Origin: Thermoplasmata archaeon
GTDB lineage: Archaea; Thermoplasmatota; Thermoplasmata; RBG-16-68-12; SOIM01
DNA: 64,000 nucleotides
Direction: 5' to 3'
Assembly (NCBI GenBank): GCA_023140195.1
Contig: JAGLME010000032.1
Coordinates: forward strand, 52,220-116,219
In this document: positions 1 to 64,000 of the stretch, piece after piece
Layout: each line of letters starts with the position of its first letter
Position numbering within the stretch: the first letter of the stretch is position 1
Program-made: the position numbers and the translations under genes
Notes under the pieces: generated by a model
What the model was told of the DNA's origin: nothing
What the model saw: the letters and a program-made list of their open reading frames with translations, nothing else
Database searches by the model: none

Positions 1-700
1 GGGCGGAACGGGCACAGGAGGAGCCCCATACATAGCCAGCATCGCCAAGGAAGTTGGAGCTCTGACCATAGCAATCTGCACACTGCCATTCCATGCCGAA
101 GGCGCGATCCGAACTGAGAACGCCGAGTACGGCATGGACAAGTTGAGGAACTTTGCCGACACGGTCATTGTCATTCCCAACGACAAGCTTGTGGAGCTTG
201 TTCCAAGACTTTCATTGAATGCTGCTTTCAAGGTCGCCGATGAAGTGCTCATGCGAGCGATCAAAGGAGTTACTGAGATAATCACCAAACCCGGTCTGGT
301 CAATCTGGACTTCAACGACATCAAGACGGTAATGAAGGGTGGAGGCGTCGCTATGATAGGACTCGGAGAGAGCAGCGATTCTGACGTCAGGGCAGAGGAG
401 GCGATTGAAGCTGCGATCAATTCTCCGCTCGTGGATGTTGATATTTCCACTGCCTCTGGAGCGCTCGTGAACGTGACGGGTGGAACCGACATGTCCGTGG
501 GCGAAGCGGAGAAGGTCGCCGAGATACTTCAGGACAGGATAAACCCCAACTCCAGGATCATCTGGGGAGCGGTGGTGGATCCAGCCCTGGAACAGCGAAT
601 GCGTGTTCTGTTGATTGTCACCGGAGTCAAATCGAAACAGATATTCGGTCCTGCAAAACTGAAAAGAGAGGAGACTGCTGGAGTAGAAATGGTTAGCTGA
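1..700 (+). CDS. ftsZ: Cell division GTPase FtsZ, 5'-truncated at the window edge. Reading the frame from position 2 gives [17 protein letters not shown]..., the tubulin/FtsZ GTP-binding loop, ahead of the listed ORF.
   Basis: GGTGTGG signature and the conserved FtsZ C-terminal domain (VIVIPNDKL..., DFNDIKTVM) seen in translation. The ftsZ-secE-nusG-rpl11 synteny is typical of archaea. Confidence 0.9.
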
Positions 701-709
701 GGTCGAGAA

Positions 710-949
710 ATGGATATCGTGAAGAGGTCCTGGAGGGCCCAACGCAAGATCGAGGAAAGGGCAAAGCGCATCGGAAGGGGGAAGTACGGCCAGGTCCTTC
801 ACATGGCTAGGAAACCCGAGCCGGATGAGTACATCAAGACTCTCCAACTTGTGGGCGCAGGCCTGCTCATGATCGGATTGCTGGGTTTTGCGATATATTA
901 CATCATGGTCTTCCTGATACCTGACTTGGTCTCCAGTTTCTCACCATAG
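710..949 (+). CDS. secE: Preprotein translocase subunit SecE / Sec61-gamma
   Basis: 79 aa, basic N-terminus plus a single C-terminal TM helix. It sits between ftsZ and spt5 as in many archaea. Confidence 0.8.
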
Positions 950-962
950 GGGAGGTTTTTTC

Positions 963-1871
963 TTGGGAGTGTTTGAACCGGAAGAGATAGAAGAGGAAGA
1001 AGAGGAGAAGAAGGAAGAAAAGCCATCCCTCATTGGCTACGGCCTCCATGTAGAACACGATGAGCTTCAGAGGGTTCTGCCATCTGGGGCCGATACAGAT
1101 TATCACCTCAAGCTTGAGAACACCGGGGATCATGACGACACCTATGCTCTGAAACTCGACCTCATATTCGCTGAGGAGGACGAGGGTGCCATGGAATGGT
1201 CCATCAGGATATCGGGCCTGAAAGAAGGTCTCTGGGATGTCACCCTGACCGGCGAGACAGAGAAGAGTATTAGTGTGAAGAAAGGCGACTCCAAACCCAT
1301 CGCCTTGAAAGTCGTTGCTCCCAAGAATCCCCAATACGGCTCCCGGGCCAACGTCATCCTCACGGTAATGTCAACAGGGGATGCAGCTGTCTCAGAGACG
1401 ATAACCACGGTTACCTCTGTAAGACAATCGATTCTGGCCGTCAAGACCTCGATAGGACACGAGAAATCGGTCGCCAAGTCGATAGCCAGCAGGGCTAAGC
1501 GTCAGGTTTCAGGCATTTTCTCAGTCCTTTCCCCTCCCACCCTCAGAGGCTACGTCCTAGTGGAGTCCATTAACCCGGATGCGCTGGAGCGCATAGTGAA
1601 GGGGATCAGGAGGGCCAGAGGCATCGTCAAGGGTGAGACCACCTTCAAGGAGATAGATCATTTCCTCACACCTCAGCCCTTGGTCTCGGGCGTCATGGAA
1701 GGAGATATCGTGGAGCTCGTGGCCGGTCCGTTCAAAGGGGAGAAGGCGAGGGTGCAACACATCGACGAGAGCAAGGAGGAGATTACCGTTGAACTGTTCG
1801 AATCAATGGTCCCTATACCAGTTACGGTCAGGGGCGATCACGTCAGAGTGCTTGAGAAGGAGGAAGGATAG
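963..1871 (+). CDS. spt5: Transcription elongation factor Spt5 (NusG) with an unusual ~150-aa N-terminal extension. A TTG start follows a GGGGAGG Shine-Dalgarno. The canonical NGN domain begins near aa 157 ([15 protein letters not shown]...), and the KOW motif ([18 protein letters not shown]) is C-terminal.
   Basis: NGN and KOW motifs are recognisable. The GGGGAGG-N6-TTG context supports the long form. An internal Met (aa 136) is an alternative start. Confidence 0.85.
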
Positions 1872-1873
1872 CC

Positions 1874-2356
1874 ATGGTGGAAGTTCTTGAGATGCTGGTC
1901 GACGCCGGCAAGGCGAACGCCGGACCCCCCCTGGGTCCCTCTCTAGGTCCCCTAGGACTCAATATTGGCGAGATCATCGCGTTCATCAACGAGAAGACGA
2001 AGCATTTCGAGGGAATGAAGGTCCCCATCAAGCTCACGGTGGACCCGAAGACCAAAGAGTACGACCTGGAAGTGGGAACACCACCAACCACCGCACTGAT
2101 ATTCAAGGAGCTGGGGGTCGAGAAGGGCTCTGGGAACACACCAAGTGTCAAAGCCGGAGACCTGACCATCGAGCAGGTCATGAAGATAGCCGATATGAAG
2201 ATGGACTCGATGCTTGGCAAGACCAAGAAGGACAGGATGATGGAGGTCATCGGTTCCTGCGTTTCGTGCGGCGTTCACATCGAGGGAAAACCGCCCAAGG
2301 AGGCCCAGGCCGAGCTGAAGGAAGGAAGGTACGACGGCATAATCCCGCCCGAGTAG
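1874..2356 (+). CDS. rpl11: 50S ribosomal protein L11 (uL11)
   Basis: Conserved uL11 N-terminal (PPLGPSLGPLGLNI) and C-terminal domains. Operon position after spt5. Confidence 0.95.
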   Translation: MVEVLEMLVDAGKANAGPPLGPSLGPLGLNIGEIIAFINEKTKHFEGMKVPIKLTVDPKTKEYDLEVGTPPTTALIFKELGVEKGSGNTPSVKAGDLTIEQVMKIADMKMDSMLGKTKKDRMMEVIGSCVSCGVHIEGKPPKEAQAELKEGRYDGIIPPE

Positions 2357-2446
2357 CGTTCCTACGTTCCAAAACTTTATAAATGGCTTATGGCATTGGT
2401 CCAACTCCCCATGTAGGAGGCTCGCGCCGTTAGCACTACAGGAGGA

Positions 2447-3091
2447 ATGGTATTGGCAGATAGCAAGACCGTTGAAACATTGAAGAAGGTCGTCGAGGAC
2501 TCCAGGAAGAGGAACTTCGAGGAGAGCGTCGACATTGCTTTTAATCTCAAAGATGTTGATCTTTCAGTCCCAAAGAACAGGGTGGAGCTTGAGGTCGTCC
2601 TCCCCAAGGGCAGGGGAAGAGACGTGAAGGTCGCGGTCTTCGGTAGTGCAGAACTGGCGTTGAAGGCCAAGAAGGTCGCCGATCTCGTCATACAACCAGA
2701 AGAGCTGGAGGATCTTGCAGACGACAAGAGGCAGGCCAGGAAGATTGCCGATTCATACAGTTTCTTCATTGCCGAAGCTCCATTGATGCCGGTCATCGGA
2801 AAGAGGCTCGGCATCGTGTTAGCACCAAGGGGAAAGATGCCCCGGCCGATTTCACCTGGTGCAGATCCCGGACCGATCGTCACGGGTCTCAGGAACACGG
2901 TGAGGATAAGGAGCAGGGACAAGAGGACATTCCACGCGCCAGTTGGAGTCAAGAGCATGAGCGTGGACGACCTCGCTGAGAACGTGGACGAAGTTGTCAA
3001 GAGGGTAGTCGGTGCGCTGGACAGGGGAAAGATGAACCTGGCGTCGGTGCACATCAAGACGACGATGGGCCCCTCGATTAGGCTTATGTGA
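2447..3091 (+). CDS. rpl1: 50S ribosomal protein L1 (uL1)
   Basis: 214 aa with typical uL1 sequence (FNLKDVDLSVPKNR..., RLGIVLAPRGKMP). L11-L1-L10-L12 order. Confidence 0.95.
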   Translation: MVLADSKTVETLKKVVEDSRKRNFEESVDIAFNLKDVDLSVPKNRVELEVVLPKGRGRDVKVAVFGSAELALKAKKVADLVIQPEELEDLADDKRQARKIADSYSFFIAEAPLMPVIGKRLGIVLAPRGKMPRPISPGADPGPIVTGLRNTVRIRSRDKRTFHAPVGVKSMSVDDLAENVDEVVKRVVGALDRGKMNLASVHIKTTMGPSIRLM

Positions 3092-3100
3092 GGTGTCTGA

Positions 3101-4114
3101 ATGAGAGAAGTATCCCCGAAGAAAGTGGAAATGGTCGCTGCTCTTGTAGACGCCTTTGTGAACAGCCCTGTGATCGGTGTTGCCAGGGTGGAGGGCATTC
3201 CCGCCCCCCAGATGCAGCAGATGAGAGCTGGATTGAGGGGAAAGGTCGGACTGGTCGTCTCAAAGAACAGGTTCATCAACATGGCTCTCGTGGAAGCCTC
3301 CTCAAAGAAGAAGGGCCTCGAGAAGCTGAGCAAAGTGGTGGATGGACAGACCGCAATGGTGTTGTCCGACATCAATCCCTTCAGACTCTTCAAGGAACTT
3401 GAATCAACAATGACAAGCGCTCCCGCGAAGGGCGGCGAGATCGCTCCCAGCGACATCATGGTGAGGGCCGGTGACACCCCATTCAAACCAGGCCCGATCG
3501 TCGGGGACCTGCAGAAGGCCGGCATCCCGGCATCGATCGAAGGAGGGAAGGTGGTCATCAAGAAGGACAAGGTCCTTGTTCGGGCGGGCGACAAGATATC
3601 CAAGGATATTGCGAACGCCCTTACGAGGCTGGAGATATATCCGTTGACCGTCGGCCTGGACCTCAAAGGAGCCTATGAGGATGGGGTTTTCTACGAACGT
3701 TCCAGCTTGGCGATTGACGATGAAGAGTATCTGCACAACATCCAGGAAGCTGCGAGACAATCGCTGAACCTGGCGGTCTTTATCGCATATCCCAGCCCCA
3801 TAACGATCCCGATACTTCTATCAAAAGCGTCCAGGGAAGCGTTCAGCCTGGCGATCAACTCCGGGTTCCCGACAAAGGAGACTATGGAGTTCATGTTGCT
3901 GAAGGCAAATGCGGAGATGCTGTCATTGGCCTCCGCCGTCCCTGATGCCTTGGACGACGAGCTGAAGGAGAGATTGTCCGTGTCGCCGCCACCGGAGAAG
4001 GGGCCGGAGGAAGAGGAGAAGGCGGATGACGAGGAAGGAGAGAAGAAAGAAGATAAGAAGAAGGAAGTGAGCGAGGACGAAGCCGCTTCCGGACTAGGCC
4101 AATTATTTGGTTGA
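3101..4114 (+). CDS. rplP0: 50S ribosomal stalk protein P0 (uL10)
   Basis: uL10 N-domain plus the acidic C-terminal tail ending ...EDEAASGLGQLFG, shared with P1. Confidence 0.95.
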   Translation: MREVSPKKVEMVAALVDAFVNSPVIGVARVEGIPAPQMQQMRAGLRGKVGLVVSKNRFINMALVEASSKKKGLEKLSKVVDGQTAMVLSDINPFRLFKELESTMTSAPAKGGEIAPSDIMVRAGDTPFKPGPIVGDLQKAGIPASIEGGKVVIKKDKVLVRAGDKISKDIANALTRLEIYPLTVGLDLKGAYEDGVFYERSSLAIDDEEYLHNIQEAARQSLNLAVFIAYPSPITIPILLSKASREAFSLAINSGFPTKETMEFMLLKANAEMLSLASAVPDALDDELKERLSVSPPPEKGPEEEEKADDEEGEKKEDKKKEVSEDEAASGLGQLFG

Positions 4115-4129
4115 TAAAGAGGTGAGCAA

Positions 4130-4450
4130 ATGGAATACATATATTCCGCAATGGTTCTCCACTCGGCTGGGAAGGAGATCAGCGAGGCAAGCGTGAAGAA
4201 GGTCCTCACCGCGGCGGGAGTCAAGCCTGACGAGACCAGGATCAAGGCTCTCACTGCCGCCCTGGAAGGGGTCGATATCGAGGAAGCTCTTTCTACGCAG
4301 GTTGCACCGGTGGCATCCGCTCCCGCAGCCGCTCCGGCGACTGCCGAGCCAGAGGAGAAGAAGGAAGACGAAGACAAGAAGAAGGACAAGAAAGAGAAGA
4401 AGGCTTCCGAAGAGGAGGCCGCTGCGGGACTTGGAGCTCTCTTTGGGTGA
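4130..4450 (+). CDS. rpl12: 50S ribosomal stalk protein P1 (aL12)
   Basis: 106 aa with an Ala/Pro/Glu-rich hinge and the conserved C-terminal ...[12 protein letters not shown]. Confidence 0.9.
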
Positions 4451-4483
4451 TCCCTGAAGAGCTCTGGTCCTCCAGCCCGTTTC

Positions 4484-4517
4484 GGGGATGAACTCAGTTT
4501 CAGAGTTCATGTCCCGG
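4484..4517 (+). terminator. Imperfect GC-rich hairpin (GGGGATGAACTC...GAGTTCATGTCCC) immediately after the ribosomal-protein operon. Possible transcript 3'-end structure.
   Basis: Inverted repeat seen in the sequence. Archaeal terminators are usually oligo-T, so the function is uncertain. Confidence 0.3.
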
Positions 4518-4690
4518 CAACCTCATCTCAAAACCCTCAGGTACACTCGAACTGCTATCCATTCTGATAATCATCCGTCGAGTTTTGTGTGGACATCTTT
4601 ATAGCCACCTGGCGACACTTCCATTGCATAATCCGTTTGTTGATTGAAGGGACGAAAGGTATCACTGCGGACTTGTAATGGAGGAAACCC

Positions 4691-5746
4691 ATGCAAGGAT
4701 CCGATAAGAAGGCAAAGGCCGAGAATAACACCGAGGACGTGCTTAAGGGTCTGGAACATCTCTTGAGCGAGCTGCCTGGCGATGACGAGAGTGGTATGAT
4801 CGACGACCCAGAAGAAGAGGTCTATCGTCCCGGCCCATGGAGGGGCCTGGACTGGGTATCAAAGGCTCAGGCGCTGAACGAGATGGAGCGGTACAGGGAG
4901 GCTATCCAGCAATGCGATGAGGCTCTCAGTATAAACCCAGGAGACTCAAAGGCCCTCTACGTCAAGGGTGAAGCTTTCAGGGGCATTGGCAACCAGAGAA
5001 AGGCCCTGGAGTGCTACACCAAGGCCGTCAGGGGGAAACCCAACGACGAAGAGATCTGGTACGCGGCAGGGATCGTTCTCAAGCAGATGGGAAAGCTCGA
5101 GGAAGCACTGGTAGCCTTGGAGAAGGCCACTGAGTTCGGAGATACGCATCACGACGCATGGTACGAGAAGGCGGTTGTCCTCAGATTGCTGGGCAGGCCC
5201 CAGGAGTCAAGGTCGTGCTTGGAGAGGGCTTTCAGGAATTATCCTCTTGGCAATGGTGATTCTGAAGACCAGAAGGGAGGACCAGAACCTCCGAGCGGTG
5301 AAACACCAGAGTCTGAAGGTACCTCATATGACGATGAAGAGGAGGAAGAAGGAATCAGCCTGGATAACCTGGACTCATTGTTGGGAGATCTCATGGTCGA
5401 ACCCGAGAAGTCGTCCGATTCCCAGGAATCGATACCCTTCGACCTCGATGATGAGAAGGTCCTTCTCAGTACTCTGAACCAATCCTTGAACATCCAGCAG
5501 ATCAGAAGCCTGGTGAAGATGCCGCTTGTCACATGCTACAAGAAGGTCAGGAAGTTGGAAGAGCTGGGGCTTCTTCGCCGGGTGAAGGTGGAAGTCGTTG
5601 GAACCGACAACAGAAAGCGGATCGGCTATTACAGAACAAATCTGAAGAAGGTCAAGCTCTACTCAAATCAGGGCCAATTGAAGCTCGGCGTGGAGTTCAT
5701 GCAGTTGATACCACAGGCCGAGGAGAAGATCGATCCCAAAGTGTGA
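4691..5746 (+). CDS. TPR-repeat protein with an acidic linker and a C-terminal winged-helix (ArsR/TrmB-like) DNA-binding domain
   Basis: At least three TPR-like helical repeats (ALYVKGEAFRGIGNQRKALECYTKAV; WYEKAVVLRLLGRPQES), a D/E-rich linker, and a C-terminal KKVRKLEELGLLRRVKV...YYRTNL wHTH. Confidence 0.7.
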   Translation: MQGSDKKAKAENNTEDVLKGLEHLLSELPGDDESGMIDDPEEEVYRPGPWRGLDWVSKAQALNEMERYREAIQQCDEALSINPGDSKALYVKGEAFRGIGNQRKALECYTKAVRGKPNDEEIWYAAGIVLKQMGKLEEALVALEKATEFGDTHHDAWYEKAVVLRLLGRPQESRSCLERAFRNYPLGNGDSEDQKGGPEPPSGETPESEGTSYDDEEEEEGISLDNLDSLLGDLMVEPEKSSDSQESIPFDLDDEKVLLSTLNQSLNIQQIRSLVKMPLVTCYKKVRKLEELGLLRRVKVEVVGTDNRKRIGYYRTNLKKVKLYSNQGQLKLGVEFMQLIPQAEEKIDPKV

Positions 5747-5889
5747 GCCCGTAACGGTTCAGGCACAATCCGATCCCGAATTCGACTGGACCTGGACATC
5801 TTTATATTCTCTTATCTATTTCACCCGTTGGTGATGAACGGACTCTTGCTGAGCCTTTCGGGGCTGTGATGAGGATCTTGAGTGCTGAC

Positions 5890-6228
5890 TCAGGCCTTTC
5901 CTGTGACTTTCTTCTTTTCCCTGTTCCTTCTCTGCTTGGCGTTGAAACCCGTGGCCCTTTCCATGAAGGCGTTGTAGTTCTGTATTGTCTTGAGAGCCGT
6001 TGCATCATCCGTGCCCGGATTCATCTCTGTATCCACGAACAGCAGCTTGCCGTCAGTCCACACTGCCAGCTTCTTGAGGGCTCCCCATGAAGCCTCGATC
6101 CTCTCATCCTTCTCTTCCGCTTCTCCAAAAACATCTATGACCAGTTCCTTGAGCTTCTCTCCTTCAATGTTCTTGAAATGGCCCCTTTTAATGTCGAACG
6201 TCTGCATCGGTCCACCACCCATTTTCAT
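5890..6228 (-). CDS. Hypothetical small protein (~113 aa) downstream of the radical-SAM gene and probably co-transcribed with it. The internal start MKMGGGP at 6228 is preferred over the long ORF start at 6327, which would overlap the upstream gene by 88 bp.
   Basis: An ORF with an 11-bp gap after the upstream stop. No recognisable domain from sequence alone. Confidence 0.5.
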   Translation of the reverse strand: MKMGGGPMQTFDIKRGHFKNIEGEKLKELVIDVFGEAEEKDERIEASWGALKKLAVWTDGKLLFVDTEMNPGTDDATALKTIQNYNAFMERATGFNAKQRRNREKKKVTGKA

Positions 6229-6239
6229 ACTGAACTCTT

Positions 6240-7256
6240 TCACCCGTAATATCGCTGAATGTCTATAGAACTTTGCGTGAATCCCTGCAGATCGAGCGTG
6301 TCCATCCATCTCTCCCTGCACCCACACTCCAGGTCCCCGAAGTCGTTCCTCTGACCGAGTGAGTACTCCGCGATTCCCTTCAGCACATCTGCGTCACACA
6401 CGGGGCAGTTGTGAGCGCCCCTCTTCTTCCCCCCGCCGGTGGGTGAGGAAATGATCCTAGGACCCAGACCCTGGCATTCCTCCATTATTCGAACAACCGA
6501 CCATAGCCACGTCGGTCTATACTCGCCTCTCCTCCAGAGTCTTTCCACCAACGTCCCCTTTTGCACGTTGACCGGGTTCAGTGAGATGACATCCGTAACT
6601 CCCTTGATCTGGTTCGCCGAATTCACTGCGTCTCTTATCGCCTCGTTCTCGGTCAGGAAGAGGGGTTTCACGAGAAGGTAGGTCTTGATCGTCGCTCCCG
6701 CCTGCTTGATCACCCCTGCAGCTTTCAGGTAGTCATCATAGGTGAATCCCTTGTTTATCGAGTGTTTGAGGACCATGTCGTTGGCAGATTCCAGACCCAG
6801 TGCCACTTGAAGTCCGGCAACCTGGGAAACACTTTCTTTCAACGACTCTTCAGTGACGTATTGTGGACGTGTCTCTACTATCACTTGCTTGAATCTCTCT
6901 GAGGCGATATCCAGAATATCCGCCCTTGTTTCCCGCGGGATCTCTCTCTCATCCAGGAAACTGCCTGATGTGAACACTTTGAGCATGGTCTGTCCATTGG
7001 ACTTCTCGACAGCTTTCCCGAACTGATGGAGTATGTTCTCTCCGTCCGCATCTGGATGGCAATCGTTGAAGTAGCCGCACATGGTGCAACCCTTCTTTCT
7101 GGCCCAAGAGCATCCTGAAGTTCTCAGTATGACCACCAAGGCATCGACGACCTCTCCGCCCAGTACGTCCTTTTCCGTCCAGCACGAGACGTATTTGTTG
7201 ACATCCCCTTTCGGAAAAACCCTCTTCTCAGGTATGCAGTCCTCCAACTTGGTCAT
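6240..7256 (-). CDS. Radical SAM protein of the TIGR01210-like family (the family that includes the archaeosine-biosynthesis enzyme RaSEA)
   Basis: N-terminal Cys cluster (TSGCSWARKKGCTMCGY) typical of this rSAM family, about 340 aa, plus a second C-terminal Cys cluster (CPVCDAD...CGC). Confidence 0.65.
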   Translation of the reverse strand: MTKLEDCIPEKRVFPKGDVNKYVSCWTEKDVLGGEVVDALVVILRTSGCSWARKKGCTMCGYFNDCHPDADGENILHQFGKAVEKSNGQTMLKVFTSGSFLDEREIPRETRADILDIASERFKQVIVETRPQYVTEESLKESVSQVAGLQVALGLESANDMVLKHSINKGFTYDDYLKAAGVIKQAGATIKTYLLVKPLFLTENEAIRDAVNSANQIKGVTDVISLNPVNVQKGTLVERLWRRGEYRPTWLWSVVRIMEECQGLGPRIISSPTGGGKKRGAHNCPVCDADVLKGIAEYSLGQRNDFGDLECGCRERWMDTLDLQGFTQSSIDIQRYYG

Positions 7257-7290
7257 ATCGAACAGCTCGAATCAGATGGAACGGCCGTGC

Positions 7291-8730
7291 TTACTTCCGC
7301 TGCCCCGCTCTGGGGAGCCACTTAGCCATTGAAAAGCCGTAGAAGGCGACTCCCAATCCTCCGAACAGAATTGCCAGGAACAGCAGAATGTTGAACGTAT
7401 AAGTCACGGTAGACGGCGAGGTTGATGTGTCGAGCTCCATGCCCGTTATGCCACCATCTAAGGTCACCTTGTAAGATCCACTCTCAAAGAGGGCTACCGA
7501 ATCCACCGATCCTGTGTAGACCATGAGAGTGATCAGGCCTGAAATGATGAAGAAGACGATACCCAGCAATACCAGGATGGCGCCGGCCTTCGCAGTTCCG
7601 TCTGACGGGACGACCGCGGGAGCAACGGCTGCTGGCCGTGCAGCTGCTGGTCGGGCCCTGGTTGCAGGTCTTGCGACACCCGGTTTCGCACCGGGCGGCC
7701 TCACGGCGACGGTCACCCTCTGCGGTGGGGCCTTGAGAGGTCTGTATGCTCGACAGCTCCAGCAGTAATACTGCCTGTGCTTGGGCACGTATTTCATGTC
7801 CGAACCGCATGCCGGGCATCGCTTCACCGCTGGAGGTGCTCCAGCTCTCGGCTCGACCTTCTTGACCCCCTCGTACGCCTTGCAGCTGTTACAGTACCAC
7901 CTGTTGTATTCTTTGATGTGTCTGAGAGGTCTCCCGCACGTAGAGCATGTCTTTCCAGGTCTCTTTGCGACTTCTGGAGCTTCTTTCCTGGAAATGGTCA
8001 CCGGAGCGTATGTTCCACAACTCTGGCAGTACCACCTCTCGTATTCCTTGATGTACTTGAGAGGCCTCTTGCACGTGGGGCAGGGTCTCGCTTCTTGTGC
8101 TGGGACCGCTGCCGCGGCAGGGGGAGCAGCAGGCTTGGGCTTCTCTCTGGGAGCATATGACTTGCAGCTGTGACAGTAATACCTATCATACTTCTCAATG
8201 TGTTCGAGCTCCTTCCCGCAAGTTGGGCAGGGACGCTCGATCTTCTCCTTGGGAGGTGGCGGGGCCTCTTCCTCAATGGGTGCGGCGACTTCTTCTTCAG
8301 CGACTTCCTCTTCAGGCTCTTCTTCTGGAGGCTCCTCCTCTTCAGGTGCTTCTTCCTCTTCGGTCTTCTCTTCCTCAGGAGCTTCCTCTTCCTCCTCGGG
8401 TTCTTCCTCAGGAGCTTCCTTTTCTTCCTCTTCAGGTGCTTCTTCCTCTTCGGTCTTCTCTTCCTCAGGAGCTTCCTCTTCAGGCTCTTCTTCCTCAGGA
8501 GCTTCCTCTTCTACCTCTTCCTCGGCCTCCTCTTCTTCACCCTCAATAGGCTCTTCCTCTTCTGGTTCTTCTTCAGCGGGACCTTCGCCAGATATGTAGG
8601 CGTACAACCTGTTCTGTAGATCTTTCTTGACGCCAGAAGTATCAAGGTCGCAGGTCTCACACATGTCCTTCAGTTGGGCCTTCTTAGCTTTCTGTATGTC
8701 TTCCTCCGTGATAGAAGATTCTTCGGCCAT
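7291..8730 (-). CDS. Membrane protein with four regions: an N-terminal SAP-like DNA-binding motif; a ~120-aa poly-Glu/Pro low-complexity region; four tandem C4 zinc-ribbon modules (CPxCG...YxRxYCxxCxxY); and two C-terminal TM helices
   Basis: SAP-like LKDMCETCDLDTSGVKKDLQNRLYAYI. Four ~45-aa repeats each with CxxC...CxxC. Hydrophobic helices ILVLLGIVFFIISGLITLMVY and FNILLFLAILFGGLGVAFYGF. Confidence 0.75.
   Translation of the reverse strand: MAEESSITEEDIQKAKKAQLKDMCETCDLDTSGVKKDLQNRLYAYISGEGPAEEEPEEEEPIEGEEEEAEEEVEEEAPEEEEPEEEAPEEEKTEEEEAPEEEEKEAPEEEPEEEEEAPEEEKTEEEEAPEEEEPPEEEPEEEVAEEEVAAPIEEEAPPPPKEKIERPCPTCGKELEHIEKYDRYYCHSCKSYAPREKPKPAAPPAAAAVPAQEARPCPTCKRPLKYIKEYERWYCQSCGTYAPVTISRKEAPEVAKRPGKTCSTCGRPLRHIKEYNRWYCNSCKAYEGVKKVEPRAGAPPAVKRCPACGSDMKYVPKHRQYYCWSCRAYRPLKAPPQRVTVAVRPPGAKPGVARPATRARPAAARPAAVAPAVVPSDGTAKAGAILVLLGIVFFIISGLITLMVYTGSVDSVALFESGSYKVTLDGGITGMELDTSTSPSTVTYTFNILLFLAILFGGLGVAFYGFSMAKWLPRAGQRK
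8335..8530. repeat. About 90-bp tandem direct repeat (two copies plus degenerate flanks) encoding the EEEAPEEEKTEEEEAPEEEE acidic block of the 7291..8730 protein
   Basis: The string ttcaggtgcttcttcctcttcggtcttctcttcctcaggagcttcctcttc occurs at 8341-8391 and 8431-8481. Shadow ORFs in every frame are artefacts of the low complexity. Confidence 0.65.
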
Positions 8731-8984
8731 TCAATCCGCCTCCTAAATGAAGTCCAATTCCTTGTTGAGTTAGGTCATCTTACGTGTATCTGAGGTAACT
8801 CAAGAACCGGTTGCTGCTTCTCTCCGATGGTTCAAGCGGTCATCTTGTAGCAAGATGTCCCACTGTTTCAGTCAAATAGTCTTAGCCTTATATAACGTTT
8901 AAGGTATACTTGTCTGGCCACCAGATTTCCCATATGCTTTTATATCGTTCTGGATATGGTAACGTCCGCCTCATTTGGGTCTAT

Positions 8985-9056
8985 GCCACCGTAGCTTAGC
9001 TGGTAGAGCGGCTGATTTGTAATCAGCAGGTCGGGAGTTCAAATCTCTCCGGTGGC
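8985..9056 (+). tRNA. tRNA-Thr (anticodon UGU)
   Basis: 72-nt cloverleaf with acceptor GCCACCG/CGGUGGC, D-arm GCUU...GAGC, anticodon stem GCUGA/UCAGC with loop UUUGUAA, and T-arm GGGAG-UUCAAAU-CUCUC. CCA is not encoded. Confidence 0.85.
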
Positions 9057-9206
9057 TTCCATATCTGGTTATTTTCATTCTGTCATAATTATATAATACG
9101 TTCTTTGGACTACTTCCGAAGCGAAAAGAAGTAGGGTAATCCTACGTATGCATGTAGCGGCTTCAAACAATTTCTGTGGCACTGTTAGTTTGTTGGTTGT
9201 GTCAAA

Positions 9207-9953
9207 TCACAGTCCCTTTGCCAAGTTTCTCTTATGAAATTTGCTGGCGATAAGCAAGAAAACGCAGGTGAACAGCATCAAAGCGAGTATGTCCACCGCC
9301 ACGGGAAATGCCGAGGTTCCAGTCAGGCCTGCGTTGAACATATCTACAAGATAGGTAAGGGGAGAGATGTATGCGAGAATCAGACCCATTCCTTCCAGTT
9401 CGGTCAGAGGAATGAAAATCCCGCTGATGAAGATCAATGGGAAGCGTATCAAACTGGAGAACATCATGATGTGGGAAGGGGAGCGGACTGACGGTGATGC
9501 CAGAAGAACGCCGAACGATGCAAAACAGATGGTCCCCAGGACGATAGCCAATCCTAGGAGTATGGGGGCGGTGAATGCGACCTCAAGAAAAAGGACTGCA
9601 ACTGTCATTACAACGGACGTGATGATTAGTCCGAAGAGCGCTCCGGCCAGTACATCCCCGAGTATTATGGTGTTGACGCTGACGGGGTAGGACAGCAATC
9701 TTTCGTAGGTCCCTGCCTGCTTTTCCCACGGTGTGATCAGCGGGCCCACAGATGACGCGGTGAAGAACAACGCCATAGCAAGGAACCCTGGAAAGAACAC
9801 TGACATGTCGATTTTCCTTCCCATGTAGAACGCGAAGAACATGAAGAGCGGGAAAAGGAGGCCGAATATGATTACCGGGGCCTTGTTGTAGTATATCCTT
9901 ATGTTCTTCTCTGCTGTAACTATCACGCCCCGAAGAAAAACAGACTCCTTCAT
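9207..9953 (-). CDS. ABC-2 type transporter permease
   Basis: 248 aa with six predicted TM helices. The 4-bp overlap with the upstream ABC ATPase gene suggests translational coupling. Confidence 0.8.
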   Translation of the reverse strand: MKESVFLRGVIVTAEKNIRIYYNKAPVIIFGLLFPLFMFFAFYMGRKIDMSVFFPGFLAMALFFTASSVGPLITPWEKQAGTYERLLSYPVSVNTIILGDVLAGALFGLIITSVVMTVAVLFLEVAFTAPILLGLAIVLGTICFASFGVLLASPSVRSPSHIMMFSSLIRFPLIFISGIFIPLTELEGMGLILAYISPLTYLVDMFNAGLTGTSAFPVAVDILALMLFTCVFLLIASKFHKRNLAKGL

Positions 9954-10900
9954 TGCTCACCTCCAGTGAGCCTAACGAACGCCTCTTCAAGACTGGGGCC
10001 GCAGACGGTCATGGAGACTATCCGCAAACCCCTCTCATTTGCCAAGGCCACAACATGTTTGACCGACCTGTCCGGGTCGTTTGTGTATAAGCGCAATTTA
10101 TCCCCAAACCTGTCAACCTTCGATATAAACTCAGCGTCGAACAGATCGCCTTCAACACTCTGATCAAAGGATATCTCAACAGATTGGGTGTTATCAAAGG
10201 TGCCTCTCAATATCTCGGGTCTATCTATGGCCACTATCCTTCCTTTGTTTATGATGCACACCCTTTCACATAATCTGTTTGCTTCCTCGATGTTATGTGT
10301 TGTCAGGAAGATTGTGCTCCCTTTCTCATTCATCTCAATTATCGTGTCAATTATCAACCTTCGACTCTGGACATCCAATCCTTCCGTAGGCTCGTCCAGG
10401 AAAAGGACCTGCGGCTCGTGGATTATGGCACACGCGATACTGATTCGCTGCTTCATCCCTTTCGAGAATGTCCTAACGGGGTCTTTTCTCCTGTCGTACA
10501 GTCCAAAGGTCGATAGAAGCTCTTCTGATTTTTCTTCGAGTGCACTCTTTGGCAGACCGTAATACTTGCCAGCCAGAACGAGGTTCTGCTTAGCCGTTAG
10601 GTCGACATATACGTCCCCCATCTCGGGTATGACCCCCATCATCATCTTCGCTCGAATCATATCCTTTCTTACGTCAACCCCTTCAATTGTCACATTACCA
10701 GCATCTGGGATCAAAACGCCTGTGAGCAACCTTATCGTGGTGGTCTTCCCGGCTCCGTTCGGTCCCAAGAAACCGAACATCTCTCCTTTCTCAACATCGA
10801 AACTGATGTTGTCCACTGCGACCACGTTCCCGAACTTCTTTCGGAGGCCTTCTACCTTTATCGCTGGCACAGTGTCAACCTTCCTTAGACAATAGATCAA
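9950..10900 (-). CDS. ABC transporter ATP-binding protein (exporter-type, DrrA-like)
   Basis: Walker A (GPNGAGKTT), ABC signature and Walker B (LFLDEPTEGLD), plus a C-terminal extension. Confidence 0.9.
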   Translation of the reverse strand: MIYCLRKVDTVPAIKVEGLRKKFGNVVAVDNISFDVEKGEMFGFLGPNGAGKTTTIRLLTGVLIPDAGNVTIEGVDVRKDMIRAKMMMGVIPEMGDVYVDLTAKQNLVLAGKYYGLPKSALEEKSEELLSTFGLYDRRKDPVRTFSKGMKQRISIACAIIHEPQVLFLDEPTEGLDVQSRRLIIDTIIEMNEKGSTIFLTTHNIEEANRLCERVCIINKGRIVAIDRPEILRGTFDNTQSVEISFDQSVEGDLFDAEFISKVDRFGDKLRLYTNDPDRSVKHVVALANERGLRIVSMTVCGPSLEEAFVRLTGGEQ

Positions 10901-11033
10901 TAGTTATCTTCTTCTTCAATTTCCATATCTTACTGGGTCGCCACAACTATCGATGAATGAGACTCATATTATTACAGTTTTTCCGTGAATCCAAAGGAAC
11001 ACTGGCCAAGAAGCATGCCAGCCTTGAAGGAGG

Positions 11034-12245
11034 TTATCTGAATTCCTGGACTATCTTCTCCAGTTCTTCCGCGAAGATCCGAACCTCATCCTCTGTGTTG
11101 TAGATGTAGAAGGATGCACGAGATGAACCCCTAATGCCGTGATCATTGAACCAAGAGTTGTTGCAGTGCATCCCGCTCCTTATCATCACATTGGCCACTT
11201 CATCAAGGATCATTGCCACGTCATGAGGTTCCATTCCATCAATAATGAAGGCGGTGATGCCCCCTCTATACGCTGCGCCCGGTCCGAGGATTGTCAGGCC
11301 TGGAATGTTGGATAGAAGGTCTGTGGCAATCCTGTTCAAGCTCTTCTCGTATTCATGGATCTCTTCCATCCCGATGTTCATCAGGTATTCTACCGCAGCA
11401 CATGTCCCGATTATCCCTGCGAAGTTCTGGAGACCAGCCTCGAATTTCTGCGGAGGCCTCAGCAGCTTGTAGTCGTCATATGTCGTGTCAGCGACCGAAC
11501 TGCCCCCAACCAGGAACGTGTCCAGGCCGTCCAGCAGATCATACTTGCCATAAAGCACCCCCATCCCGCTCGGACCGCACATCTTGTGGATTGAGAAACA
11601 GAGAAAGTCCAAGTCCAATTCCTGCACGTCCATCTTCCGGTGAGGGACTGACTGTGCTCCGTCGAAGAGCACTAATGACCCATTATCGTGAGCGACCTCG
11701 ATCAGATCCTTGGCGGGTACGGTCGAACCGTCCAGGTTGGACACCTCTGCGATACTGATCAGCTTCACGTCCGGGCTCAACTTCTCCTTGAGGTTCTCCA
11801 TGGAGAACGACCCGTCATCGTTTGATTTGAAGATCTGATGTTTGGTTCCGGCTCTAGTAGTCAGAACCTGCCAGGGCACCAGATTGGAATTGTGTTCTTT
11901 GTCTCCGGTCAGGACTATGTCGCCTTTTTTCAGACCCAGAGTGTGGGAGAGTAGGTTGATGCCTTCGGTCGTGTTCTTCAAGAAGATTATCTCTTCCGGT
12001 CTCTCAGCGTTCAACAATCTCTGCAATTGGTCCCTGCTCTCGTCACACCTGATAGTGACCTCTGTGCCGAACTTGTGAACGCTCCTTCCTCCGCATGCTG
12101 GGAACTCGGTGTAATACTCGTTCATTGCATCTATGACCTGCTTGGGTCTCAATGCGGTGCACGCTGTGTCTAAGTAGATTGGCAGCTTGCCATTGATCTC
12201 CTTATGAAGACAGGGGAAGTCTTCTCTGATTCCAGGGACGTCCAT
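11034..12245 (-). CDS. Cysteine desulfurase (class V aminotransferase, SufS/CsdA-like)
   Basis: 403 aa. Conserved PLP-lysine region (FLCFSIHKMCGPSGMGVLYGK) and the C-terminal catalytic Cys region (RSGMHCN). Confidence 0.9.
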   Translation of the reverse strand: MDVPGIREDFPCLHKEINGKLPIYLDTACTALRPKQVIDAMNEYYTEFPACGGRSVHKFGTEVTIRCDESRDQLQRLLNAERPEEIIFLKNTTEGINLLSHTLGLKKGDIVLTGDKEHNSNLVPWQVLTTRAGTKHQIFKSNDDGSFSMENLKEKLSPDVKLISIAEVSNLDGSTVPAKDLIEVAHDNGSLVLFDGAQSVPHRKMDVQELDLDFLCFSIHKMCGPSGMGVLYGKYDLLDGLDTFLVGGSSVADTTYDDYKLLRPPQKFEAGLQNFAGIIGTCAAVEYLMNIGMEEIHEYEKSLNRIATDLLSNIPGLTILGPGAAYRGGITAFIIDGMEPHDVAMILDEVANVMIRSGMHCNNSWFNDHGIRGSSRASFYIYNTEDEVRIFAEELEKIVQEFR

Positions 12246-12342
12246 CGCCCCTCCTAATGCGAAAAGGGGATTAAATCTTTGCTTTTGTCAGAAGAAAGTG
12301 TGCTATCTTATTATATCTGGAGGCGTTTTGGCGACTGGTACG

Positions 12343-13512
12343 ATGCGCATCTGCATGATATCGCGGTCCCTGAAATCTCACACTATCGGGGGAATGGAAT
12401 ACCACATCGATGTTCTTGCGAAAGGCCTCGCTGAGAAGGGTCACTCAGTGACCGTTGTCACCACGAGTCATCCAGAAGGCAAAGAAGCAGAGACTATTGG
12501 TGGCGTACAGATACAATATTTGCCAGGAACGAAACCTGGGGCATATTCGCCAGAATGGTGGCAGAGCAGCGCTGAGAAGATTGAGGAGATTATGGGCGAT
12601 ATAGATGTTCTCCACAGCCAGAGCATCGCATGTTACAGCGCTCTGAACTCGATACGGGACAGCGGCACAGCGTTAATCACAACATCTCACGGGACTCCGA
12701 TAACTGATGCGGTGTCGTACAGCAGAACAGCGGGATTGAAGGCCAGCCCGATTTCCATGGCAAAGACCCTGTACTATTTCAAGCATCACCGGAAGGTGTA
12801 CCGCTCGTCCGAGAAGGTCATTGCAGTGAGCGATCAACTCGCTGAACACATCGTCAAGTGGGGATTCGCTTCGGCCCAGAATGTCGCCACGATCCCCAAT
12901 GGGATAGATCTGGGCAGATTCAAACCCGGATTGGATACGGCTCAGGTCAAAGAGTCTCTCGGTCTTGAAGATGAGAAGGTCCTGCTGTTTCTTGGCAGGG
13001 TCAGAAGGGAGAAAGGCGTTGACCTGGCAATGAAGGCTCTTCCAACACTTCTGAAAAAGGTCGGTCCGGTCAAGCTGGTCATTGTGGGTGAGGGCGATTT
13101 CGATGACAAGGTCATCCCCCTTTCAAAGTCCTTGGGCGTTGAAGACCGAGTACTCGCCGTCGGGAGGATAGAGGAGGAGCTGGTTCCTCTCTACCACAAC
13201 CTAGCAGACGTTTTCCTCATGCCCTCCACCCGATGGGAAGCCTTGCCTCTTTCTCTTCTAGAAGCGATTGCCAGTGGAACCGTGGTGGTTGCGTCGAGTG
13301 TCGGTGGCATCCCGAGCGTGGTTCGCGACGGCTACAATGGATTCTTAATCCAGAAAGGAAGCCTTGAGAGCTTGGTCGATGGATGTCTTCGAGCATTGTC
13401 CTCACCAGGATCTGAGATCTCGGAGAATGCCAGGCTTACTGCAGAAGAGCGATTCGACGTTGGCAAAATGGTGGATATGGTAATCGATCTCTATGAAGAA
13501 GTACTGTCCTGA
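12343..13512 (+). CDS. Glycosyltransferase family 4 (GT-B). The ATG at 12343 (MRICMISRSL) is preferred, with a TATA-like box about 30 bp upstream.
   Basis: GT4 N-terminal domain and the C-terminal EX7E-like region (FLMPSTRWEALPLSLLEAIASGTVVVAS). Confidence 0.85.
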   Translation: MRICMISRSLKSHTIGGMEYHIDVLAKGLAEKGHSVTVVTTSHPEGKEAETIGGVQIQYLPGTKPGAYSPEWWQSSAEKIEEIMGDIDVLHSQSIACYSALNSIRDSGTALITTSHGTPITDAVSYSRTAGLKASPISMAKTLYYFKHHRKVYRSSEKVIAVSDQLAEHIVKWGFASAQNVATIPNGIDLGRFKPGLDTAQVKESLGLEDEKVLLFLGRVRREKGVDLAMKALPTLLKKVGPVKLVIVGEGDFDDKVIPLSKSLGVEDRVLAVGRIEEELVPLYHNLADVFLMPSTRWEALPLSLLEAIASGTVVVASSVGGIPSVVRDGYNGFLIQKGSLESLVDGCLRALSSPGSEISENARLTAEERFDVGKMVDMVIDLYEEVLS

Positions 13513-13515
13513 TTC

Positions 13516-15045
13516 CTATCTCAGCAGTTTCATCCAGATCCTCTTGAGCGGCACTCCGGTTTTCTCCATCATTTCAAGGACAACATTGGAGACTGGTCTC
13601 AGAAGTTTTACCATTATGAGATAGACCACAAGGCCCAGAGGCAGCAGAATGATGACCGGGTTCATCCCAAAGACGGACCCTCCCAGGAACGTCTTCGCAC
13701 CCAGAACAACGGCACCCATCACCAGTGAGGCCAGAAGCACCTTTCCGAGGAACCTTGTCGGGTAGTCGGGTGACACCAGTTTGTGGACCACATACGACTC
13801 GTAGCTTACCCCCAGGATGCCTGCAATCGACGTGCCAATTGCCGCCCCGACCGCTCCATATTCCGGAATGAGAACCAAATTCAAAGCCAGGTTCGAAATT
13901 CCAAAGATGGTCCTTGAGGCCACAAGCGCCTTTTCCCTCTCCATCGCGCTCATGAATGTGGAGGTTATTCCTCCGAGCTTGATCACACAGAAGGACACGA
14001 AGAAGATCGTTAGTATCGGTAGTGCCGCCACATAGTCCACCGGATACAGAAGTTCGATGAGCTCCTTCCCCACAATGATCCCGCCGACGGCGATTGGTAT
14101 TATCGTGAAATAGTTGTACTGAAAGAAGACGGTGTACGTCTTCCTGAGCCCCTCATAGTCTTTCTTCGCGTAGAGTTCTGAGAAGAAGGTCAGGGTTATT
14201 CCGCCTGCCAGTGCCAGGTTAAAGACCGAGACCCCGAGGTAAGCAAGATTGTAGCCAATGAAGTAGAAGCCGATCTCAGCATCCGGCTGGAACCTACCCA
14301 GAAGGATGATGTCCAACTGCTGGCCCAGGAGGACGTTCATTATCGCATACGCGTAGAGGAGGGAGGAGTACTTCACTACCGTTCGGAGGTTCACCTTGTT
14401 TGGTGCGACCTTCGTTGTGAAGACCTTCCTCTTGCTTTCCACCAGGATGATCGTCAGAAATAGGCTCCAAGAGATGAGTTCTGCATAGAGGCCCCCTGAG
14501 ATGTCCCCCATCACCAGTATCAACCCCGTCGCCAGAATCAGGTTGAGGAACCTGGCTGTAACAATGGAGAGATTGGCAACCTTCTGCTCGAAGTAGCTTA
14601 CCAGGAGCGGCCTGAATATCCCCTCAAATCCGTAAGGGATGATTATTATGGCAACCAGTTTGATGTAGAAGGAAAGCCCGCTTTTCGTGAAGATCTGCTG
14701 AGCGATGATGTCCGAACCAAAGAAGAGAATGAGCGAAAGCGACAGTATCACCCCCAACTTGAGGAGAAACATCTTCCTGACCATGTCCACGGTCCTGCCG
14801 GTCTGCCCCTCCACGTGATGGATCGGAACGAACTTGTTTATGGCATACTCAAAACCCATTGTGCTGAGGAGAATGATTGTTGCCAGTAGCTGCAGAAGAA
14901 AGGTCAGCCTTCCGAAGTCATCGGGACTGACTATCCTCGCAATGACGAGTGTGTAAATGAAATTGATTGTAAGGGTGCCAAAAACCCCGACAAAATTCCA
15001 CTTGACACCTCTCACAACCCTGCTGGAGAGTTTCTCAGTGGCCAT
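13516..15045 (-). CDS. Polysaccharide / oligosaccharide flippase (MOP superfamily, Wzx-like)
   Basis: 509 aa, about 12-14 TM helices, and typical Wzx N-terminus (VKWNFVGVFGTLTINFIYTLVIARIVSPDDFG). Confidence 0.85.
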   Translation of the reverse strand: MATEKLSSRVVRGVKWNFVGVFGTLTINFIYTLVIARIVSPDDFGRLTFLLQLLATIILLSTMGFEYAINKFVPIHHVEGQTGRTVDMVRKMFLLKLGVILSLSLILFFGSDIIAQQIFTKSGLSFYIKLVAIIIIPYGFEGIFRPLLVSYFEQKVANLSIVTARFLNLILATGLILVMGDISGGLYAELISWSLFLTIILVESKRKVFTTKVAPNKVNLRTVVKYSSLLYAYAIMNVLLGQQLDIILLGRFQPDAEIGFYFIGYNLAYLGVSVFNLALAGGITLTFFSELYAKKDYEGLRKTYTVFFQYNYFTIIPIAVGGIIVGKELIELLYPVDYVAALPILTIFFVSFCVIKLGGITSTFMSAMEREKALVASRTIFGISNLALNLVLIPEYGAVGAAIGTSIAGILGVSYESYVVHKLVSPDYPTRFLGKVLLASLVMGAVVLGAKTFLGGSVFGMNPVIILLPLGLVVYLIMVKLLRPVSNVVLEMMEKTGVPLKRIWMKLLR

Positions 15046-15098
15046 CTCCCTTCAGCTCGAAAGGTTAATACACGTGCGATAGTTAATGATTAGGGTTC

Positions 15099-16277
15099 AT
15101 GAAAATTCTGATGGCTGCTCCCGCAATCATGATTCCAGAGTCCATCGCTCAGTCAGTTCACCAGCAACAGTTCGCCAAGAACCTGGTGGAGATGGGACAC
15201 GAACTTCATATCGTGTGCAGGAGGCCTCCGGGAAGGGAGGATGTGGAGGAAGGTGTTACATACCATCGCGTCATGTCCGAGGACTTTCCGTTGAAGAGGA
15301 TCGTATTCACTCTCGATGCGGTCAGACGGATGAGGAGATTGTTGGACAGGGAGAATTTCGATGTCATCCACGATAGGGGCTATCTGTTCGGGGCAGTCGG
15401 GACCAAGGTCGGGCTTGAGAAGAGGGTTCCAACCGTTCTGCAGATAGACGACGATTGGGTCGAGACCGAGGCCATGGCATCTCGCATCACCTCCACGCCC
15501 ATCTACAAGATGTCAGCCATGTCCTGGTGCAAGAGCCTTATGAAGAAGTCCAGGGTCATGTTCGCGGTCAGCGAGACCCTGAGGGACCTCGTTTCAGAAA
15601 GATGGGACGCAGAGCCTGAGAGGATCTCGATCGTGCCGAACGGTGTTGAACTGGAGGTCTTCCGGCCTGATGCAGAACCATTGGGCATTAGGAAGGAGTT
15701 GGGCCTGGAAGGCAAGAAGGTCATCTGTTTTGTCGGCGCTCTGGGCCCCTGGCACGGCCTGGAGAACCTCATCAGATGCTTCCCCTACGTGTTGGAGGAC
15801 GTACCAGATGCAGAGCTGGTGCTCGTGGGGTCCATGAAGGAATTCGGCACTTCACATCTGGCTGAGATGGCGAAGGAATACGGCGTTTCGGAGAGGCTGC
15901 ACCTTCTTGGCAGGAAGCTCCCTCATGAGGTTCCCAGGGTACTGGTCGAATCGGATGTGGCCTTGGCGCCTTACCCCGCCAGGGATTTTGGTTTCTCGCC
16001 CTTGAAGCTCTTTGAGTACATGGCTTGCGGCGTCCCGATAGTGTGTTCGGATCTACCGTCCACGCGCGAGATAATAGACCATGACAGGAACGGCCTCCTT
16101 GTACCGCCCGAGGACAGCGATTCTCTTGCTGAGGCGATTGTTCGCGTTCTCGTTGACAAACCTCTGGGTAAGAGATTGTCCGTTGAAGGTCTGAGAAGGG
16201 TCACATCTTTCAGCTGGAAGGAATCCACCAAGAAGTTGGTGAACGTCTACCAGAAAGCTCTGGATCCTACCGCCTAG
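15099..16277 (+). CDS. Glycosyltransferase family 4
   Basis: GT4 motifs (ALAPYPARDFGFSPLKLFEYMACGVPIVCSDLP). Second of three GT4 genes in the island. Confidence 0.85.
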   Translation: MKILMAAPAIMIPESIAQSVHQQQFAKNLVEMGHELHIVCRRPPGREDVEEGVTYHRVMSEDFPLKRIVFTLDAVRRMRRLLDRENFDVIHDRGYLFGAVGTKVGLEKRVPTVLQIDDDWVETEAMASRITSTPIYKMSAMSWCKSLMKKSRVMFAVSETLRDLVSERWDAEPERISIVPNGVELEVFRPDAEPLGIRKELGLEGKKVICFVGALGPWHGLENLIRCFPYVLEDVPDAELVLVGSMKEFGTSHLAEMAKEYGVSERLHLLGRKLPHEVPRVLVESDVALAPYPARDFGFSPLKLFEYMACGVPIVCSDLPSTREIIDHDRNGLLVPPEDSDSLAEAIVRVLVDKPLGKRLSVEGLRRVTSFSWKESTKKLVNVYQKALDPTA

Positions 16278-17956
16278 GCCAATCCCCAGTTGACGTAGTA
16301 GAGTCTGGAATAGCCATTGTCGAACAGTTTCATGAAGGGAGCCTGATCGAACTTGTCCACAGCTTCTGTGCTCGGAATCGGGGCTGGGTTCCATGGGTAG
16401 AGCATCACACCCTTCTCCATGTCCCTGTCATAGGTCACGAAATCCACCCTTTTCTTCCCCGATGGCGCGTTCACTTCCTCCATTTCGTCTCTCGCTTCTT
16501 CAAAGGTGTCCGCCAGCAGGGTGTCCTGAGCAGTGTCCCAGGTCCCGTCTGCGCCTCCGAACCCGAACAACGTCGTCGAGGCCATATGGTCCGATGCCAC
16601 AAGTCCGTCGACATACAAACCGGAGAAGAAGGCGTTTGAGACCAGCTTTGCTGGGACTCCTTCATCCAATCTGTCAAGCAGGTCCTTCTGTGGATGAGCT
16701 GTGGCGGCCAGCATGAAAAGAAGCGTCGTTATCAGAGCCCCCACAACCACCTTTCTTCTCTTGTTGGTGGCGCCAAGAAGTCCTGCCATCCTTGAAAGAC
16801 CGATACCTATCAGGAGAGCGGAGGCAGGCATCATGTACTGCAGGTGTCTGTAAGGGATTATCACGTCGCTTGCGAACATTGAGGCCAAGACCAGAGAAGC
16901 TGTCATCACGACAGACCAGCTCGTTGGATCCATGCCTCTCCTGTAGAAGTCTGAGAATCCCCGTCCGGCAATTCCGAATGCAAAGGTGACCATGAGCGGG
17001 GTGAAAAAGATGAAGGCCCAATCCGAGGGGGTAATCGTGGTTCCGGGGATCTGCACATACACAATGATGGCCATTATGGAGTAGATGGCAACAATTCCGA
17101 TCGAGAACGAAGCCAGTCTATTCATCAGGGTGGGGTACTTCGGACGAAAGCTCCAACCCGCCCTTCTTCTCAGCTTGACCATTGCGTAAAGTCCGACGAT
17201 TGCCAGCGCAAGGACCGCGATAACGACCCACCAAGCACCCAGCACCTTGGACATGACGATATCCCTGAACGGTGCCGCGTAAAGGGCCCAGTAGAGGAAC
17301 GCGGAAGCTACCAGGAAGGTCAGGAACATGACGCTGTGACGGAGCCCCCTGATGTCGGATTTCTTTGAAATGAGCTCCTGGACGAAGACCGCTCCCAGAA
17401 GCGCTATGATAAGGAAGTAGGTCGTCAAGTGATGGGTCATGATCAGGGCAACCGAAGTTGGGTACAGGAGGTAGTACATCTTTGGATTGAACTGCGCCTT
17501 CACGAACAATAGCAGGCAGGTGACGAAGAGCAGGTCACCAACCGAGCCGGGGCTGGCGTGGGATGTCGTGTACACCATGGGCATGGACACCGCCATTACG
17601 CCAGTCGCGATCAAACTGGCAGCGTCTTCGTGGAACAATGTCCTCCCAATGAAGAAGATGGGAAACACGGACAGGGATGCCAGGATGACGGATACCAGTG
17701 AAACCGCCATCGGAAGTGAGACGGTGGTGAACCCGACAACCCCGTTCAGGAAGATCGATCCCGGGAAGTATGGATATGTGAACCCCCAACCGTCATACGA
17801 CAATGATATCGATCCGTTCTCCACCAGACCTCTTGTTATGAAGAAGTACTCTCCGAAGTCTCCGCCCCAATACAGATTTCCCAGCAGCGGGAGCAGGCGC
17901 AAGATGAGTCCCGTTAGGAATATCGATAGAAGTGCAAAGCCAGTGGACTTCCGCAT
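16274..17956 (-). CDS. Large polytopic membrane protein, a putative GT-C-fold glycosyltransferase (PMT/ArnT/AglB-like) with a C-terminal soluble domain. No WWDYG motif, so it is not a canonical AglB/STT3.
   Basis: 560 aa, about 12 TM helices. The first-loop motif YWGGDFGEYFF resembles GT-C acidic loop motifs. Embedded in the glycosyltransferase island. Confidence 0.5.
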   Translation of the reverse strand: MRKSTGFALLSIFLTGLILRLLPLLGNLYWGGDFGEYFFITRGLVENGSISLSYDGWGFTYPYFPGSIFLNGVVGFTTVSLPMAVSLVSVILASLSVFPIFFIGRTLFHEDAASLIATGVMAVSMPMVYTTSHASPGSVGDLLFVTCLLLFVKAQFNPKMYYLLYPTSVALIMTHHLTTYFLIIALLGAVFVQELISKKSDIRGLRHSVMFLTFLVASAFLYWALYAAPFRDIVMSKVLGAWWVVIAVLALAIVGLYAMVKLRRRAGWSFRPKYPTLMNRLASFSIGIVAIYSIMAIIVYVQIPGTTITPSDWAFIFFTPLMVTFAFGIAGRGFSDFYRRGMDPTSWSVVMTASLVLASMFASDVIIPYRHLQYMMPASALLIGIGLSRMAGLLGATNKRRKVVVGALITTLLFMLAATAHPQKDLLDRLDEGVPAKLVSNAFFSGLYVDGLVASDHMASTTLFGFGGADGTWDTAQDTLLADTFEEARDEMEEVNAPSGKKRVDFVTYDRDMEKGVMLYPWNPAPIPSTEAVDKFDQAPFMKLFDNGYSRLYYVNWGLA

Positions 17957-17982
17957 TGCGGTTTAATGCGTGATTCACTACA

Positions 17983-19077
17983 TTATGATTGTTGCGCTCC
18001 CTTCCAGATGTGCTCTCTCATCTTTGAGATGAACATCTTCTCGTCGAACAACATGGACCTCTGGAGGCATGCTTCCCTCATGGCTTCCAGCCGATTCTTG
18101 GTGAGGCTTCCTATTCTGTCCACGAACGCTTCTGCTGTTGGGGGCAGAAGCCAACCCGTCTCGCCATCCACGACCGTTTCCCTGTACCCTCCTTCGTCCG
18201 TCACCAGGGCTATCTTTCCCGACGCCATGGCCTCCACCGGCGTCATGCCGAAGTCCTCGTCAACGGCCGTTGCGATGAAACCTCTGCACTTGGAGTACAG
18301 GTCAGTGAGCTCTTCCTGGTCGATCTGGCCAAGCAGTTCCACGTTCGGCGGGATCTCTCCCAGGTTGGAGATATATGATTTGGAATGGTCCCCCTCGGCG
18401 AACCCGCCCACGATCTTCAATCTCTCCTCCGGCAGTTTGCTGAATATGTCCAGCTGGAGGTCGATCCTCTTCTCTGGGTACAGCCTGTTCACGGACAGCC
18501 AGAAGTCGCCCACCTCGGAGAATCTGAAGCCATCCGTGGGTACTGGTGGATTGACAACACTTGCATCTCTCCCATAGAATCTCTTGACCCTGCCCTTCAC
18601 GTTCTCGCTGTTGGCGATTATCCTGTCAACATTGCGAATTGACCTCTCGTTGAACCTCTTATGAGTGAATATCCACATCCTTGCCGCCAATCGTTGCAGT
18701 CCGTTGTCCAGGTTCTTCAGCGTCCAGTCCTTAAGATCATAGAATGCCCGAACCGGGGTGTGGCAGTACAGAAGGTTGGGGTGAAGTTTCCTTGCGGAAT
18801 AGTGTGACCAGTTCCCTGAGAAGACGTAGAAGTCGTACCTCTCCTTCGGACGGAACCTCTTGAACTTGGTCGAGGCATTGATCTGTTTGAGAGGAGGCGT
18901 TCTCGACAAGGGGCCAAGGTCAACTATGTTCACATCATCATAACCAAGCTTGGAAACGGTCTCCTTGTTCAGGTCTGTGGTGTAAAGATCGGCATCCATC
19001 GCCCGTGCCAGAGTTAGGACGAGCTTCTCCCCTCCGCCGATGGAGCTCATGAAATCATGGAAGATTGCTATCCTCAT
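17983..19077 (-). CDS. Glycosyltransferase family 4
   Basis: N-terminal MRIAIFHDFMSSIGGGEK and the C-terminal GT4 catalytic region (FIATAVDEDFGMTPVEAMASGKIALV). Confidence 0.85.
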   Translation of the reverse strand: MRIAIFHDFMSSIGGGEKLVLTLARAMDADLYTTDLNKETVSKLGYDDVNIVDLGPLSRTPPLKQINASTKFKRFRPKERYDFYVFSGNWSHYSARKLHPNLLYCHTPVRAFYDLKDWTLKNLDNGLQRLAARMWIFTHKRFNERSIRNVDRIIANSENVKGRVKRFYGRDASVVNPPVPTDGFRFSEVGDFWLSVNRLYPEKRIDLQLDIFSKLPEERLKIVGGFAEGDHSKSYISNLGEIPPNVELLGQIDQEELTDLYSKCRGFIATAVDEDFGMTPVEAMASGKIALVTDEGGYRETVVDGETGWLLPPTAEAFVDRIGSLTKNRLEAMREACLQRSMLFDEKMFISKMREHIWKGAQQS

Positions 19078-19135
19078 TGAACCTGACCAGTATCTCCACT
19101 ATGCTTGAACACTTCTTAATTGTTTCTTGGGTGGC

Positions 19136-22100
19136 CTAACAGAAGTCATCCAGCTTCAGGTCCTGCACCTTGTCGTTGGTGAAAAGGGACTGAATGGCAA
19201 AGTCTATCAGTTCCAGTCTCTGCTGAAGGTAATTGGAGACGCCGTATTCCTCCGATATCTTCTTGGATAGCTCCAGATACTTCTTCACCGAGCCCTCGTG
19301 GACCGTCAAGGTGAGGTTGCCTCCGCACTTGGAGCATTTCCCCTCCAGTGGTATCCTCCGGAACTTGGCATTGCATTTTGTGCATCTCAGTTTCTGGTTC
19401 GAGAACGCGTTGAGGTTGCCAATAATGTCAGGAAGGAAATGGTGTACTACCATCCTGGAGACCACATCAGAAGCGTCCACCGCCCTTATCTTGCTCTGCA
19501 GCTCGAGCTGCTTCTCCATCTTCTCCCTCATCGACCCCGATGTGTACGCGGACTTCAGTGGACCGACCGCAATCCCTCCTGTCTGGTGTGTGAACCCGAA
19601 ACCTTCGTACTGCAGTACGGTCCCGATCCTGTCGCCAACCATGTTCACAAGGTGCTCCACGTCCTTAGGATTGGTGAATTTCATGGTCTCCTCGTAGAAC
19701 TCCAGAGGATATGACGTTTCAAGGTCCACGTGGTGCGCTTCCTTGTCTATCTCGTCCGGGTCGATCCTCAAGGTCAGAACGAGGGGTGCATCCATCAAGC
19801 CTCCTCGCTTCTCGGGCAGGAATGACCGACTGAAGTTTATTAGGCCGTCCAAAAGGAGCATCACGCAGTCCTCATCACCGTCACAGTTCCTTCTTTTGGC
19901 AGCATGGAAATACGGGTGCGCATATCCCACCCTCGCATCGGTGTAACCTATGAGCCTAGCCAGGACGCCGCTGGACGTGTGGGGCGCCAGTCCGACGATC
20001 ATGTGTCCGATGAGGTCCTCCTTCTTCTCCGCCTTGTAGAAGGGTTCTATCCCGTACACTTTCTCCAGAAGGTCGTCTATGAAGCGGGATATCTTGACCA
20101 TGTATATGCCACATGTCGATGAAGCAACGAAGTCCTGCGGACGGAGCTCGACCAACTGGTCCTCATCCTCTATCGGTTCCCCGTTGACATCCTTCTCGTA
20201 TCCCAGCTCCTTGAGGCGGGTGAGGCTCAATCCGATCTCCGCCGGCTTGAAATGTGTCAGTGGGACGTCCGTCATGTCGAACCTGCACGTACCGTCCTTG
20301 AACACGTAGACCTTGTTCTTGGCCCTCAACATGCCTTTCTCCAGAGCCTCAGGCGTCTTATCCTTCGATATCATGCCCTTGACTCCCTTGATATTCGGGA
20401 CGTCAATGATGCCCAGTCTGTCCTTCGCAGAATTGTAGATCTTGTCCAGCTCTATCTCCATGGGTTTCGGGTCACCGATCGGCTTCGTGTGTCCACCGCA
20501 CGTGCATTTCGAGAGTGACCATCTCTTGCCGCACTCCTCGCATCTGCGTGTTCCGACCTCTATCTTGATCCTCCCTTTGGAAAGCGCCTGCTGCAGCAGA
20601 CGTTGGGGCCCGCCGGCGATTCCCACTGGGAACAGGGAGTGCGGAGGCGGCTTCATCTTCCTCTCCTTGGCCTTCTCCGGTCGGGCCATCCTCGCTCCGA
20701 TACGGGTGCCGGACCTGGGTCTGATCTTGACCCCTGAGAGCTTCGAGACGTACTCGATGGGGTCTTCTCCATCCGCTTGGACCTTGGAGACGAGCGTCGA
20801 ACCATCCACTTCCAATCCGAGGCATCTGACCAGCGGATAGGAGTATTCGCCAAGCACCAGATTGTCCCCGTCAACCTTGTGGGTTGCGCCCAGTGATATC
20901 AGTGATTCCTTGATCTCCTCTTCATTTGGCAGTTTCAATCGACCTTCTTCATAATTACCGTTCTTCTCAATGGTCTCCGCCAGCTTCTTCAGATCCTCAA
21001 CCTCTAGGTCATGCCAGAACAGGTTGTACATCGGATGCAGGGGGATCTTGAGCTCTTCTGCCAGCTCGAACGCCCGCTCAGGTGTGGGCGATTCCCAGTC
21101 ATCGGGCAGCTCCTTGCATTCCTTCAGCATTTCCTGCTGATACCACTCCAGACAATACGAACCCGGGACCAGAACATGGTTGTTCTCCAGGAACTCCCCA
21201 TAGGGTATGAGAAGTTCTCCCAGGTCGGTGATCTCCTCTATCTGGTCTGCGAGGCGTTTAGCTTCCTTGTGATCGTCAATCCTGATGAAATCTCCGTTCT
21301 TCAGGACAACTAGGGGACCTTCGATGTGATCGCAGGGTGTGACCGCTCCAGCTTTCCCCGGTCTCTCGATTTTCATCTGGGTGCCGACGGCAATGAACTC
21401 ACCCACGATCGTCATGGTCGCTGGATTGACTCCCAAAGCCGCTAGACCTGTAGCTCTGGTCCTGCCGTACCTCAAACGGAACCCACCCTTCCTGCTTGGA
21501 TGCGACAGCACCGGTCGTCCGGCGATTATGTTGCTGATGTATTTGTAGTCCGGCGTTATCTCGACCTTCTCTTCGTCCTTCTCGATCTTGCGCTTGAGAT
21601 ACTTCCCAACGAAGTCCCATCCGTCTATCTTCAGCTTGTTGACATGCTTCGCTATCTTTGGGGCCTTCAGGCACAGACCTTCGGCAACAACGAGACACGC
21701 CCCACCTCTCACCCGGTTGGTCTCTATCCTCGGCAGGTCACGATGTCCAGATATCTCCTCTTCCTCGGTTCCTTCTCCATTGATGCACACCGGGCAATTA
21801 CCCACCATCAGCTCGATCTCCTCGCTAGTTGGTGTGTACTGGAGGTGCTGTGAACGCTTGTAGAGGGGTATCTCCTCCTTGAAACGCTCAACTTCCTCTT
21901 TGGAGGGCTTGTATTCGCCAATACCAAGATCTCTCCTGACCACATCCGCTATTAGAACGCTCATCGCCTGACCGGTTCCTCCCGCGGAGCGTATGGGTCC
22001 TGCGAAGTAGATGTCCGCATACGTGCTCCCGTCCGGGTTCCTCCCGATCTTGACCGCACCCACGCCTTCAAGCGGTGCTACGAGAATACCTTCCGTGAGT

Positions 22101-22513
22101 ATTGCCAATCCCGTGCGTATCGCCTTGTCGAGAGCCTCCTCTTTTCTACCCTTGTACCTCTTAGCGATCTCTCTAGCTATTTGGAGGGAAACCTCTTCTC
22201 TATCCATCTTCGTGCTGAGCTCTCTTATCCTCCTCGAGATGCCCTTTATGGTGTGATCGCCAAGGAGTTCCTCCACCCTTGAGGCAAGGTCCTCAGCCTT
22301 TGGGATCTCAACGTAGAGCTGAGGATCGAATCCTTTCTTCCTGGCCTTTTCGGCAACCTTGTAGCACTTGGCCGCTGCCCCCTCCAGGCCCTTGAAATAG
22401 TCCTTTATCTCTTTGCTGGCTATTATCGCCATACCATCCCTTGTCGTTCCCCGGAAAAGCAGACCAATATGCGGTAGGGTTTGTATAAATATATCGTTGA
22501 GACTTGGAGACAT
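19136..22513 (-). CDS. polC: DNA polymerase II (PolD) large subunit DP2. The ATG one codon inside the TTG-initiated ORF is the probable start.
   Basis: About 1125 aa. DP2-type N-terminal region, central catalytic domain and C-terminal C4 zinc finger (CTKCNAKFRRIPLEGKCSKCGG). No intein-sized insertion. Confidence 0.9.
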   Translation of the reverse strand: MSPSLNDIFIQTLPHIGLLFRGTTRDGMAIIASKEIKDYFKGLEGAAAKCYKVAEKARKKGFDPQLYVEIPKAEDLASRVEELLGDHTIKGISRRIRELSTKMDREEVSLQIAREIAKRYKGRKEEALDKAIRTGLAILTEGILVAPLEGVGAVKIGRNPDGSTYADIYFAGPIRSAGGTGQAMSVLIADVVRRDLGIGEYKPSKEEVERFKEEIPLYKRSQHLQYTPTSEEIELMVGNCPVCINGEGTEEEEISGHRDLPRIETNRVRGGACLVVAEGLCLKAPKIAKHVNKLKIDGWDFVGKYLKRKIEKDEEKVEITPDYKYISNIIAGRPVLSHPSRKGGFRLRYGRTRATGLAALGVNPATMTIVGEFIAVGTQMKIERPGKAGAVTPCDHIEGPLVVLKNGDFIRIDDHKEAKRLADQIEEITDLGELLIPYGEFLENNHVLVPGSYCLEWYQQEMLKECKELPDDWESPTPERAFELAEELKIPLHPMYNLFWHDLEVEDLKKLAETIEKNGNYEEGRLKLPNEEEIKESLISLGATHKVDGDNLVLGEYSYPLVRCLGLEVDGSTLVSKVQADGEDPIEYVSKLSGVKIRPRSGTRIGARMARPEKAKERKMKPPPHSLFPVGIAGGPQRLLQQALSKGRIKIEVGTRRCEECGKRWSLSKCTCGGHTKPIGDPKPMEIELDKIYNSAKDRLGIIDVPNIKGVKGMISKDKTPEALEKGMLRAKNKVYVFKDGTCRFDMTDVPLTHFKPAEIGLSLTRLKELGYEKDVNGEPIEDEDQLVELRPQDFVASSTCGIYMVKISRFIDDLLEKVYGIEPFYKAEKKEDLIGHMIVGLAPHTSSGVLARLIGYTDARVGYAHPYFHAAKRRNCDGDEDCVMLLLDGLINFSRSFLPEKRGGLMDAPLVLTLRIDPDEIDKEAHHVDLETSYPLEFYEETMKFTNPKDVEHLVNMVGDRIGTVLQYEGFGFTHQTGGIAVGPLKSAYTSGSMREKMEKQLELQSKIRAVDASDVVSRMVVHHFLPDIIGNLNAFSNQKLRCTKCNAKFRRIPLEGKCSKCGGNLTLTVHEGSVKKYLELSKKISEEYGVSNYLQQRLELIDFAIQSLFTNDKVQDLKLDDFC

Positions 22514-22590
22514 CAATTGTCTAGAATTGGGGTTCTGGCCAATACTCTTGACAAAAGTTTCTTATACACCACCTTCGTTGGAAAGGGAAG

Positions 22591-23466
22591 ATGAAGAAGA
22601 TCAAGAGCGGAATCTATGGTCTGAACGAGCTCATCGACGGGGGGATGAACGAGAACTCGACCACCGTCGTCATCGGTTCATCAGGTGCTGGGAAGACCAC
22701 CCTCGCAACCCAGTTCATCAGACGCGGTTTGGAGGATGGACAGGAAGGGATATTCGTCAGCCTCGATGAGAACAAGGAACAGATAATCAGAGAGGCGGTC
22801 GAGATGGGGTGGAGTGAGATCCTCGAGTATCTGGATGACGAGCTCTTGGTTTTCATTGACGCTTCTGGCAGGGAGTTCTCCAACTTCATCAAGAAGGAGT
22901 TGCCGGCATTCGTTTCAGACTGGAGCGGCTCCAAGGCCAGGATTGCCATCGACCCCCTCACACCCGTCATGTGGTCAACCAAGGACCCCTACGAGCAGAG
23001 AGACCTTGTCGGGTTCATGTTGAAGCAAACCAGAAAGGTCGGTACTGTCCTGTGCACCCTGGAGGAGCACGGAGGCACGAGCGATCTTTCGGGGTCCGAG
23101 ACCGTCATCCCCATGTACCTTTCTGACTGCGTCATCCATCTTCGCTACATCCCTCTTGAAGGCGGAGTGAGCAGAATGTTGAAGATTGTCAAGTGCAGGA
23201 GCAGCAGGCACAGCGAGCACTCTCATCCGTACTACATCATGAAGGGTCTGGGTCTGGTCGTGGAGAAAGGGGACTTCAAGACGCTCACAAGCAACGACAT
23301 ACCCTTAGAGATGAAGAAGAAGCTCGCGGAGAATAAAGACGATCTCCCTGAGAAGGTTTATGCAAGGTTGGAGAAGGTCCTGGACGAGCTCACCGACGGT
23401 GATTTCCGGGGTCTGAAGGCCGCTCACCTTGTGGACAGCATTCTCAATGAATACGCTGGTGAGTAA
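22591..23466 (+). CDS. KaiC-like / RecA-superfamily ATPase (single KaiC domain)
   Basis: Walker A (GSSGAGKTT) with a KaiC-type N-terminus (SGIYGLNELIDGG). The stop overlaps the start of the next gene (TAAATG). Confidence 0.8.
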   Translation: MKKIKSGIYGLNELIDGGMNENSTTVVIGSSGAGKTTLATQFIRRGLEDGQEGIFVSLDENKEQIIREAVEMGWSEILEYLDDELLVFIDASGREFSNFIKKELPAFVSDWSGSKARIAIDPLTPVMWSTKDPYEQRDLVGFMLKQTRKVGTVLCTLEEHGGTSDLSGSETVIPMYLSDCVIHLRYIPLEGGVSRMLKIVKCRSSRHSEHSHPYYIMKGLGLVVEKGDFKTLTSNDIPLEMKKKLAENKDDLPEKVYARLEKVLDELTDGDFRGLKAAHLVDSILNEYAGE

Positions 23467-24174
23467 ATGCCCGAGGGGGTTGGCAGAGCCCTCGAAAGGA
23501 TGGTCAAGCATAAGGAGCCCGATGAACGGGAGGGGAGGAGAGACGCTTCTCTTTTGATGAACGCTGTTAGGAGGAGACTTTTTGAGTATCTCTGCCTGCA
23601 TCCATGTTCTCATTTGTCTGAGATCTCGAGCGCCTTGAAGGTCTCGACAAACACCGCAAGATGGCATCTCCGCAAGCTCATTGGTGGGGACCTGGTCTCT
23701 AAGAGGAAATCCGGAGCCAGGACCTTGTATTACCCGTCCGATTTGATCTCTCTTGACAGTCTTGACGTATTCGAGTTCCTCAGCGACCGACGGATGAGAG
23801 AACTCTATCTGCTTTTGGTCGACAATCCTGGGTCCACCCAAAGCGATCTGGCCAAGTCATTGAAGCTCAGCAACCAGGCCGCGATAAGGGGGACGAAGAA
23901 GCTTGAGAATCTGGGTCTGGTGTCCAAGATACAGGACGGCGTATATGCCAGATACTTCCCAACCGACCTGCTGTCAAGGAAGAAAGAAGCTGAATCACCT
24001 AGAATGAAAGCTTTTCAGGACAGCATCCTCAAGAGGCTCCAGAGCGAAGGTCTGAAGCCTAAGATCATCAGGCGTGAATCCAGCTCGATCATGATCGAGT
24101 TCAGGCTCGCGTCCGAGAAAGGTCTTCTCAACGTCCCAACCGACCCTTTCTCCACTGCACTGGCTGCTGAATAA
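23467..24174 (+). CDS. Transcriptional regulator with two winged-helix (ArsR/MarR-like) DNA-binding domains
   Basis: Two HTH units (LSEISSALKVSTNTARWHLRKL; QSDLAKSLKLSNQAAIRGTKKLENLGLV). Tight coupling to the KaiC-like gene. Confidence 0.7.
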   Translation: MPEGVGRALERMVKHKEPDEREGRRDASLLMNAVRRRLFEYLCLHPCSHLSEISSALKVSTNTARWHLRKLIGGDLVSKRKSGARTLYYPSDLISLDSLDVFEFLSDRRMRELYLLLVDNPGSTQSDLAKSLKLSNQAAIRGTKKLENLGLVSKIQDGVYARYFPTDLLSRKKEAESPRMKAFQDSILKRLQSEGLKPKIIRRESSSIMIEFRLASEKGLLNVPTDPFSTALAAE

Positions 24175-24269
24175 CAACGTTTTGTTCGAATGAGTTCCGA
24201 TTTGTGGGCAAATCCGTTGATTTCAGGGCAATAAACCAATTATATACTCTGTGAAGGTAGATAGTCTGA

Positions 24270-27200
24270 ATGGAAGAGGATTTCCTCCAATGGATCTCCA
24301 TCATCCCTGGTGTTGGACCTCGAAGAGCAAGGCGTCTCAAGGAAGCTGGATTAACATCTCCCGAATCGATTCGGGAAGCTTCGATTGAAGAGATAGCACT
24401 GATTGAAGGGATTGGACGAGAGTTGGCCAAGCGCCTCAAGGATTATGCCGAAGAGATCGTTCAGTTGAAGGAAGATCAGGCCTTCCTGTTCATTTGTCCG
24501 GAGTGTGGAGCATTCATAAGCCGGACCGCCAGGAAGTGTGAGGTCTGCGGTGCGGCGATTGAGGAAGGAGAGCTAGATGAGACGGGACTGGCACCCGAGC
24601 CCGAGCTTGTCAGTGAGGAGGAAGAGACTCCAGAGTTGTTCATTTGTCCAGCGTGTGGCAGGTTCATCGGGAAGGATGTTCGGACGTGTCCACATTGCAG
24701 TGCATCCTTCGACGAGGAACCAGAGAGGGAGGAAGACCTCGAGAAGCTCATGTCGGAGCTTGAGAAACAACTGGAAGAACTTGACGAAGACATCAAGACC
24801 CCCTTGGAGGACCTCGATGAGTACCTGAAGGAGGAGCCTCTGGAGATCGAGCCAGAAGAGAAGAAGGCGATAACCAAGGACTTCCTGAAGAGATGGCAGC
24901 GTGTCAGCGAGGAGGAAGAACAGGAGGGAACCAGGAGGTTCGAGGAAGAGCTCCGGCATTACGACAGCCTGCTCGATGCCGACCCCACACTTCAGAGGGC
25001 CTGGGAGAAGAAGGCCGTCATTCTGGTTGAACTTGGCCGGTTCGAGGAAGCAATAGAATGCTATGATATGCTCACTGAGCTGGATCCTGATAGGGAGGAG
25101 GAGTACAAACTTGAAGTCCTTAACCTGGTCAAGGAGATCGAAGGGTTGGCCGGGGCCCCGGTCGAACCAGAGGAAGCTCCGCCGCTGGATGAGACGGAAG
25201 CGATAGAGGGGGCAGTCGCCCATTATGAAGAACTTCTGCGGATAGATCCCTCATTGAAGCAGGCCTGGCAGACCCGAGGAGAACTGTTGGAGAAGCTGGG
25301 CCGACACGAAGAGGCCGTTGCCAGCTATGACAAGGCCATAGAATGCTCCAAGCAAGAGAGATTGCTCGAGATAATGGACCTGGCAAGCCTCAGGAAGAAA
25401 GGCTTGATGGAAGGCCGGACCTCCAGCAAGGCCCTGATACAACGTATGGGCAGGACCAATGGCCTCGTGAACGGCATGGTCAACGGACGCACCAACGGGC
25501 GCGTCAATGGCATGGTCAATGGAAAGACCAACGGCCTCGTGAACGGAAGGGGCAGGGTCAACGGCATGGTTAACGGCCTTGTCAATGGTCTGATGGACGG
25601 CGAGGGCAGGGTCAACGGCATGGTTAACGGACTGGTTAACGGCCTTGTCAATGGTATGGGAAGGGTCAACGGGCTGGTGAACGGCCTGATCAATGGTAAC
25701 GGGCTGGTGAACGGGAGAGGCTCGAAGCGCATGCCCCGGTTCAGAACTGCTGGTGTGGGATGGACCAGATCCCTTGGAGCAATTGCGGCTGTCCTTTCAA
25801 TACTGATCATCGTGCCGCTTCTTATTGGCCTGATTTCTCCCCACGCGCTTCCCTCTCCGATAACGGTCGACGGCAATTTCGATGACTGGGCCGGCGTCCG
25901 TGCTTTTGCTGATGGTCCGTTGGATCAAACTGCCAATCCTGACGTGAATGTCATTTCGTACAAGGCCGAGATACACAGGAACACCGCATTCGTCTATGCC
26001 AAGGTCGAGGGTGTCATACTCAACGGTTCTGGGAGTCAAGGCGTTGATTCAATCTACGTGTTCATAGATAGGGACAATGACGCGGACACAGGATATCTTG
26101 TTGCGGGACTGGGTGCCGACAGTCTGATTGAAATCGGGGGATGGAACAACTCAATCGAGAAGAGCGCCTTCTACACCTTCTCTGAGGGCTTTGAGAGGGA
26201 TGACTGGAGCTCATTCCGAAGGGTCCAACGGGTGAGCAGCGCGATTGGAAGCCAGGAGTTCGAGACGGCGTTCGGAGTGAACGGCGTCAAGGATCCCCGG
26301 ATATTCGTCACGACCTCGGACAATGTCGGTAACTTCGACTTCTCTGACACAATAGTCAGTCCAAAGAAGGATGTGCTGAAGGTTGAACAGACCACCATTG
26401 CCCCTGAAGTCATCCCCGTGATCGCGCCTGTCCATTTCCTTAAGATCGATCTTGACGCACGAAACGGGGCTGCTCGCATCTCCCAGATGAACATCACCAA
26501 GAATGGCAATGTCCTCGATTCGTCTGTCGCAATCGAGCTCGGAATAGACTTCGACGGCGATGAAATCCCCGATCAGCAGGTTTCCTCGGCGGTGTTCTTG
26601 ACCGATATGGCAACATTTGATGTCGACCTCGAAGTGATCGGGGGAATGACATTGATCGTTACTGCGGCACTCACAAATACGGCACCCTCAGCCAACCTCG
26701 GGCTCGGTTTGACAGGAATGACCACCAACGCAACCGTTTCTATCATTGATGAGTTCATCACCAATGTCTATCTTGAAGCCGATCCGATCGTCACAATAGA
26801 TGGGGCATTCGGTGACTGGTCCTCCATCAACAGGGTCCAGGATGGCAATGACGATGTGGTAATGAAGGGCCAACCGACAGCTTGGATTAATGAGAACGTC
26901 GATATCAGGAGCTACGCGGTTGATGTTGGTACGGAAGCTTCATTCTATATGAACGTGGACGGAAATATGCTCGGAGGTGTGGACATACCGATCTTCAGGC
27001 GGAGGCCAAGCGTTTCCCCCGTATTCTTGGACAGCGACCGGGATTCTGTGCCCGATGACTTCGACTTTTACGATTTCGATTTCAACAACGATGCGATTCC
27101 TGACAGACAGACTGGCAATGACTTCGACGAGGACGACATCCTGGATTATCCCTTGGGATCTGACTATTGGCTCAATACCACGATACCCATTGACTTCCCG

Positions 27201-28901
27201 GCGCCTTATGCGAATATCAATGTCTCGGTTTTCATCGGCCCGGTGACATACCCGGTCGTGAAAGGTCTGGATACGCTCTCAGTATACATTGATGTCGATA
27301 ATGACACCACCACCGGACTCTCCATGATCCTGAACAGCCAATCATACGGAATGGACAACCTCTTGGTGGTATCCGGGAGGAACGGTATTGCTCATGTAGC
27401 AGGATTGTACGGGTTCGTCACTGGTCACATTCCCTGGGAATATGTGGAAGATATCTCCAGTCTAGCCTTCGATACCAGGTCGATGGAACTCTCTGTTCCT
27501 CTGACTTCCTTGCAGCTTAGCACCGGCTTCTCGGTGGTGTTCAATCTCATGGACTGGCAAGGCGATTTCGACGTCTCCGACCAGGCTACGGGTAGGTCTC
27601 GAAGCCCTTCCACTGGTACGAGATCTCCAGCTGGTGACAATGTCGTTTTCAACGAGATTTATTCAGTCACTGCAACAAATGAGTGGTTCGAACTTGTGAA
27701 TCCAACTTCCAGCGCAATCAACCTGAATAACTGGGCGGTCGAGATAAAGAGCAAAGGAAAATGGACAAACATCCACACTTTTGGCGCCGTGTCGATTGGA
27801 GCTTGGCTGAGCGGAAGTGAGTACTTGGACGTCGACCTGCCACAGAACTCCATCAAGGACAAGCCTGTGAACATCCGTCTATTGGACTCGACAGGGACTG
27901 TAGTGGATGAAACCAAGCTTCCCAAGCTCAAACCGGGGGAGAGCTGGGCTCGGCTCAAGGATGAAACAGATGGAAAGCCCGAGGACACGGACGATGACTC
28001 GACTGACTGGTATGTGTCTATATCACCAACAAAGGGCAAGTACAATGACAGGAAACGCCCGATAATAGCCGTGGAGAAGACCTCCAACACCGGAACTGCA
28101 GCTCCAGGGGATCTGATTACGTACACCATCTACTACAACAACACAGGGGATGGCATCTCGAAGGACATATGGATAAATGACACTCTACCATCAGAAGTCA
28201 CTTTCGTCTCCTCTTCTGAAACGCCCGTTGGGTCCTCCGGCAGCACATACTACTGGGAATTCACGAACGCCGCTCCCGGGTCATCAAACTCATTCACCGT
28301 GACCGTTCGAGCTAATGACGGACTTACGGACGGAACGGCGTTCAACAACTACGTGGAACTGGATTATACGGACGTGTTCCGGCAAGCCATGGAATGGTCA
28401 AGTTCGAACAAGACCATGGTCGTTGAGCGTCCGGTCATCTCTGTGATTAAGGTCTCAGACGTGTCCGATGGGGGGATTGGCGACACGATCACCTACACCA
28501 TCTATTACAACAACACCGGCAACGGGACGGCAGGCCATGTGTGGGTCAACGACACCATTCCGATCTTCACCACCTTCCAGTCTTCCAGCGTTCCCTACGA
28601 GTCCCAAGCCGGGCTGACTTATGTGTTCCACTTCTACGACGTGGCGCCCGGATCCAACTCGTTCACAATCTCGGTGACGGTCAACATGACGGCCCCAGAC
28701 GGAATCGACCTGGTGAACTTGGCTGTCTTGGATTACACCACCGCGAACGAATACCCCCTGGAAAGCAGCAGTGACACGGCCATCGTCCACGTTCCCGAGT
28801 TCGATGCCTTTCTTATCCCGATAATCAGCGTGGTCGTCATCTTCATGTGGAGGAACAAGAGGGCGAAGAAGCGCAAAGAAGAGGATTCTGAAAAAGAGTG
28901 A
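24270..28901 (+). CDS. Giant (1543 aa) chimeric membrane protein with a cytoplasmic N-terminal half and an extracellular C-terminal half. Cytoplasmic: HhH motif(s), two C4 zinc ribbons, acidic coiled-coil, TPR repeats and about 18 tandem xVNGx pentapeptide repeats. A single TM helix follows. Extracellular: repeated DUF11/CARDB-like beta-sandwich domains, a lamin-tail domain (LTD), then a C-terminal PEF-CTERM-like sorting signal (PEF + TM + Arg/Lys tail).
   Basis: HhH (IPGVGPRRARRLKEAGL; IEGIGRELAKRL). Zn-ribbons (FICPECG...CEVCG; FICPACG...CPHC). TPRs (AWEKKAVILVELGRFEEAIECYD). TM (LGAIAAVLSILIIVPLLIGLIS) after a KRMPRFR positive patch. LTD (VVFNEIYSV..EWFELVNPTSSAINLNNWAVE). DUF11-like (ITYTIYYNNTGDG...) twice. 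C-terminal VPEFDAFLIPIISVVVIFMWRNKRAKKRK. Own TATA box about 27 bp upstream. Confidence 0.8.
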   Translation: MEEDFLQWISIIPGVGPRRARRLKEAGLTSPESIREASIEEIALIEGIGRELAKRLKDYAEEIVQLKEDQAFLFICPECGAFISRTARKCEVCGAAIEEGELDETGLAPEPELVSEEEETPELFICPACGRFIGKDVRTCPHCSASFDEEPEREEDLEKLMSELEKQLEELDEDIKTPLEDLDEYLKEEPLEIEPEEKKAITKDFLKRWQRVSEEEEQEGTRRFEEELRHYDSLLDADPTLQRAWEKKAVILVELGRFEEAIECYDMLTELDPDREEEYKLEVLNLVKEIEGLAGAPVEPEEAPPLDETEAIEGAVAHYEELLRIDPSLKQAWQTRGELLEKLGRHEEAVASYDKAIECSKQERLLEIMDLASLRKKGLMEGRTSSKALIQRMGRTNGLVNGMVNGRTNGRVNGMVNGKTNGLVNGRGRVNGMVNGLVNGLMDGEGRVNGMVNGLVNGLVNGMGRVNGLVNGLINGNGLVNGRGSKRMPRFRTAGVGWTRSLGAIAAVLSILIIVPLLIGLISPHALPSPITVDGNFDDWAGVRAFADGPLDQTANPDVNVISYKAEIHRNTAFVYAKVEGVILNGSGSQGVDSIYVFIDRDNDADTGYLVAGLGADSLIEIGGWNNSIEKSAFYTFSEGFERDDWSSFRRVQRVSSAIGSQEFETAFGVNGVKDPRIFVTTSDNVGNFDFSDTIVSPKKDVLKVEQTTIAPEVIPVIAPVHFLKIDLDARNGAARISQMNITKNGNVLDSSVAIELGIDFDGDEIPDQQVSSAVFLTDMATFDVDLEVIGGMTLIVTAALTNTAPSANLGLGLTGMTTNATVSIIDEFITNVYLEADPIVTIDGAFGDWSSINRVQDGNDDVVMKGQPTAWINENVDIRSYAVDVGTEASFYMNVDGNMLGGVDIPIFRRRPSVSPVFLDSDRDSVPDDFDFYDFDFNNDAIPDRQTGNDFDEDDILDYPLGSDYWLNTTIPIDFPAPYANINVSVFIGPVTYPVVKGLDTLSVYIDVDNDTTTGLSMILNSQSYGMDNLLVVSGRNGIAHVAGLYGFVTGHIPWEYVEDISSLAFDTRSMELSVPLTSLQLSTGFSVVFNLMDWQGDFDVSDQATGRSRSPSTGTRSPAGDNVVFNEIYSVTATNEWFELVNPTSSAINLNNWAVEIKSKGKWTNIHTFGAVSIGAWLSGSEYLDVDLPQNSIKDKPVNIRLLDSTGTVVDETKLPKLKPGESWARLKDETDGKPEDTDDDSTDWYVSISPTKGKYNDRKRPIIAVEKTSNTGTAAPGDLITYTIYYNNTGDGISKDIWINDTLPSEVTFVSSSETPVGSSGSTYYWEFTNAAPGSSNSFTVTVRANDGLTDGTAFNNYVELDYTDVFRQAMEWSSSNKTMVVERPVISVIKVSDVSDGGIGDTITYTIYYNNTGNGTAGHVWVNDTIPIFTTFQSSSVPYESQAGLTYVFHFYDVAPGSNSFTISVTVNMTAPDGIDLVNLAVLDYTTANEYPLESSSDTAIVHVPEFDAFLIPIISVVVIFMWRNKRAKKRKEEDSEKE
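25450..25725 (+). repeat. In-frame 15-bp tandem repeat array (~18 copies) encoding (L/M/R)VNG(x) pentapeptides within the 24270..28901 CDS
   Basis: Consensus ggc-(m)tg-gtc/a-aac-ggc repeated. Protein: NGLVNGMVNGRTNGRVNGMVNGKTNGLVNGRGRVNGMVNGLVNGLMDGEGRVNGMVNGLVNGLVNGMGRVNGLVNGLINGNGLVNG. Confidence 0.75.
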
Positions 28902-29002
28902 GGGTGGCTGACAGCTTTCCATGAGCCAAAAGGCCGTTAAGACAGCGCGGTTTACCGACAACCATTGGCCGAAGCCGCCGGAAGCCAGATCCCGCACCTA
29001 GG

Positions 29003-29139
29003 CCAAAGGTTCACGACCCCCGAAGGGGCTAAGCTTCCCGTGGGCTCGCGCACCACAGTACCGCAGAGAACGTAGGCGGGCTTAACTTCTGGGTTCGGGA
29101 TGAGACCAGGTGTATCCCCACCGCTATGGCCGTCATACC
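29003..29139 (-). rRNA. rrf: 5S ribosomal RNA, isolated and not linked to 16S/23S. Ends are approximate.
   Basis: The minus-strand sequence aligns to archaeal 5S from loop A through GGGAAGC (GGCCATAGCGGTGGGGATACACCTGGTCTCATCCCGAACCCAGAAGTTAAGCCCGCC...GGTACTGTGGTGCGCGAGCCCACGGGAAGC). The 3'-terminal portion is atypical and contains a CCCCUUCGGGGG hairpin. Confidence 0.75.
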
Positions 29140-29210
29140 ACTTTAACGTTCAAAGGACTAATGGCTATAAAGATTTTGCGATGTCAGGAACAAGGATTCA
29201 GCCGATTCAC

Positions 29211-30131
29211 CTAGGTTATTGCCAACACAAGCCCCAAGATCAGGTTCCCTATGAAGAACGATATCAGAAGACCGAGGAGCATCGGAACCATGAAAGGTAG
29301 CTGCGGTGTCGCCCATGCTTCATCCCGGCCAAATGCAATCAGTGTCTGGATCTCCCCCTCTTTGTCGCCTCTCCTTTTCGGGAAGACGCTTGTCTCCACT
29401 CTTTCATTGCGCACTCGCTCCATCAGCCAAGCGAACTTGGGAAAATCGGCCAGACCTGCCTTGTACCCGAACAGGCACTGAGGGAACTCAAGATTCCCCT
29501 TTCGGGCGTTGATGACCAGGAATACCAGTGGTGCGAAGACGATCAATATGGCCGCGTTCATCAGGATCACCAAGGAGAACGGAAAGACGATTTCCATGAA
29601 ACTCCCGGCTGGAAATCCCATTTCAATGATTGGAAATCCGAGGAACGCAGGATAGAATGGGGCAAGTACTGCCAGGGACATCAGGGCCTTGGCATCGGCA
29701 CCGCCTTTCAGCAGCCCTGTCTGGAAGAATATGTGGGCAACGATGATCATCGCTGGTATGGTTAAGAGGCGGAGGAAAAGCTCCATTTGAGCAGCATCCT
29801 GATGGAGCAAGAACATTTGGACAATGATCACAACCGCCACCGTCCCGTAGAGAATGAACCCGAGCGGAACGAAGTGGAGGCCTTCATCGATTATCGGCTC
29901 GCGTTCGATGTAAACCTCATAGAAGAGTATCCCTGCCGGTAAGAAGATCAGGAAGTGGACCCAGGTCGCGTCGGAATGACTAAGAAGGTCCATCCCCAGA
30001 ATCAGGAATCCTAAGGCCCCGAGGGCCATCCAGACCTCGTTCTTAACCCTCCTTGTTCTGACATCGGAATAGGCGGCAAACCCAAAGAAGACAACCCCAA
30101 CAAGAAGTCTCAGGAGGGAGAGAGTCTCCAT
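29211..30131 (-). CDS. Type IV prepilin / preflagellin peptidase (A24 family, FlaK/PibD-like). The internal start METLSLL at 30131 is preferred over the long ORF start at 30314.
   Basis: Catalytic Asp motifs YSDVRTRRVKNEVW (D...RR..N) and GGADAKAL (GxGDxKL-type). About 8 TM helices. Confidence 0.75.
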   Translation of the reverse strand: METLSLLRLLVGVVFFGFAAYSDVRTRRVKNEVWMALGALGFLILGMDLLSHSDATWVHFLIFLPAGILFYEVYIEREPIIDEGLHFVPLGFILYGTVAVVIIVQMFLLHQDAAQMELFLRLLTIPAMIIVAHIFFQTGLLKGGADAKALMSLAVLAPFYPAFLGFPIIEMGFPAGSFMEIVFPFSLVILMNAAILIVFAPLVFLVINARKGNLEFPQCLFGYKAGLADFPKFAWLMERVRNERVETSVFPKRRGDKEGEIQTLIAFGRDEAWATPQLPFMVPMLLGLLISFFIGNLILGLVLAIT

Positions 30132-30154
30132 GTTTCTGTGTACAAAGGGTTCGT

Positions 30155-30161
30155 ATATAAT
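30155..30161. promoter_or_regulatory. TATA-box-like element (TATATAA) in the divergent intergenic region between the A24 peptidase (-) and MscS (+) genes. Possibly bidirectional.
   Basis: AT-rich TATA-like heptamer located 55-60 bp upstream of the MscS ATG (30217) and about 25 bp from the peptidase ATG. Confidence 0.4.
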
Positions 30162-30216
30162 ACTATTGAGATGGCCATTGAGAAGGTTTATTAGTTCTCT
30201 TTCTATTGCCTGCCAC

Positions 30217-31758
30217 ATGTCAAGCAGACTCGCCGTTATTTCGATTCTTGGCATTTTCTTTTTGGCTCTATTCAGTATGAATGCCTTGGCATCAGAACAG
30301 ATTGGCAGCACCAATCTCTACGCTTTTCCTGATGGCGATGTGGATGTGGAGGTCCACCTGGATGAAGAAGTTGTGTATGTTTGGTCGATCTGTAACACCG
30401 GTTCAGAGAGGTATCAAGTCTCGACGTCCGTGAACAACACGGGCGACTTCGATGCCTTCGTCACTCCGACCCATCTCGATTTCCTGCCGGACCAGAGCGA
30501 CGAGGGCTGCAAGGATGTGACCCTGACCGTGAACGCTCCCTCAGAAGGTGAAGAAGAGGTTGTACTTATTGGAGTCGTTTTCAGCACCACCAACCTGGCG
30601 ACATTTGAAGTTTCGAACGAGACAATCTTCACGACCAACAGATTGACTGGTGTGACCCATCCTGCAGATCCCGAAGGGAAGCTCTTCGGCTTTTATGATA
30701 ACTTTCTACCCTCTCCCCTTGACACTTCTTTCTGGGCCTTCATTATCACATTCCTGTTATGGATCGCAATAGCGGGATTCATCGTCGGGCTTGCCAATTT
30801 GATTGCCAGGACCTTTGCACGCGAGACCGAGACAAAGGTCGACGACATGATCGTCGAACTGATGAAGGGCCCCATATTCCTTCTGATAATCTTCTTTGGA
30901 TTTCAATTCTCGATGCCCATCGGTGGATTCGACAGTAGCCAGATACCGTTTCTGGACTCGGTCCTCGGCATGATGTTGACCGGATTGATAACTTGGATTT
31001 CGTATAAGGTCTTCAAAGACATACTCGTTTACTACGGCAAGATACTCTCGGCCAGGACCCAGACCGACCTGGACGACAGGTTGATACCAGTGATCTCGAA
31101 GCTGGGCGGTATGGTGATAATTGTTTTTGGAGTCATCGCAATCTTCGGGTCCTTTGGCTTTGACATAGCCCTGTTCCTCGCTGGTATGGGTTTCTTGGGC
31201 ATTGTTATCGGCTTCGCAGCCAGATCCACTCTTTCGAATTTCTTCGCTGGTATTTTCCTAATGCTGGATCGGCCGTTCAAACCTGGCGATTTGATCGTCA
31301 TTGGATCCGGAGAGGTCTGCAGGGTGGCCTGGGTCGGATTGAGGAGCACCAAGTTGTATCACGTTTCCAGCCATCAGATGATCACCCTTCCGAACAACAT
31401 GCTGGCCGAAGAGAAGGTCATTAACATAACCCAACCCGACGAGAGGTTCAGGACCAAGGTCGAGATTGGCGTTGCTTATGGAACGGACCTGGACCATGTG
31501 AAGAAGACTCTGCTTGATGTAGTGAACAGTCATCCGGACGTTCTCAAAGGAGAAGACACGAAGATCCTCTTCCGTGTGCTGGCATTTGCGGACTCGAGCA
31601 TCAACGTCAAGGTGATCTTCTGGGTCAACAAAGTGGAGAACAAGTGGCGGGTAGAGAGCGAACTGAAGGAGATGCTCGACAAGAGGTTCAAGGAGGAACA
31701 CATCGAAATACCATTCCCCCAAAGAGTGGTGTACATGCATCAGGAGACGAAGATGTAG
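30217..31758 (+). CDS. Mechanosensitive channel MscS family with an N-terminal signal peptide and a ~170-aa extracellular beta-sandwich-like domain. The start is at the internal Met (MSSRLAVISILGIFFLALFSMNALA).
   Basis: MscS beta-domain and C-terminus (LMLDRPFKPGDLIVIG...VEIGVAYGTDL). Signal peptide. N-domain with DUF11-like strands (DVTLTVNAPSEGEEEVVLIGVVFS). Confidence 0.85.
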   Translation: MSSRLAVISILGIFFLALFSMNALASEQIGSTNLYAFPDGDVDVEVHLDEEVVYVWSICNTGSERYQVSTSVNNTGDFDAFVTPTHLDFLPDQSDEGCKDVTLTVNAPSEGEEEVVLIGVVFSTTNLATFEVSNETIFTTNRLTGVTHPADPEGKLFGFYDNFLPSPLDTSFWAFIITFLLWIAIAGFIVGLANLIARTFARETETKVDDMIVELMKGPIFLLIIFFGFQFSMPIGGFDSSQIPFLDSVLGMMLTGLITWISYKVFKDILVYYGKILSARTQTDLDDRLIPVISKLGGMVIIVFGVIAIFGSFGFDIALFLAGMGFLGIVIGFAARSTLSNFFAGIFLMLDRPFKPGDLIVIGSGEVCRVAWVGLRSTKLYHVSSHQMITLPNNMLAEEKVINITQPDERFRTKVEIGVAYGTDLDHVKKTLLDVVNSHPDVLKGEDTKILFRVLAFADSSINVKVIFWVNKVENKWRVESELKEMLDKRFKEEHIEIPFPQRVVYMHQETKM

Positions 31759-31771
31759 CCCTCTCGTAGGG

Positions 31772-33670
31772 TTACTTCTCCTTTTTCTTGTTGTCCATCT
31801 TCTTCTGGAGCTTCTTGGCCTGGACCCTCATCCTCCTTTCCTGGTCCAGCTTCTTTTTGAGCTCTTTCTTCTTCAATGAGTCCTGCGTTCTCTCATGCCT
31901 GAGTTTCTCTAGCTCCAGAGGACCCTGTTTGGCATTCCTTCTTTCGCTGAACACGACTCCCAATGTTGTCACCACAACGCTGATGACTATGATCAGGAAA
32001 GCTATGTTGAGGAACTGGTCCTTGTACGGGCTCATCATGTCATAGTAGGAAGTACCTTCTTTGAACGCATTGATGGTGAACGGGAGAGACGCCAGGACGG
32101 CTGCCGCCAAACCTCTCCCCATCATGAGCCAGATGGCGAACTTGTCATCCCTGCTCTCCGGGTGTATCCTGACCGTTATGGAAGTGGTCAGGTAACGAAC
32201 GGCCATCAGCGCCAGGAAAATGAGGACCACTCCGATCAGGAACAGAGTTCCAGTGTTGTTCAAAGCATCCAGTCCTGGGATGATCGTTTCCACATCCATG
32301 TGGCCGCTCAAGGATAAGGTGAAGACCAATCCAAGGAACACAAAGAAGAACGTCCTGACAACGAAAGACAGCTCCGAATGGAACTGTTTTATTCTCTCGT
32401 CAAGAACGAACTTCGTCTTGATTTTGAACATCCTTGCGATCTCATCCTTGTTGCCGAGAACGAGACCGAAGATGAGCGCCGCCATCGCACCACTCCCACC
32501 CACCAGCTCCACAAACCCGTACAGGATGAACAGGGCTGCTATCGTGATCATGAAGGAGAAGGGCTTTCCGTAGAGCCTTTTGAGAATCCTCAGCCAAAAG
32601 ATACCGAAGAACAAGGCGACCAGGAACGCGATGGAGAACCCTGCGAACAGGTTGGTGACCGCTTCTGCTGGATCATCCGTTCCAATGATGAATTCAACAA
32701 GTGCCAAGGCAACTATGATGCAGAGGACATCCGTCAGGACCGCTTCAAGTGTCAGGACCGTCTGAGTCTCCTCGTCCATGGTCATCCGCCTTACCAGCGT
32801 GATGATGACCGCTCCGCTAACGCCACCCAGGACCGCCCCCAAGAGGATGCCGATGATCAATGGATAGCCCAAGATGACGTTCGCCACAAAAGCAACTGAG
32901 ATGACTGTCAGGATGAATCCGACAAGCGTGTGAATGAAAGCGATGTTTATCTTCCTCAGAACCAGGTCGAAGTTGAGGTTGAGTCCACCGTCGAACAGGA
33001 TTATCACCAGAGCCAGTGCGGCGAAGTAGGGCATCACTGTCTCAAGCAGGGCCCTCGGTACCAGTTCGACGCCAAAATAAGCAATCGCGATCGGACCCAG
33101 GATCAGCCCGAGGATTACCAGAATAAGCAGGTCGGGTACTCTGGTCCTCTCGAATATCAGGGTCGCGAAGAAGCCGACGAAAATGATGGCTCCTATTGCC
33201 ATGAAGGCCAGCAGGACGGTGGGAATGTCACTCACTGGCGTGGCCGCGACTATCTCGGTTTCTGTTGATACGACCAGTTCACCGCTCTCATTCGTCGTTT
33301 GGGCAGTCGCATTGAATGTGACGCTCACATTCCCCACCTCTCCGGTTCTGGCGGTTCCGGAATCGACGCGGAGGACTACATCTTCGGTTTCGTAGGGTGG
33401 TAGCTGGAACTGTTCTGTGGATAGGTTGGCGACCATGTTCGGATTATCGGGGATGAGAGTGAGGGTGACGAGATATGTGACATTGTTGGAATTGAGAAGG
33501 GTCCAAGAATAGGTCACGAAGGAGCCCACTTCCGCCTCTTTCTGGAGCGTCTCCTCAATGGACATTATTACGCCGGTGTCTGGTATCGGCTCAAGGGCGG
33601 AAGCATTGGTGGATAAGAATACACAGAATAACACTGCGAAGATCGAGAGTGCTCCCATCAGCCTACGCAT
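31772..33670 (-). CDS. Na+/H+ (cation:proton) antiporter, CPA1/NhaP type, with an N-terminal signal peptide plus an extracellular beta-sandwich-like domain and a C-terminal Lys/Glu-rich coiled tail
   Basis: About 11 TM helices with NhaP-like segments. N-terminus MRRLMGALSIFAVLFCVFLSTNASA followed by a DUF11-like domain. C-terminus LKKKELKKKLDQERRMRVQAKKLQKKMDNKKKEK. TATA box (TTTATAAA) about 30 bp upstream. Confidence 0.85.
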   Translation of the reverse strand: MRRLMGALSIFAVLFCVFLSTNASALEPIPDTGVIMSIEETLQKEAEVGSFVTYSWTLLNSNNVTYLVTLTLIPDNPNMVANLSTEQFQLPPYETEDVVLRVDSGTARTGEVGNVSVTFNATAQTTNESGELVVSTETEIVAATPVSDIPTVLLAFMAIGAIIFVGFFATLIFERTRVPDLLILVILGLILGPIAIAYFGVELVPRALLETVMPYFAALALVIILFDGGLNLNFDLVLRKINIAFIHTLVGFILTVISVAFVANVILGYPLIIGILLGAVLGGVSGAVIITLVRRMTMDEETQTVLTLEAVLTDVLCIIVALALVEFIIGTDDPAEAVTNLFAGFSIAFLVALFFGIFWLRILKRLYGKPFSFMITIAALFILYGFVELVGGSGAMAALIFGLVLGNKDEIARMFKIKTKFVLDERIKQFHSELSFVVRTFFFVFLGLVFTLSLSGHMDVETIIPGLDALNNTGTLFLIGVVLIFLALMAVRYLTTSITVRIHPESRDDKFAIWLMMGRGLAAAVLASLPFTINAFKEGTSYYDMMSPYKDQFLNIAFLIIVISVVVTTLGVVFSERRNAKQGPLELEKLRHERTQDSLKKKELKKKLDQERRMRVQAKKLQKKMDNKKKEK

Positions 33671-33732
33671 TGGCGTGCAAATGAGATGAATGGTTTATAA
33701 ATGTTAGCGAAGCGTGGATTTCTTCAATTCGG

Positions 33733-34608
33733 CTACTTCATTTCCACTTTTCCCTTTTCCAGGAGCGTCTTGAGGGCATCGTCAGCAGCCTTCTCCTTCT
33801 TCTCTTTGCTGTCCAACGCTTTCCGGGTCTCGATGTTCTGCTTCTTTATGATGTCTCTGGCCTGCTTCGCTTCTTCCCTCTTCTCCTTTCTCTTGGAGAG
33901 TATCTTCTCCCTCATCTCCATGGCCCTATTGTGGTAGTAATCCGCCCTTTCTCGGATCGCTGAGAACTCCTCGTGCTTCTTGTTCGACTCAGAAATGAGA
34001 TGTGAGATCTCCTTCACCAGGCCGACTATCTTCTCATGTATGATGTGAGCCTCCTCTGAGAGCTTCACCACCAGTTCATGCTCCGCGTCAGCCTTCTGAA
34101 AGAAGAGGTTGATGGAATCATCCAAGCTCTCAATATCGGTCGAGATCCTCTCCTGCTCCTGGAACAATTTCTCGTATTCCTCGATATCCTTCTTCTTCCT
34201 CTTTATCTCTTCCAGGACGAGGTTCTCGTCCTTAAGCCCCATCGGAACCGTTTCCTGCTTGTTCTGCAGGTTCTCGATATCTGTTCTCATCCTTTCGAGG
34301 TTGGCTCCCAGGTTGCTCCCCATCTCCTTTCTCTTCTTCTTTCTGAACTCGATCAGTTCTTTGCCCTTCTTCTGGCACTCGTTCCTTTCTTTCTTGTGCA
34401 GCCTCATCTCAGCCACAAGCGAGTCCCTCTGCTCCTTCAGGGTCTGCATTTTGTCGCTGATCTCCCTCCTCTCTTGATTCAACGAGTCTCTCCCCTCCCT
34501 GAAGACGTTGGCCTCCTCGTTGAACGCGTCCCTCTTGTCGAGCAGCGAACGGAACTTGATTTCCGCCAGTTCCAACTCAGATTTGCTTCTCTTCCTTACC
34601 ATCCTCAT
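33733..34608 (-). CDS. Archaeal coiled-coil protein (COG1340-like, uncharacterised), translationally coupled to ksgA
   Basis: 291 aa, almost entirely heptad-repeat charged helices. ATGA overlap with the ksgA stop. Confidence 0.6.
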   Translation of the reverse strand: MRMVRKRSKSELELAEIKFRSLLDKRDAFNEEANVFREGRDSLNQERREISDKMQTLKEQRDSLVAEMRLHKKERNECQKKGKELIEFRKKKRKEMGSNLGANLERMRTDIENLQNKQETVPMGLKDENLVLEEIKRKKKDIEEYEKLFQEQERISTDIESLDDSINLFFQKADAEHELVVKLSEEAHIIHEKIVGLVKEISHLISESNKKHEEFSAIRERADYYHNRAMEMREKILSKRKEKREEAKQARDIIKKQNIETRKALDSKEKKEKAADDALKTLLEKGKVEMK

Positions 34609-35471
34609 CTTTCCTTGTCTCGAGCGTTGGAAGTGGTAGAATGATGACCTTTTGCCAAATTAAGCTTTTCCTCTATTATCCGGTTGGACAGTTCACCGAT
34701 CTCCTTAGGGCTCAACTCTTCCACTCTCCTCTGGGAACCCGGAAGTCCTGAAACGAACTGAGCCATCGATTCCTTGGTGTCTGTGAGTCTCCTCCATTCA
34801 AGAATCAGCGAGTTCCGTATCTGCTTTCGCCTATGGGTGAACAGGGCCTTGACGACCTTGAAGAAATGATCTTCGTCAATGGCCTCGAAGGGCGGACGCC
34901 TGGGCTCGATCCTGACAATTGAAGCGTCCACCCTGGGTTCAGGGTAGAACAGGGTCCTCGGGACCGTCTCGAGAATCAAGCAATTGGCCCTGTAAAATGC
35001 GTTGACCGAGAGCCTGGAATAGTCCTTGTCCCCCACAGATGCCACCAAACGTTCAGCGAACTCCTTCTGATACATCAGTATGCCTGAGTCAAAGGGTACC
35101 TCCAGTAGCTTGAAGGTGATGGGCGATGAGATGTTGAACGGGAGGTTTGAGACCACCTTGTCGAATTCCGGCAGGTCGATCTTGAGGATGTCTCCTCTGA
35201 TGATCTCCACATCCTCATATGTTCGCTCGATGTAGTCCGCTGCCGCTGGATCAGCCTCCACCGCAACAACCCTCTTGGCCCTCGTGGAGAGAATGCCAGT
35301 GAGCGTCCCCAGTCCTGGACCTATCTCGAGCACAGTGTCGTTCTTTCCCACCTTGGCGTATTGCACTTGTCTGTTTGCGGTCGCCTCATCACTGAGGAAA
35401 TGCTGGCCCAGTCTCTTGTTGGGAGTCATCCCAAGATCTCTTATCCTGGCTTTGAGTTCAGAAACCTCCAT
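34605..35471 (-). CDS. ksgA: 16S rRNA (adenine1518/1519-N6)-dimethyltransferase KsgA/Dim1. The internal start MEVSELK is preferred.
   Basis: LGQHFL motif, SAM-binding EIGPGLGTLT, and catalytic NLPFNISS. Confidence 0.9.
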   Translation of the reverse strand: MEVSELKARIRDLGMTPNKRLGQHFLSDEATANRQVQYAKVGKNDTVLEIGPGLGTLTGILSTRAKRVVAVEADPAAADYIERTYEDVEIIRGDILKIDLPEFDKVVSNLPFNISSPITFKLLEVPFDSGILMYQKEFAERLVASVGDKDYSRLSVNAFYRANCLILETVPRTLFYPEPRVDASIVRIEPRRPPFEAIDEDHFFKVVKALFTHRRKQIRNSLILEWRRLTDTKESMAQFVSGLPGSQRRVEELSPKEIGELSNRIIEEKLNLAKGHHSTTSNARDKER

Positions 35472-35564
35472 CTTGGCGACATCGATGACTGGCCCTATAA
35501 TAGTTTTTTGGAGATGCGATCCATCCAACAAGTATTATATATCCATGCACCTAATGAAACGAAA

Positions 35565-35846
35565 ATGCTCATCCCTTTCCAGACCAACGAGAGCGGCCCT
35601 GCATGCTGGCTTTTAGGACTTGTTCTCCTTCTTCTCTTGATCGCGCTGGTCATCTTGTTCTTCTATCAGCGATACATAGCCAGCAAGAAGGCGGTGCATC
35701 ACCTCTGTGATTACTGCGGGCACATGGTAACTGCGGTATCAGACTGCCATCATGCCATGGTCAGGGAGAGGTTCCTTCACGGGGTTTGCATGGAATGCAA
35801 GAAGGAATGCAAGCTTGTTTGCGCAAGGTGTAAGAGACCTCTGTAA
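35565..35846 (+). CDS. Small membrane-anchored Cys/His-rich (zinc-ribbon-like) protein, ~93 aa: one TM helix plus a C-terminal CxxC...C..HH...C..C...C..C cluster
   Basis: Internal Met with a TTATATAT box about 25 bp upstream (leaderless geometry). TM helix WLLGLVLLLLLIALVILFFY. C-terminus HHLCDYCGHMVTAVSDCHHAMVRERFLHGVCMECKKECKLVCARCKRPL. The upstream part of the listed ORF overlaps ksgA on the opposite strand and is rejected. Confidence 0.5.
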   Translation: MLIPFQTNESGPACWLLGLVLLLLLIALVILFFYQRYIASKKAVHHLCDYCGHMVTAVSDCHHAMVRERFLHGVCMECKKECKLVCARCKRPL

Positions 35847-35878
35847 GATCAGGTCAGACTCTTGGATTCTCACTTCGT

Positions 35879-36199
35879 TTATGCTGTTGATCTGACGTGA
35901 TCCTGAAAGTTCCGAGCATATTCCTCGAATGTCCCACAGCCATCCTTGCCTGGGCAGAAGAACCTCTTGTACTTGGCGCAGTACAGGCCGTACCACGCAT
36001 CGTAGTCGCAGGTCTGTTCCTCCTGGTCATTGGACTTGGAGAAGAAATCACAAACCTGTCGCCCACCACATAGCACACCATCGACATTGGAGTTGGAGCA
36101 ATGCCCTTCCCCGTAGAAGTATTTGCACATGTCTTCCCATCCCTTTGATAGACGATCCTGGTTATGCGGCGGAGGAGATATAAACCTTCCGAGATTCAT
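35879..36199 (-). CDS. Hypothetical cysteine-rich small protein (106 aa, 10 Cys). Its start overlaps the nusA stop (ATGA).
   Basis: An ORF in the position normally occupied by rps12 downstream of nusA. Cys pattern CKYFYGEGHC...CGGRQVC...CDYDAWYGLYC...FFCPGKDGC. Confidence 0.5.
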   Translation of the reverse strand: MNLGRFISPPPHNQDRLSKGWEDMCKYFYGEGHCSNSNVDGVLCGGRQVCDFFSKSNDQEEQTCDYDAWYGLYCAKYKRFFCPGKDGCGTFEEYARNFQDHVRSTA

Positions 36200-36621
36200 G
36201 CAACACTGACACTGTCGATGTTGTGATGCCGGCTCATCAGCTCCCTCGCAACCTTCAGGTTCTTGGCGTCCCTGCCGATGGCCAAACCCTTCTGGGTGGT
36301 CTCGACAGATACCGTTGCATGAAGACCCTTTTCCCTCTTCTCGATCTCCACGCTCTTTATGTTGTATGACCTGAAAATGTTCCTCAAGAACTGCTCTGGC
36401 ATGGAGGAATACTCTATGATCTTGATTTCCTTATGGATCATTTCCCTGAGCTTCGCAACGTTCTTCCCGCCTTTGCCAATCGCCTTCCCGCCTTCTCCTT
36501 CTTTGACTACAAAAACGAGCTTCTCAGGGGTCTCCAGGAGGTCTTTAGCTGTGGACCTAGTCACCCTTTGGAACAAGCCGATGATTCTAAGGGTGTCCTC
36601 ATTGAAACTGATGTCTGTCAT
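36196..36621 (-). CDS. nusA: Archaeal NusA-like KH-domain transcription termination/antitermination protein. The internal start MTDISFNEDTLRII is preferred.
   Basis: Two KH motifs (VVKEGEGGKAIGKGGKNVAKLRE; GLAIGRDAKNLKVAREL). Conserved position after L30e. Confidence 0.8.
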   Translation of the reverse strand: MTDISFNEDTLRIIGLFQRVTRSTAKDLLETPEKLVFVVKEGEGGKAIGKGGKNVAKLREMIHKEIKIIEYSSMPEQFLRNIFRSYNIKSVEIEKREKGLHATVSVETTQKGLAIGRDAKNLKVARELMSRHHNIDSVSVA

Positions 36622-36629
36622 TGGGCATC

Positions 36630-38377
<1,748 letters not shown>

Positions 38378-41149
38378 CTACTCATCCTCCTCGGTCGAAG
38401 GCAGGGCCTCATCATCGACTTCCATCCCCATCATGTCCTTCTCCTTCTCACCATATCCGGTGATCTCCTTCTCCACCTCCAGGAGGTTGTAGTCAGCCTC
38501 TCCCAGGACTTCCAGCAATACATCGTCCATGTCCACAGGGTCACCTTGAACGCTCCTAGATGGGTCCACGTTGTCCTCTCCGAATTTGAATTGAATGATT
38601 GTGTCTGCTGTGTTGCGGACCGTCCTGTCCTCTTTGACCTTCAGATCCTCCAGGGCATTGACGAGCCTCCTCTGCATGTAACCAGATCTGGATGTTCTAA
38701 CAGCTGTATCGACCAGACCCTCTCTACCGCCCATGCTGTGGAAGAAGTACTCCGTTGGAAGAAGACCGCTCTTGTAGCACGACTTGACGAAGCCCTTCGC
38801 GTCGGCTCCAAGGTCGCCCGCTTCGAAGTGTGGCAACGTTCTGTTCCAGTATCCTCTGGACAACCTCTCGCCTCGGACCGCCTGTTGCCCAATACATCCA
38901 GCCATCTGGCTGAGGTTGAGCATGGACCCTCTTGCACCGCTCTTGGCCATTATGACCGCAGAATTCTCCAGACCCAGATGCTTTCCCGCGATCTCTCCTG
39001 CGGTGTTCCTAGCCTTACCAAGTTCCTGAAGCGCTTCCACCTCGAGCGTTTCCTCCAGAGACCGACCAGGTATCTGGTCCAACATGCCCTCTTTGTACGC
39101 TTCAACAAGGTCTTCGACCTTCTTTGCAGCCTTCCTGAGGACCTCGGCTATTTGTTTCTTCTCCTCCTTCGGTATGTCCTCGTCGTCTATGCCAGTGGTG
39201 AATCCTATGATCCCAATGGCACCGATGGCCAGCTTAGTGGCGTCGTCCAAGAACTCTCTTGCCCTGTCAGGTCCATAGTCCCGAGCGATCTTGTCCAGGA
39301 TCTTGCCCTTGAACGCTCCTATTCCTTTCTCGTCAATGGTTCCTGTCAGGATTTCCCCTTTCCTGATCTTGACATATCCGTCGTTCTCACAATTCTCCAG
39401 CTTGCACTCATCGCATTTCTGGCAGATGGACGCCTTGAAGTTCATGTTAAGGTCCTTCGGCAGGGCGGTGCTGAACAACTGCTTACCCGTCCAGTATTCC
39501 CCTTTCTTGTCCTTGATCTTGGGTTTTGGTATCTTGTCGAGATTCACCAGCGGGGCGAGAATATGCAGGGTCTCATCCCTGGTGAACTTCGAGTCCATGT
39601 ACGTCATCAGGAAGGCACCACTGATGTGGTCGTGAATGGCCCCGATCACCGGGCCTCCGAACCTCGGGGACAGTATGTGTTCCTGGACCTTCATCAGGAT
39701 TCTCGCCTCGGCTCTCGCCTCCTCGCTCTGCAGCGCGTGGAGGTTCATCTCATCTCCGTCGAAATCCGCGTTGTACGGTGGGCAGACCGAAAGATTCAGT
39801 CTGAACGTCTTGTTGGGCATGACCCTTACTTCGTGTGCCATCATGCTCATGCGGTGAAGCGAAGGTTGCCTGTTGAAAAGAACGATGTCTCCATCCTTCA
39901 GCTGTCTTTCTATGATGTATCCGTTCTCGATTGTCTCCGCCACAGTCTCGGCGTTCTTCTCGGTGATCCTGATCCTTCTGCCGTCCTCTCTTATCACGTA
40001 GTTGACGCCATGGACATATGCATCGCCCTCTGGCAAGGGACCCTTTGCCACCCATTCCTTGACCGTGTCGAAGTTGTAATCCTGAACCCTAACCGGAACT
40101 GTAAGCTCTCTGGCCGCTTCCACTGGCACGCCCACCTCGTTCATGGACAGCAACGGGTCGGGCGAGATGACCGTCCTGGCCGAGAAGTTGACCCTCTTTC
40201 CAGAAAGGTTGGATCTGAAACGCCCCTCTTTTCCCTTCAGCCTCTGCACTAGCGTCTTCAGCGGCCTACCTGATCTGTGTCTCGCTGGAGGTATCCCGCT
40301 TGTCTGGTTGTCAAAGTACGTGGTGATATGATACTGCAGAAGCTCCCACAAGTCCTCCACGATCAGTTGTGGTGCTCCCGCGTCCCTGTTCTCTCTCAAC
40401 CTCTGATTGATTCTCAAGACGTCTACCAGTTTGTGGGTGAGGTCATCCTCTGACCTGTCACCGCTCTCAAGGGTGATCGAAGGACGGACGGTCACCGGCG
40501 GCACCAAAAGGGCAGTCAATACCATCCATTCAGGTCTCGCAACAGCAGGCGCAATGCCCAAAGGCGGCAAGTCCTCGTCAGGTATCCGCTCCAGTCGTTC
40601 CCTCACCTCTTTCGGAGTGAGCTTGTGCCCGTCCTCCCTGAAAGTGGTGGGTTTGTCAAGCGTTATCTTGGACTGCTCTGTTGCACAATGAGGGCAGATC
40701 TGGCGCTTGCTCGCGTCCTTTGCGGTCTCCTTTGTGACCATCTGGATCTTGATGTAGCCTCCGCCCATCTCTTCGATGGTCTCCCTTTCCTCGGTATACT
40801 CCTCGATTTGCTTTCTCGTCAACAGCAGCCTCCCGCAGGATTTACAGGTCGCCTGAAGAAGCTTCTTGATATCTTTGATATATCCTACATGGACGACTGG
40901 CATAGCAAGATCTATGTGCCCGAAGTGACCGGGGCAGTCGTCCACTCTGCCTCCGCATGTCTTGCATCTCAGACCAGGTTCAATGACGCCCAAATGTGAG
41001 TCCATCAGACCCATGTCTATCGGAAAACCGTCATCGTCGTAAGTATCTGCGGTAATGATCTTGCTGCCCGACATCCTCCTGACCTCGTCAGGGGACAGAA
41101 GTGCGAATTTGATCGATTCTACACGTTTGGTCATTCCTCTATCCATCAC
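38378..41149 (-). CDS. rpoA1: DNA-directed RNA polymerase subunit A' (Rpo1N)
   Basis: 923 aa with Zn-binding motifs, NADFDGDEMN catalytic loop, clamp and bridge-helix regions. Confidence 0.95.
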   Translation of the reverse strand: MMDRGMTKRVESIKFALLSPDEVRRMSGSKIITADTYDDDGFPIDMGLMDSHLGVIEPGLRCKTCGGRVDDCPGHFGHIDLAMPVVHVGYIKDIKKLLQATCKSCGRLLLTRKQIEEYTEERETIEEMGGGYIKIQMVTKETAKDASKRQICPHCATEQSKITLDKPTTFREDGHKLTPKEVRERLERIPDEDLPPLGIAPAVARPEWMVLTALLVPPVTVRPSITLESGDRSEDDLTHKLVDVLRINQRLRENRDAGAPQLIVEDLWELLQYHITTYFDNQTSGIPPARHRSGRPLKTLVQRLKGKEGRFRSNLSGKRVNFSARTVISPDPLLSMNEVGVPVEAARELTVPVRVQDYNFDTVKEWVAKGPLPEGDAYVHGVNYVIREDGRRIRITEKNAETVAETIENGYIIERQLKDGDIVLFNRQPSLHRMSMMAHEVRVMPNKTFRLNLSVCPPYNADFDGDEMNLHALQSEEARAEARILMKVQEHILSPRFGGPVIGAIHDHISGAFLMTYMDSKFTRDETLHILAPLVNLDKIPKPKIKDKKGEYWTGKQLFSTALPKDLNMNFKASICQKCDECKLENCENDGYVKIRKGEILTGTIDEKGIGAFKGKILDKIARDYGPDRAREFLDDATKLAIGAIGIIGFTTGIDDEDIPKEEKKQIAEVLRKAAKKVEDLVEAYKEGMLDQIPGRSLEETLEVEALQELGKARNTAGEIAGKHLGLENSAVIMAKSGARGSMLNLSQMAGCIGQQAVRGERLSRGYWNRTLPHFEAGDLGADAKGFVKSCYKSGLLPTEYFFHSMGGREGLVDTAVRTSRSGYMQRRLVNALEDLKVKEDRTVRNTADTIIQFKFGEDNVDPSRSVQGDPVDMDDVLLEVLGEADYNLLEVEKEITGYGEKEKDMMGMEVDDEALPSTEEDE

Positions 41150-41158
41150 TTGATCACC

Positions 41159-44100
41159 TCAGGTAAGGTCCTCCAACTGGAGCCTCATTGCCACTCCCAG
41201 CGAAAGAAGCTCGTCCAGCAGCAGTTTGAACGCATAGCTCGTCTGCACCGGATAAATCTTGGAATTGTTCTCGCACACCGGACATCTCAGGTTCCCCTTT
41301 CTGTCCTTGATGGCAAAATGACCGCATTCCGGATTACCGCACACATATTGGAGGGTTCCATCCGACTCGTCCAGCAGCCTGTCCTTGATCACCATGGCTG
41401 CGCCGTGCCCTATCAGGCAGTCCCTCTCCATCTCTCCGAACCTGAGCCCGCCCTGTCTCGAACGACCCTCGGTCGGCTGTCTCGTTAGAATCTGGATCGG
41501 CCCCCTTGAGCGAACATGCAGTTTCCCGGAGACCATGTGGTGGAGTTTCTGGTAGTAAATGACCCCCACAAAAATCTCGGCATTGATCATGTCCCCTGTC
41601 AACCCGTCGTACATGACCTCCTTGCCATTTGACTTGAATCCGTTAGTTATCAATGCATTCCTGAGCGACTCCTCCCTCTCGCCGCTGAACGGGGTACCGT
41701 CCACGAATCTTCCGTCCATTGACCCGATCTTGCCGCCGATCATTTCCAGGACATGCGCGACGGTCATTCTGGACGGAATGGCGTGCGGGTTCATTATCAG
41801 GTCCGGAACGATGCCCTCGGCTGTGAATGGCATATCCTCCATGGGTGCTATCAGTCCAATGACCCCTTTCTGACCGTGCCTGGATGCGAACTTGTCCCCA
41901 AGCTCCGGAATCCTGAGGTCCCTGACCTTGACCTTCGCCAGCTTGCTCCCGTTCTCGGACTCGGTCAGCATGGCGCTGTCCACCCAACCGCGTTCTCCGT
42001 GCCGAACGGTGATGCTGGTCTCTCTCCTCTTCTGCGGCGTCAGAAAATCGGTTTCCTCCTCCAGGAATCGAGGGGGTGATGTCTTCCCGATGAGGACATC
42101 TCCTCCATCAACAGCAGCCTCTGGGCATATCATTCCGTCGTCCGGTGTGAGATTGCTGTACGACAGGTCAGCCCTGGCTCCCCTGACATCCGGTGAGGGA
42201 ATCTCGAAGTGGTCCTCCTGGCCACCGGGATATCTCCTCTCCTCGGAGCTATAGGTCCTCATGAAAGTGGACCGCCCAAGACCTCTGTCTATGCTGGCCT
42301 TGCTGAAGACCACCGCATCTTCCATGTTGTAGCCGCGATAGGACATGACCGCGACGACGTAGTTCTGACCGGCTGGCCTGTTGTTGAAATTGACGTATTT
42401 CATCTCATCAGTCTGGACAAGCGGTGCCTGCGGGTAGTGGAGAAGATGACCTCTCGTGTCCGGCCTCTTCCTGTAGTTCGACGCTCCGAGTCCCAAGGAC
42501 TGCTTCGCCATTCCGGCGCCCATTGTGACCCTGGGTGATGAGTTATGTTCGGGATATGGAACCAGACCTGCGCAGACCCCGAGGATCGTCATAGGGTCCA
42601 TCTCGAGATGCGTGTGTTCCGGCCTGAGAAGCGTCTCGACTTCGAAGACCTCATTGCAGTGGTGGCACTCCAGTCTTGCCATGTCATCCTCGCCCATATT
42701 GACCCAGCCCACATCATTCCTGGACAAGGGGGCTCTGCAGTGCTCGCATCGTGCTGGGACATCATAGGGATATATGGCGATGAACGAATCCTCTTCCTCC
42801 TCCGCATCCACCCATTCGACCACGCCGATCCTGACGAGGTCGCTCATCTTTCGCTTGCCCATGGTTACCTCTTCCAGATGTTTTGCAGTTAAGACAGGCC
42901 TTCCATCTTTGATCACTACCAGCGGTCTTCGTAGCCTCCCCTCGTCGCAGTTGATGACGACCTCATTCATGTGTCGGTCATGACGTATGTTGACCTCATG
43001 AGGGAGCAGACCTTCCCGTCTCCTTTCCCTGATCTTCTTGACCAGTAGTTCTGCGTTGTCGTGCAGGCCGACCAGGTCCCCGTTGATGTAGACCCTTGTG
43101 AGCGAGGTCTGTTCCCCCTTCACCTGTTGGGTCCCTAGATCAGCCAGTAGGACCTTGACTTCCCCCTCTGGCACACCCTCAGAAACATCGACGATCAGTG
43201 CACAGTTCTTCACCAGGCCGCAGTTCTGACCTTCAGGGGTCTCGTTGGGACACAGCCTCCCCCATTGTGTTGGATGAAGGTCCCTCGCCTCAAAGTGAGG
43301 CTGACTTCTTGTCAGCGGTGATGTGACCCTTCTCAAATGGCTGATCGCGCTCATGTTGGAGGTTCTGTCCAAAAGCTGCGATACGCCAGCCCTGCCGCCC
43401 ACCCAGTTTCCTGTAGCCAAAGCGTGGAGAAGTCTCTGCGTGAGCAGGTCTGGTCTAATGGACGAGGAGATCTTGACCTCCCTCTTTCTGGCATAGTTCC
43501 TCTCTACCTGGTATCTCAGGTCCTTGATGAGATTGGCGAAGCTCACTCTGAACAGATCTTCCATCAGGTCGCCAGCCAGTTTGAGCCTCTTGTTAGCGTA
43601 ATGGTCCTTGTCGTCCTGATGTCTCTTCTCCAAGGACAACTCAAGAACGGTTCGTGCCACACGACCCAAGAATATTGACTTCTTTAACCTGTCCTCGCGC
43701 GCATCTCCGAGATGGGGCAGAAGTGACCTGTCGATGATCGAGGATACCTTCCGTTCTCTGTATTCCTTGGCTTGACCCGTTGCGAACTTCTTCTCAAGCC
43801 AACTCAGTGCTTCGGCCTTGGTGAAGATTCCAGTCGGAGGGAACAGTTTCTTGTTCTGACATTCCTCGATGTTGGCATATACAATGTTCCTCATCTCCGG
43901 ATCGGAGACAATGGCCTCGAAGATATCCGCGTCGGAGTCCATCCCGAGAGCCTTCATCAGGATTATCAGAGGTATTTGGCCGGACGCTGTTGGCACGGAG
44001 ACCATCAGCATACCATCCTTCTTCTTCTCCATCAGTGTGAGCGCCCTGTAGCCCTCCTTCTGGGAGAAGACCTTGGCGACCTCCACCTTCTTCCCGTACC

Positions 44101-44749
44101 TCTCGCTGTATTCCACAAGGACCCTGTTTGGTGCGAGGTCCTCGAGCGAGATGGTCGCCCTCTCAGTACCGCCGATGATGAAGTAGCCACCTGGGTCGCG
44201 GGGATCTTCGCCCAACTCGATGAGTCTTTCTGTGTACTCCTCATCCGTCAGCTCCCCATCGTCTTCCAGGTTCTCCTTGTAGAGGGTGCACTTCTTGGAC
44301 TTGATCATTATCGGGAGTGAGCCTATCCTGACCCTTTCTGGCTCGTGTTCTACTCCGTTCTCGATCACCGTGAACTCCAGCTCTATCGGGGCTTGATAAT
44401 TCAGATTCCTGAGTCGTGCCTCCATTGGGGTCAGCTTGTGGGTCGCCCCGTTCGCCTCCCGAACCTCTGGCGCCCCAACACGGATGGTCGGCTTCGCCTC
44501 GTAGTCGATCTGGAACTTCTCGTCCCTTTTTCTGCCGAACCTGATTTCGACCATGTCGCCATCGGTTCTATCCTCATCCAGCCTTATCATTCCCCTCATT
44601 TCGTCCTCGACGCTGCTCCTGAGGTTGTCGACAATCCTCTGCATTCTGGCGTTCGGATTATCCAGCGTTGGCAGAAAATCGTTAAAGCTGGCTATATGGT
44701 GGTTTACTATGCTCCTCTCCCTGAAGAAGGCTTCAACAAGTTCTCTCAT
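41159..44749 (-). CDS. rpoB: DNA-directed RNA polymerase subunit B (Rpo2), unsplit
   Basis: 1196 aa. Conserved Rpo2 regions including the C-terminal Zn motif ([10 protein letters not shown]...CPVC). Single unsplit ORF. Confidence 0.95.
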
Positions 44750-44755
44750 TGAGGA

Positions 44756-45004
44756 TTACCTCCTTATTATCAATCTATACGCCTTTGCCTTGCCTGCGGT
44801 CTCGCTAGCCCGAGTTATCTCGACGACCATGCCCTCCTTGACCTCTTGGCCCTGACCCAGAATCTTGATGCACGGGTCCGTGAACTTGATCTTGGGGAGC
44901 TGTTCCTTGGAGATCTTTAGGTCAGAGATGACCTTCTGCAACTGTTTTTCATTCAACAACCTATGCTCTGGGACCAATTGGTGTTCCATAACGTTGAAGG
45001 GCAT
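44756..45004 (-). CDS. rpoH: DNA-directed RNA polymerase subunit H (Rpo5)
   Basis: 82 aa (HQLVPEHRLLNEKQL...). First gene of the rpoH-B-A'-A'' operon. Confidence 0.9.
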   Translation of the reverse strand: MPFNVMEHQLVPEHRLLNEKQLQKVISDLKISKEQLPKIKFTDPCIKILGQGQEVKEGMVVEITRASETAGKAKAYRLIIRR

Positions 45005-45056
45005 ATTCTACCTCTGGGTTTTCTCTCCTGGGGGGCGTTCGACCATGTGGGTTTGA

Positions 45057-45241
45057 CGGGCCCGCGGGGAATTTCGAGTCCTCCTGTGTCGGAGTTTCTA
45101 TTCGAACCCCGGACCACCTGGTTTCTTTCTAACTGGGTCGCGCAGCTTGTCTCTTCGATCACGTTAGATAAAAGCCAGATGCTCTTTCTAGGGAGTTTTG
45201 TCACTCAGACAAGAACTCCAACCTAGCTGAGCTACGGGCCC
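45057..45241 (-). tRNA. Intron-containing tRNA (185 nt). It has a canonical acceptor/D-arm, a probable ~50-nt intron at 37/38 (anticodon tentatively GAG, i.e. Leu), an unusually long region between the anticodon and T arms, and a ~30-nt insertion with a BHB-like hairpin inside the T-loop.
   Basis: Reverse complement: GGGCCCG-UA-GCUC-AGCUAGGUUG-GAGU-U-CUUGU-CUGAGU[..intron..]G-ACAAG ... C-CGGGG-UUCGAAU[AGAAACUCCGACACAGGAGGACUCGAAAU]U-CCCCG-CGGGCCC-G. Acceptor and T stems pair perfectly. The anticodon assignment is uncertain. Confidence 0.6.
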
Positions 45242-45479
45242 TACGCTTCTCCAGGCAAGCATGCGAACTGTAGCGATTGCTAAACACCCTTATTAACTTT
45301 TTGGCCGGACGGTCATTTGATCGGTCGATTTTCCGTTTTCTTGTATAAATTCAAAGAGTAAGATATTAATCCAAGGATAAAAACCCAAAAAAACAATAAA
45401 TATAAATATGAGTGCTCAAAACAGCCCTGGAATCCGATAAAATCTTTATATTAAGCCATTATTCTTAGGACGGGTTCAA

Positions 45480-45644
45480 ATGGAAGAACAAAGATGCTCA
45501 TCCTGCGGGGCCATCCTTTTCGGAGAAGGCAACGTCGTCTTCAAGTGCCCTAAATGTAGTGAGAGCGAAATCGGGCGCTGCTCCAATTGTAGGGATCAGA
45601 GCGTCACTTACGTATGCAAGGCTTGTGGCTTCGAAGGACCTTAG
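45480..45644 (+). CDS. Small Zn-ribbon protein (55 aa, two CxxC...CxxC knuckles), the conserved upstream partner of EF-1beta in archaea (COG2888-like)
   Basis: Manual translation: MEEQRCSSCGAILFGEGNVVFKCPKCSESEIGRCSNCRDQSVTYVCKACGFEGP*. It is too short for the ORF track. TTTATATTA box about 25 bp upstream. Confidence 0.7.
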   Translation: MEEQRCSSCGAILFGEGNVVFKCPKCSESEIGRCSNCRDQSVTYVCKACGFEGP

Positions 45645-45653
45645 GTGGGAAAC

Positions 45654-45914
45654 ATGGGAAAAGTGGCAATTACATTCAGGCTGATGCCGGAAGGCCTTGA
45701 GACCAACATTGATAAGCTTCAGGAAGATGTCAAGGCCGTTCTGGGAGATTATGTGAAGTCGATGCAGTCCAAACCCTTCGCTTTCGGTTTGAACGCATTG
45801 TACGTGGTGGCTCTGGTTCCAGACGAGAAAGGTATCGCTGATAAGCTGGAATCCTCACTTGGCGAGATCAAGGAGGTCCAGGGCGTTGAGGTCGTAGGTC
45901 TGGACCTTTTATAG
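45654..45914 (+). CDS. ef1b: Elongation factor 1-beta (aEF-1beta)
   Basis: MGKVAITFRLMPEGLETNIDKLQEDVKAV... matches aEF1B. A GTG nine nucleotides upstream is an alternative start. Confidence 0.9.
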   Translation: MGKVAITFRLMPEGLETNIDKLQEDVKAVLGDYVKSMQSKPFAFGLNALYVVALVPDEKGIADKLESSLGEIKEVQGVEVVGLDLL

Positions 45915-45998
45915 GCCAGTCGCCAGATATGCTCGCTCCATAGTCTGTGTATTCTCTGATACTACTTATCTGAAAACGCTTAAATAAAGGAGGATTAC

Positions 45999-47351
45999 AT
46001 GCTCGGTGCGATGCCTTTGATTCCGTTCGACATCGGTGGGGATATCTCCCAGTTCTTTGGGGACTACGGGCTAATCATACTCGTGGTCATAATCATGTTC
46101 GTCGTGATGCTATATGGGCTGGCCTACTTCTCGAGGTACGTCGAGTTCCAGAAGCTGAAGGAAAGCAAGTATCTTGATGATTCCATACTGAACATGATTA
46201 ACAAGGCTGTTCATGTTATCGTGATATTCATCGTCCTGATGCTCTCCATCGTCCTTATCCAGACGAGGTCCGAGGCGGTTCGGAGCGGATTGATCACCTT
46301 CTTTGAGTTCTTCCCTGCGATCTTCGTTGTCATTGTCATCCTTTTCACGGTCTACGTGTTCATGAAGGTCCTGGAGAGATTGATCATATCTCTCCGAAGC
46401 CAGGTATCCAAGGGGGACGCGGCCATTGAGACCTCACGTTTCCTGAGCTTGACTGAGGTATTCCTCAAGTACGCGATATACACACTTGGCACCTTGTTCG
46501 CCATTTTCGGAGGGTTGGCCGCTTTGCCCAGTGGTGATCTTAAGTCCTGGGTCGTGGATAACGTATTCGGCCCTCTGGGCACCAAATGGCAGAGCCTGGC
46601 CTTCGTGGCCATAACCATCTTGATCGCTTATGTTCTCCACATGTTCATCGACTCGGTGTTCGAGGATTACAAGAAGAGATCGAAGAAGTTCAGTCCAAGG
46701 GTAATCGATGTGTTCAGGGCGATATCGAAATACGTATTCATATTCATCACTGGAGTCATTGTTGCATTGATACTGCTGAGCACCGTTGTTTCCGAGACCG
46801 AGATATATGTAATCGCAATCGGGTTCTCCATCATGGCGGCAGGCGTCTCGATAGCTCTCGCTGGCCCTATCAGGAATGTCCTCTCCGGGATCGTCCTCAT
46901 GATGGCAGATCCATTTGACGAGGGTGACCGCGTGAAGATCCTCGACCACTTGGTCTGCGATGTTCTGCAGATGAACCTGACTTTGACCACTGTGAAGTCC
47001 CTGAAGGGTGAGGTCATCAACATCCCCAACGGCGAGGTCATGTCCAAGAGCATCGTCAATTTCACCCGCTCTGGCGCCTACGCAATGAATGTTCATGTCA
47101 GCGTTTCTTTTCACGTTCCCCACAAACATGTCGAGGAGATCCTGATCAAGGCGGCGGAAAGGACCGAAGGTATCATGGAAAAGCCTGAGCCACAGGTCTT
47201 TGGGCGGGAAACTGAGGGGAATGCGATCATACATCAGCTCTTGGCATACATAGAGGATCCGATGGAGATGAAGAAGGTCAAGAGCGAGCTCGTCTACAAC
47301 GTACAAGACCTGTTTCATGAGAACGGAATCACCGCTCTTTTCAAGGACTAA
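45999..47351 (+). CDS. Mechanosensitive ion channel, MscS family
   Basis: 450 aa, several TM helices, and an MscS C-terminal domain (MMADPFDEGDRVKILDH...VHVSVSFHVP). SD-like AGGAGG upstream. Confidence 0.85.
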   Translation: MLGAMPLIPFDIGGDISQFFGDYGLIILVVIIMFVVMLYGLAYFSRYVEFQKLKESKYLDDSILNMINKAVHVIVIFIVLMLSIVLIQTRSEAVRSGLITFFEFFPAIFVVIVILFTVYVFMKVLERLIISLRSQVSKGDAAIETSRFLSLTEVFLKYAIYTLGTLFAIFGGLAALPSGDLKSWVVDNVFGPLGTKWQSLAFVAITILIAYVLHMFIDSVFEDYKKRSKKFSPRVIDVFRAISKYVFIFITGVIVALILLSTVVSETEIYVIAIGFSIMAAGVSIALAGPIRNVLSGIVLMMADPFDEGDRVKILDHLVCDVLQMNLTLTTVKSLKGEVINIPNGEVMSKSIVNFTRSGAYAMNVHVSVSFHVPHKHVEEILIKAAERTEGIMEKPEPQVFGRETEGNAIIHQLLAYIEDPMEMKKVKSELVYNVQDLFHENGITALFKD

Positions 47352-49612
47352 TCATCCTCACCCAGGACCTTCCTGAACATGAGAACCGGCTTGTCCACTT
47401 TCTTTGCTATCTGATCTGTTACCGCTCCAAAGGAGTACTTCCTCAACACCCATTGAGTTGTGGCTCCCAGCACTACCAGATCGTACTTTGCGGACTCACC
47501 CACAACTCCGCTCACCTCCGACCGTGCATGAATCACCTTCAGGTTGTGTGGAATCCCTGAGTCCTCGCACATCATCATCAAACGATTCGAGTATTCCAAG
47601 TCCTTCATCTCATCTGACTTGTCCGTTGCGATCGTAAGGATGGTTATCTCCGCACCGTGTTCTTCGGCAAGCTGTATGGCCAGCCCCGTTGCATGGGTCG
47701 CATGCCAGGAATGGCCCGAGACAACCAGAATCTTGTTGAGATTCTCGGGGAGCCCTTCGGTCTTGAAGACAATCGCATCACACCTGCTTCTCTGTATCAG
47801 ATGATCGATGTTGGAGCCCAGTATCCTTCTCCCGCTTACCGGCTTGCCCTTCCATCCCAGGACAAGTATGTCCACATCCCCTTCCTCCATCGAGTTGAGT
47901 ATGGTCTGATATGGACTGTGCCCGATCTTGATCATTGACCTTACCTTGGCGTCTTCCTTTCTGGCAATCCTCTCCAGTCTGTCCATCTTCCTGATTCTAG
48001 GATCCACCATTGAGAAGGATATCGACTTGGGGGGTGTTGCAGCAGGCACCTCATATACGTTCAGGATGTCCAGCTCTCCTCCAGCGTTTCGAGCCAGCAG
48101 GGCGCCCAAGCGGATCAAATCCTCGTTCTCAAGGTCCGATATGGGTACCAGTACCCTGAAGGTTTTCTTGTCTATTACGGCCTTCTTGGAAGCCAGCAAT
48201 TCAAACAATTCCTTTCTCTCTTCCATGTCTATCTCGGCTATTGCCCGTCTTCCACCTGTGGGATAATGGATCACCAGACCTGCAACAATCCAGACAAGCG
48301 CCAACGCCCATGCGATCTGTCCGTAGCTCCACAAGCCTTCCTCGAAGAACAGGAACCAAACTCCGATTGCCAGGGCAAGGTTCAGAATCATCCCGATTAT
48401 CGGAACCACTGGGACAAATGGAACTTTGAAACCACGGTCCAGGTCTGGCCTTTTCTTCCTGAGCGAAATCAGACATGCATTAGCGACAAAGAACAATAGA
48501 AGGAACATTATCCCTGCGGCCGCAGCCAGTATCTCTATCGCGGGAAGAAGTGCCATCAGAATGATGAAAACACCGCTCAAGATGACCGCGTTTGCGGGTG
48601 TCCTTCTCTTCTTATGCACCTTTCCCAGGGAGGTGGGGATCACCTTGTCCCTGCCCATTGCAAAAGATACCCTCGAAGAGGAGTATATGGTTGCGTTTAG
48701 AGCGGATGTTGTCGCCAGGAGCCCTCCCACGACCATTAACATGAAACCGAAGAATCCCAGAAGGTCCTGACCCGCTATCAGCATGCAGGTTTCGGAGCCA
48801 TCAACGCAATTCAACTTGGGGTAAGCGATGTAGAAAACGCTCACGTAGAGAATCACAGCAACGATGATTGATATGAATATGGCTCTTGGAATGTTCTTTT
48901 TCGGGTTCTTGACCTCCTCGCCGGATTGGGCTATGATCTCATACCCCTCGAAGGCCACGAACATCAACCCCATCGCCAAGAATATGGCGCTGAAACCGCT
49001 CGTGTAGAACTGATCATTGAAGTCACGGGCCAGTGATGGATTCAGAATGAACTGCACTACTCCCGCGACCACGAACGTTCCCAGAACGATGATCTTCGAG
49101 ACCGTTATGACACTTTCAGCCTTGCCAGTAGTCTGAGCGCCCCAGTAATTGATGAAAGTGAAGAAGAGGATAATCAGAATCGCAATGACCTTAGTGGTCC
49201 AGAAGAAGTCCGTGTTGAGAACTCCCAACTGGTCAGGTCCAAGCAGATAAGCTACAAAACCTCCGAAACCAGCCGCATAAAGAGAACATGCGATCATGGC
49301 CGCCGTCCATGACATCCAACCACTGAGGAATCCCGCGGGTGCAGGAAGTCCCTCTCTCGCCCAAAGGTAAACTCCACCAGCCTGCGGAAAGCAAGAACCG
49401 AGCTCTGCGTATGTCATCGCCGTGATGAAGGTCACAACGCCGTTCAGGGCGAGCGCAATAATTGCAGCGGAATACGCCACCTCCTTGGCCGCGCCCATGA
49501 GGACGAAGATGCCAGCCCCGATCATGGCGCCTATGCCGATCATGGTGATGTCGAAGAGTCCGAGGTCCCGACTGAGGGTAATCTCGGTCCTTGATACTCG
49601 GTCCTGTGCCAT
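47348..49612 (-). CDS. Amino acid/polyamine (APC superfamily) permease fused to two C-terminal universal stress protein (UspA) domains
   Basis: About 12 TM APC core (GAMIGAGIFVLMG) followed by two USP-like alpha/beta domains (ILVVSGHSW...DLVVLGATTQ). Confidence 0.85.
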   Translation of the reverse strand: MAQDRVSRTEITLSRDLGLFDITMIGIGAMIGAGIFVLMGAAKEVAYSAAIIALALNGVVTFITAMTYAELGSCFPQAGGVYLWAREGLPAPAGFLSGWMSWTAAMIACSLYAAGFGGFVAYLLGPDQLGVLNTDFFWTTKVIAILIILFFTFINYWGAQTTGKAESVITVSKIIVLGTFVVAGVVQFILNPSLARDFNDQFYTSGFSAIFLAMGLMFVAFEGYEIIAQSGEEVKNPKKNIPRAIFISIIVAVILYVSVFYIAYPKLNCVDGSETCMLIAGQDLLGFFGFMLMVVGGLLATTSALNATIYSSSRVSFAMGRDKVIPTSLGKVHKKRRTPANAVILSGVFIILMALLPAIEILAAAAGIMFLLLFFVANACLISLRKKRPDLDRGFKVPFVPVVPIIGMILNLALAIGVWFLFFEEGLWSYGQIAWALALVWIVAGLVIHYPTGGRRAIAEIDMEERKELFELLASKKAVIDKKTFRVLVPISDLENEDLIRLGALLARNAGGELDILNVYEVPAATPPKSISFSMVDPRIRKMDRLERIARKEDAKVRSMIKIGHSPYQTILNSMEEGDVDILVLGWKGKPVSGRRILGSNIDHLIQRSRCDAIVFKTEGLPENLNKILVVSGHSWHATHATGLAIQLAEEHGAEITILTIATDKSDEMKDLEYSNRLMMMCEDSGIPHNLKVIHARSEVSGVVGESAKYDLVVLGATTQWVLRKYSFGAVTDQIAKKVDKPVLMFRKVLGEDD

Positions 49613-49700
49613 TCCCCGAAAGTATGGGTCGGCAATAGATAAGTCTTTTCTGAGGTTGGCTGGTAAGTTTATTTACGTAAATGACTATTGAGAGAGCGGG

Positions 49701-50705
49701 ATGAACGCCAAGGAGGCCCTGCCCAGATATTTCCGTGTTCTGGACGAGAAGGAACTGCCCTATTACATGATATGCAAGGGGGTTCCAGTGCGGTCATCTT
49801 TGGATTCTGAGACATACCTGCTTTGGGAGGAGCACGCAGAGCTTGTGGAGAAGGTCAGATCGATCAGGGTGCCCTCCCCGGTTGCTGAGACGAACCTGCT
49901 GGATCTGAAGATCGAGCTTGCGAGAAGGATGCTAAATCCCTGCCGTCTCTGCGAAAGGAAATGCAACGTGAACAGGTTGGATGGGGAGGCGGGGTACTGC
50001 AGGGTCAAGGAGTCCAAGGTCTCATCCAAGTTCGTGCACTGGGGCGAGGAGCCGGAGCTTGTGCCTTCGTACACCATCTTCTTCTCCAGATGCACCTTCG
50101 AATGCGTTTTCTGTCAGAACTGGGACATAAGCCAGAGGGATACTGGACAATACATTTCAACGGACGATCTGGCAAACTCGGTGGAGAGGATGTTAGGAGG
50201 CGTGCGGAACGTTAACTGGGTAGGTGGGGATCCAACACCAAATCTGGTCTACATTCTGGAGGTTCTGAAGAGCTGCAACGCCAACATACCCCAAGTCTGG
50301 AACTCGAACATGTACCTGACCGAAGATGCAATGGCTCTCTTGGATTGCATCACGGATGTGTACCTTGCTGACTTCAAGTATGGAAATGACAAGTGTGCTG
50401 GAAGACTATCCCGGATAACGAGATACTTCGAGGTCGTTTCAAGGAATCATGCGATTGCCAATAAGCAAGCTGGGATCGTCTTGAGGCACCTGGTTCTGCC
50501 TGGTCATATTGAGTGCTGTACGAAACCAATAATGGATTGGATCGCGGAGAACCTGGATACATCTCGAATAAGGGTAAATGTGATGGACCAGTACCGTCCA
50601 GAGTACAAAGCCAGAGATTTCGAAAGATTGGAGAAGCGTCTGTCCCACAAGGAGTTCCTTCAGGCATATCGTTATGCCGAGGGTCTAGGTCTGAACATCA
50701 TCTGA
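49701..50705 (+). CDS. Radical SAM protein, PflX-like (COG1313; pyruvate-formate-lyase-activating-enzyme-related)
   Basis: N-terminal CxxC..C..C (CRLCERKCNVNRL...YCRV) and a radical SAM CX3CX2C (FSRCTFECVFCQNWD). Confidence 0.75.
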   Translation: MNAKEALPRYFRVLDEKELPYYMICKGVPVRSSLDSETYLLWEEHAELVEKVRSIRVPSPVAETNLLDLKIELARRMLNPCRLCERKCNVNRLDGEAGYCRVKESKVSSKFVHWGEEPELVPSYTIFFSRCTFECVFCQNWDISQRDTGQYISTDDLANSVERMLGGVRNVNWVGGDPTPNLVYILEVLKSCNANIPQVWNSNMYLTEDAMALLDCITDVYLADFKYGNDKCAGRLSRITRYFEVVSRNHAIANKQAGIVLRHLVLPGHIECCTKPIMDWIAENLDTSRIRVNVMDQYRPEYKARDFERLEKRLSHKEFLQAYRYAEGLGLNII

Positions 50706-53700
50706 TTCCTCCAATGATTGTCCCTCAGCATCAACGTTATCGGGTTCATCCTCTTTGTCAGAATCCCTCGTTTTCCTATACCAGAGGTAGGGAATTAGAA
50801 GTAAGACAACAGCGACTATGATAACCAGAATCACCACAGGATACAGCAACACCGGGGGACCATCAGGGTGAGGGTGACAGCTTCCCGTTTGGACAGTCGT
50901 GTATGATGGTATGAAGTCGGTTTCGTTGGATGACACGACAAGATTGTATGCCCCACCACACTCGACACTGTCTGGAATAACGAATGTGGTTGTGATGATT
51001 CCATTCTCTCCGCTGACAGTGAAGGCTTCTGTACCGACTAACGTCGTGTCGAGGCTCTCAAGTCGAAGAATCAATTCGACACCTTCGACCCCTTGTTCTG
51101 ACCCAACCTCGCGCACCCAACCATCGACAAGGATTTCCTCTCCTCCATCGATCCTCTGGCCCTCAGTTGGGTTGTAGACTGACACGTAGATGTTTGTGGG
51201 AGTCGGATTGTAGGTTTCCTGGACATAGAACGTTTCATCCAGCGAAGCCCAATTTCCACTTGAATCCACTGCCCATATCGTCACGTTGTAGTATCCAGCC
51301 AAAGGATATATCTGGCCGAAGTAGTACGGCGTCCCTGGATTCATGCTGTTGTTGGACACCTGCAGATTCGGATCCTCAATGACGATCCAAACACCCGTGA
51401 GTTCGTAGTTGTCGGTGACAATAGCAGAAATGTTGACGTATTCGTCTTGTTCAGGATTAGTGGGAACGTATCCCCAATTGTCTATTGTGGGTGGCGTCAA
51501 GTCCACCACTTGGAACTGCCCCGTCGTCCAATTCCAGTTCCCGGAGGAATCTACCGCCCACACCGTCATGTTGTAATATCCAGCCATGGGGTATATTTGG
51601 CCGAAATAGTAAGGCGTCCCTGGATTCATGCTGTTGTTGGACACTTGCAGATTCGGATCCTCAATGACGATCCAAACACCCGAGAGCTCATAGTTGTCCG
51701 CTACAATGGCAGAGATGTTTATGTAGTCGTCTTGTTCGGGGTTAGTAGGACTGGATTCAAGATTGATAATTGTGGGTGGCGTCAAGTCCACCACTTGGAA
51801 CTGTCCCGTCGTCCAATTCCAGTTCCCAGAGGAATCCACTGCCGATATATTGAAATCATAGGTTCCAAGCACATCCCAATTGCTGACATTGTAGAATCTG
51901 GTTCCCAACGAGTCCAGAGTCGTGTTGATCGGAGGCAATATAGGGGGCGTGAACTCGATCCTAGCGCCGAACACTCCAAAATCGTCGAAGACATCAGCTG
52001 ATATGTTGATGCTGTTGAACACCTCCAGTGGGGAAGGAATCTGAGTGAGGTTCTCTATGACGGGTGGTTGTGTATCCGGTGCAAGTGCGGTCCTGAAGCT
52101 CCAGCTGTAGAGCGAAGCCAAACTGTTACCTGGGTCTGAATCGTCAGTTGCTAGTGTTGTAAAGTTCGCTGTATACCAACTGGCAACAGCCAGGTCAAAG
52201 TCCGGGTTGAACGAAAAGACTGTACCCATCCAGCTCATTTGCCCAGTAACCGTTGTCCAAGAGGCATTGTCCTTGAGGGAGAACGATACGTTCGTTATCG
52301 GCATGTTCATCAGTTCGCTCCAGGTCGACTGCAGTAGAGCATTCGTTGGTACATTCTGTGTCCCGTCCGACGGAGCTACCGAGATTACGATAGGTCGCGT
52401 CGAATCGATCTCGAACACGGTGCTTGTTCCCGAACCAGTTGCACCTTCTGAGTCCACCACCTCAGCCTCAATGTACGCCGTGGTTGAGTCCACCATCGGC
52501 AAAGTCCAGAGATATGGTGAGGAGTCCCCAGCGATTGGCCCCACTATCGGAAGCCAAGGAGCACCCCCGTTCAGAGAGTAGTTGAGCCAGACTTGAAGAG
52601 AAGAGGACGGATTCTCCGTATCGGAAGCAGTGAAAGAGACGAAATGGTTCGAATTGCCAGTCCAGACTTCTCCACCTGCAGGTATGTCCACCAACACTGT
52701 CGGTGCTACGTTCTGGGTTTCAGTCGTGAACGAGAAGCTCAGCATGCTATCAAGCGGATTTCCTGGTGAAGAAGCATCCACAGCGGTCTGAAGAAGAGTC
52801 ACGAAATATGTTTGGCCATACAAGAATGAGTTGTGAGTCCCGGTAAGGTTGTCATTCGGATAGGTGATCGAGGACCATGCCCAAGACCATCCGAATGGAT
52901 TTGGTATCACGCCCATGGATGATATGACCGAGTTAGTGTCCATACCCTCATTGAATTGGATGAAAATAGGCTGATCAATTGGCATATCAATGGCCCCGTT
53001 CTCGGGAATCGTATAGAGCACGTTCGGAGGCGTCGAATCGATATCTGAGATCATTATCTCATCCCAGTTCACCAGACCTCCCGGGTCAAAGACCGTTAGG
53101 TTGATTGTCGCATCAGTCGCGTCGATCGATGGCGTTGTCCAAAGATAAGAGTTCGGATTTGCAGTTCCAGCCATGGGTCCCGCGATGGTGCCCGTTGAAG
53201 CTCCAGTGTTGTAGCTGTAGTTGAGATAGACGAGGAGGTTGGAGTTAGGGCTGTCGTCGCTCATGTTCCACCAAATGGTGTGAGCGGTATTGCCCGTCCA
53301 ATTCTGGAGACCTGTAGGATAACTGAATGAGACCTGTGGTCTGAAAACTGGCGGTGCTCCCTGCTTGTAGACGCGCACTCCTGACGTGCTTGTGGCAGCT
53401 ATGTCTTGTACCCCATCATTGTCCATATCTCCGAAGTCCACTCCCCAGTACTTTCCCGTGGTGGGAATCCCTGACACTCCCGGATTGGACCAGATCATCG
53501 AACCGCTTGCTCCCCCATTACCTCTCATATATCCAATACCTGTCGCCCCCGCGTTATCCACGCTCGTGAAGATCAGGTCAGAGTTGCCATCGAGGTTGGT
53601 GTCGCCAATATCCACTCCACCGAACCGACCTGTCGCCGGGAGACCGGTATCTGCTGGTGTCCAGATCATGGTTCCTCCAGCTCCTCCGTTGCCCAGCCAA

Positions 53701-55700
53701 ACATGCATTCCTTCCCATCCTGCAGTGAACCCAGTACCGACAAGATCGGGATTCCCGTCATGATCAACATCAGCGAAATCGAGGCCCAGCCAGACGTTGG
53801 TTGTTGGCAACCCTGTATCATTCCTCGTCCAGCTCCCTGGTAGACCAGTTCCATCCCCGGTCCAGAGTTGAGTGCCCAGGTTGTTCATCGCGCTGGCGGC
53901 AAAATCCAGATGGCCGTCATGGTTGACGTCCGCAACTGCAACATCATCCACGTTTATGATCTCTCCAGGCGGCCCCATGTCCGTGGTCCAAGTGAAATCC
54001 CCGTTCCCCAAGTAGATCATCGGACCCCAGTTGTTCTCCCAGTATCCGGTTATCACGTCTAGATTGCCATCATGGTTAAGATCGACGAGCTCCAATCCCG
54101 CACCAGACTCTGCGGCAACCAGCCCCATCTCGGTCCATGACCCAGCCCCATCTCCGCTGTATGCATGGATTCCGTTGCTTCCTCCGCCGCCGTCTTGGGC
54201 GACTATCAGATCCATCGTCCCATCGTGGTCAATGTCCGCGAACCTCAAACCGCTGAAGTCCCCTGATGTTGGCAGGCCATTTGAGGCGAGCGTCCAAACA
54301 CCGGTGCCATCCCCCAGGAAGACCCTGATCCCTTGGTTTTGTCCCTGGAAGCTTGTGATGCCGATGTCAAGTCTTCCGTCGTGATTCACATCTGAGAACT
54401 GAACATCCGCCCATGTATTGAGCGTGGGCAGGTTGATTGAAGCTGAAACGTACGAGTCAATGATGAAATCGGCTCTGTCGTTCTGCCATATCTCGACACC
54501 TTGACTAAGGCCTGCTACGAAGTCGATTTTTCCGTCGTTGTTGTAGTCTCCAGCATCCACGGCTAGGTAGCTTCCGGCTGGAAGTCCCGTGGAGGTCTCT
54601 GTCCAGTCCATTGTTCCTCCGTCGCCGCCGTCGCCCAACCAAGACCTCAATCCTCCGCCGAAGTAACGCCCTGCGAATATGTCCAGATCTCCGTCGTCGT
54701 CGATGTCTTCCAGTGCAACCCCGAGCCATGAGAACGTGTTCGTCTCAAGTCCGGCTGAGTTCTCGGTCCAGACCATCGATCCTCCGGCGCCTCCGTTGCC
54801 GAGCCAGACCCTTACCCCGTTGCCCGAATAATAGGCGGTCGAGACCACATCCAAGTTTCCATCGAGGTTGACGTCACCGAGATCGACGCTGGCGTAGGGC
54901 TCCGTTTCCGGCAGACCTGTCCCCGTGTAAGCGTCGGTCCATAATGCCGAAGGGCCACTGAGCCCGTTCCCGGTCCACGCCTTTATTCCGTTGTTTCTGT
55001 CCGCACAGACGATGTCGGGCTTGCCATCGTGGTCAATGTCCCCCACAGCAGGCTTCCAGAAGGCCCCTATCGCAGGAAGGCCTGTGGATGATTCTGTCCA
55101 TACAATGCTCCCACCGGCACCGCCATCTCCCGTGTAGACGTGAACCCCGTTGTCGTCACCTGCGATAATGTCCATCTTGCCATCGAGGTTCATATCCGCG
55201 GCGGTTGCAGAGAACCATGATCCTGGGTCGCTGTCAAAGGTCCATGTCATCGAACCCCCCGCACCCCCATCTCCGAGATACACTCCATCGCCAGCCAGGT
55301 CCAAGTTCCCATCGTTGTTGAAGTCTGCCAGAATGACCTCATATGAATTCCCCGCAGGGATCCCGGTGGACTCCTCTGAAAAGGACCCAGCTCCATCGCT
55401 GACATAGACATGCATCCAACCCGTGGCTGTGGCCGCGGCTACGTCCAGGTTGCCGTCGTTATTGACATCTCCATATTCTACGGTGTAGAACTCTCCGGTC
55501 GATGGGAGCCCGTTGGTGATAGGCGTCCAGTGACTCTCTATGGGCTCGGAAAGATGGGGAACAACATCGTTCAATGTACTGCTAGATGGACTTTCAAGTG
55601 CAGGAAGCAAGGCACTGGCTGCAAACAAGCAACAGATCAAGATTGCCATTGCTCTGGGCGAGCTTGCCCACAATCGGCTCGTGCGTTTGCGTATGCCCAT
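50685..55700 (-). CDS. Giant (1671 aa) secreted cell-surface protein. It has a signal peptide, at least 13 FG-GAP/integrin-alpha-type beta-propeller repeats (D-x-[DN]-x-D-G-x-x-D), then tandem Ig/fibronectin-like domains, then a C-terminal TM anchor with an acidic cytoplasmic tail.
   Basis: Signal peptide MAILICCLFAASALLPA. Repeats such as DFNNDGNLDLAG, DVNHDGRLDIG, DIDHDGTMDLIV. C-terminal LLYPVVILVIIVAVVLLLIPYLWYRK plus a DE-rich tail. Confidence 0.85.
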   Translation of the reverse strand: MGIRKRTSRLWASSPRAMAILICCLFAASALLPALESPSSSTLNDVVPHLSEPIESHWTPITNGLPSTGEFYTVEYGDVNNDGNLDVAAATATGWMHVYVSDGAGSFSEESTGIPAGNSYEVILADFNNDGNLDLAGDGVYLGDGGAGGSMTWTFDSDPGSWFSATAADMNLDGKMDIIAGDDNGVHVYTGDGGAGGSIVWTESSTGLPAIGAFWKPAVGDIDHDGKPDIVCADRNNGIKAWTGNGLSGPSALWTDAYTGTGLPETEPYASVDLGDVNLDGNLDVVSTAYYSGNGVRVWLGNGGAGGSMVWTENSAGLETNTFSWLGVALEDIDDDGDLDIFAGRYFGGGLRSWLGDGGDGGTMDWTETSTGLPAGSYLAVDAGDYNNDGKIDFVAGLSQGVEIWQNDRADFIIDSYVSASINLPTLNTWADVQFSDVNHDGRLDIGITSFQGQNQGIRVFLGDGTGVWTLASNGLPTSGDFSGLRFADIDHDGTMDLIVAQDGGGGSNGIHAYSGDGAGSWTEMGLVAAESGAGLELVDLNHDGNLDVITGYWENNWGPMIYLGNGDFTWTTDMGPPGEIINVDDVAVADVNHDGHLDFAASAMNNLGTQLWTGDGTGLPGSWTRNDTGLPTTNVWLGLDFADVDHDGNPDLVGTGFTAGWEGMHVWLGNGGAGGTMIWTPADTGLPATGRFGGVDIGDTNLDGNSDLIFTSVDNAGATGIGYMRGNGGASGSMIWSNPGVSGIPTTGKYWGVDFGDMDNDGVQDIAATSTSGVRVYKQGAPPVFRPQVSFSYPTGLQNWTGNTAHTIWWNMSDDSPNSNLLVYLNYSYNTGASTGTIAGPMAGTANPNSYLWTTPSIDATDATINLTVFDPGGLVNWDEIMISDIDSTPPNVLYTIPENGAIDMPIDQPIFIQFNEGMDTNSVISSMGVIPNPFGWSWAWSSITYPNDNLTGTHNSFLYGQTYFVTLLQTAVDASSPGNPLDSMLSFSFTTETQNVAPTVLVDIPAGGEVWTGNSNHFVSFTASDTENPSSSLQVWLNYSLNGGAPWLPIVGPIAGDSSPYLWTLPMVDSTTAYIEAEVVDSEGATGSGTSTVFEIDSTRPIVISVAPSDGTQNVPTNALLQSTWSELMNMPITNVSFSLKDNASWTTVTGQMSWMGTVFSFNPDFDLAVASWYTANFTTLATDDSDPGNSLASLYSWSFRTALAPDTQPPVIENLTQIPSPLEVFNSINISADVFDDFGVFGARIEFTPPILPPINTTLDSLGTRFYNVSNWDVLGTYDFNISAVDSSGNWNWTTGQFQVVDLTPPTIINLESSPTNPEQDDYINISAIVADNYELSGVWIVIEDPNLQVSNNSMNPGTPYYFGQIYPMAGYYNMTVWAVDSSGNWNWTTGQFQVVDLTPPTIDNWGYVPTNPEQDEYVNISAIVTDNYELTGVWIVIEDPNLQVSNNSMNPGTPYYFGQIYPLAGYYNVTIWAVDSSGNWASLDETFYVQETYNPTPTNIYVSVYNPTEGQRIDGGEEILVDGWVREVGSEQGVEGVELILRLESLDTTLVGTEAFTVSGENGIITTTFVIPDSVECGGAYNLVVSSNETDFIPSYTTVQTGSCHPHPDGPPVLLYPVVILVIIVAVVLLLIPYLWYRKTRDSDKEDEPDNVDAEGQSLEESDDVQT
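51230..51830. repeat. Two near-identical 285-bp tandem repeats (with a third diverged copy upstream) inside the FG-GAP protein gene, encoding 95-aa Ig-like modules (AVDSSGNWNWTTGQFQVVDLTPPTI...)
   Basis: Long near-identical DNA blocks at about 51313-51560 and 51598-51845. Shadow ORFs on the opposite strand repeat the same peptide. Confidence 0.65.
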
Positions 55701-55719
55701 CGTTTCAATCCTCCGGGGC

Positions 55720-55968
55720 TTATAGGTTCTCTTCTTCTGATTCTGACGCGATCAGAGTCGTAGTGGTCGAAACACCCTCGATGTTCCGAATGCGCTCCAA
55801 AACGATTTCGCTCAATTCATTTAAATCATTCGATTCCAGTCTCGCGATTATATCATAATGCCCGAAGACCATCTGGATTCCCTTTACTTCGGACAGGTTC
55901 GTGAGACCGTCGAAAACCGCTCTCTCCTTCCCCGCACCAACCGTTATCAAAACGAACCCGTTGACCAT
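55720..55968 (-). CDS. Stand-alone Lrp/AsnC-type RAM (regulation of amino acid metabolism) ligand-binding domain protein. Internal start MVNGFVLITV... is preferred.
   Basis: Beta-alpha-beta-beta-alpha-beta RAM-like pattern (VLITVGAGKERAVFDGL...VFGHYDIIARLESNDLNELSEIVLERIRNIEGV). 19 bp upstream of the giant surface-protein gene. Confidence 0.6.
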   Translation of the reverse strand: MVNGFVLITVGAGKERAVFDGLTNLSEVKGIQMVFGHYDIIARLESNDLNELSEIVLERIRNIEGVSTTTTLIASESEEENL

Positions 55969-56058
55969 TGACTCCCCATATTGTATGTTCGGATGACCAT
56001 TAATAAGTTTTTCTATGGTCAGGATGACCATTGAACGTCATGGCTTTGTCGCAGCGGC

Positions 56059-57369
56059 CTAAACTCGGGTGTGAACGATCTCGCCCCGCTTGATGACCAT
56101 GTCCACATGATTTGACGCGAAACGATAGGGGATCTGTTCGTGGTTCTCTATGTCCAGTATTATGATGTCACCCTGTTTTCCGGTTTCCAGCGAGCCAACA
56201 TCACGGGCCCTTCCTGTGGCATGGGCCGCGTTGATGGTCGACGCCACTACGGCCTCAGCCGGGAACATCCTCATCTTGTAGCATGCGAGGGAGATCATGA
56301 ACTGCATCGACTTGGTCCAGCAATTAGGGTTGAAATCAGTTGCAAGGGCCACCGGAAGTCCCAGATCTATCATCCTCCTCGCATCCGCGTAGCCGATGTT
56401 CGTGGAGAACGAGGTCCCGGGGAGCAGTACACCCACGACATTCGCTTCTGCCATCTGGCCTATCCCGCCGTCCGATGACTTCTCAAGATGGTCCGCCGAG
56501 ATCGCGCCCACCTCCGCTGCGAGATTCGCACCCCCCACATCACTCAGTTCATCCGCGTGCAACTTGGGAACCAGACCGTACGTCTTACCCTCCTCAAGGA
56601 TCGCCCTTGACTGCTCAACGTCGAAGAAACCTTCTTCACAGAACACGTCGCAAAAATCGGCAAGTTCCTCGTCAGCAACTCTCGGTATCATCCTATCAAT
56701 CACCTGGTCCACATAGCCTTCGGGATGGTCCTTGAACTCAGGGGGAATTGCATGTGCGCCAAGGAAGGTCGTTGAGACGTCCGCCTTGTGCTCCTCGGAC
56801 AAAGCTCTGGCAACCTCGAGGATCATCATCTCGGCCTCAACATTCAATCCGTATCCGCTCTTGACCTCAATGCTGGTCGTCCCATGGCGCATCATGATGT
56901 CAAGTCTATTACTCGCCAAGGCCAGGAGCTCGTCGCTCGAAGCTTCTCGAGTGGCATTCACGGTGCTCAATATGCCGCCACCTTTGGATGCGATATCAAT
57001 GTAGGACGCACCCTCGATCTTCCAGCGAAGTTCGTTCTCTCTTGATCCAGCAAAAACCAGGTGGGTGTGAGGGTCCACGAAACCAGGCATGACCGTCTTT
57101 CCAGCTGCATCTATGATTATGGCATTATCAGTGTCAACTGAGGCCAAAACCTCCTTTCTTGGACCGACTTCCGAGATGATTCCGTTCTTGATCACGAGTG
57201 CCGCTTCCTTCATGATGCCAATGTCCTGAAGCGACTCACCTCTTCTGGGCTTCCTGTTGTTCCCGGCGACCGTTATCATCTCATTTGGGTTGTCTATGAC
57301 AAGCAATCCGCTTCCCTCTGGAGTACCCTTCCTGGCCTGCATGACCTTGTGTGCCATTCTGCTAGCCAT
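56059..57369 (-). CDS. Amidohydrolase-superfamily enzyme, imidazolonepropionase (HutI)-like
   Basis: Metal-binding HxH (FVDPHTHLVF) and the conserved amidohydrolase fold. Confidence 0.75.
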   Translation of the reverse strand: MASRMAHKVMQARKGTPEGSGLLVIDNPNEMITVAGNNRKPRRGESLQDIGIMKEAALVIKNGIISEVGPRKEVLASVDTDNAIIIDAAGKTVMPGFVDPHTHLVFAGSRENELRWKIEGASYIDIASKGGGILSTVNATREASSDELLALASNRLDIMMRHGTTSIEVKSGYGLNVEAEMMILEVARALSEEHKADVSTTFLGAHAIPPEFKDHPEGYVDQVIDRMIPRVADEELADFCDVFCEEGFFDVEQSRAILEEGKTYGLVPKLHADELSDVGGANLAAEVGAISADHLEKSSDGGIGQMAEANVVGVLLPGTSFSTNIGYADARRMIDLGLPVALATDFNPNCWTKSMQFMISLACYKMRMFPAEAVVASTINAAHATGRARDVGSLETGKQGDIIILDIENHEQIPYRFASNHVDMVIKRGEIVHTRV

Positions 57370-58288
57370 CGATCCTGACCCCTTCTCTCTCGGTCTCCAC
57401 TATGTATGCCTTCCCGCCTTGCTCCTCGATCAATGATGCGACCTCCGTGGGATGGTCCGTCAGCGCGATCATACTTCCACCGCCTCCCGCACCCGTAAGC
57501 TTGGCACCGTACGACAAAGGCTGGACCGCTTCCACGAATCTGTCCAGGAGTTCATGTCCCACCCCCAATCCATTGAGGAGGTCGTGATTCCTCTTCATCA
57601 GCTCACCGACCTTGCTGAAGTCTTCGTTCTTAATGGCGTCCAGGCCGTCCAGCGTAATGCGACCAATCTCCTTGACCATGCCCTTTGCTCTTTCGCTGGT
57701 TCTCACGTAGTCCTTGACCTTGTCCACCAGCGGGCCGGTGGATGCTTTTATGCCAGTGTCTCCGACCACTATCTTCATCTTGGGTATGTCACGGCTGTGA
57801 AGGAACCATTGCTTCTCATCCTTCTCTATCAACCAGAGGAAGTCGCTCTCCTTCTTCTTGGTGACGAAGACCGCACTTCCATGACACGCGGTGGTCGTAT
57901 CTATGGGGCTTGCCCTTTCCTGCACCTTCAGCTCCACCTCGAAACCCTTCCTGGCAATCATCTCCCTTGAGAACCCCCCCTGCATCTGTGTCAGTAATCC
58001 TAGCGTGGCCACGCTCACGGCTGCGGAGGATCCCATCCCTGCGGCCGATGGAAGTTCTGATTCGGTCACTATGGCGAGAGGTCCACCCTTCCAAATGAGA
58101 TCCAGGCAAGTGCCTATGTAGGGTTTGCCCTCATTTGACAGAGGTCTGCCGTTGAAGGTGAACTCGGAAGAAGGTCGCCCAGTTACAAGGAGCCTCTTGT
58201 TGATGGCAGTTGCTAGTGCCTGTTCTCCGAAAACAACAGCATGTTCGCCGAACAATATCACTTTTCCAGGCGCAGAACAACTAGTCAT
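57362..58288 (-). CDS. mvk: Mevalonate kinase (GHMP kinase family)
   Basis: N-terminal PGKVILFGEHAVVFG, the GHMP ATP-binding motif (AAGMGSSAA), and mevalonate-pathway context typical of archaea. Confidence 0.85.
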   Translation of the reverse strand: MTSCSAPGKVILFGEHAVVFGEQALATAINKRLLVTGRPSSEFTFNGRPLSNEGKPYIGTCLDLIWKGGPLAIVTESELPSAAGMGSSAAVSVATLGLLTQMQGGFSREMIARKGFEVELKVQERASPIDTTTACHGSAVFVTKKKESDFLWLIEKDEKQWFLHSRDIPKMKIVVGDTGIKASTGPLVDKVKDYVRTSERAKGMVKEIGRITLDGLDAIKNEDFSKVGELMKRNHDLLNGLGVGHELLDRFVEAVQPLSYGAKLTGAGGGGSMIALTDHPTEVASLIEEQGGKAYIVETEREGVRIDG

Positions 58289-58338
58289 TCGCCAGTTTCA
58301 TGATGCCGAGCAACTTAAGTTTTGCGTTGAGGGGCCCT

Positions 58339-58557
58339 CTATCTCATCCTCTCCAACTGTGAAGCTCTGACCTCCTGCTTCTTGGCCTTCTCGTCGAGCT
58401 TCTTGGCGGATTCCCTCAGTTTCGCTGCCCGAGCCCTCAGCCTTCCGGCCTGGACCCTCGCCTTTGCCGCCTTCTGTTGTCTAGCAGCTCTAGCCTTGGC
58501 AGCCTTGGCGCTTTTGACTTGATCCTTTGCCTGCCGCACCGTCCTTTGTTGTTGCAT
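58339..58557 (-). CDS. Small highly basic Ala/Lys/Arg-rich helical protein (72 aa), function unknown
   Basis: An ORF with a TATATAT box 27-34 bp upstream (leaderless geometry). Composition resembles nucleic-acid-binding basic helices. No recognisable family. Confidence 0.4.
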   Translation of the reverse strand: MQQQRTVRQAKDQVKSAKAAKARAARQQKAAKARVQAGRLRARAAKLRESAKKLDEKAKKQEVRASQLERMR

Positions 58558-58643
58558 AACTCTCGGACGAGAATTTGAACCTGAATATATAACTATTTCG
58601 AAATGGCTTTGGGCTGATAATTGGGACCCCGGAATAGCCTGGC

Positions 58644-59159
58644 CTACTCTATCTTGATTTTGTGGGGTTTGGCGTCCTCGGTTTTGTTGAGAACGACGTC
58701 AAGGACGCCGTTCCTAAAAGTCGCCTTTATCGATTCTCCGTCAACACCGCAGGGGAGTTCAATCTCCTTCTGTATTCTCCTGTGTTGGTCGTCAACATTT
58801 ATAGTCATTCTCCGGCCATCAATGTCGACGTCAATGTCATCCTTTTCGATTCCTGGCAGTTCAACCGTGACTGAGATCGTGTCCCCCCTCTCGATGATAT
58901 CCGAAAGGGGTTCCCTGCTAACTCCGTTGCCGACGCTCTCGCCGCTCCCAACCGCATCTCCGAACCTCTGGAAGACCGGCTTCCCATCATCCGGACCTGT
59001 GCGCACGCTGAACCCATACACGAAAGGCTCAAGGTCACCCTTGTCCCTTAGAGTTCGGTCGGCCATCATGTCCATCATCTCTCGGATCCTGTCCCATTCC
59101 CGGTCAAAGAAACCGAAGGAGTCATCGAACGGATGTTTCCTCTTCTTTTCGTCGTTCAT
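58644..59159 (-). CDS. hsp20: Small heat shock protein, Hsp20 / alpha-crystallin family
   Basis: Alpha-crystallin domain ([26 protein letters not shown]...[12 protein letters not shown]). 4-bp overlap with the upstream cdc48 gene. Confidence 0.9.
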
Positions 59160-61351
59160 GCTATCTCAACTCCTTCTCTGCCGAGTTTGCCTGTGAAATC
59201 CACATACTTCTCCAACTTCTTCTTTTCGGTTCCGCGGACCTTGTCCATTGCCCTTTGGAAGTACTTGTTTGATATCTTCCTTTTCGCTATCCTCTCTTCG
59301 CTGAGGTCGCCCCCTTCCAGAACGAAGTCTCTAATCGAAAGCATGGTGGCCTCATTGCTAACACTCGCTATGTCGGCACCTGTGAAACCTTCTGAGTCTC
59401 TGGCGAGAACATCTATGTCCACATCCTTCGCTATAGGCTTGTCCCTTGTGTGGATTTCGAATATCTTCTTTCTCGCTTCCAGGTCCGGTACGGGTATGTA
59501 TACTAGTCGATCGAATCTCCCCGGTCTCAGCAGTGCTGGGTCGATGATGTCAAGCCTATTCGTTGCAGCGATGACAGTCACGTTGTGAAGATCTTCCAGG
59601 CCGTCCAGTTCTGTTAGTATCTGAGAGATGACCCTCTCAGTCACATGCGAGTCGGAGTTGCTTCCTCTGACGGGTGCAATGGCGTCCAGCTCGTCAAGGA
59701 AGATGACGCACGGGCTTGCCTGCTTTGCCTTCCTGAACGTCTCTCTGACCGCTTTCTCGCTCTCTCCGACCCACTTCGACAGGAACTCGGGGCCCTTCAC
59801 ACTGATGAAGTTGGACTCCGCCTCCGTCGCTACCGCCTTTGCGAGGAGCGTCTTTCCGGTTCCAGGTGGACCGTACAGCAGCACCCCTTTTGGCGGTTTT
59901 GCGTTCATGTGTTCGAACAGCTTCCCATATTTCAGGGGCCACTCTACCGTCTCCATAAGCTCTTGCTTGGCACCTTCCAGTCCTCCTACATCTGTCCACC
60001 GGACATCCGGCGATTCGATGAGGACCTCCCTCAAGGCAGATGGGGCCATCTCTCTAAAAGCGTCATTGAAATCATCAACTGTGACGATTATCTTGTTCAG
60101 TATTTCGACCGGAATGCTCTCGACTTCCAGATCGATCTCGGGCAGTATCCTTCGAAGTGCCCTGATCGCGGCTTCCTTGGCGAGGGCCGCCAGGTCCGCA
60201 CCCGCGTAACCATGGGTCATGTTGGCGAACTTCTTCAGGTCGATGTCCTCGGCCAGGGGCATTCCTCTGGTGTGGATCAGTAGAACCTCATGCCGTCCCC
60301 TCTTGTCAGGGATACCGATCTCGATCTCCCTGTCGAACCTTCCCGGTCTTCTGAGTGCCGGGTCAAGTGAATCAGGGCGATTGGTAGCTCCGATCACGAC
60401 GACTTTTCCTCGGGCCTTCAAACCATCCATCAACGCCAGAAGCTGGGCCACGACCCTTCTCTCCACCTCTCCGCTGACCTCATCTCTCTTTGGTGCAATG
60501 GAATCTATCTCATCGATGAATATGATGCTGGGGGCGTTTTCCTCTGCCGTGTTGAAGATCTCCCTGAGGTTCTCTTCGCTCTGTCCGTAGTACTTGGACA
60601 TGATCTCCGGTCCAGACAATGAATGGAAATTTGCTTGGGTCTCACTCGCGACGGCCTTTGCGAGAAGGGTCTTGCCCGTTCCCGGCGGACCGTGCAGTAG
60701 CAGTCCCTTGGGCGCTTCCACGCCAAGCTTGTCAAAAAGTTCAGGATGTCTCAGGGGCAGTTCGATCATCTCCCTGACCTTCTTCACCTCGTCTCCGAGG
60801 CCTCCTATGTCCTCGTAACTGACCTTAGGGAGTGACAAAGTCTCCTCTTTCACCGGCTTATCGCTTATCGTGACCCGTGTGGTTCTCTGGATTATGATCG
60901 CATCTGATGAGGGGGAGAACGAGACCACCACGAGGTCGATCTTCCTCCCCATCACATTCAGCTCTACGATATCTCCCCTGGAGATCGCTCTTCCTTCCAG
61001 TATCTGGGATATGTACTGCTCTCCGCCCACTATCCTCAAGGGCTCGGTCAAAGCCAGTTTCACCTTCTCCGCCATCTTCGCCCTTGTTTTCCTGATTCCC
61101 ACCTTCTCGTCAATTCCTACGTCAGCGTTCTTTCGGATCGATCCGTCAATCCTGATGACGCCCCTGTTCTCATCCTCTGGGTAGCCGGGCCAGCAGATCG
61201 CGACGGTCTTCTTTTTGCCTTCGACTAGGACGACGTCCCCTGTTGTGAGGCCAAGGATGTTCACCACCGCTGGGTCGATCCTGGCTATTCCCCTTCCGAC
61301 ATCTTTGGGCTTTGCCTCTGCAACTCTTAGAATCTTATCATCTTCACTCAT
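59156..61351 (-). CDS. cdc48: CDC48/VCP-like AAA+ ATPase (N-domain plus two AAA modules)
   Basis: Two Walker A sites (GPPGTGKT x2), two SRH regions, and a CDC48 N-terminal double-psi barrel. Confidence 0.95.
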
Positions 61352-61372
61352 GCTACTTCCCCGCTTAACTTA

Positions 61373-61387
61373 TTAACCTTAGGTTAA
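61373..61387. promoter_or_regulatory. Palindromic operator TTAACCTTAGGTTAA (7-1-7), core of a conserved 25-bp box CTTATTAACCWTAGGTTAACAACCT. It lies between the TATA box and the cdc48 start codon, over the predicted TSS.
   Basis: Perfect inverted repeat. The same box recurs upstream of the adjacent wHTH regulator gene at 62324-62338. Confidence 0.6.
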
Positions 61388-61397
61388 CAACCTTGAG

Positions 61398-61408
61398 TTT
61401 ATATATAG
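61398..61408 (-). promoter_or_regulatory. TATA box (TTTATATATAG on the plus strand) for the cdc48-hsp20 operon
   Basis: AT-rich TATA about 50 bp upstream of the cdc48 ATG, with the operator about 25 bp downstream of it. Confidence 0.45.
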
Positions 61409-61434
61409 TGCCCCCCACTATTTAAACATTACGA

Positions 61435-61608
61435 CTAGGATTTCCTTTTGACAGTTATCGGGATCACGGCCTTGTCAAACTCCATCATGGCGATTGTTAT
61501 TGCGTCTGTCAAGTTCTTGGGGATTTTCAATAGAACGGGTGCTCCCAGCGAAATCTGCAAAGCTCTGGCCCCGATTATCCGTGCCTTCTCGAAACGTGTG
61601 TAGTTCAT
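61435..61608 (-). CDS. rpoK: DNA-directed RNA polymerase subunit K (Rpo6, omega homologue)
   Basis: Manual translation of the minus strand: [57 protein letters not shown], matching RpoK ([14 protein letters not shown]). Its start ATG overlaps the regulator stop (ATGA). Too small for the ORF track. Confidence 0.85.
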
Positions 61609-62282
61609 GCTCCTCCCTCAATTACTATTTCGCTCTCTCCGAGCCTCCTCAGCATGTCCTTGACGACCTTCTCCCTCAGATTGAGTCTCTCCGAGATCCT
61701 CGCAAGGTTTCTATCCGCCTTACCCAGCATGTAGTAGAGCAGCCGTCTCTCATCGTAATCCCGGTTCAACATCTCGACTGCGGTATGTGCTTCTCTCATC
61801 GCCTCGTTCTTCAGCCCCATCAACTGGGCCCTTTTCGCCTCGAGGTCGTTTATCTCCTCATCTATCCTGTGTAGGAAATCGGATATCTCATTTAACCTTT
61901 TCTTGGGATCATCTGTAGAAAGGAGCTCGTTCCACTTCTTTTCCAACTCCTTGTACTCTCCCTCGAGCTTCGTCTTCACGTTAAGTGACTTCAACTCGGC
62001 GCTGAACAGGTTGGGAGCGTAGTCTATCATCAAGGAGAAATTGTAGCTGGCGACGTAGCATTTCCTCTCCGGGCCACCGGCATCGCTCTTTTCCGGTTTG
62101 CATTTCACTAGGTTGAAGTTCTCCAGCACCTTCAGGTGCTTTACGATGGCCTGCTGGCTCACCTTCAGTTCCTTTGAGAGCTGTAGGGGGTAGTGTCTCT
62201 CCCTTGAGATCTTCTGGAGAATTCTCCTTCTAGTCGGGTTCTCAAGCACTGCCAGGATCTCGTCTAGTGAATGATCGGTCAT
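61605..62282 (-). CDS. ArsR-like winged-helix regulator with a long C-terminal coiled-coil, the Phr-type heat-shock regulator architecture. The internal start MTDHSL is preferred; the longer ORF start would place the operator inside the CDS.
   Basis: wHTH ([49 protein letters not shown]) plus a ~110-aa helical tail. Palindromic box about 42 bp upstream of its ATG. Adjacent to the hsp20/AAA+ operon that carries the same box. Confidence 0.7.
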
Positions 62283-62323
62283 TTCAATATTCCTTTCTTC
62301 GTTGATTCTCATAACACATCTTA

Positions 62324-62338
62324 TTAACCATAGGTTAA
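62324..62338. promoter_or_regulatory. Second copy of the palindromic operator (TTAACCATAGGTTAA), upstream of the Phr-like regulator gene. Probable autoregulatory site.
   Basis: The same 25-bp box as at 61373-61387, with only the central dinucleotide differing. Confidence 0.6.
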
Positions 62339-62395
62339 CAACCTGCATTAACTACATAGCCTATTAACTACTTGAATCTACCGAGTGTGTGGACC

Positions 62396-63433
62396 CTATC
62401 CGCGGGGTCTCTTCTCATCCAATCTCTTCTTCTCCACCCGGAGGATTATCTTGCTGGCTCCGCACTTCGGACATTGATTGACGAAGTCTGAGGAAACAAA
62501 TGTCCCGCATTTCCTCTCACCTCTGCACATGATCTCATAAAAGACATCCATATCGCCCACATTCTCATAGAACTCCACGGTCCTTTCCGATCCGAAGACC
62601 GCCATATTGTCGCTGAGGTGACCTAGAGAGAAACCGTGGTCGATTCTGGAAACGATCTCGTGAGTTTCCGGGTCCATGAACACGGTCCCGCCTTCAAGGA
62701 TGACCAGAATCACTCCATTCGAGACAATATGTCTAACATGATTGGGAAAGCTCTCTTTCCAAAGCGACTCACCTTTTGAATCTAAGGCATGGACCTCTCT
62801 TCCGGAAGCTAGATATATCTTCCCCCCAGCAGAGACAAGCGATGAGATTCCCTTGTCGAATCCCATATCCCATTGGACCGCTCCTTCACCGTTCACCTCG
62901 ATTATTGAATCTTCAGTAGCCACAATGAAGTGGGATCCATGTCTGATAATGGCTTCCGCCTTGACCTCAAGCTGGACCTTTCCGAGCGGTTCCCAGTCTG
63001 GATCGAAAGCGTGCAGTTCATTCCCTGCAAGGAGATCGACCGTCTCGCCCGCTAGGACCTGCACCGGTTCGCTGTCCAGTGGTATCTCCTTCTTCTCATC
63101 CCCATCCGAGTTGAGAAAGGTCAAAGCATCCTTGCACGCCACCACGATTCCGCCGTCAGGGAGCGGGGCCAGGTCACGGAAGTCGCTCTTCAAACCCTGC
63201 CTCCACCGCATTTCCCCGTCCAGATCGAACGCTCTCATGATCCTCCTGGAAGCCACAACCACGCCCCTTCGGCTAATAAGATGGCTCAGACCCAGAATGG
63301 TATCACCTACATCACGCTTCCATATGATGGCGAAGTTCACAGGAGATGGATTGCGAGGGCGATTAAAAAGTCTTCGTTCCTCAATCTTGGAGCACCATAC
63401 TTCGATATTTTCATTCTCAAGAATCAGAGCCAA
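62396..63433 (-). CDS. PQQ/WD40-like beta-propeller repeat protein with a C-terminal C4 zinc ribbon
   Basis: Repeated beta-strand blades (GKIYLASGREVHALD; GGIVVACKDALTFLNSDG) and the C-terminal CPKCGASKIILRVEKKRLDEKRPRG following CGTFVSSD (CxxC...CxxC). Confidence 0.6.
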   Translation of the reverse strand: MALILENENIEVWCSKIEERRLFNRPRNPSPVNFAIIWKRDVGDTILGLSHLISRRGVVVASRRIMRAFDLDGEMRWRQGLKSDFRDLAPLPDGGIVVACKDALTFLNSDGDEKKEIPLDSEPVQVLAGETVDLLAGNELHAFDPDWEPLGKVQLEVKAEAIIRHGSHFIVATEDSIIEVNGEGAVQWDMGFDKGISSLVSAGGKIYLASGREVHALDSKGESLWKESFPNHVRHIVSNGVILVILEGGTVFMDPETHEIVSRIDHGFSLGHLSDNMAVFGSERTVEFYENVGDMDVFYEIMCRGERKCGTFVSSDFVNQCPKCGASKIILRVEKKRLDEKRPRG

Positions 63434-63526
63434 TAATCTGCTCTTAACCTACTTAACCCCTCCAAGTCTATGATTTGCAGACTAGACTCCTAGCTATGTC
63501 TAAGACCGATAGACCGAGCGTTGATC

Positions 63527-64000
63527 ATGGACGATGAAGAGTTCATCAGAGCAGCTAGAGTCCTCTCTAGCGATCACGGTTTGCGAATCCTGAGAGTCCT
63601 CTCGGACGACCAGTGGAAGATAGCTAGCGAGATCTCATCTCTTCTTGACATTCATACAAGCACCGCTTCGAAGTATCTGGCGCTTTTACACCAAAGGAGG
63701 CTTCTTGATCGGAGGACCCGGAAAACAGGTCGGCGCTCCACATTCGAGTTTCATCTGAAGAGACCGACAATCATGCTGGAGGTGGACCTCTCTGGCGGTC
63801 GGGACCTTAGGGCTCTGGATTGCTGGGATGAGTGCCTTGCACTATTCCACTGGATTATCTCAGCGGCCAATGACCGTGGATACTCTGGGATTGATGACAG
63901 CATAGACGATCTGCTGCGGAAACTGGAAGGGGAAACGGGGGTCGGGAATCTCTCGCTTTTCGATCCGAAGTGCGACATCGGCGTTGCCAGGCACCTTGTG
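63527..64000 (+). CDS. ArsR-family winged-helix transcriptional regulator, 3'-truncated at the window end
   Basis: Manual translation from the ATG at 63527: MDDEEFIRAARVLSSDHGLRILRVLSDDQWKIASEISSLLDIHTSTASKYLALLHQRRLL..., which is open to the end of the window. Classical ArsR recognition helix. Confidence 0.65.
   Translation, partial: MDDEEFIRAARVLSSDHGLRILRVLSDDQWKIASEISSLLDIHTSTASKYLALLHQRRLLDRRTRKTGRRSTFEFHLKRPTIMLEVDLSGGRDLRALDCWDECLALFHWIISAANDRGYSGIDDSIDDLLRKLEGETGVGNLSLFDPKCDIGVARHLV

Follow-up and report, generated by a model that had tools for sequence, protein, structure and literature searches.

The locus

The window, by which we mean the whole 64,000-nucleotide stretch of Thermoplasmata DNA that was analysed, carries on its minus strand a 185-nt gene running from 45241 (G1) to 45057 (the discriminator G73), exactly the bounds that an earlier note on this DNA had given to a tRNA gene. 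The precursor starts with GGGCCCGUAGCUCAG and ends with CCCCGCGGGCCCG. We believe with high confidence, on the basis of sequence, that this is a tRNA-Lys(UUU) gene with three bulge-helix-bulge (BHB) introns, at positions 20/21, 37/38 and 59/60. Exons and inserts were delimited by hand and are numbered in precursor coordinates 1-185; they and the neighbouring features are listed in the order of transcription.

45290..45303, minus: putative promoter, an A-rich BRE-like stretch plus TATA-like TTAATAA
45221..45241, minus: exon 1, precursor 1-21, 21 nt, GGGCCCGUAGCUCAGCUAGGU; acceptor 5' strand, U8 A9, D-stem 5' strand, D-loop up to U20
45186..45220, minus: intron 1, precursor 22-56, 35 nt, D-loop 20/21
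45169..45185, minus: exon 2, precursor 57-73, 17 nt; A21, D-stem 3' strand, A26, anticodon-stem 5' strand, C32 U33 U34 U35 U36 A37
45123..45168, minus: intron 2, precursor 74-119, 46 nt, canonical 37/38
45101..45122, minus: exon 3, precursor 120-141, 22 nt; A38, anticodon-stem 3' strand, variable loop UGGUC, T-stem 5' strand, T-loop U54-A59
45071..45100, minus: intron 3, precursor 142-171, 30 nt, T-loop 59/60
45057..45070, minus: exon 4, precursor 172-185, 14 nt; U60, T-stem 3' strand, acceptor 3' strand, discriminator G73; CCA not encoded
44756..45004, minus: rpoH (RNA polymerase subunit H/Rpb5), start codon 52 nt downstream of the tRNA
Then, after rpoH: rpoB, rpoA', rpoA'' and a NusA-like KH protein (Pfam RNA_pol_Rpb5_C, Rpb2 domains, Rpb1_5 and KH across the set)

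Deleting the three inserts leaves the 74-nt GGGCCCGUAGCUCAGCUAGGUAGAGCAUCUGGCUUUUAACCAGGUGGUCCGGGGUUCGAAUCCCCGCGGGCCCG, which ARAGORN calls as tRNA-Lys(ttt) with a standard cloverleaf. The gene exceeds this mature form by 111 nt, in line with the excess of about 110 nt already noticed, and the acceptor stem (GGGCCCG/CGGGCCC) and T stem (CGGGG/CCCCG) are both present as had been described. The spliced product has the D-loop AGCUAGGUA, an anticodon stem UCUGG/CCAGG of 5 bp, the anticodon loop CUUUUAA and the T-loop UUCGAAU. It looks as a tRNA-Lys(UUU) should, with UUU at 34-36 in a 7-nt loop, U33, a purine at 37 and a short variable loop. Folding the precursor RNA without constraints gives back the acceptor stem together with three extended arms; the energy is -74.8 kcal/mol, with z = -4.9 relative to shuffled sequences. 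With three BHB introns in one colinear gene this is a multiple-intron tRNA gene. It is not a split or permuted one, as the four exons are colinear on one strand inside 185 nt. Nor do the inserts look like group I or II introns; they are only 30-46 nt long, and Rfam reports nothing at the locus or close to it even at E <= 10.

The earlier note had suggested a different identity, possibly tRNA-Leu(GAG), with an intact D arm, an intron at 37/38, extra sequence between the anticodon and T arms and an intron in the T-loop. This is not an unreasonable reading of the strand, since GCUC...GAGU can be paired as a D stem and UUGU-CUGAGUG-ACAA resembles an anticodon arm with GAG. However, position 37 would then be U, the discriminator is G, and a Leu-type long variable arm cannot be built. 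The GAG belongs to the D-loop intron, where it stands in the loop of the hairpin UUGUC-UGAGU-GACAA. This hairpin is variable: relatives either lack it or have something altogether different there, such as aggatggcgcagaaccgtcc in L012. Both the spliced product and the intronless orthologues described below are tRNA-Lys(UUU). We give tRNA-Leu(GAG) practically no chance. The error can be traced to the D-loop intron, which was missed; part of it was read as an anticodon arm, and this produced both the wrong anticodon and an insert that does not exist, as the variable loop is an ordinary 5 nt. The D arm is likewise not intact, for its 3' strand GAGC lies beyond the 35-nt intron and GCUC had been paired with intron sequence. 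What survives is that the gene has several introns (three), that one of them sits at 37/38 (a BHB intron of 46 nt), and that the T-loop holds an insert of 30 nt with a BHB, though the hairpin inside it is CUCC-N6-GGAG and not N7.

The splice motifs

We used the standard BHB geometry, in which a 4-bp central helix is flanked by two 3-nt bulges with cuts after the second bulge nucleotide, and in which the first two anticodon bases of a 37/38 intron sit in the central helix (PMC4090602). The model for the 37/38 intron obeys this rule, and both 20/21 and 59/60 are documented non-canonical intron positions (PMC4090602). As the earlier note had proposed to check, a BHB motif can be found at each junction: two are hBHBh' and one is HBh'. 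Intron 2 is a strict hBHBh', with the anticodon stem as outer helix, CUUU/AAAG as central helix and CUAAC/GUUAG as inner helix. Intron 3 is also hBHBh', with the T stem as outer helix, UUCG/CGAA in the centre and the bulges AA|U and AU|U; its inner helix in the window's sequence is 2 bp only, followed by an internal loop and then the hairpin already mentioned. Intron 1 is a relaxed HBh', with CUAG/CUAG in the centre, the 5' bulge G19-U20|U (G19-U20|N across homologues) and the inner helix GGAGUU/AACUCC. Its 3' splice site, AA|A21, falls in a 2x3 internal loop beside the D stem instead of a clean 3-nt bulge because A14-G15 stand between the central helix and the D stem.

A different register for the D-loop intron, UAGG/CCUA, was rejected; it would give an 11-nt D-loop with a variable residue, and its outer helix is no better. 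The register we chose gives an identical mature sequence in every homologue and agrees with the intronless orthologues. A box C/D-like GUGAUCGA in intron 2 was also dropped, as it is not conserved in L010 and L011.

Relatives with three, two, one and no introns

Relatives were retrieved with the N-terminal 400 aa of RpoB (RpoB-N), giving 80 genome loci with identities from 98% down to 57%. Their depositors label them Thermoplasmata, Methanomassiliicoccales, Thermoplasmatota, or generic Euryarchaeota or Methanobacteriota MAGs, and the record names of the clade's uncultured MAGs are of sediment or soil type. By its relatives the source lineage is uncultured Thermoplasmata / 'Methanomassiliicoccales'. 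The unsplit rpoB, the PolD large subunit and the unlinked 5S gene of the window agree with that placement, and the RpoH protein of the window is also encoded on identical metagenome contigs.

The tRNA lies directly upstream of rpoH in 80 of 86 related loci, which give 63 distinct sequences. Five of the other six loci are truncated or N-masked upstream, and the last (L056) is at a contig end and still has exons 2-4. Across the 63 the exons are near-invariant while the introns differ in both sequence and length, and the BHB geometry is kept in all of them. The D-loop insert is present in 63/63 (26-51 nt) and the T-loop insert in 62/63 (27-60 nt; all but L081), whereas the 37/38 insert is found in 34/63 (29-104 nt) and in one sub-clade only. 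The two non-canonical introns are therefore more widespread than the canonical one. The most extreme homologue is L043 (848-1136), a 289-nt gene from an A/T-rich genome whose introns measure 51, 104 and 60 nt; the central helix of intron 1 and that of intron 2 each contain a single mismatch.

The predicted junction of exon 1 and exon 2 was also sought in metagenomes. The scan returned 88 stretches, about 30 of which are uninterrupted 74-nt tRNA-Lys(UUU) genes in which exon 1 is contiguous with exon 2. In most of the intronless contigs that reach far enough downstream, rpoH-rpoB follows directly after the tRNA, and the RpoB-N of these contigs is 47-70% identical to that of the window. The intronless genes (L184, L135, L150 and others), in the same position and orientation as the gene studied here, match the predicted spliced product at 68-72 of 74 positions. 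Nearly all the differences are paired changes in stems, and L184 and L135 differ solely by G50-C64 -> A-U. They have the predicted CUUUUAA and UUCGAAU, neither of which was imposed by the search pattern. Unlike the intron-bearing gene they can be detected with Rfam: L184 (72/74) scores 72.4 bits with the tRNA model RF00005, whose gathering score is 29, while the same model does not detect the intron-bearing homologues L153, L081 and L040.

Intermediates exist as well. L153 has only the T-loop (59/60) intron, L081 has only the D-loop intron, and a large clade has these two without the third. The predicted splice junctions are in this way confirmed, in comparisons of genes, by relatives with fewer introns or none. 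The T-loop site is also used elsewhere: tRNA-Lys(CUU) genes on metagenome contigs (L128, L170, L158, L188, L130, L167 and L174) carry a 59/60 intron of 22-23 nt, a strict BHB with the central helix UUCG/CGAA, so this intron site is common to both lysine isoacceptors.

Covariation

For each intron a fixed 42-nt junction window was taken, giving a gap-free alignment. The values are listed as the share of paired cells, the covariation score against shuffled alignments, the number of shuffles reaching it, and the paired share when the pairing is slid.

Intron 1: 94.4%; 0.228 against 0.082; 0/500; at most 45%
Intron 2: 95.4%; 0.333 against 0.193; 0/500; at most 56%
Intron 3: 88.2%; 0.233 against 0.143; 0/500; at most 72%, high because one clade has an extra unpaired base beside the inner helix

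Pairs changed on both sides number 7, 6 and 7 for introns 1, 2 and 3. Double compensatory changes in inner helices include GGAGUU/AACUCC, GGAUGG/CCGUCC and AAGAAUAA/UUAUCUU. The exons take part too: in L084 and L085 the D-loop change U17->C is matched by A->G in the intron, and the central helix is kept as CCAG/CUGG. The pattern in these alignments is the one expected of spliced introns and not of a decaying gene.

It could still be argued that the locus yields no tRNA, being either a pseudogene derived from a tRNA or a tRNA gene that insertions have wrecked. In favour of this view, the standard finders, ARAGORN and Rfam, make no call on it. But a pseudogene would conserve neither the exons alone nor the pairings between exon and intron. 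Here the exons stay near-invariant down to 57% identity in the RpoB N-terminus while the inserts change freely, compensatory changes preserve both the BHB helices and the tRNA stems, and the locus occupies the syntenic slot that intact tRNA-Lys(UUU) genes fill in relatives. A pseudogene is in our opinion exceedingly improbable.

A subtler objection accepts the tRNA and its canonical intron and holds that the D-loop and T-loop inserts are not substrates of the splicing endonuclease EndA, being removed by some other route or retained as expansions. The objection has a basis, for the characterised EndA of the phylum, the alpha'2 enzyme of T. acidophilum, has a narrow specificity (PMC6379350) and the D-loop motif is relaxed. 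However, both inserts keep exactly the geometry of a BHB, the 4-bp helix and the bulges of 3 nt standing at constant distances from the junctions, and covariation maintains it. Neither matches a group I/II or other Rfam family, and a tRNA whose D and T loops kept these 30-35 nt would lose its elbow. This makes the objection very improbable, and we continue with three inserts predicted to be EndA substrates.

The RNA polymerase operon

The gene sits directly upstream of the rpoH operon, as the earlier note stated. The putative promoter lies about 49-62 nt upstream of the mature 5' end, and an A/T-rich box (TTAATAA, TTTAATA, ATTATATA, TTTAAATA) is found at a similar distance upstream in nearly all homologous loci. 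No TATA-like box is conserved besides this one, which stands about 50 nt before the tRNA. The 52-nt spacer between the tRNA and rpoH (45005-45056) has an SD-like AGAGGU and neither a T-run nor an A/T-rich box. Together these suggest that the transcript of the RNA-polymerase operon has the tRNA as its first element, and co-transcription with the rpoH operon is likely.

In some related clades (L012-L036, L042, L068 and L072) the leader on the 5' side of the tRNA and the trailer on its 3' side are strongly complementary and extend the acceptor stem, forming a duplex of -41 to -45 kcal/mol (z down to -3.7) that resembles a processing stem. A fourth BHB in this helix was considered and rejected, as it lacks BHB geometry and, in the lineage of the window itself, the pairing does not stand out from chance (z ~0).

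One may ask whether the tRNA, while real, has a second role in cis. The multi-intron precursor, structured and slow to mature, would then be an element for processing or stability of the rpoH-rpoB-rpoA mRNA, with cleavage by RNase P/Z or EndA setting the 5' end of the message and the introns retained for tuning. The order tRNA-Lys(UUU), rpoH, rpoB holds from 98% to about 47% RpoB-N identity, and the short spacer, the sole TATA-like box and the strong leader-trailer pairing of some relatives all fit the idea. However, intronless versions occupy the same slot, which means the introns are not needed for the synteny; the leader-trailer pairing is not seen above chance in the window's lineage; and the L043 spacer does have an A/T-rich box. 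We consider a cis role of this kind rather unlikely, and take the locus to be a tRNA gene with three introns that probably shares a transcript with its neighbours.

Gain and loss of the introns

Neighbour-joining (NJ) trees of RpoB-N (400 aa) carry no support values and are indicative only. In them the outgroups are intron-free, L084-86 have the D-loop and T-loop introns, L081 has the D-loop intron only, a small clade (L184/L135/L160/L175) is intronless, and L153 has the T-loop intron only. The main clade has the D-loop and T-loop introns, and the single sub-clade that includes the window adds the 37/38 intron. The D-loop introns share their ends (NGGA...UCCCUAGAA), so a single origin followed by losses is favoured by the sequences, though repeated gain may be the alternative. 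The 37/38 intron is the most restricted, which would make it probably the youngest of the three. Canonical tRNA introns are usually assumed to be the old ones, and the probable youth of this one runs against that assumption.

Predicted splicing and the endonuclease

The following pathway is modelled on what is known of tRNA splicing in other archaea. Transcription would start from the BRE/TATA-like promoter about 50 nt upstream, with the tRNA probably the first element of the rpoH-rpoB-rpoA transcript. Each junction between exon and intron would fold into a BHB, in which the 3' end of the intron forms the central 4-bp helix with exon nucleotides: C16-G18 in the D-loop, C32-U35 in the anticodon loop and U54-G57 in the T-loop. 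EndA would make six cuts, one past the second nucleotide of every 3-nt bulge, and an RtcB-type ligase would join the four exons (21 + 17 + 22 + 14 nt) into the 74-nt tRNA, to which CCA would be added post-transcriptionally. We infer the cleavage, ligation and CCA addition from archaeal tRNA splicing as described elsewhere (PMC4090602, PMC6379350).

The difficulty with this pathway is the enzyme. Euryarchaeal EndAs of the alpha4 and alpha'2 types, including the alpha'2 enzyme of Thermoplasma, cut strict BHB motifs only (PMC6379350, PMC5829648), and relaxed motifs are cut only by EndAs with extra loops or with heteromeric or three-unit architectures (PMC5829648, PMC6379350). The conserved HBh' motif of the D-loop intron predicts an unusual EndA in this clade, one of broad specificity that tolerates relaxed substrates. 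The window contains no EndA that tblastn can find with the M. jannaschii enzyme (PDB 1a79) as query. An EndA profile search gave 5349 hits, and none of the best 120 of these 5349 could be assigned to the lineage. A family of 167-aa alpha4-like enzymes (P0107, P0075, P0058) and candidates of 247-385 aa were not linked to these MAGs, and the 385-aa family, considered as the lineage's EndA, was rejected when it turned out to be of the Micrarchaeota epsilon2 type.

That epsilon2-like three-unit family (L098:3592-4744; L099:4001-5158) comprises more than 100 clusters of proteins of about 385-390 aa, and comes from Micrarchaeota or Marsarchaeota where the source names an organism. On a 180-kb contig the gene is called as two ORFs of 88 aa and 247 aa, either a split enzyme or a frameshift.

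The broader proposal is that non-canonical BHB introns, in part relaxed, have been carried stably by an order-level clade of Thermoplasmata in a tRNA gene that is essential and single. Either a broad-specificity EndA evolved in the clade or was acquired by it, or narrow enzymes can process the HBh' motif of the D-loop. In the first case there would be a new specificity loop or a new subunit architecture, independently evolved or acquired. We offer this proposal tentatively, as something possible but still on the doubtful side.

Comparison with other multi-intron tRNA genes

Multi-intron tRNA genes and non-canonical BHB introns are features of the Thermoproteales and a few other lineages. The earlier note had expected a lineage of that sort, but the organism is a Thermoplasmata archaeon. 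To our knowledge, reviews hold that Euryarchaeota with alpha4 or alpha'2 endonucleases carry only single, canonical introns with strict BHB motifs. Our searches of open-access papers turned up no report from Thermoplasmata or Methanomassiliicoccales of tRNAs with several introns or with introns at non-canonical sites. Multi-intron tRNAs have been described in Crenarchaeota (at most three introns, in Thermoproteales), Nanoarchaeum, M. kandleri, M. thermautotrophicus, Korarchaeum and ARMAN-1/2 (PMC4033280).

Among the closest parallels are the multiple-intron genes of Thermoproteales, for example the tRNA-Pro(UGG) of Pyrobaculum islandicum, which is interrupted at 25/26, 37/38 and 56/57 (Sugahara et al. 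2007/2008, summarised in PMC4090602, PMC4033280). Like the Thermoproteales genes, ours has three BHB introns, the recorded maximum there: besides the canonical intron there is one in the D region and another in the T region, and strict and relaxed motifs are mixed. Unlike them, it is found in Thermoplasmata and not in a crenarchaeon with an (alpha-beta)2 EndA, and its non-canonical introns are at 20/21 and 59/60. In Thermoproteales introns transpose rapidly among many tRNAs, whereas the gene described here is an orthologue that has been inherited stably and has kept its syntenic position. Here it is the canonical intron that is the more restricted one, and the other tRNA of the window (Thr) is intronless.

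ARMAN-2 (Ca. Micrarchaeum) has a 59/60 intron in pre-tRNA-Cys(GCA) and introns at 53/54 and 59/60 in pre-tRNA-Pro(GGG), which are cut by its epsilon2 EndA (PMC3239211). The likeness is in the 59/60 T-loop intron with the T stem as outer helix, and in having non-canonical, partly relaxed motifs in an archaeon outside TACK. ARMAN-2 belongs to a different phylum, however, and the epsilon2-type EndAs that we retrieved carry the depositors' labels Micrarchaeota/Marsarchaeota and could not be connected with the lineage studied here. The multi-intron tRNAs of Methanopyrus kandleri and Methanothermobacter are the euryarchaeal exceptions (PMC4033280), and the (alpha-beta)2 EndA of M. kandleri has a constrained specificity (PMC5829648). 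These too are organisms of Euryarchaeota grade in which a tRNA has either several introns or a relaxed motif, but they are isolated cases from (hyper)thermophilic methanogens, while the introns described here are conserved across an order-level set of uncultured MAGs.

How such genes escape annotation

ARAGORN misses the unspliced gene with and without its intron mode, and the check by intron-mode ARAGORN that the earlier note suggested thus gave no call. Rfam misses it both at the gathering threshold and at E <= 10. Annotations and completeness estimates made with these tools for the MAGs of the clade would therefore list tRNA-Lys(UUU) as missing. Worse, such genes can be mis-annotated: ARAGORN -i called the one-intron tRNA-Lys homologue of L081 (205-311) a tRNA-Ser(aga) with a 12-nt intron, and in L033 (2880-3326) it reported an implausible tRNA-Glu with a 353-nt intron.

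Over the whole window ARAGORN finds a single tRNA, tRNA-Thr(UGU) at 8985-9057, and Rfam finds this tRNA and a 5S rRNA. We scanned both strands with a pattern that required U8, G10, a T arm with TTCRA and a 7-bp acceptor stem free of mismatches, and that tolerated an insert in the T-loop; it returned the 185-nt locus and the known tRNA-Thr, and nothing else. No further hidden tRNA turned up in the window scan or in the 86 loci L001-L086. The tRNA-Thr (plus strand) is intronless and normally detected (71 bits), so not all tRNA genes of the genome are disrupted.

The 5S rRNA gene at 29018-29137 (minus strand, 74 bits) is isolated, with 16S and 23S not nearby. This fits the unlinked rRNA genes described in Thermoplasmatales and Methanomassiliicoccales (PMC4153887). 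Sub-threshold matches to archaeal C/D-box sRNA families of Rfam (sR2/sR5, GlsR14 and sR44; about 21 bits, E ~1-2) occur at 5827-5890 (plus), 1603-1663 (minus) and 61018-61070 (minus), and may be real guide RNAs or chance. Two large ORFs probably encode surface or envelope proteins: one of 1543 aa at 24270-28901 (plus), with HhH, zinc-ribbon, TPR, lamin-tail and DUF11 domains, and one of 1671 aa at 50685-55700 (minus), with eight FG-GAP repeats and Big_5 domains.

Conclusions

The three-intron tRNA is a known kind of gene in an unexpected lineage, with an unusually informative comparative series. It is conserved across many uncultured Thermoplasmata genomes, a group not previously noted for such genes. 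Orthologues with 0, 1, 2 and 3 introns at one chromosomal position make a test bed for the gain and loss of archaeal tRNA introns, and the locus yields a concrete prediction about the substrate range of the lineage's splicing endonuclease. If our tentative proposal about the clade is true, the series would let single gains and losses be dated, with the 37/38 intron the latest arrival, and either outcome for EndA would revise the rule by which EndA and tRNA introns are held to co-evolve.

Follow-up and report, generated by a model that had tools for sequence, protein, structure and literature searches.

The question raised by this locus is whether a small heat-shock protein gene, an AAA+ ATPase gene and an RNA polymerase subunit gene in a 64-kb stretch of Thermoplasmata DNA (the window) are governed by a single archaeal stress repressor. 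Dedicated archaeal heat-shock regulators have been characterized in only two hyperthermophiles, as Phr and HSR1 (PMC9133787, PMC10653856). Phr is autoregulated and has hsp20 and an AAA+ ATPase gene among its targets, each having its own site downstream of the TATA box (PMC10746257, PMC9133787); it binds 29 bp over the transcription start site (TSS) and stops RNA polymerase recruitment. HSR1 recognizes the site CTAAC-N5-GTTAG, is autoregulated and has hsp20 downstream (PMC9133787). Small heat-shock proteins and AAA+ ATPases are among the members of both regulons, and thermosome subunits are reported to lie outside both (PMC10653856). The original prediction placed the locus with Phr, including the regulator, two operator-bearing promoters and a translational coupling of the regulator to rpoK, and this reading is supported as far as sequence analysis reaches.

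All four genes are carried on the minus strand. hsp20 (58644–59159) encodes a 171-aa small heat-shock protein (Pfam HSP20, 1.8e-11) and is the second gene of a cdc48-hsp20 operon, with its ATG overlapping the cdc48 stop codon (ATGA) and its Shine–Dalgarno (SD) sequence, AAGGAG, located within the 3′ end of cdc48. The first gene (59156–61351) encodes a 731-aa VAT-type AAA+ ATPase (Pfam CDC48_N at 1.4e-29, CDC48_2 and two AAA domains at 9e-100). rpoK (61435–61608) encodes the 57-aa RNA polymerase subunit K/Rpo6, as identified by the NCBIfam equivalog NF002208 (100.5 bits versus a cut-off of 57) and Pfam RNA_pol_Rpb6 (31.5 bits versus 26). The regulator gene (61605–62282) specifies a 225-aa protein with an HTH_5/ArsR domain (Pfam, 8e-11). 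No clear oligo-T terminator was found between rpoK and the cdc48 promoter, so the true transcript map may be more complex.

By sequence and predicted fold, the regulator is a distant Phr homolog of the Phr/SurR family. Its conserved start is the ATG at 62282, which gives 225 aa; readings of 235 and 247 aa begin within or beside the upstream operator box and are not kept in homologs. Phr (PF1790) is the best match by sequence, family and fold. In a PDB sequence search, the Phr structure 2P4W ranked best (E 4e-18), followed by SurR (PF0095; 4e-11), the alignment to which spans residues 9–214 and includes the C-terminal HTH-like part. The best NCBIfam families were Phr_regulator (NF053602, 7e-20) and then SurR (NF047699, 3e-15). 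The scores are far below the cut-offs for both families (71.4 bits versus 320 for Phr_regulator, with model positions 3–144 of 191 matched, and 56.4 bits versus 250 for SurR), which marks the protein as a distant homolog whose function is transferred over a large distance. Identity to Phr is ~29%, the host belongs to another class, and the C-terminal 60 residues align by sequence with SurR and not with Phr. Assignment to the metal-sensing ArsR/SmtB proteins was rejected: the score of 46.6 bits does not reach the 55 required for the subfamily, and no metal-related genes adjoin.

The AlphaFold (AF2) model of the regulator (pLDDT 90) returned 2P4W as the top Foldseek match (E 1e-10 over 213 columns), with SurR second in fold as in sequence. 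The predicted layout comprises an ArsR-type winged HTH (residues 6–78), β-hairpins (82–99) and a long helix (126–172), which leads into a three-helix HTH-like bundle (176–216) with weak Pfam HTH matches. Phr likewise joins a long helical C-terminal part to an ArsR-like winged HTH, and the winged HTH that had been anticipated stands; the tail is more than a coiled coil, as it also holds the C-terminal bundle, a feature shared with SurR. When the C-terminal domain alone was searched against the PDB, nothing significant was returned (SurR, E 0.32), so a second DNA-binding domain stays a prediction. The 225-aa regulator has no CxxC motif, and across 53 homologs cysteine conservation stays below 90% in every column.

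The putative operator is a 25-bp box, CTTATTAACCWTAGGTTAACAACCT, present in exactly two copies in the 64 kb, as had been noted, at 61369–61393 (box 1) and 62320–62344 (box 2), against none expected. No further match was found in the window with up to three mismatches allowed (0.00 expected from shuffles). Box 1 lies 18–42 nt upstream of the cdc48 ATG, and 4 nt upstream of the box is TATATATAAA (61398–61407, minus strand), the TATA box serving cdc48-hsp20. Box 2 lies 38–62 nt upstream of the regulator ATG, in agreement with its proposed place in front of an ArsR-like gene, and the same 4-nt gap separates it from TATGTAGTTA (62349–62358, minus strand), a weak TATA-like match in the regulator promoter; the equivalent sites in two related loci are TTATATAC (L004) and TTATATGG (L005). 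Measured downstream from the TATA centre, the dyad centre of box 1 (61380) is reached after ~22 nt, the spacing expected for a TSS in archaea, which puts the TSS predicted from TATA spacing under box 1. The proposed position of this box between the TATA box and cdc48-hsp20 was confirmed, and its overlap with the TSS is predicted.

The two copies differ in symmetry. The perfect 7-1-7 palindrome that had been ascribed to the box is found in box 1 (dyad, 61373–61387), and box 2 is instead a 6-3-6 dyad (TTAACC-ATA-GGTTAA, 62324–62338). On the minus strand, box 1 reads GTT-GTT-AAC-CTAAG-GTT-AAT-AAG. The layout can be described as a pair of GTTn3AAC units with a 14-bp offset, of which the second is degenerate. 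The string GTTn3AACn5GTT is matched exactly at 61375–61391(−) in box 1 and 62326–62342(−) in box 2, and occurs three times in the window versus 0.27 expected. TAAC-N5-GTTA is confined in the 64 kb to the two boxes, which read TTAAC-CTWAG-GTTAA.

These patterns do not sustain the earlier view that the motif differs from known ones. The box contains the HSR1 core TAAC-N5-GTTA and matches the SurR long motif exactly. Compared to the CTAAC-N5-GTTAG site of HSR1 (AF1298, Archaeoglobus fulgidus), the TTAAC-N5-GTTAA found here agrees at eight of ten positions, with an identical core and outer bases that are T/A here and C/G in HSR1. The long motif of SurR is GTTn3AACn5GTT (PMC12162507), and the operator grammar is the same, with GTTn3AAC units phased 14 bp apart. 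A single grammar for the HSR1 and SurR motifs is suggested by this locus. The published Phr elements TTTA, TGGTAA and AAAA are only loosely alike (TGGTTAA in box 2), and the Phr consensus TTTnnTnnC-N5-GnnAnnAAA was given no weight as evidence here. What the locus shares with Phr at the DNA level is the arrangement, namely a box downstream of the TATA box (with the TSS predicted) at both the regulator's own promoter and that of cdc48-hsp20. The resemblance to HSR1 extends to a regulator co-directional with hsp20 and an AAA+ ATPase in the regulon, and one related locus (L006) is exactly regulator-cdc48-hsp20. The arrangement in the window differs from that of HSR1, as rpoK and a second TATA box and operator lie between the regulator and cdc48-hsp20 and the two are not headed by the regulator as a single operon; the probable inclusion of rpoK in the regulator's operon also sets the locus apart from Phr.

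Heat-shock genes adjoin the regulator homologs in every lineage examined. Neighbourhoods containing rpoK have the orders regulator-rpoK-hsp20, regulator-rpoK-hsp20-cdc48-hsp20 and hsp20-regulator-rpoK; those lacking it include, besides L006, regulator-101aa-hsp20-cdc48-hsp20, hsp20-regulator-grpE-dnaK-dnaJ and a regulator beside a Cpn60_TCP1 gene. The box recurs upstream of the regulator, hsp20 or cdc48 in relatives whose regulators are 39–96% identical (one, 31%). In 202 kb, 24 of the 25 occurrences of GTTn3AACn5GTT fall no more than 100 nt upstream of one of these three genes. The register of the relatives' TATA box to the box is fixed, and the position of the box with respect to TATA and start codon is kept across lineages ranging from 38 to 68% GC. 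TAAC-N5-GTTA was rejected as the family-wide motif, being found only in L001–L004; GTTn3AACn5GTT or AAC-N5-GTT covers ten of 11 regulator loci, the exception (L007) having no more than a GTAAC/GTTAC palindrome with N4 spacing and the site CAAC-N5-GTTAAC. Metagenomes added 13 further contigs with the box directly upstream of hsp20, cdc48 or the regulator (L020: same contig); a fourteenth (L075), for which tblastn gave no match, shares the site and has an hsp20-like ORF that is almost identical. The 19-mer metagenome scan extended the list of hsp20, cdc48 and regulator promoters but brought no new type of gene into the putative regulon.

Two readings would break the link between the boxes and a heat-shock repressor. 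The boxes could be a chance or structural repeat, such as a hairpin terminator or a mobile-element remnant, with no protein partner; there are just two copies in the window, and the 91 stretches recovered in the 19-mer scan are mostly chance matches or unrelated repeats. Since zero copies are expected, a stem with a 1–3-nt loop would form no stable hairpin, and an Rfam search of the region returned zero RNA families, this account is hardly credible, and the conservation of the box at promoters across genomes effectively refutes it. A protein partner of a different kind is suggested by the exact match of the operator to the SurR long motif: with GTTn3AACn5GTT at both boxes and the alignment to SurR covering nearly the whole protein, the regulator could be a SurR-like activator/repressor responsive to redox or sulfur. 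SurR carries its CxxC at positions 24 and 27 (PMC12162507), a redox switch that the regulator here lacks, and Phr outscores SurR in every comparison. The apparent targets are chaperone genes, not hydrogenase or sulfur genes; the latter were never seen beside regulator homologs in the lineages examined. A box downstream of TATA is in a repressor position, implying repression only, and the C-terminal domain by itself does not find SurR significantly. A SurR-like function thus appears very improbable, although it is less remote than a chance repeat. The preferred reading, in which a member of the Thermoplasmata has a negative autoregulatory stress circuit of the Phr/HSR1 type, is likely on the sequence evidence.

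How rpoK is expressed is a separate matter. The predicted overlap of the regulator stop with the rpoK start (ATGA) is present, and linkage of the two genes is kept in nine of nine loci of one subclade, with a junction that is ATGA or leaves no more than 10 nt between the genes (window, L001–L005, L010, L011 and L070) across 45–100% regulator identity. The rpoK SD sequence GGGAGGAG (61610–61617, minus strand) is encoded by the last codons of the regulator (E-G-G-A), so that the Gly-Gly tail of the protein specifies the ribosome-binding site GGAGG. An SD sequence is kept in every locus where rpoK comes after the regulator. Only in the close rpoK-linked clade, made up of homologs with 62% identity or more (DNA context inspected for seven), does the regulator end in EGGA, EGGE or DGGGE with a last codon NNA, and these tails encode GGAGG.

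The regulon could be correctly assigned and most rpoK mRNA still arise from a separate promoter within the regulator gene, with the ATGA reflecting genome compaction and rpoK expressed constitutively. The product of rpoK is part of RNA polymerase and must presumably be supplied without interruption, which makes a tie to a repressed promoter seem risky. ATGA is moreover an ordinary operon junction in this genome, as at cdc48/hsp20, so the overlap alone proves little; archaeal promoters also need not be strong or typical, and the TATA element that serves the regulator is itself degenerate. Because the rpoK SD sequence lies within the regulator coding sequence, any rpoK mRNA must begin further upstream inside that gene. 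A position weight matrix scan for an rpoK promoter there gave a best TATA-like score of no more than 6.5, against the 8.3–12.5 of real promoters in register with the box, and none of the TATA-like sites inside the gene is positionally conserved across loci. An AT-rich stretch 12–22 nt upstream of the rpoK ATG was discarded as a promoter, as it is too near and is not retained in L004, L005 or L011. Where rpoK is unlinked (L012–L014), it shows an obvious promoter, with a clear A-rich BRE and TTTATA 33–45 nt upstream. The tight junction in all nine linked loci also argues against an internal promoter, and negative autoregulation yields a steady basal output that is fitting for a housekeeping gene. 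An independent rpoK promoter is rather unlikely on this balance, and rpoK is probably cotranscribed with the regulator; its translation would most likely proceed from the regulator mRNA through the GGAGG site in the regulator's last codons.

In the resulting model of the Phr/HSR1-type circuit, a dimer of the 225-aa regulator most likely binds the operator of two GTTn3AAC units at two promoters, its own (regulator-rpoK) and that of cdc48-hsp20. Positioned over the TSS, the repressor would spare binding of TBP and TFB and block recruitment of RNA polymerase, as for Phr. Heat or proteotoxic stress would take the repressor off the DNA and derepress both transcripts. That the regulator binds and represses, which signal induces the genes, where transcription starts and how the transcripts are built are all points that we infer. 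The record names point to MAGs apparently from marine sediments or cold seeps, so the stimulus may not be heat. A functional analogue exists in the bacterial HrcA/CIRCE system, in which a repressor likewise controls its own gene and acts on chaperone operons through an inverted repeat. In many bacteria, hrcA is located upstream of grpE-dnaK-dnaJ, and in L008 the regulator occupies that very place, immediately upstream of grpE-dnaK-dnaJ. The likeness is limited to function, as protein fold and operator sequence are unrelated and the archaeal regulator would act on the archaeal basal transcription machinery.

The locus appears to represent a known kind of archaeal circuit, a new Thermoplasmata case of the Phr/HSR1 kind with the rpoK linkage as a mild twist, and it does not overturn current understanding. 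Circuits of the same kind seem to be found across Thermoplasmata, including Methanomassiliicoccales-type MAGs, and in some lineages a Cpn60/TCP1-domain (thermosome-family) gene or grpE-dnaK-dnaJ lies beside the regulator. The operator model [GTTn3AAC]-n5-[GTTn3AAC], placed 4–6 nt after TATA, could be used for regulon prediction in uncultured archaea. More tentatively, the observations may be read jointly to mean that one DNA-recognition mode underlies Phr, HSR1 and SurR sites and that, in one subclade, rpoK supply has been wired into a proteotoxic-stress circuit. The usual context of rpoK is rpoK-rps2; if this possible reading is true, the gene has left that context and is made only from the mRNA of an autoregulated repressor, and Rpo6 would rise together with the chaperones upon repressor release. 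Members of the Rpb6/omega family have a role in stabilizing and assembling the largest RNA polymerase subunit, which such a rise would fit. The rpoK linkage would thereby offer a testable case in which a stress repressor controls a gene of the core transcription machinery.

The relevant genes of the locus are all on the minus strand of the window. In 5'-to-3' order, an ORF for a PQQ-like beta-propeller (345 aa, C-terminal CxxC...CxxC zinc ribbon; 63433–62396) is followed by a 113-nt spacer containing a weak TATA-like element (62358–62349) and one copy of the 25-bp candidate operator (box 2, 62344–62320), then by the wHTH regulator REG (225 aa, 62282–61605; HTH_5/ArsR in Pfam, 8e-11) and rpoK (57 aa, 61608–61435; NCBIfam equivalog, 100.5 bits versus a cut-off of 57). 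The rpoK–cdc48 spacer carries a TATA box, TATATATAAA (61407–61398), and the other operator copy (box 1, 61393–61369), upstream of cdc48 (731 aa, 61351–59156; CDC48_N, CDC48_2 and two AAA domains) and hsp20 (171 aa, 59159–58644; HSP20, 1.8e-11). Pfam and NCBIfam bore out the gene identities of the original prediction (ArsR-like regulator, rpoK, cdc48 and hsp20), and the ATGA overlap claimed for REG and rpoK is present, with the rpoK ATG over the REG stop codon. The same type of junction, an ATGA overlap with an upstream SD, joins cdc48 and hsp20. The beta-propeller/zinc-ribbon gene is also directly upstream of REG in L002, L004, L005 (loci in relatives' genomes) and L070 (a metagenome contig).

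By sequence, the best match of REG among solved structures was the heat-shock regulator Phr of P. furiosus (2P4W; E 4e-18, residues 5–154), followed by the sulfur-response regulator SurR (PF0095; 4e-11, residues 9–214). NCBIfam ranked Phr_regulator (71 bits) before SurR (56 bits), both far under the curated cut-offs of 320 and 250 bits. The AlphaFold model, built on 53 homologs (mean pLDDT 90), contains a wHTH (6–78), two beta-hairpins (82–99), a long helix (126–172) and a C-terminal three-helix HTH-like bundle (176–216). The CxxC redox switch of SurR is absent from the REG sequence, and the C-terminal domain searched alone had no significant similarity to SurR (E 0.32). On these structure and family matches and the missing CxxC, REG belongs to the Phr/SurR branch of ArsR-like regulators, as a distant member that is closer to Phr than to SurR. 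The window itself belongs to a Thermoplasmata/Methanomassiliicoccales-type MAG lineage.

Exactly two copies of the 25-mer were found in the window with up to three mismatches tolerated, as predicted, where chance would give none. The perfect 7-1-7 palindrome ascribed to the box holds for box 1, while box 2 is 6-3-6. In both copies the box starts 4 nt downstream of the TATA element and the dyad centre is ~22 nt downstream of the TATA centre, which by this geometry would be the expected archaeal transcription start. Read in gene orientation (AG-GTT-GTT-AAC-CTAAG-GTT-AAT-AAG), the box comprises two GTTn3AAC palindromes spaced 14 bp centre to centre, the second degenerate; some relatives have a complete second unit, which makes their 23-bp site fully symmetric, as at L004 hsp20 (GTTGTTAAC-CTAGG-GTTGACAAC). 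The box exactly matches the SurR long motif, GTTn3AACn5GTT (PMC12162507), and contains the core, TAAC-N5-GTTA, of the site CTAAC-N5-GTTAG of HSR1, the A. fulgidus heat-shock regulator (PMC9133787). Because two published motifs fit the box, the claim that its motif is different falls. In the REG promoter, GTAGTTAAT is also repeated in direct orientation (GTAGTTAAT...GTAGTTAAT), upstream of box 2 (62346–62373, minus strand). The distal copy (AAGTAGTTAAT / AAGTAGTCAAT), kept in L001–L005 and L011, resembles the box part GGTTAATAAG and may be an extra half-site or BRE-region element.

Across the window and 14 loci (202 kb), 24 of the 25 GTTn3AACn5GTT matches lie at most 100 nt upstream of REG, hsp20 or cdc48, and aligned same-orientation promoters have a TATA box in fixed register, 4–6 nt upstream of the box. 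Scanning metagenomes with GTTGTTAACCTNNGGTTAA gave 91 stretches, most of them chance matches, as is to be expected in a database of that size. In 13 of the 91, from lineages of 38–68% GC, the box adjoins, or in L020 shares a contig with, hsp20, cdc48 or REG. One further stretch, L075, carries the same site along with an hsp20-like ORF that is near-identical, but tblastn gave no match there. This cross-genome placement is strong phylogenetic footprinting for a putative REG–operator–chaperone regulon. Arrays of about five GTTnnnAAC-like units with a 14–15-bp period were seen in L030 (3735–3800) and L048 (1400–1510), for example GTTGACAAC-n6-GTTGCAAAC-n5-GTTTGCAAC-n6-GTTGTTAAC-n5-GTTAACAAC. These contigs, like L022 and L068, come from one metagenome sample series, and their sites follow a zinc-ribbon ORF in surroundings that lack heat-shock genes. 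The conserved non-coding stretch after the L048 array also follows the single-box sites of L022 and L068.

The neighbourhoods of REG homologs vary around heat-shock genes. Gene order is as in the window in L001–L003 (REG 88–96% identical to that of the window), REG-rpoK-hsp20-cdc48-hsp20 in L011 (75%), REG-rpoK-hsp20 in L004 and L005 (71% and 66%), REG-cdc48-hsp20, the HSR1 arrangement, in L006 (49%), hsp20-REG-rpoK in L010 (48%), hsp20-REG-grpE-dnaK-dnaJ in L008 (44%) and REG-101aa-hsp20-cdc48-hsp20 in L009 (42%); in L007 (40%), REG adjoins a Cpn60_TCP1 gene. In L008 (4425–9362), a box precedes hsp20 and the REG stop is 11 nt from the grpE start. In many bacteria hrcA is immediately upstream of grpE-dnaK-dnaJ; a Phr-like repressor thus occupies the bacterial hrcA position. 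In L007 (5001–6525), the ORF that comes straight after REG (236 aa, Cpn60_TCP1, thermosome family) has in its promoter a GTAAC-N4-GTTAC palindrome, with N4 rather than N5 spacing. Thermosome genes have been reported outside the Phr and HSR1 regulons (PMC10653856).

Linkage of REG to rpoK is kept in L001–L005, L010, L011 and L070. The ATGA overlap of the window recurs in L001–L005 and L011; the gap is 10 nt in L010, and in L070 (REG 45% identical, GC 68%) the genes overlap by up to 13 nt or are 6 nt apart, depending on the rpoK start chosen. The last codons of REG (E-G-G-A/E or D-G-G-G-E) encode a GGAGG 3–8 nt before the rpoK ATG, a signal located in the REG–rpoK gap in L010. All 16 REG homologs at least 62% identical end in a Gly-Gly tail with a final NNA codon, found in none of the alignment's more distant homologs; the rpoK-linked L070 REG has a similar tail, ...EWGG. 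Transcription of rpoK from an internal promoter was the rival reading. A PWM derived from local TATA boxes scored 8.3–12.5 on in-register real promoters versus at most 6.5 throughout the REG coding sequence, at sites that were not position-conserved. Unlinked rpoK genes, in Aciduliprofundum (rpoK alone) and Methanomassiliicoccales (rpoK-rps2), have a clear A-rich BRE and TTTATA 33–45 nt upstream. A dicistronic REG–rpoK mRNA from the box-2 promoter is the most economical reading, and we lean towards rpoK being made mainly from it.

The REG–rpoK linkage is derived and characterises one subclade. In Methanomassiliicoccales (L013:4001–4795; L014:4001–4796), rpoK has its own promoter, and rps2 and a Memo-like gene come after it; in the window's clade it is still near a mevalonate-kinase-like gene, with neither rps2 nor Memo in between, which suggests that the heat-shock cassette entered a conserved rpoK block or took the place of part of it. 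The stable backbone of the subclade is rpoK, a gene for a ~75-aa basic protein and the mevalonate-kinase-like gene, with the heat-shock genes in variable arrangement around it. In the window the basic ORF (72 aa, very basic and Lys/Ala/Arg/Gln-rich; 58339–58557, minus strand) has its own TATA box, TTATATATTC, and no match in Pfam or NCBIfam; in L002, L004, L005, L010 and L011, an ORF of 72–77 aa likewise separates the heat-shock genes (rpoK in L010) from the mevalonate-kinase-like gene. Further along, a 1671-aa surface protein (50685–55700, minus strand) has FG-GAP/VCBS-like repeats, a C-terminal transmembrane anchor and a long internal near-duplicate segment (...SSGNWNWTTGQFQVVDLTPPTI... is present twice), and L004 and L005 have homologous giant genes in synteny with it. 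Rfam matched nothing in the window except a 5S rRNA gene (29018–29137, minus strand) and a tRNA gene (8985–9057, plus strand).

Phr occupies a 29-bp stretch spanning the TSS, which prevents RNAP from being recruited; it regulates its own gene and, through separate sites, hsp20 and an AAA+ ATPase (PMC10746257, PMC9133787, PMC10653856). The predicted geometry in the window is the same, with a site over the predicted TSS both at the regulator's own promoter and at that of the hsp20/AAA+ operon. REG is quite probably a Phr/HSR1-like repressor that acts at both boxes and regulates its own gene. Its signal would be heat or general proteotoxic stress; this we infer, as we do its oligomeric state and what the C-terminal bundle does. 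According to published accounts, Phr and HSR1 are the only heat-shock regulators characterised in archaea (PMC9133787, PMC10653856), and our literature search found no paper linking Thermoplasmata with Phr-type regulation. The locus would extend the Phr/HSR1 type of regulation to a new class and add a clearer operator grammar of use for annotation and regulon prediction, with rpoK as an unusual passenger gene of a Phr-type circuit.
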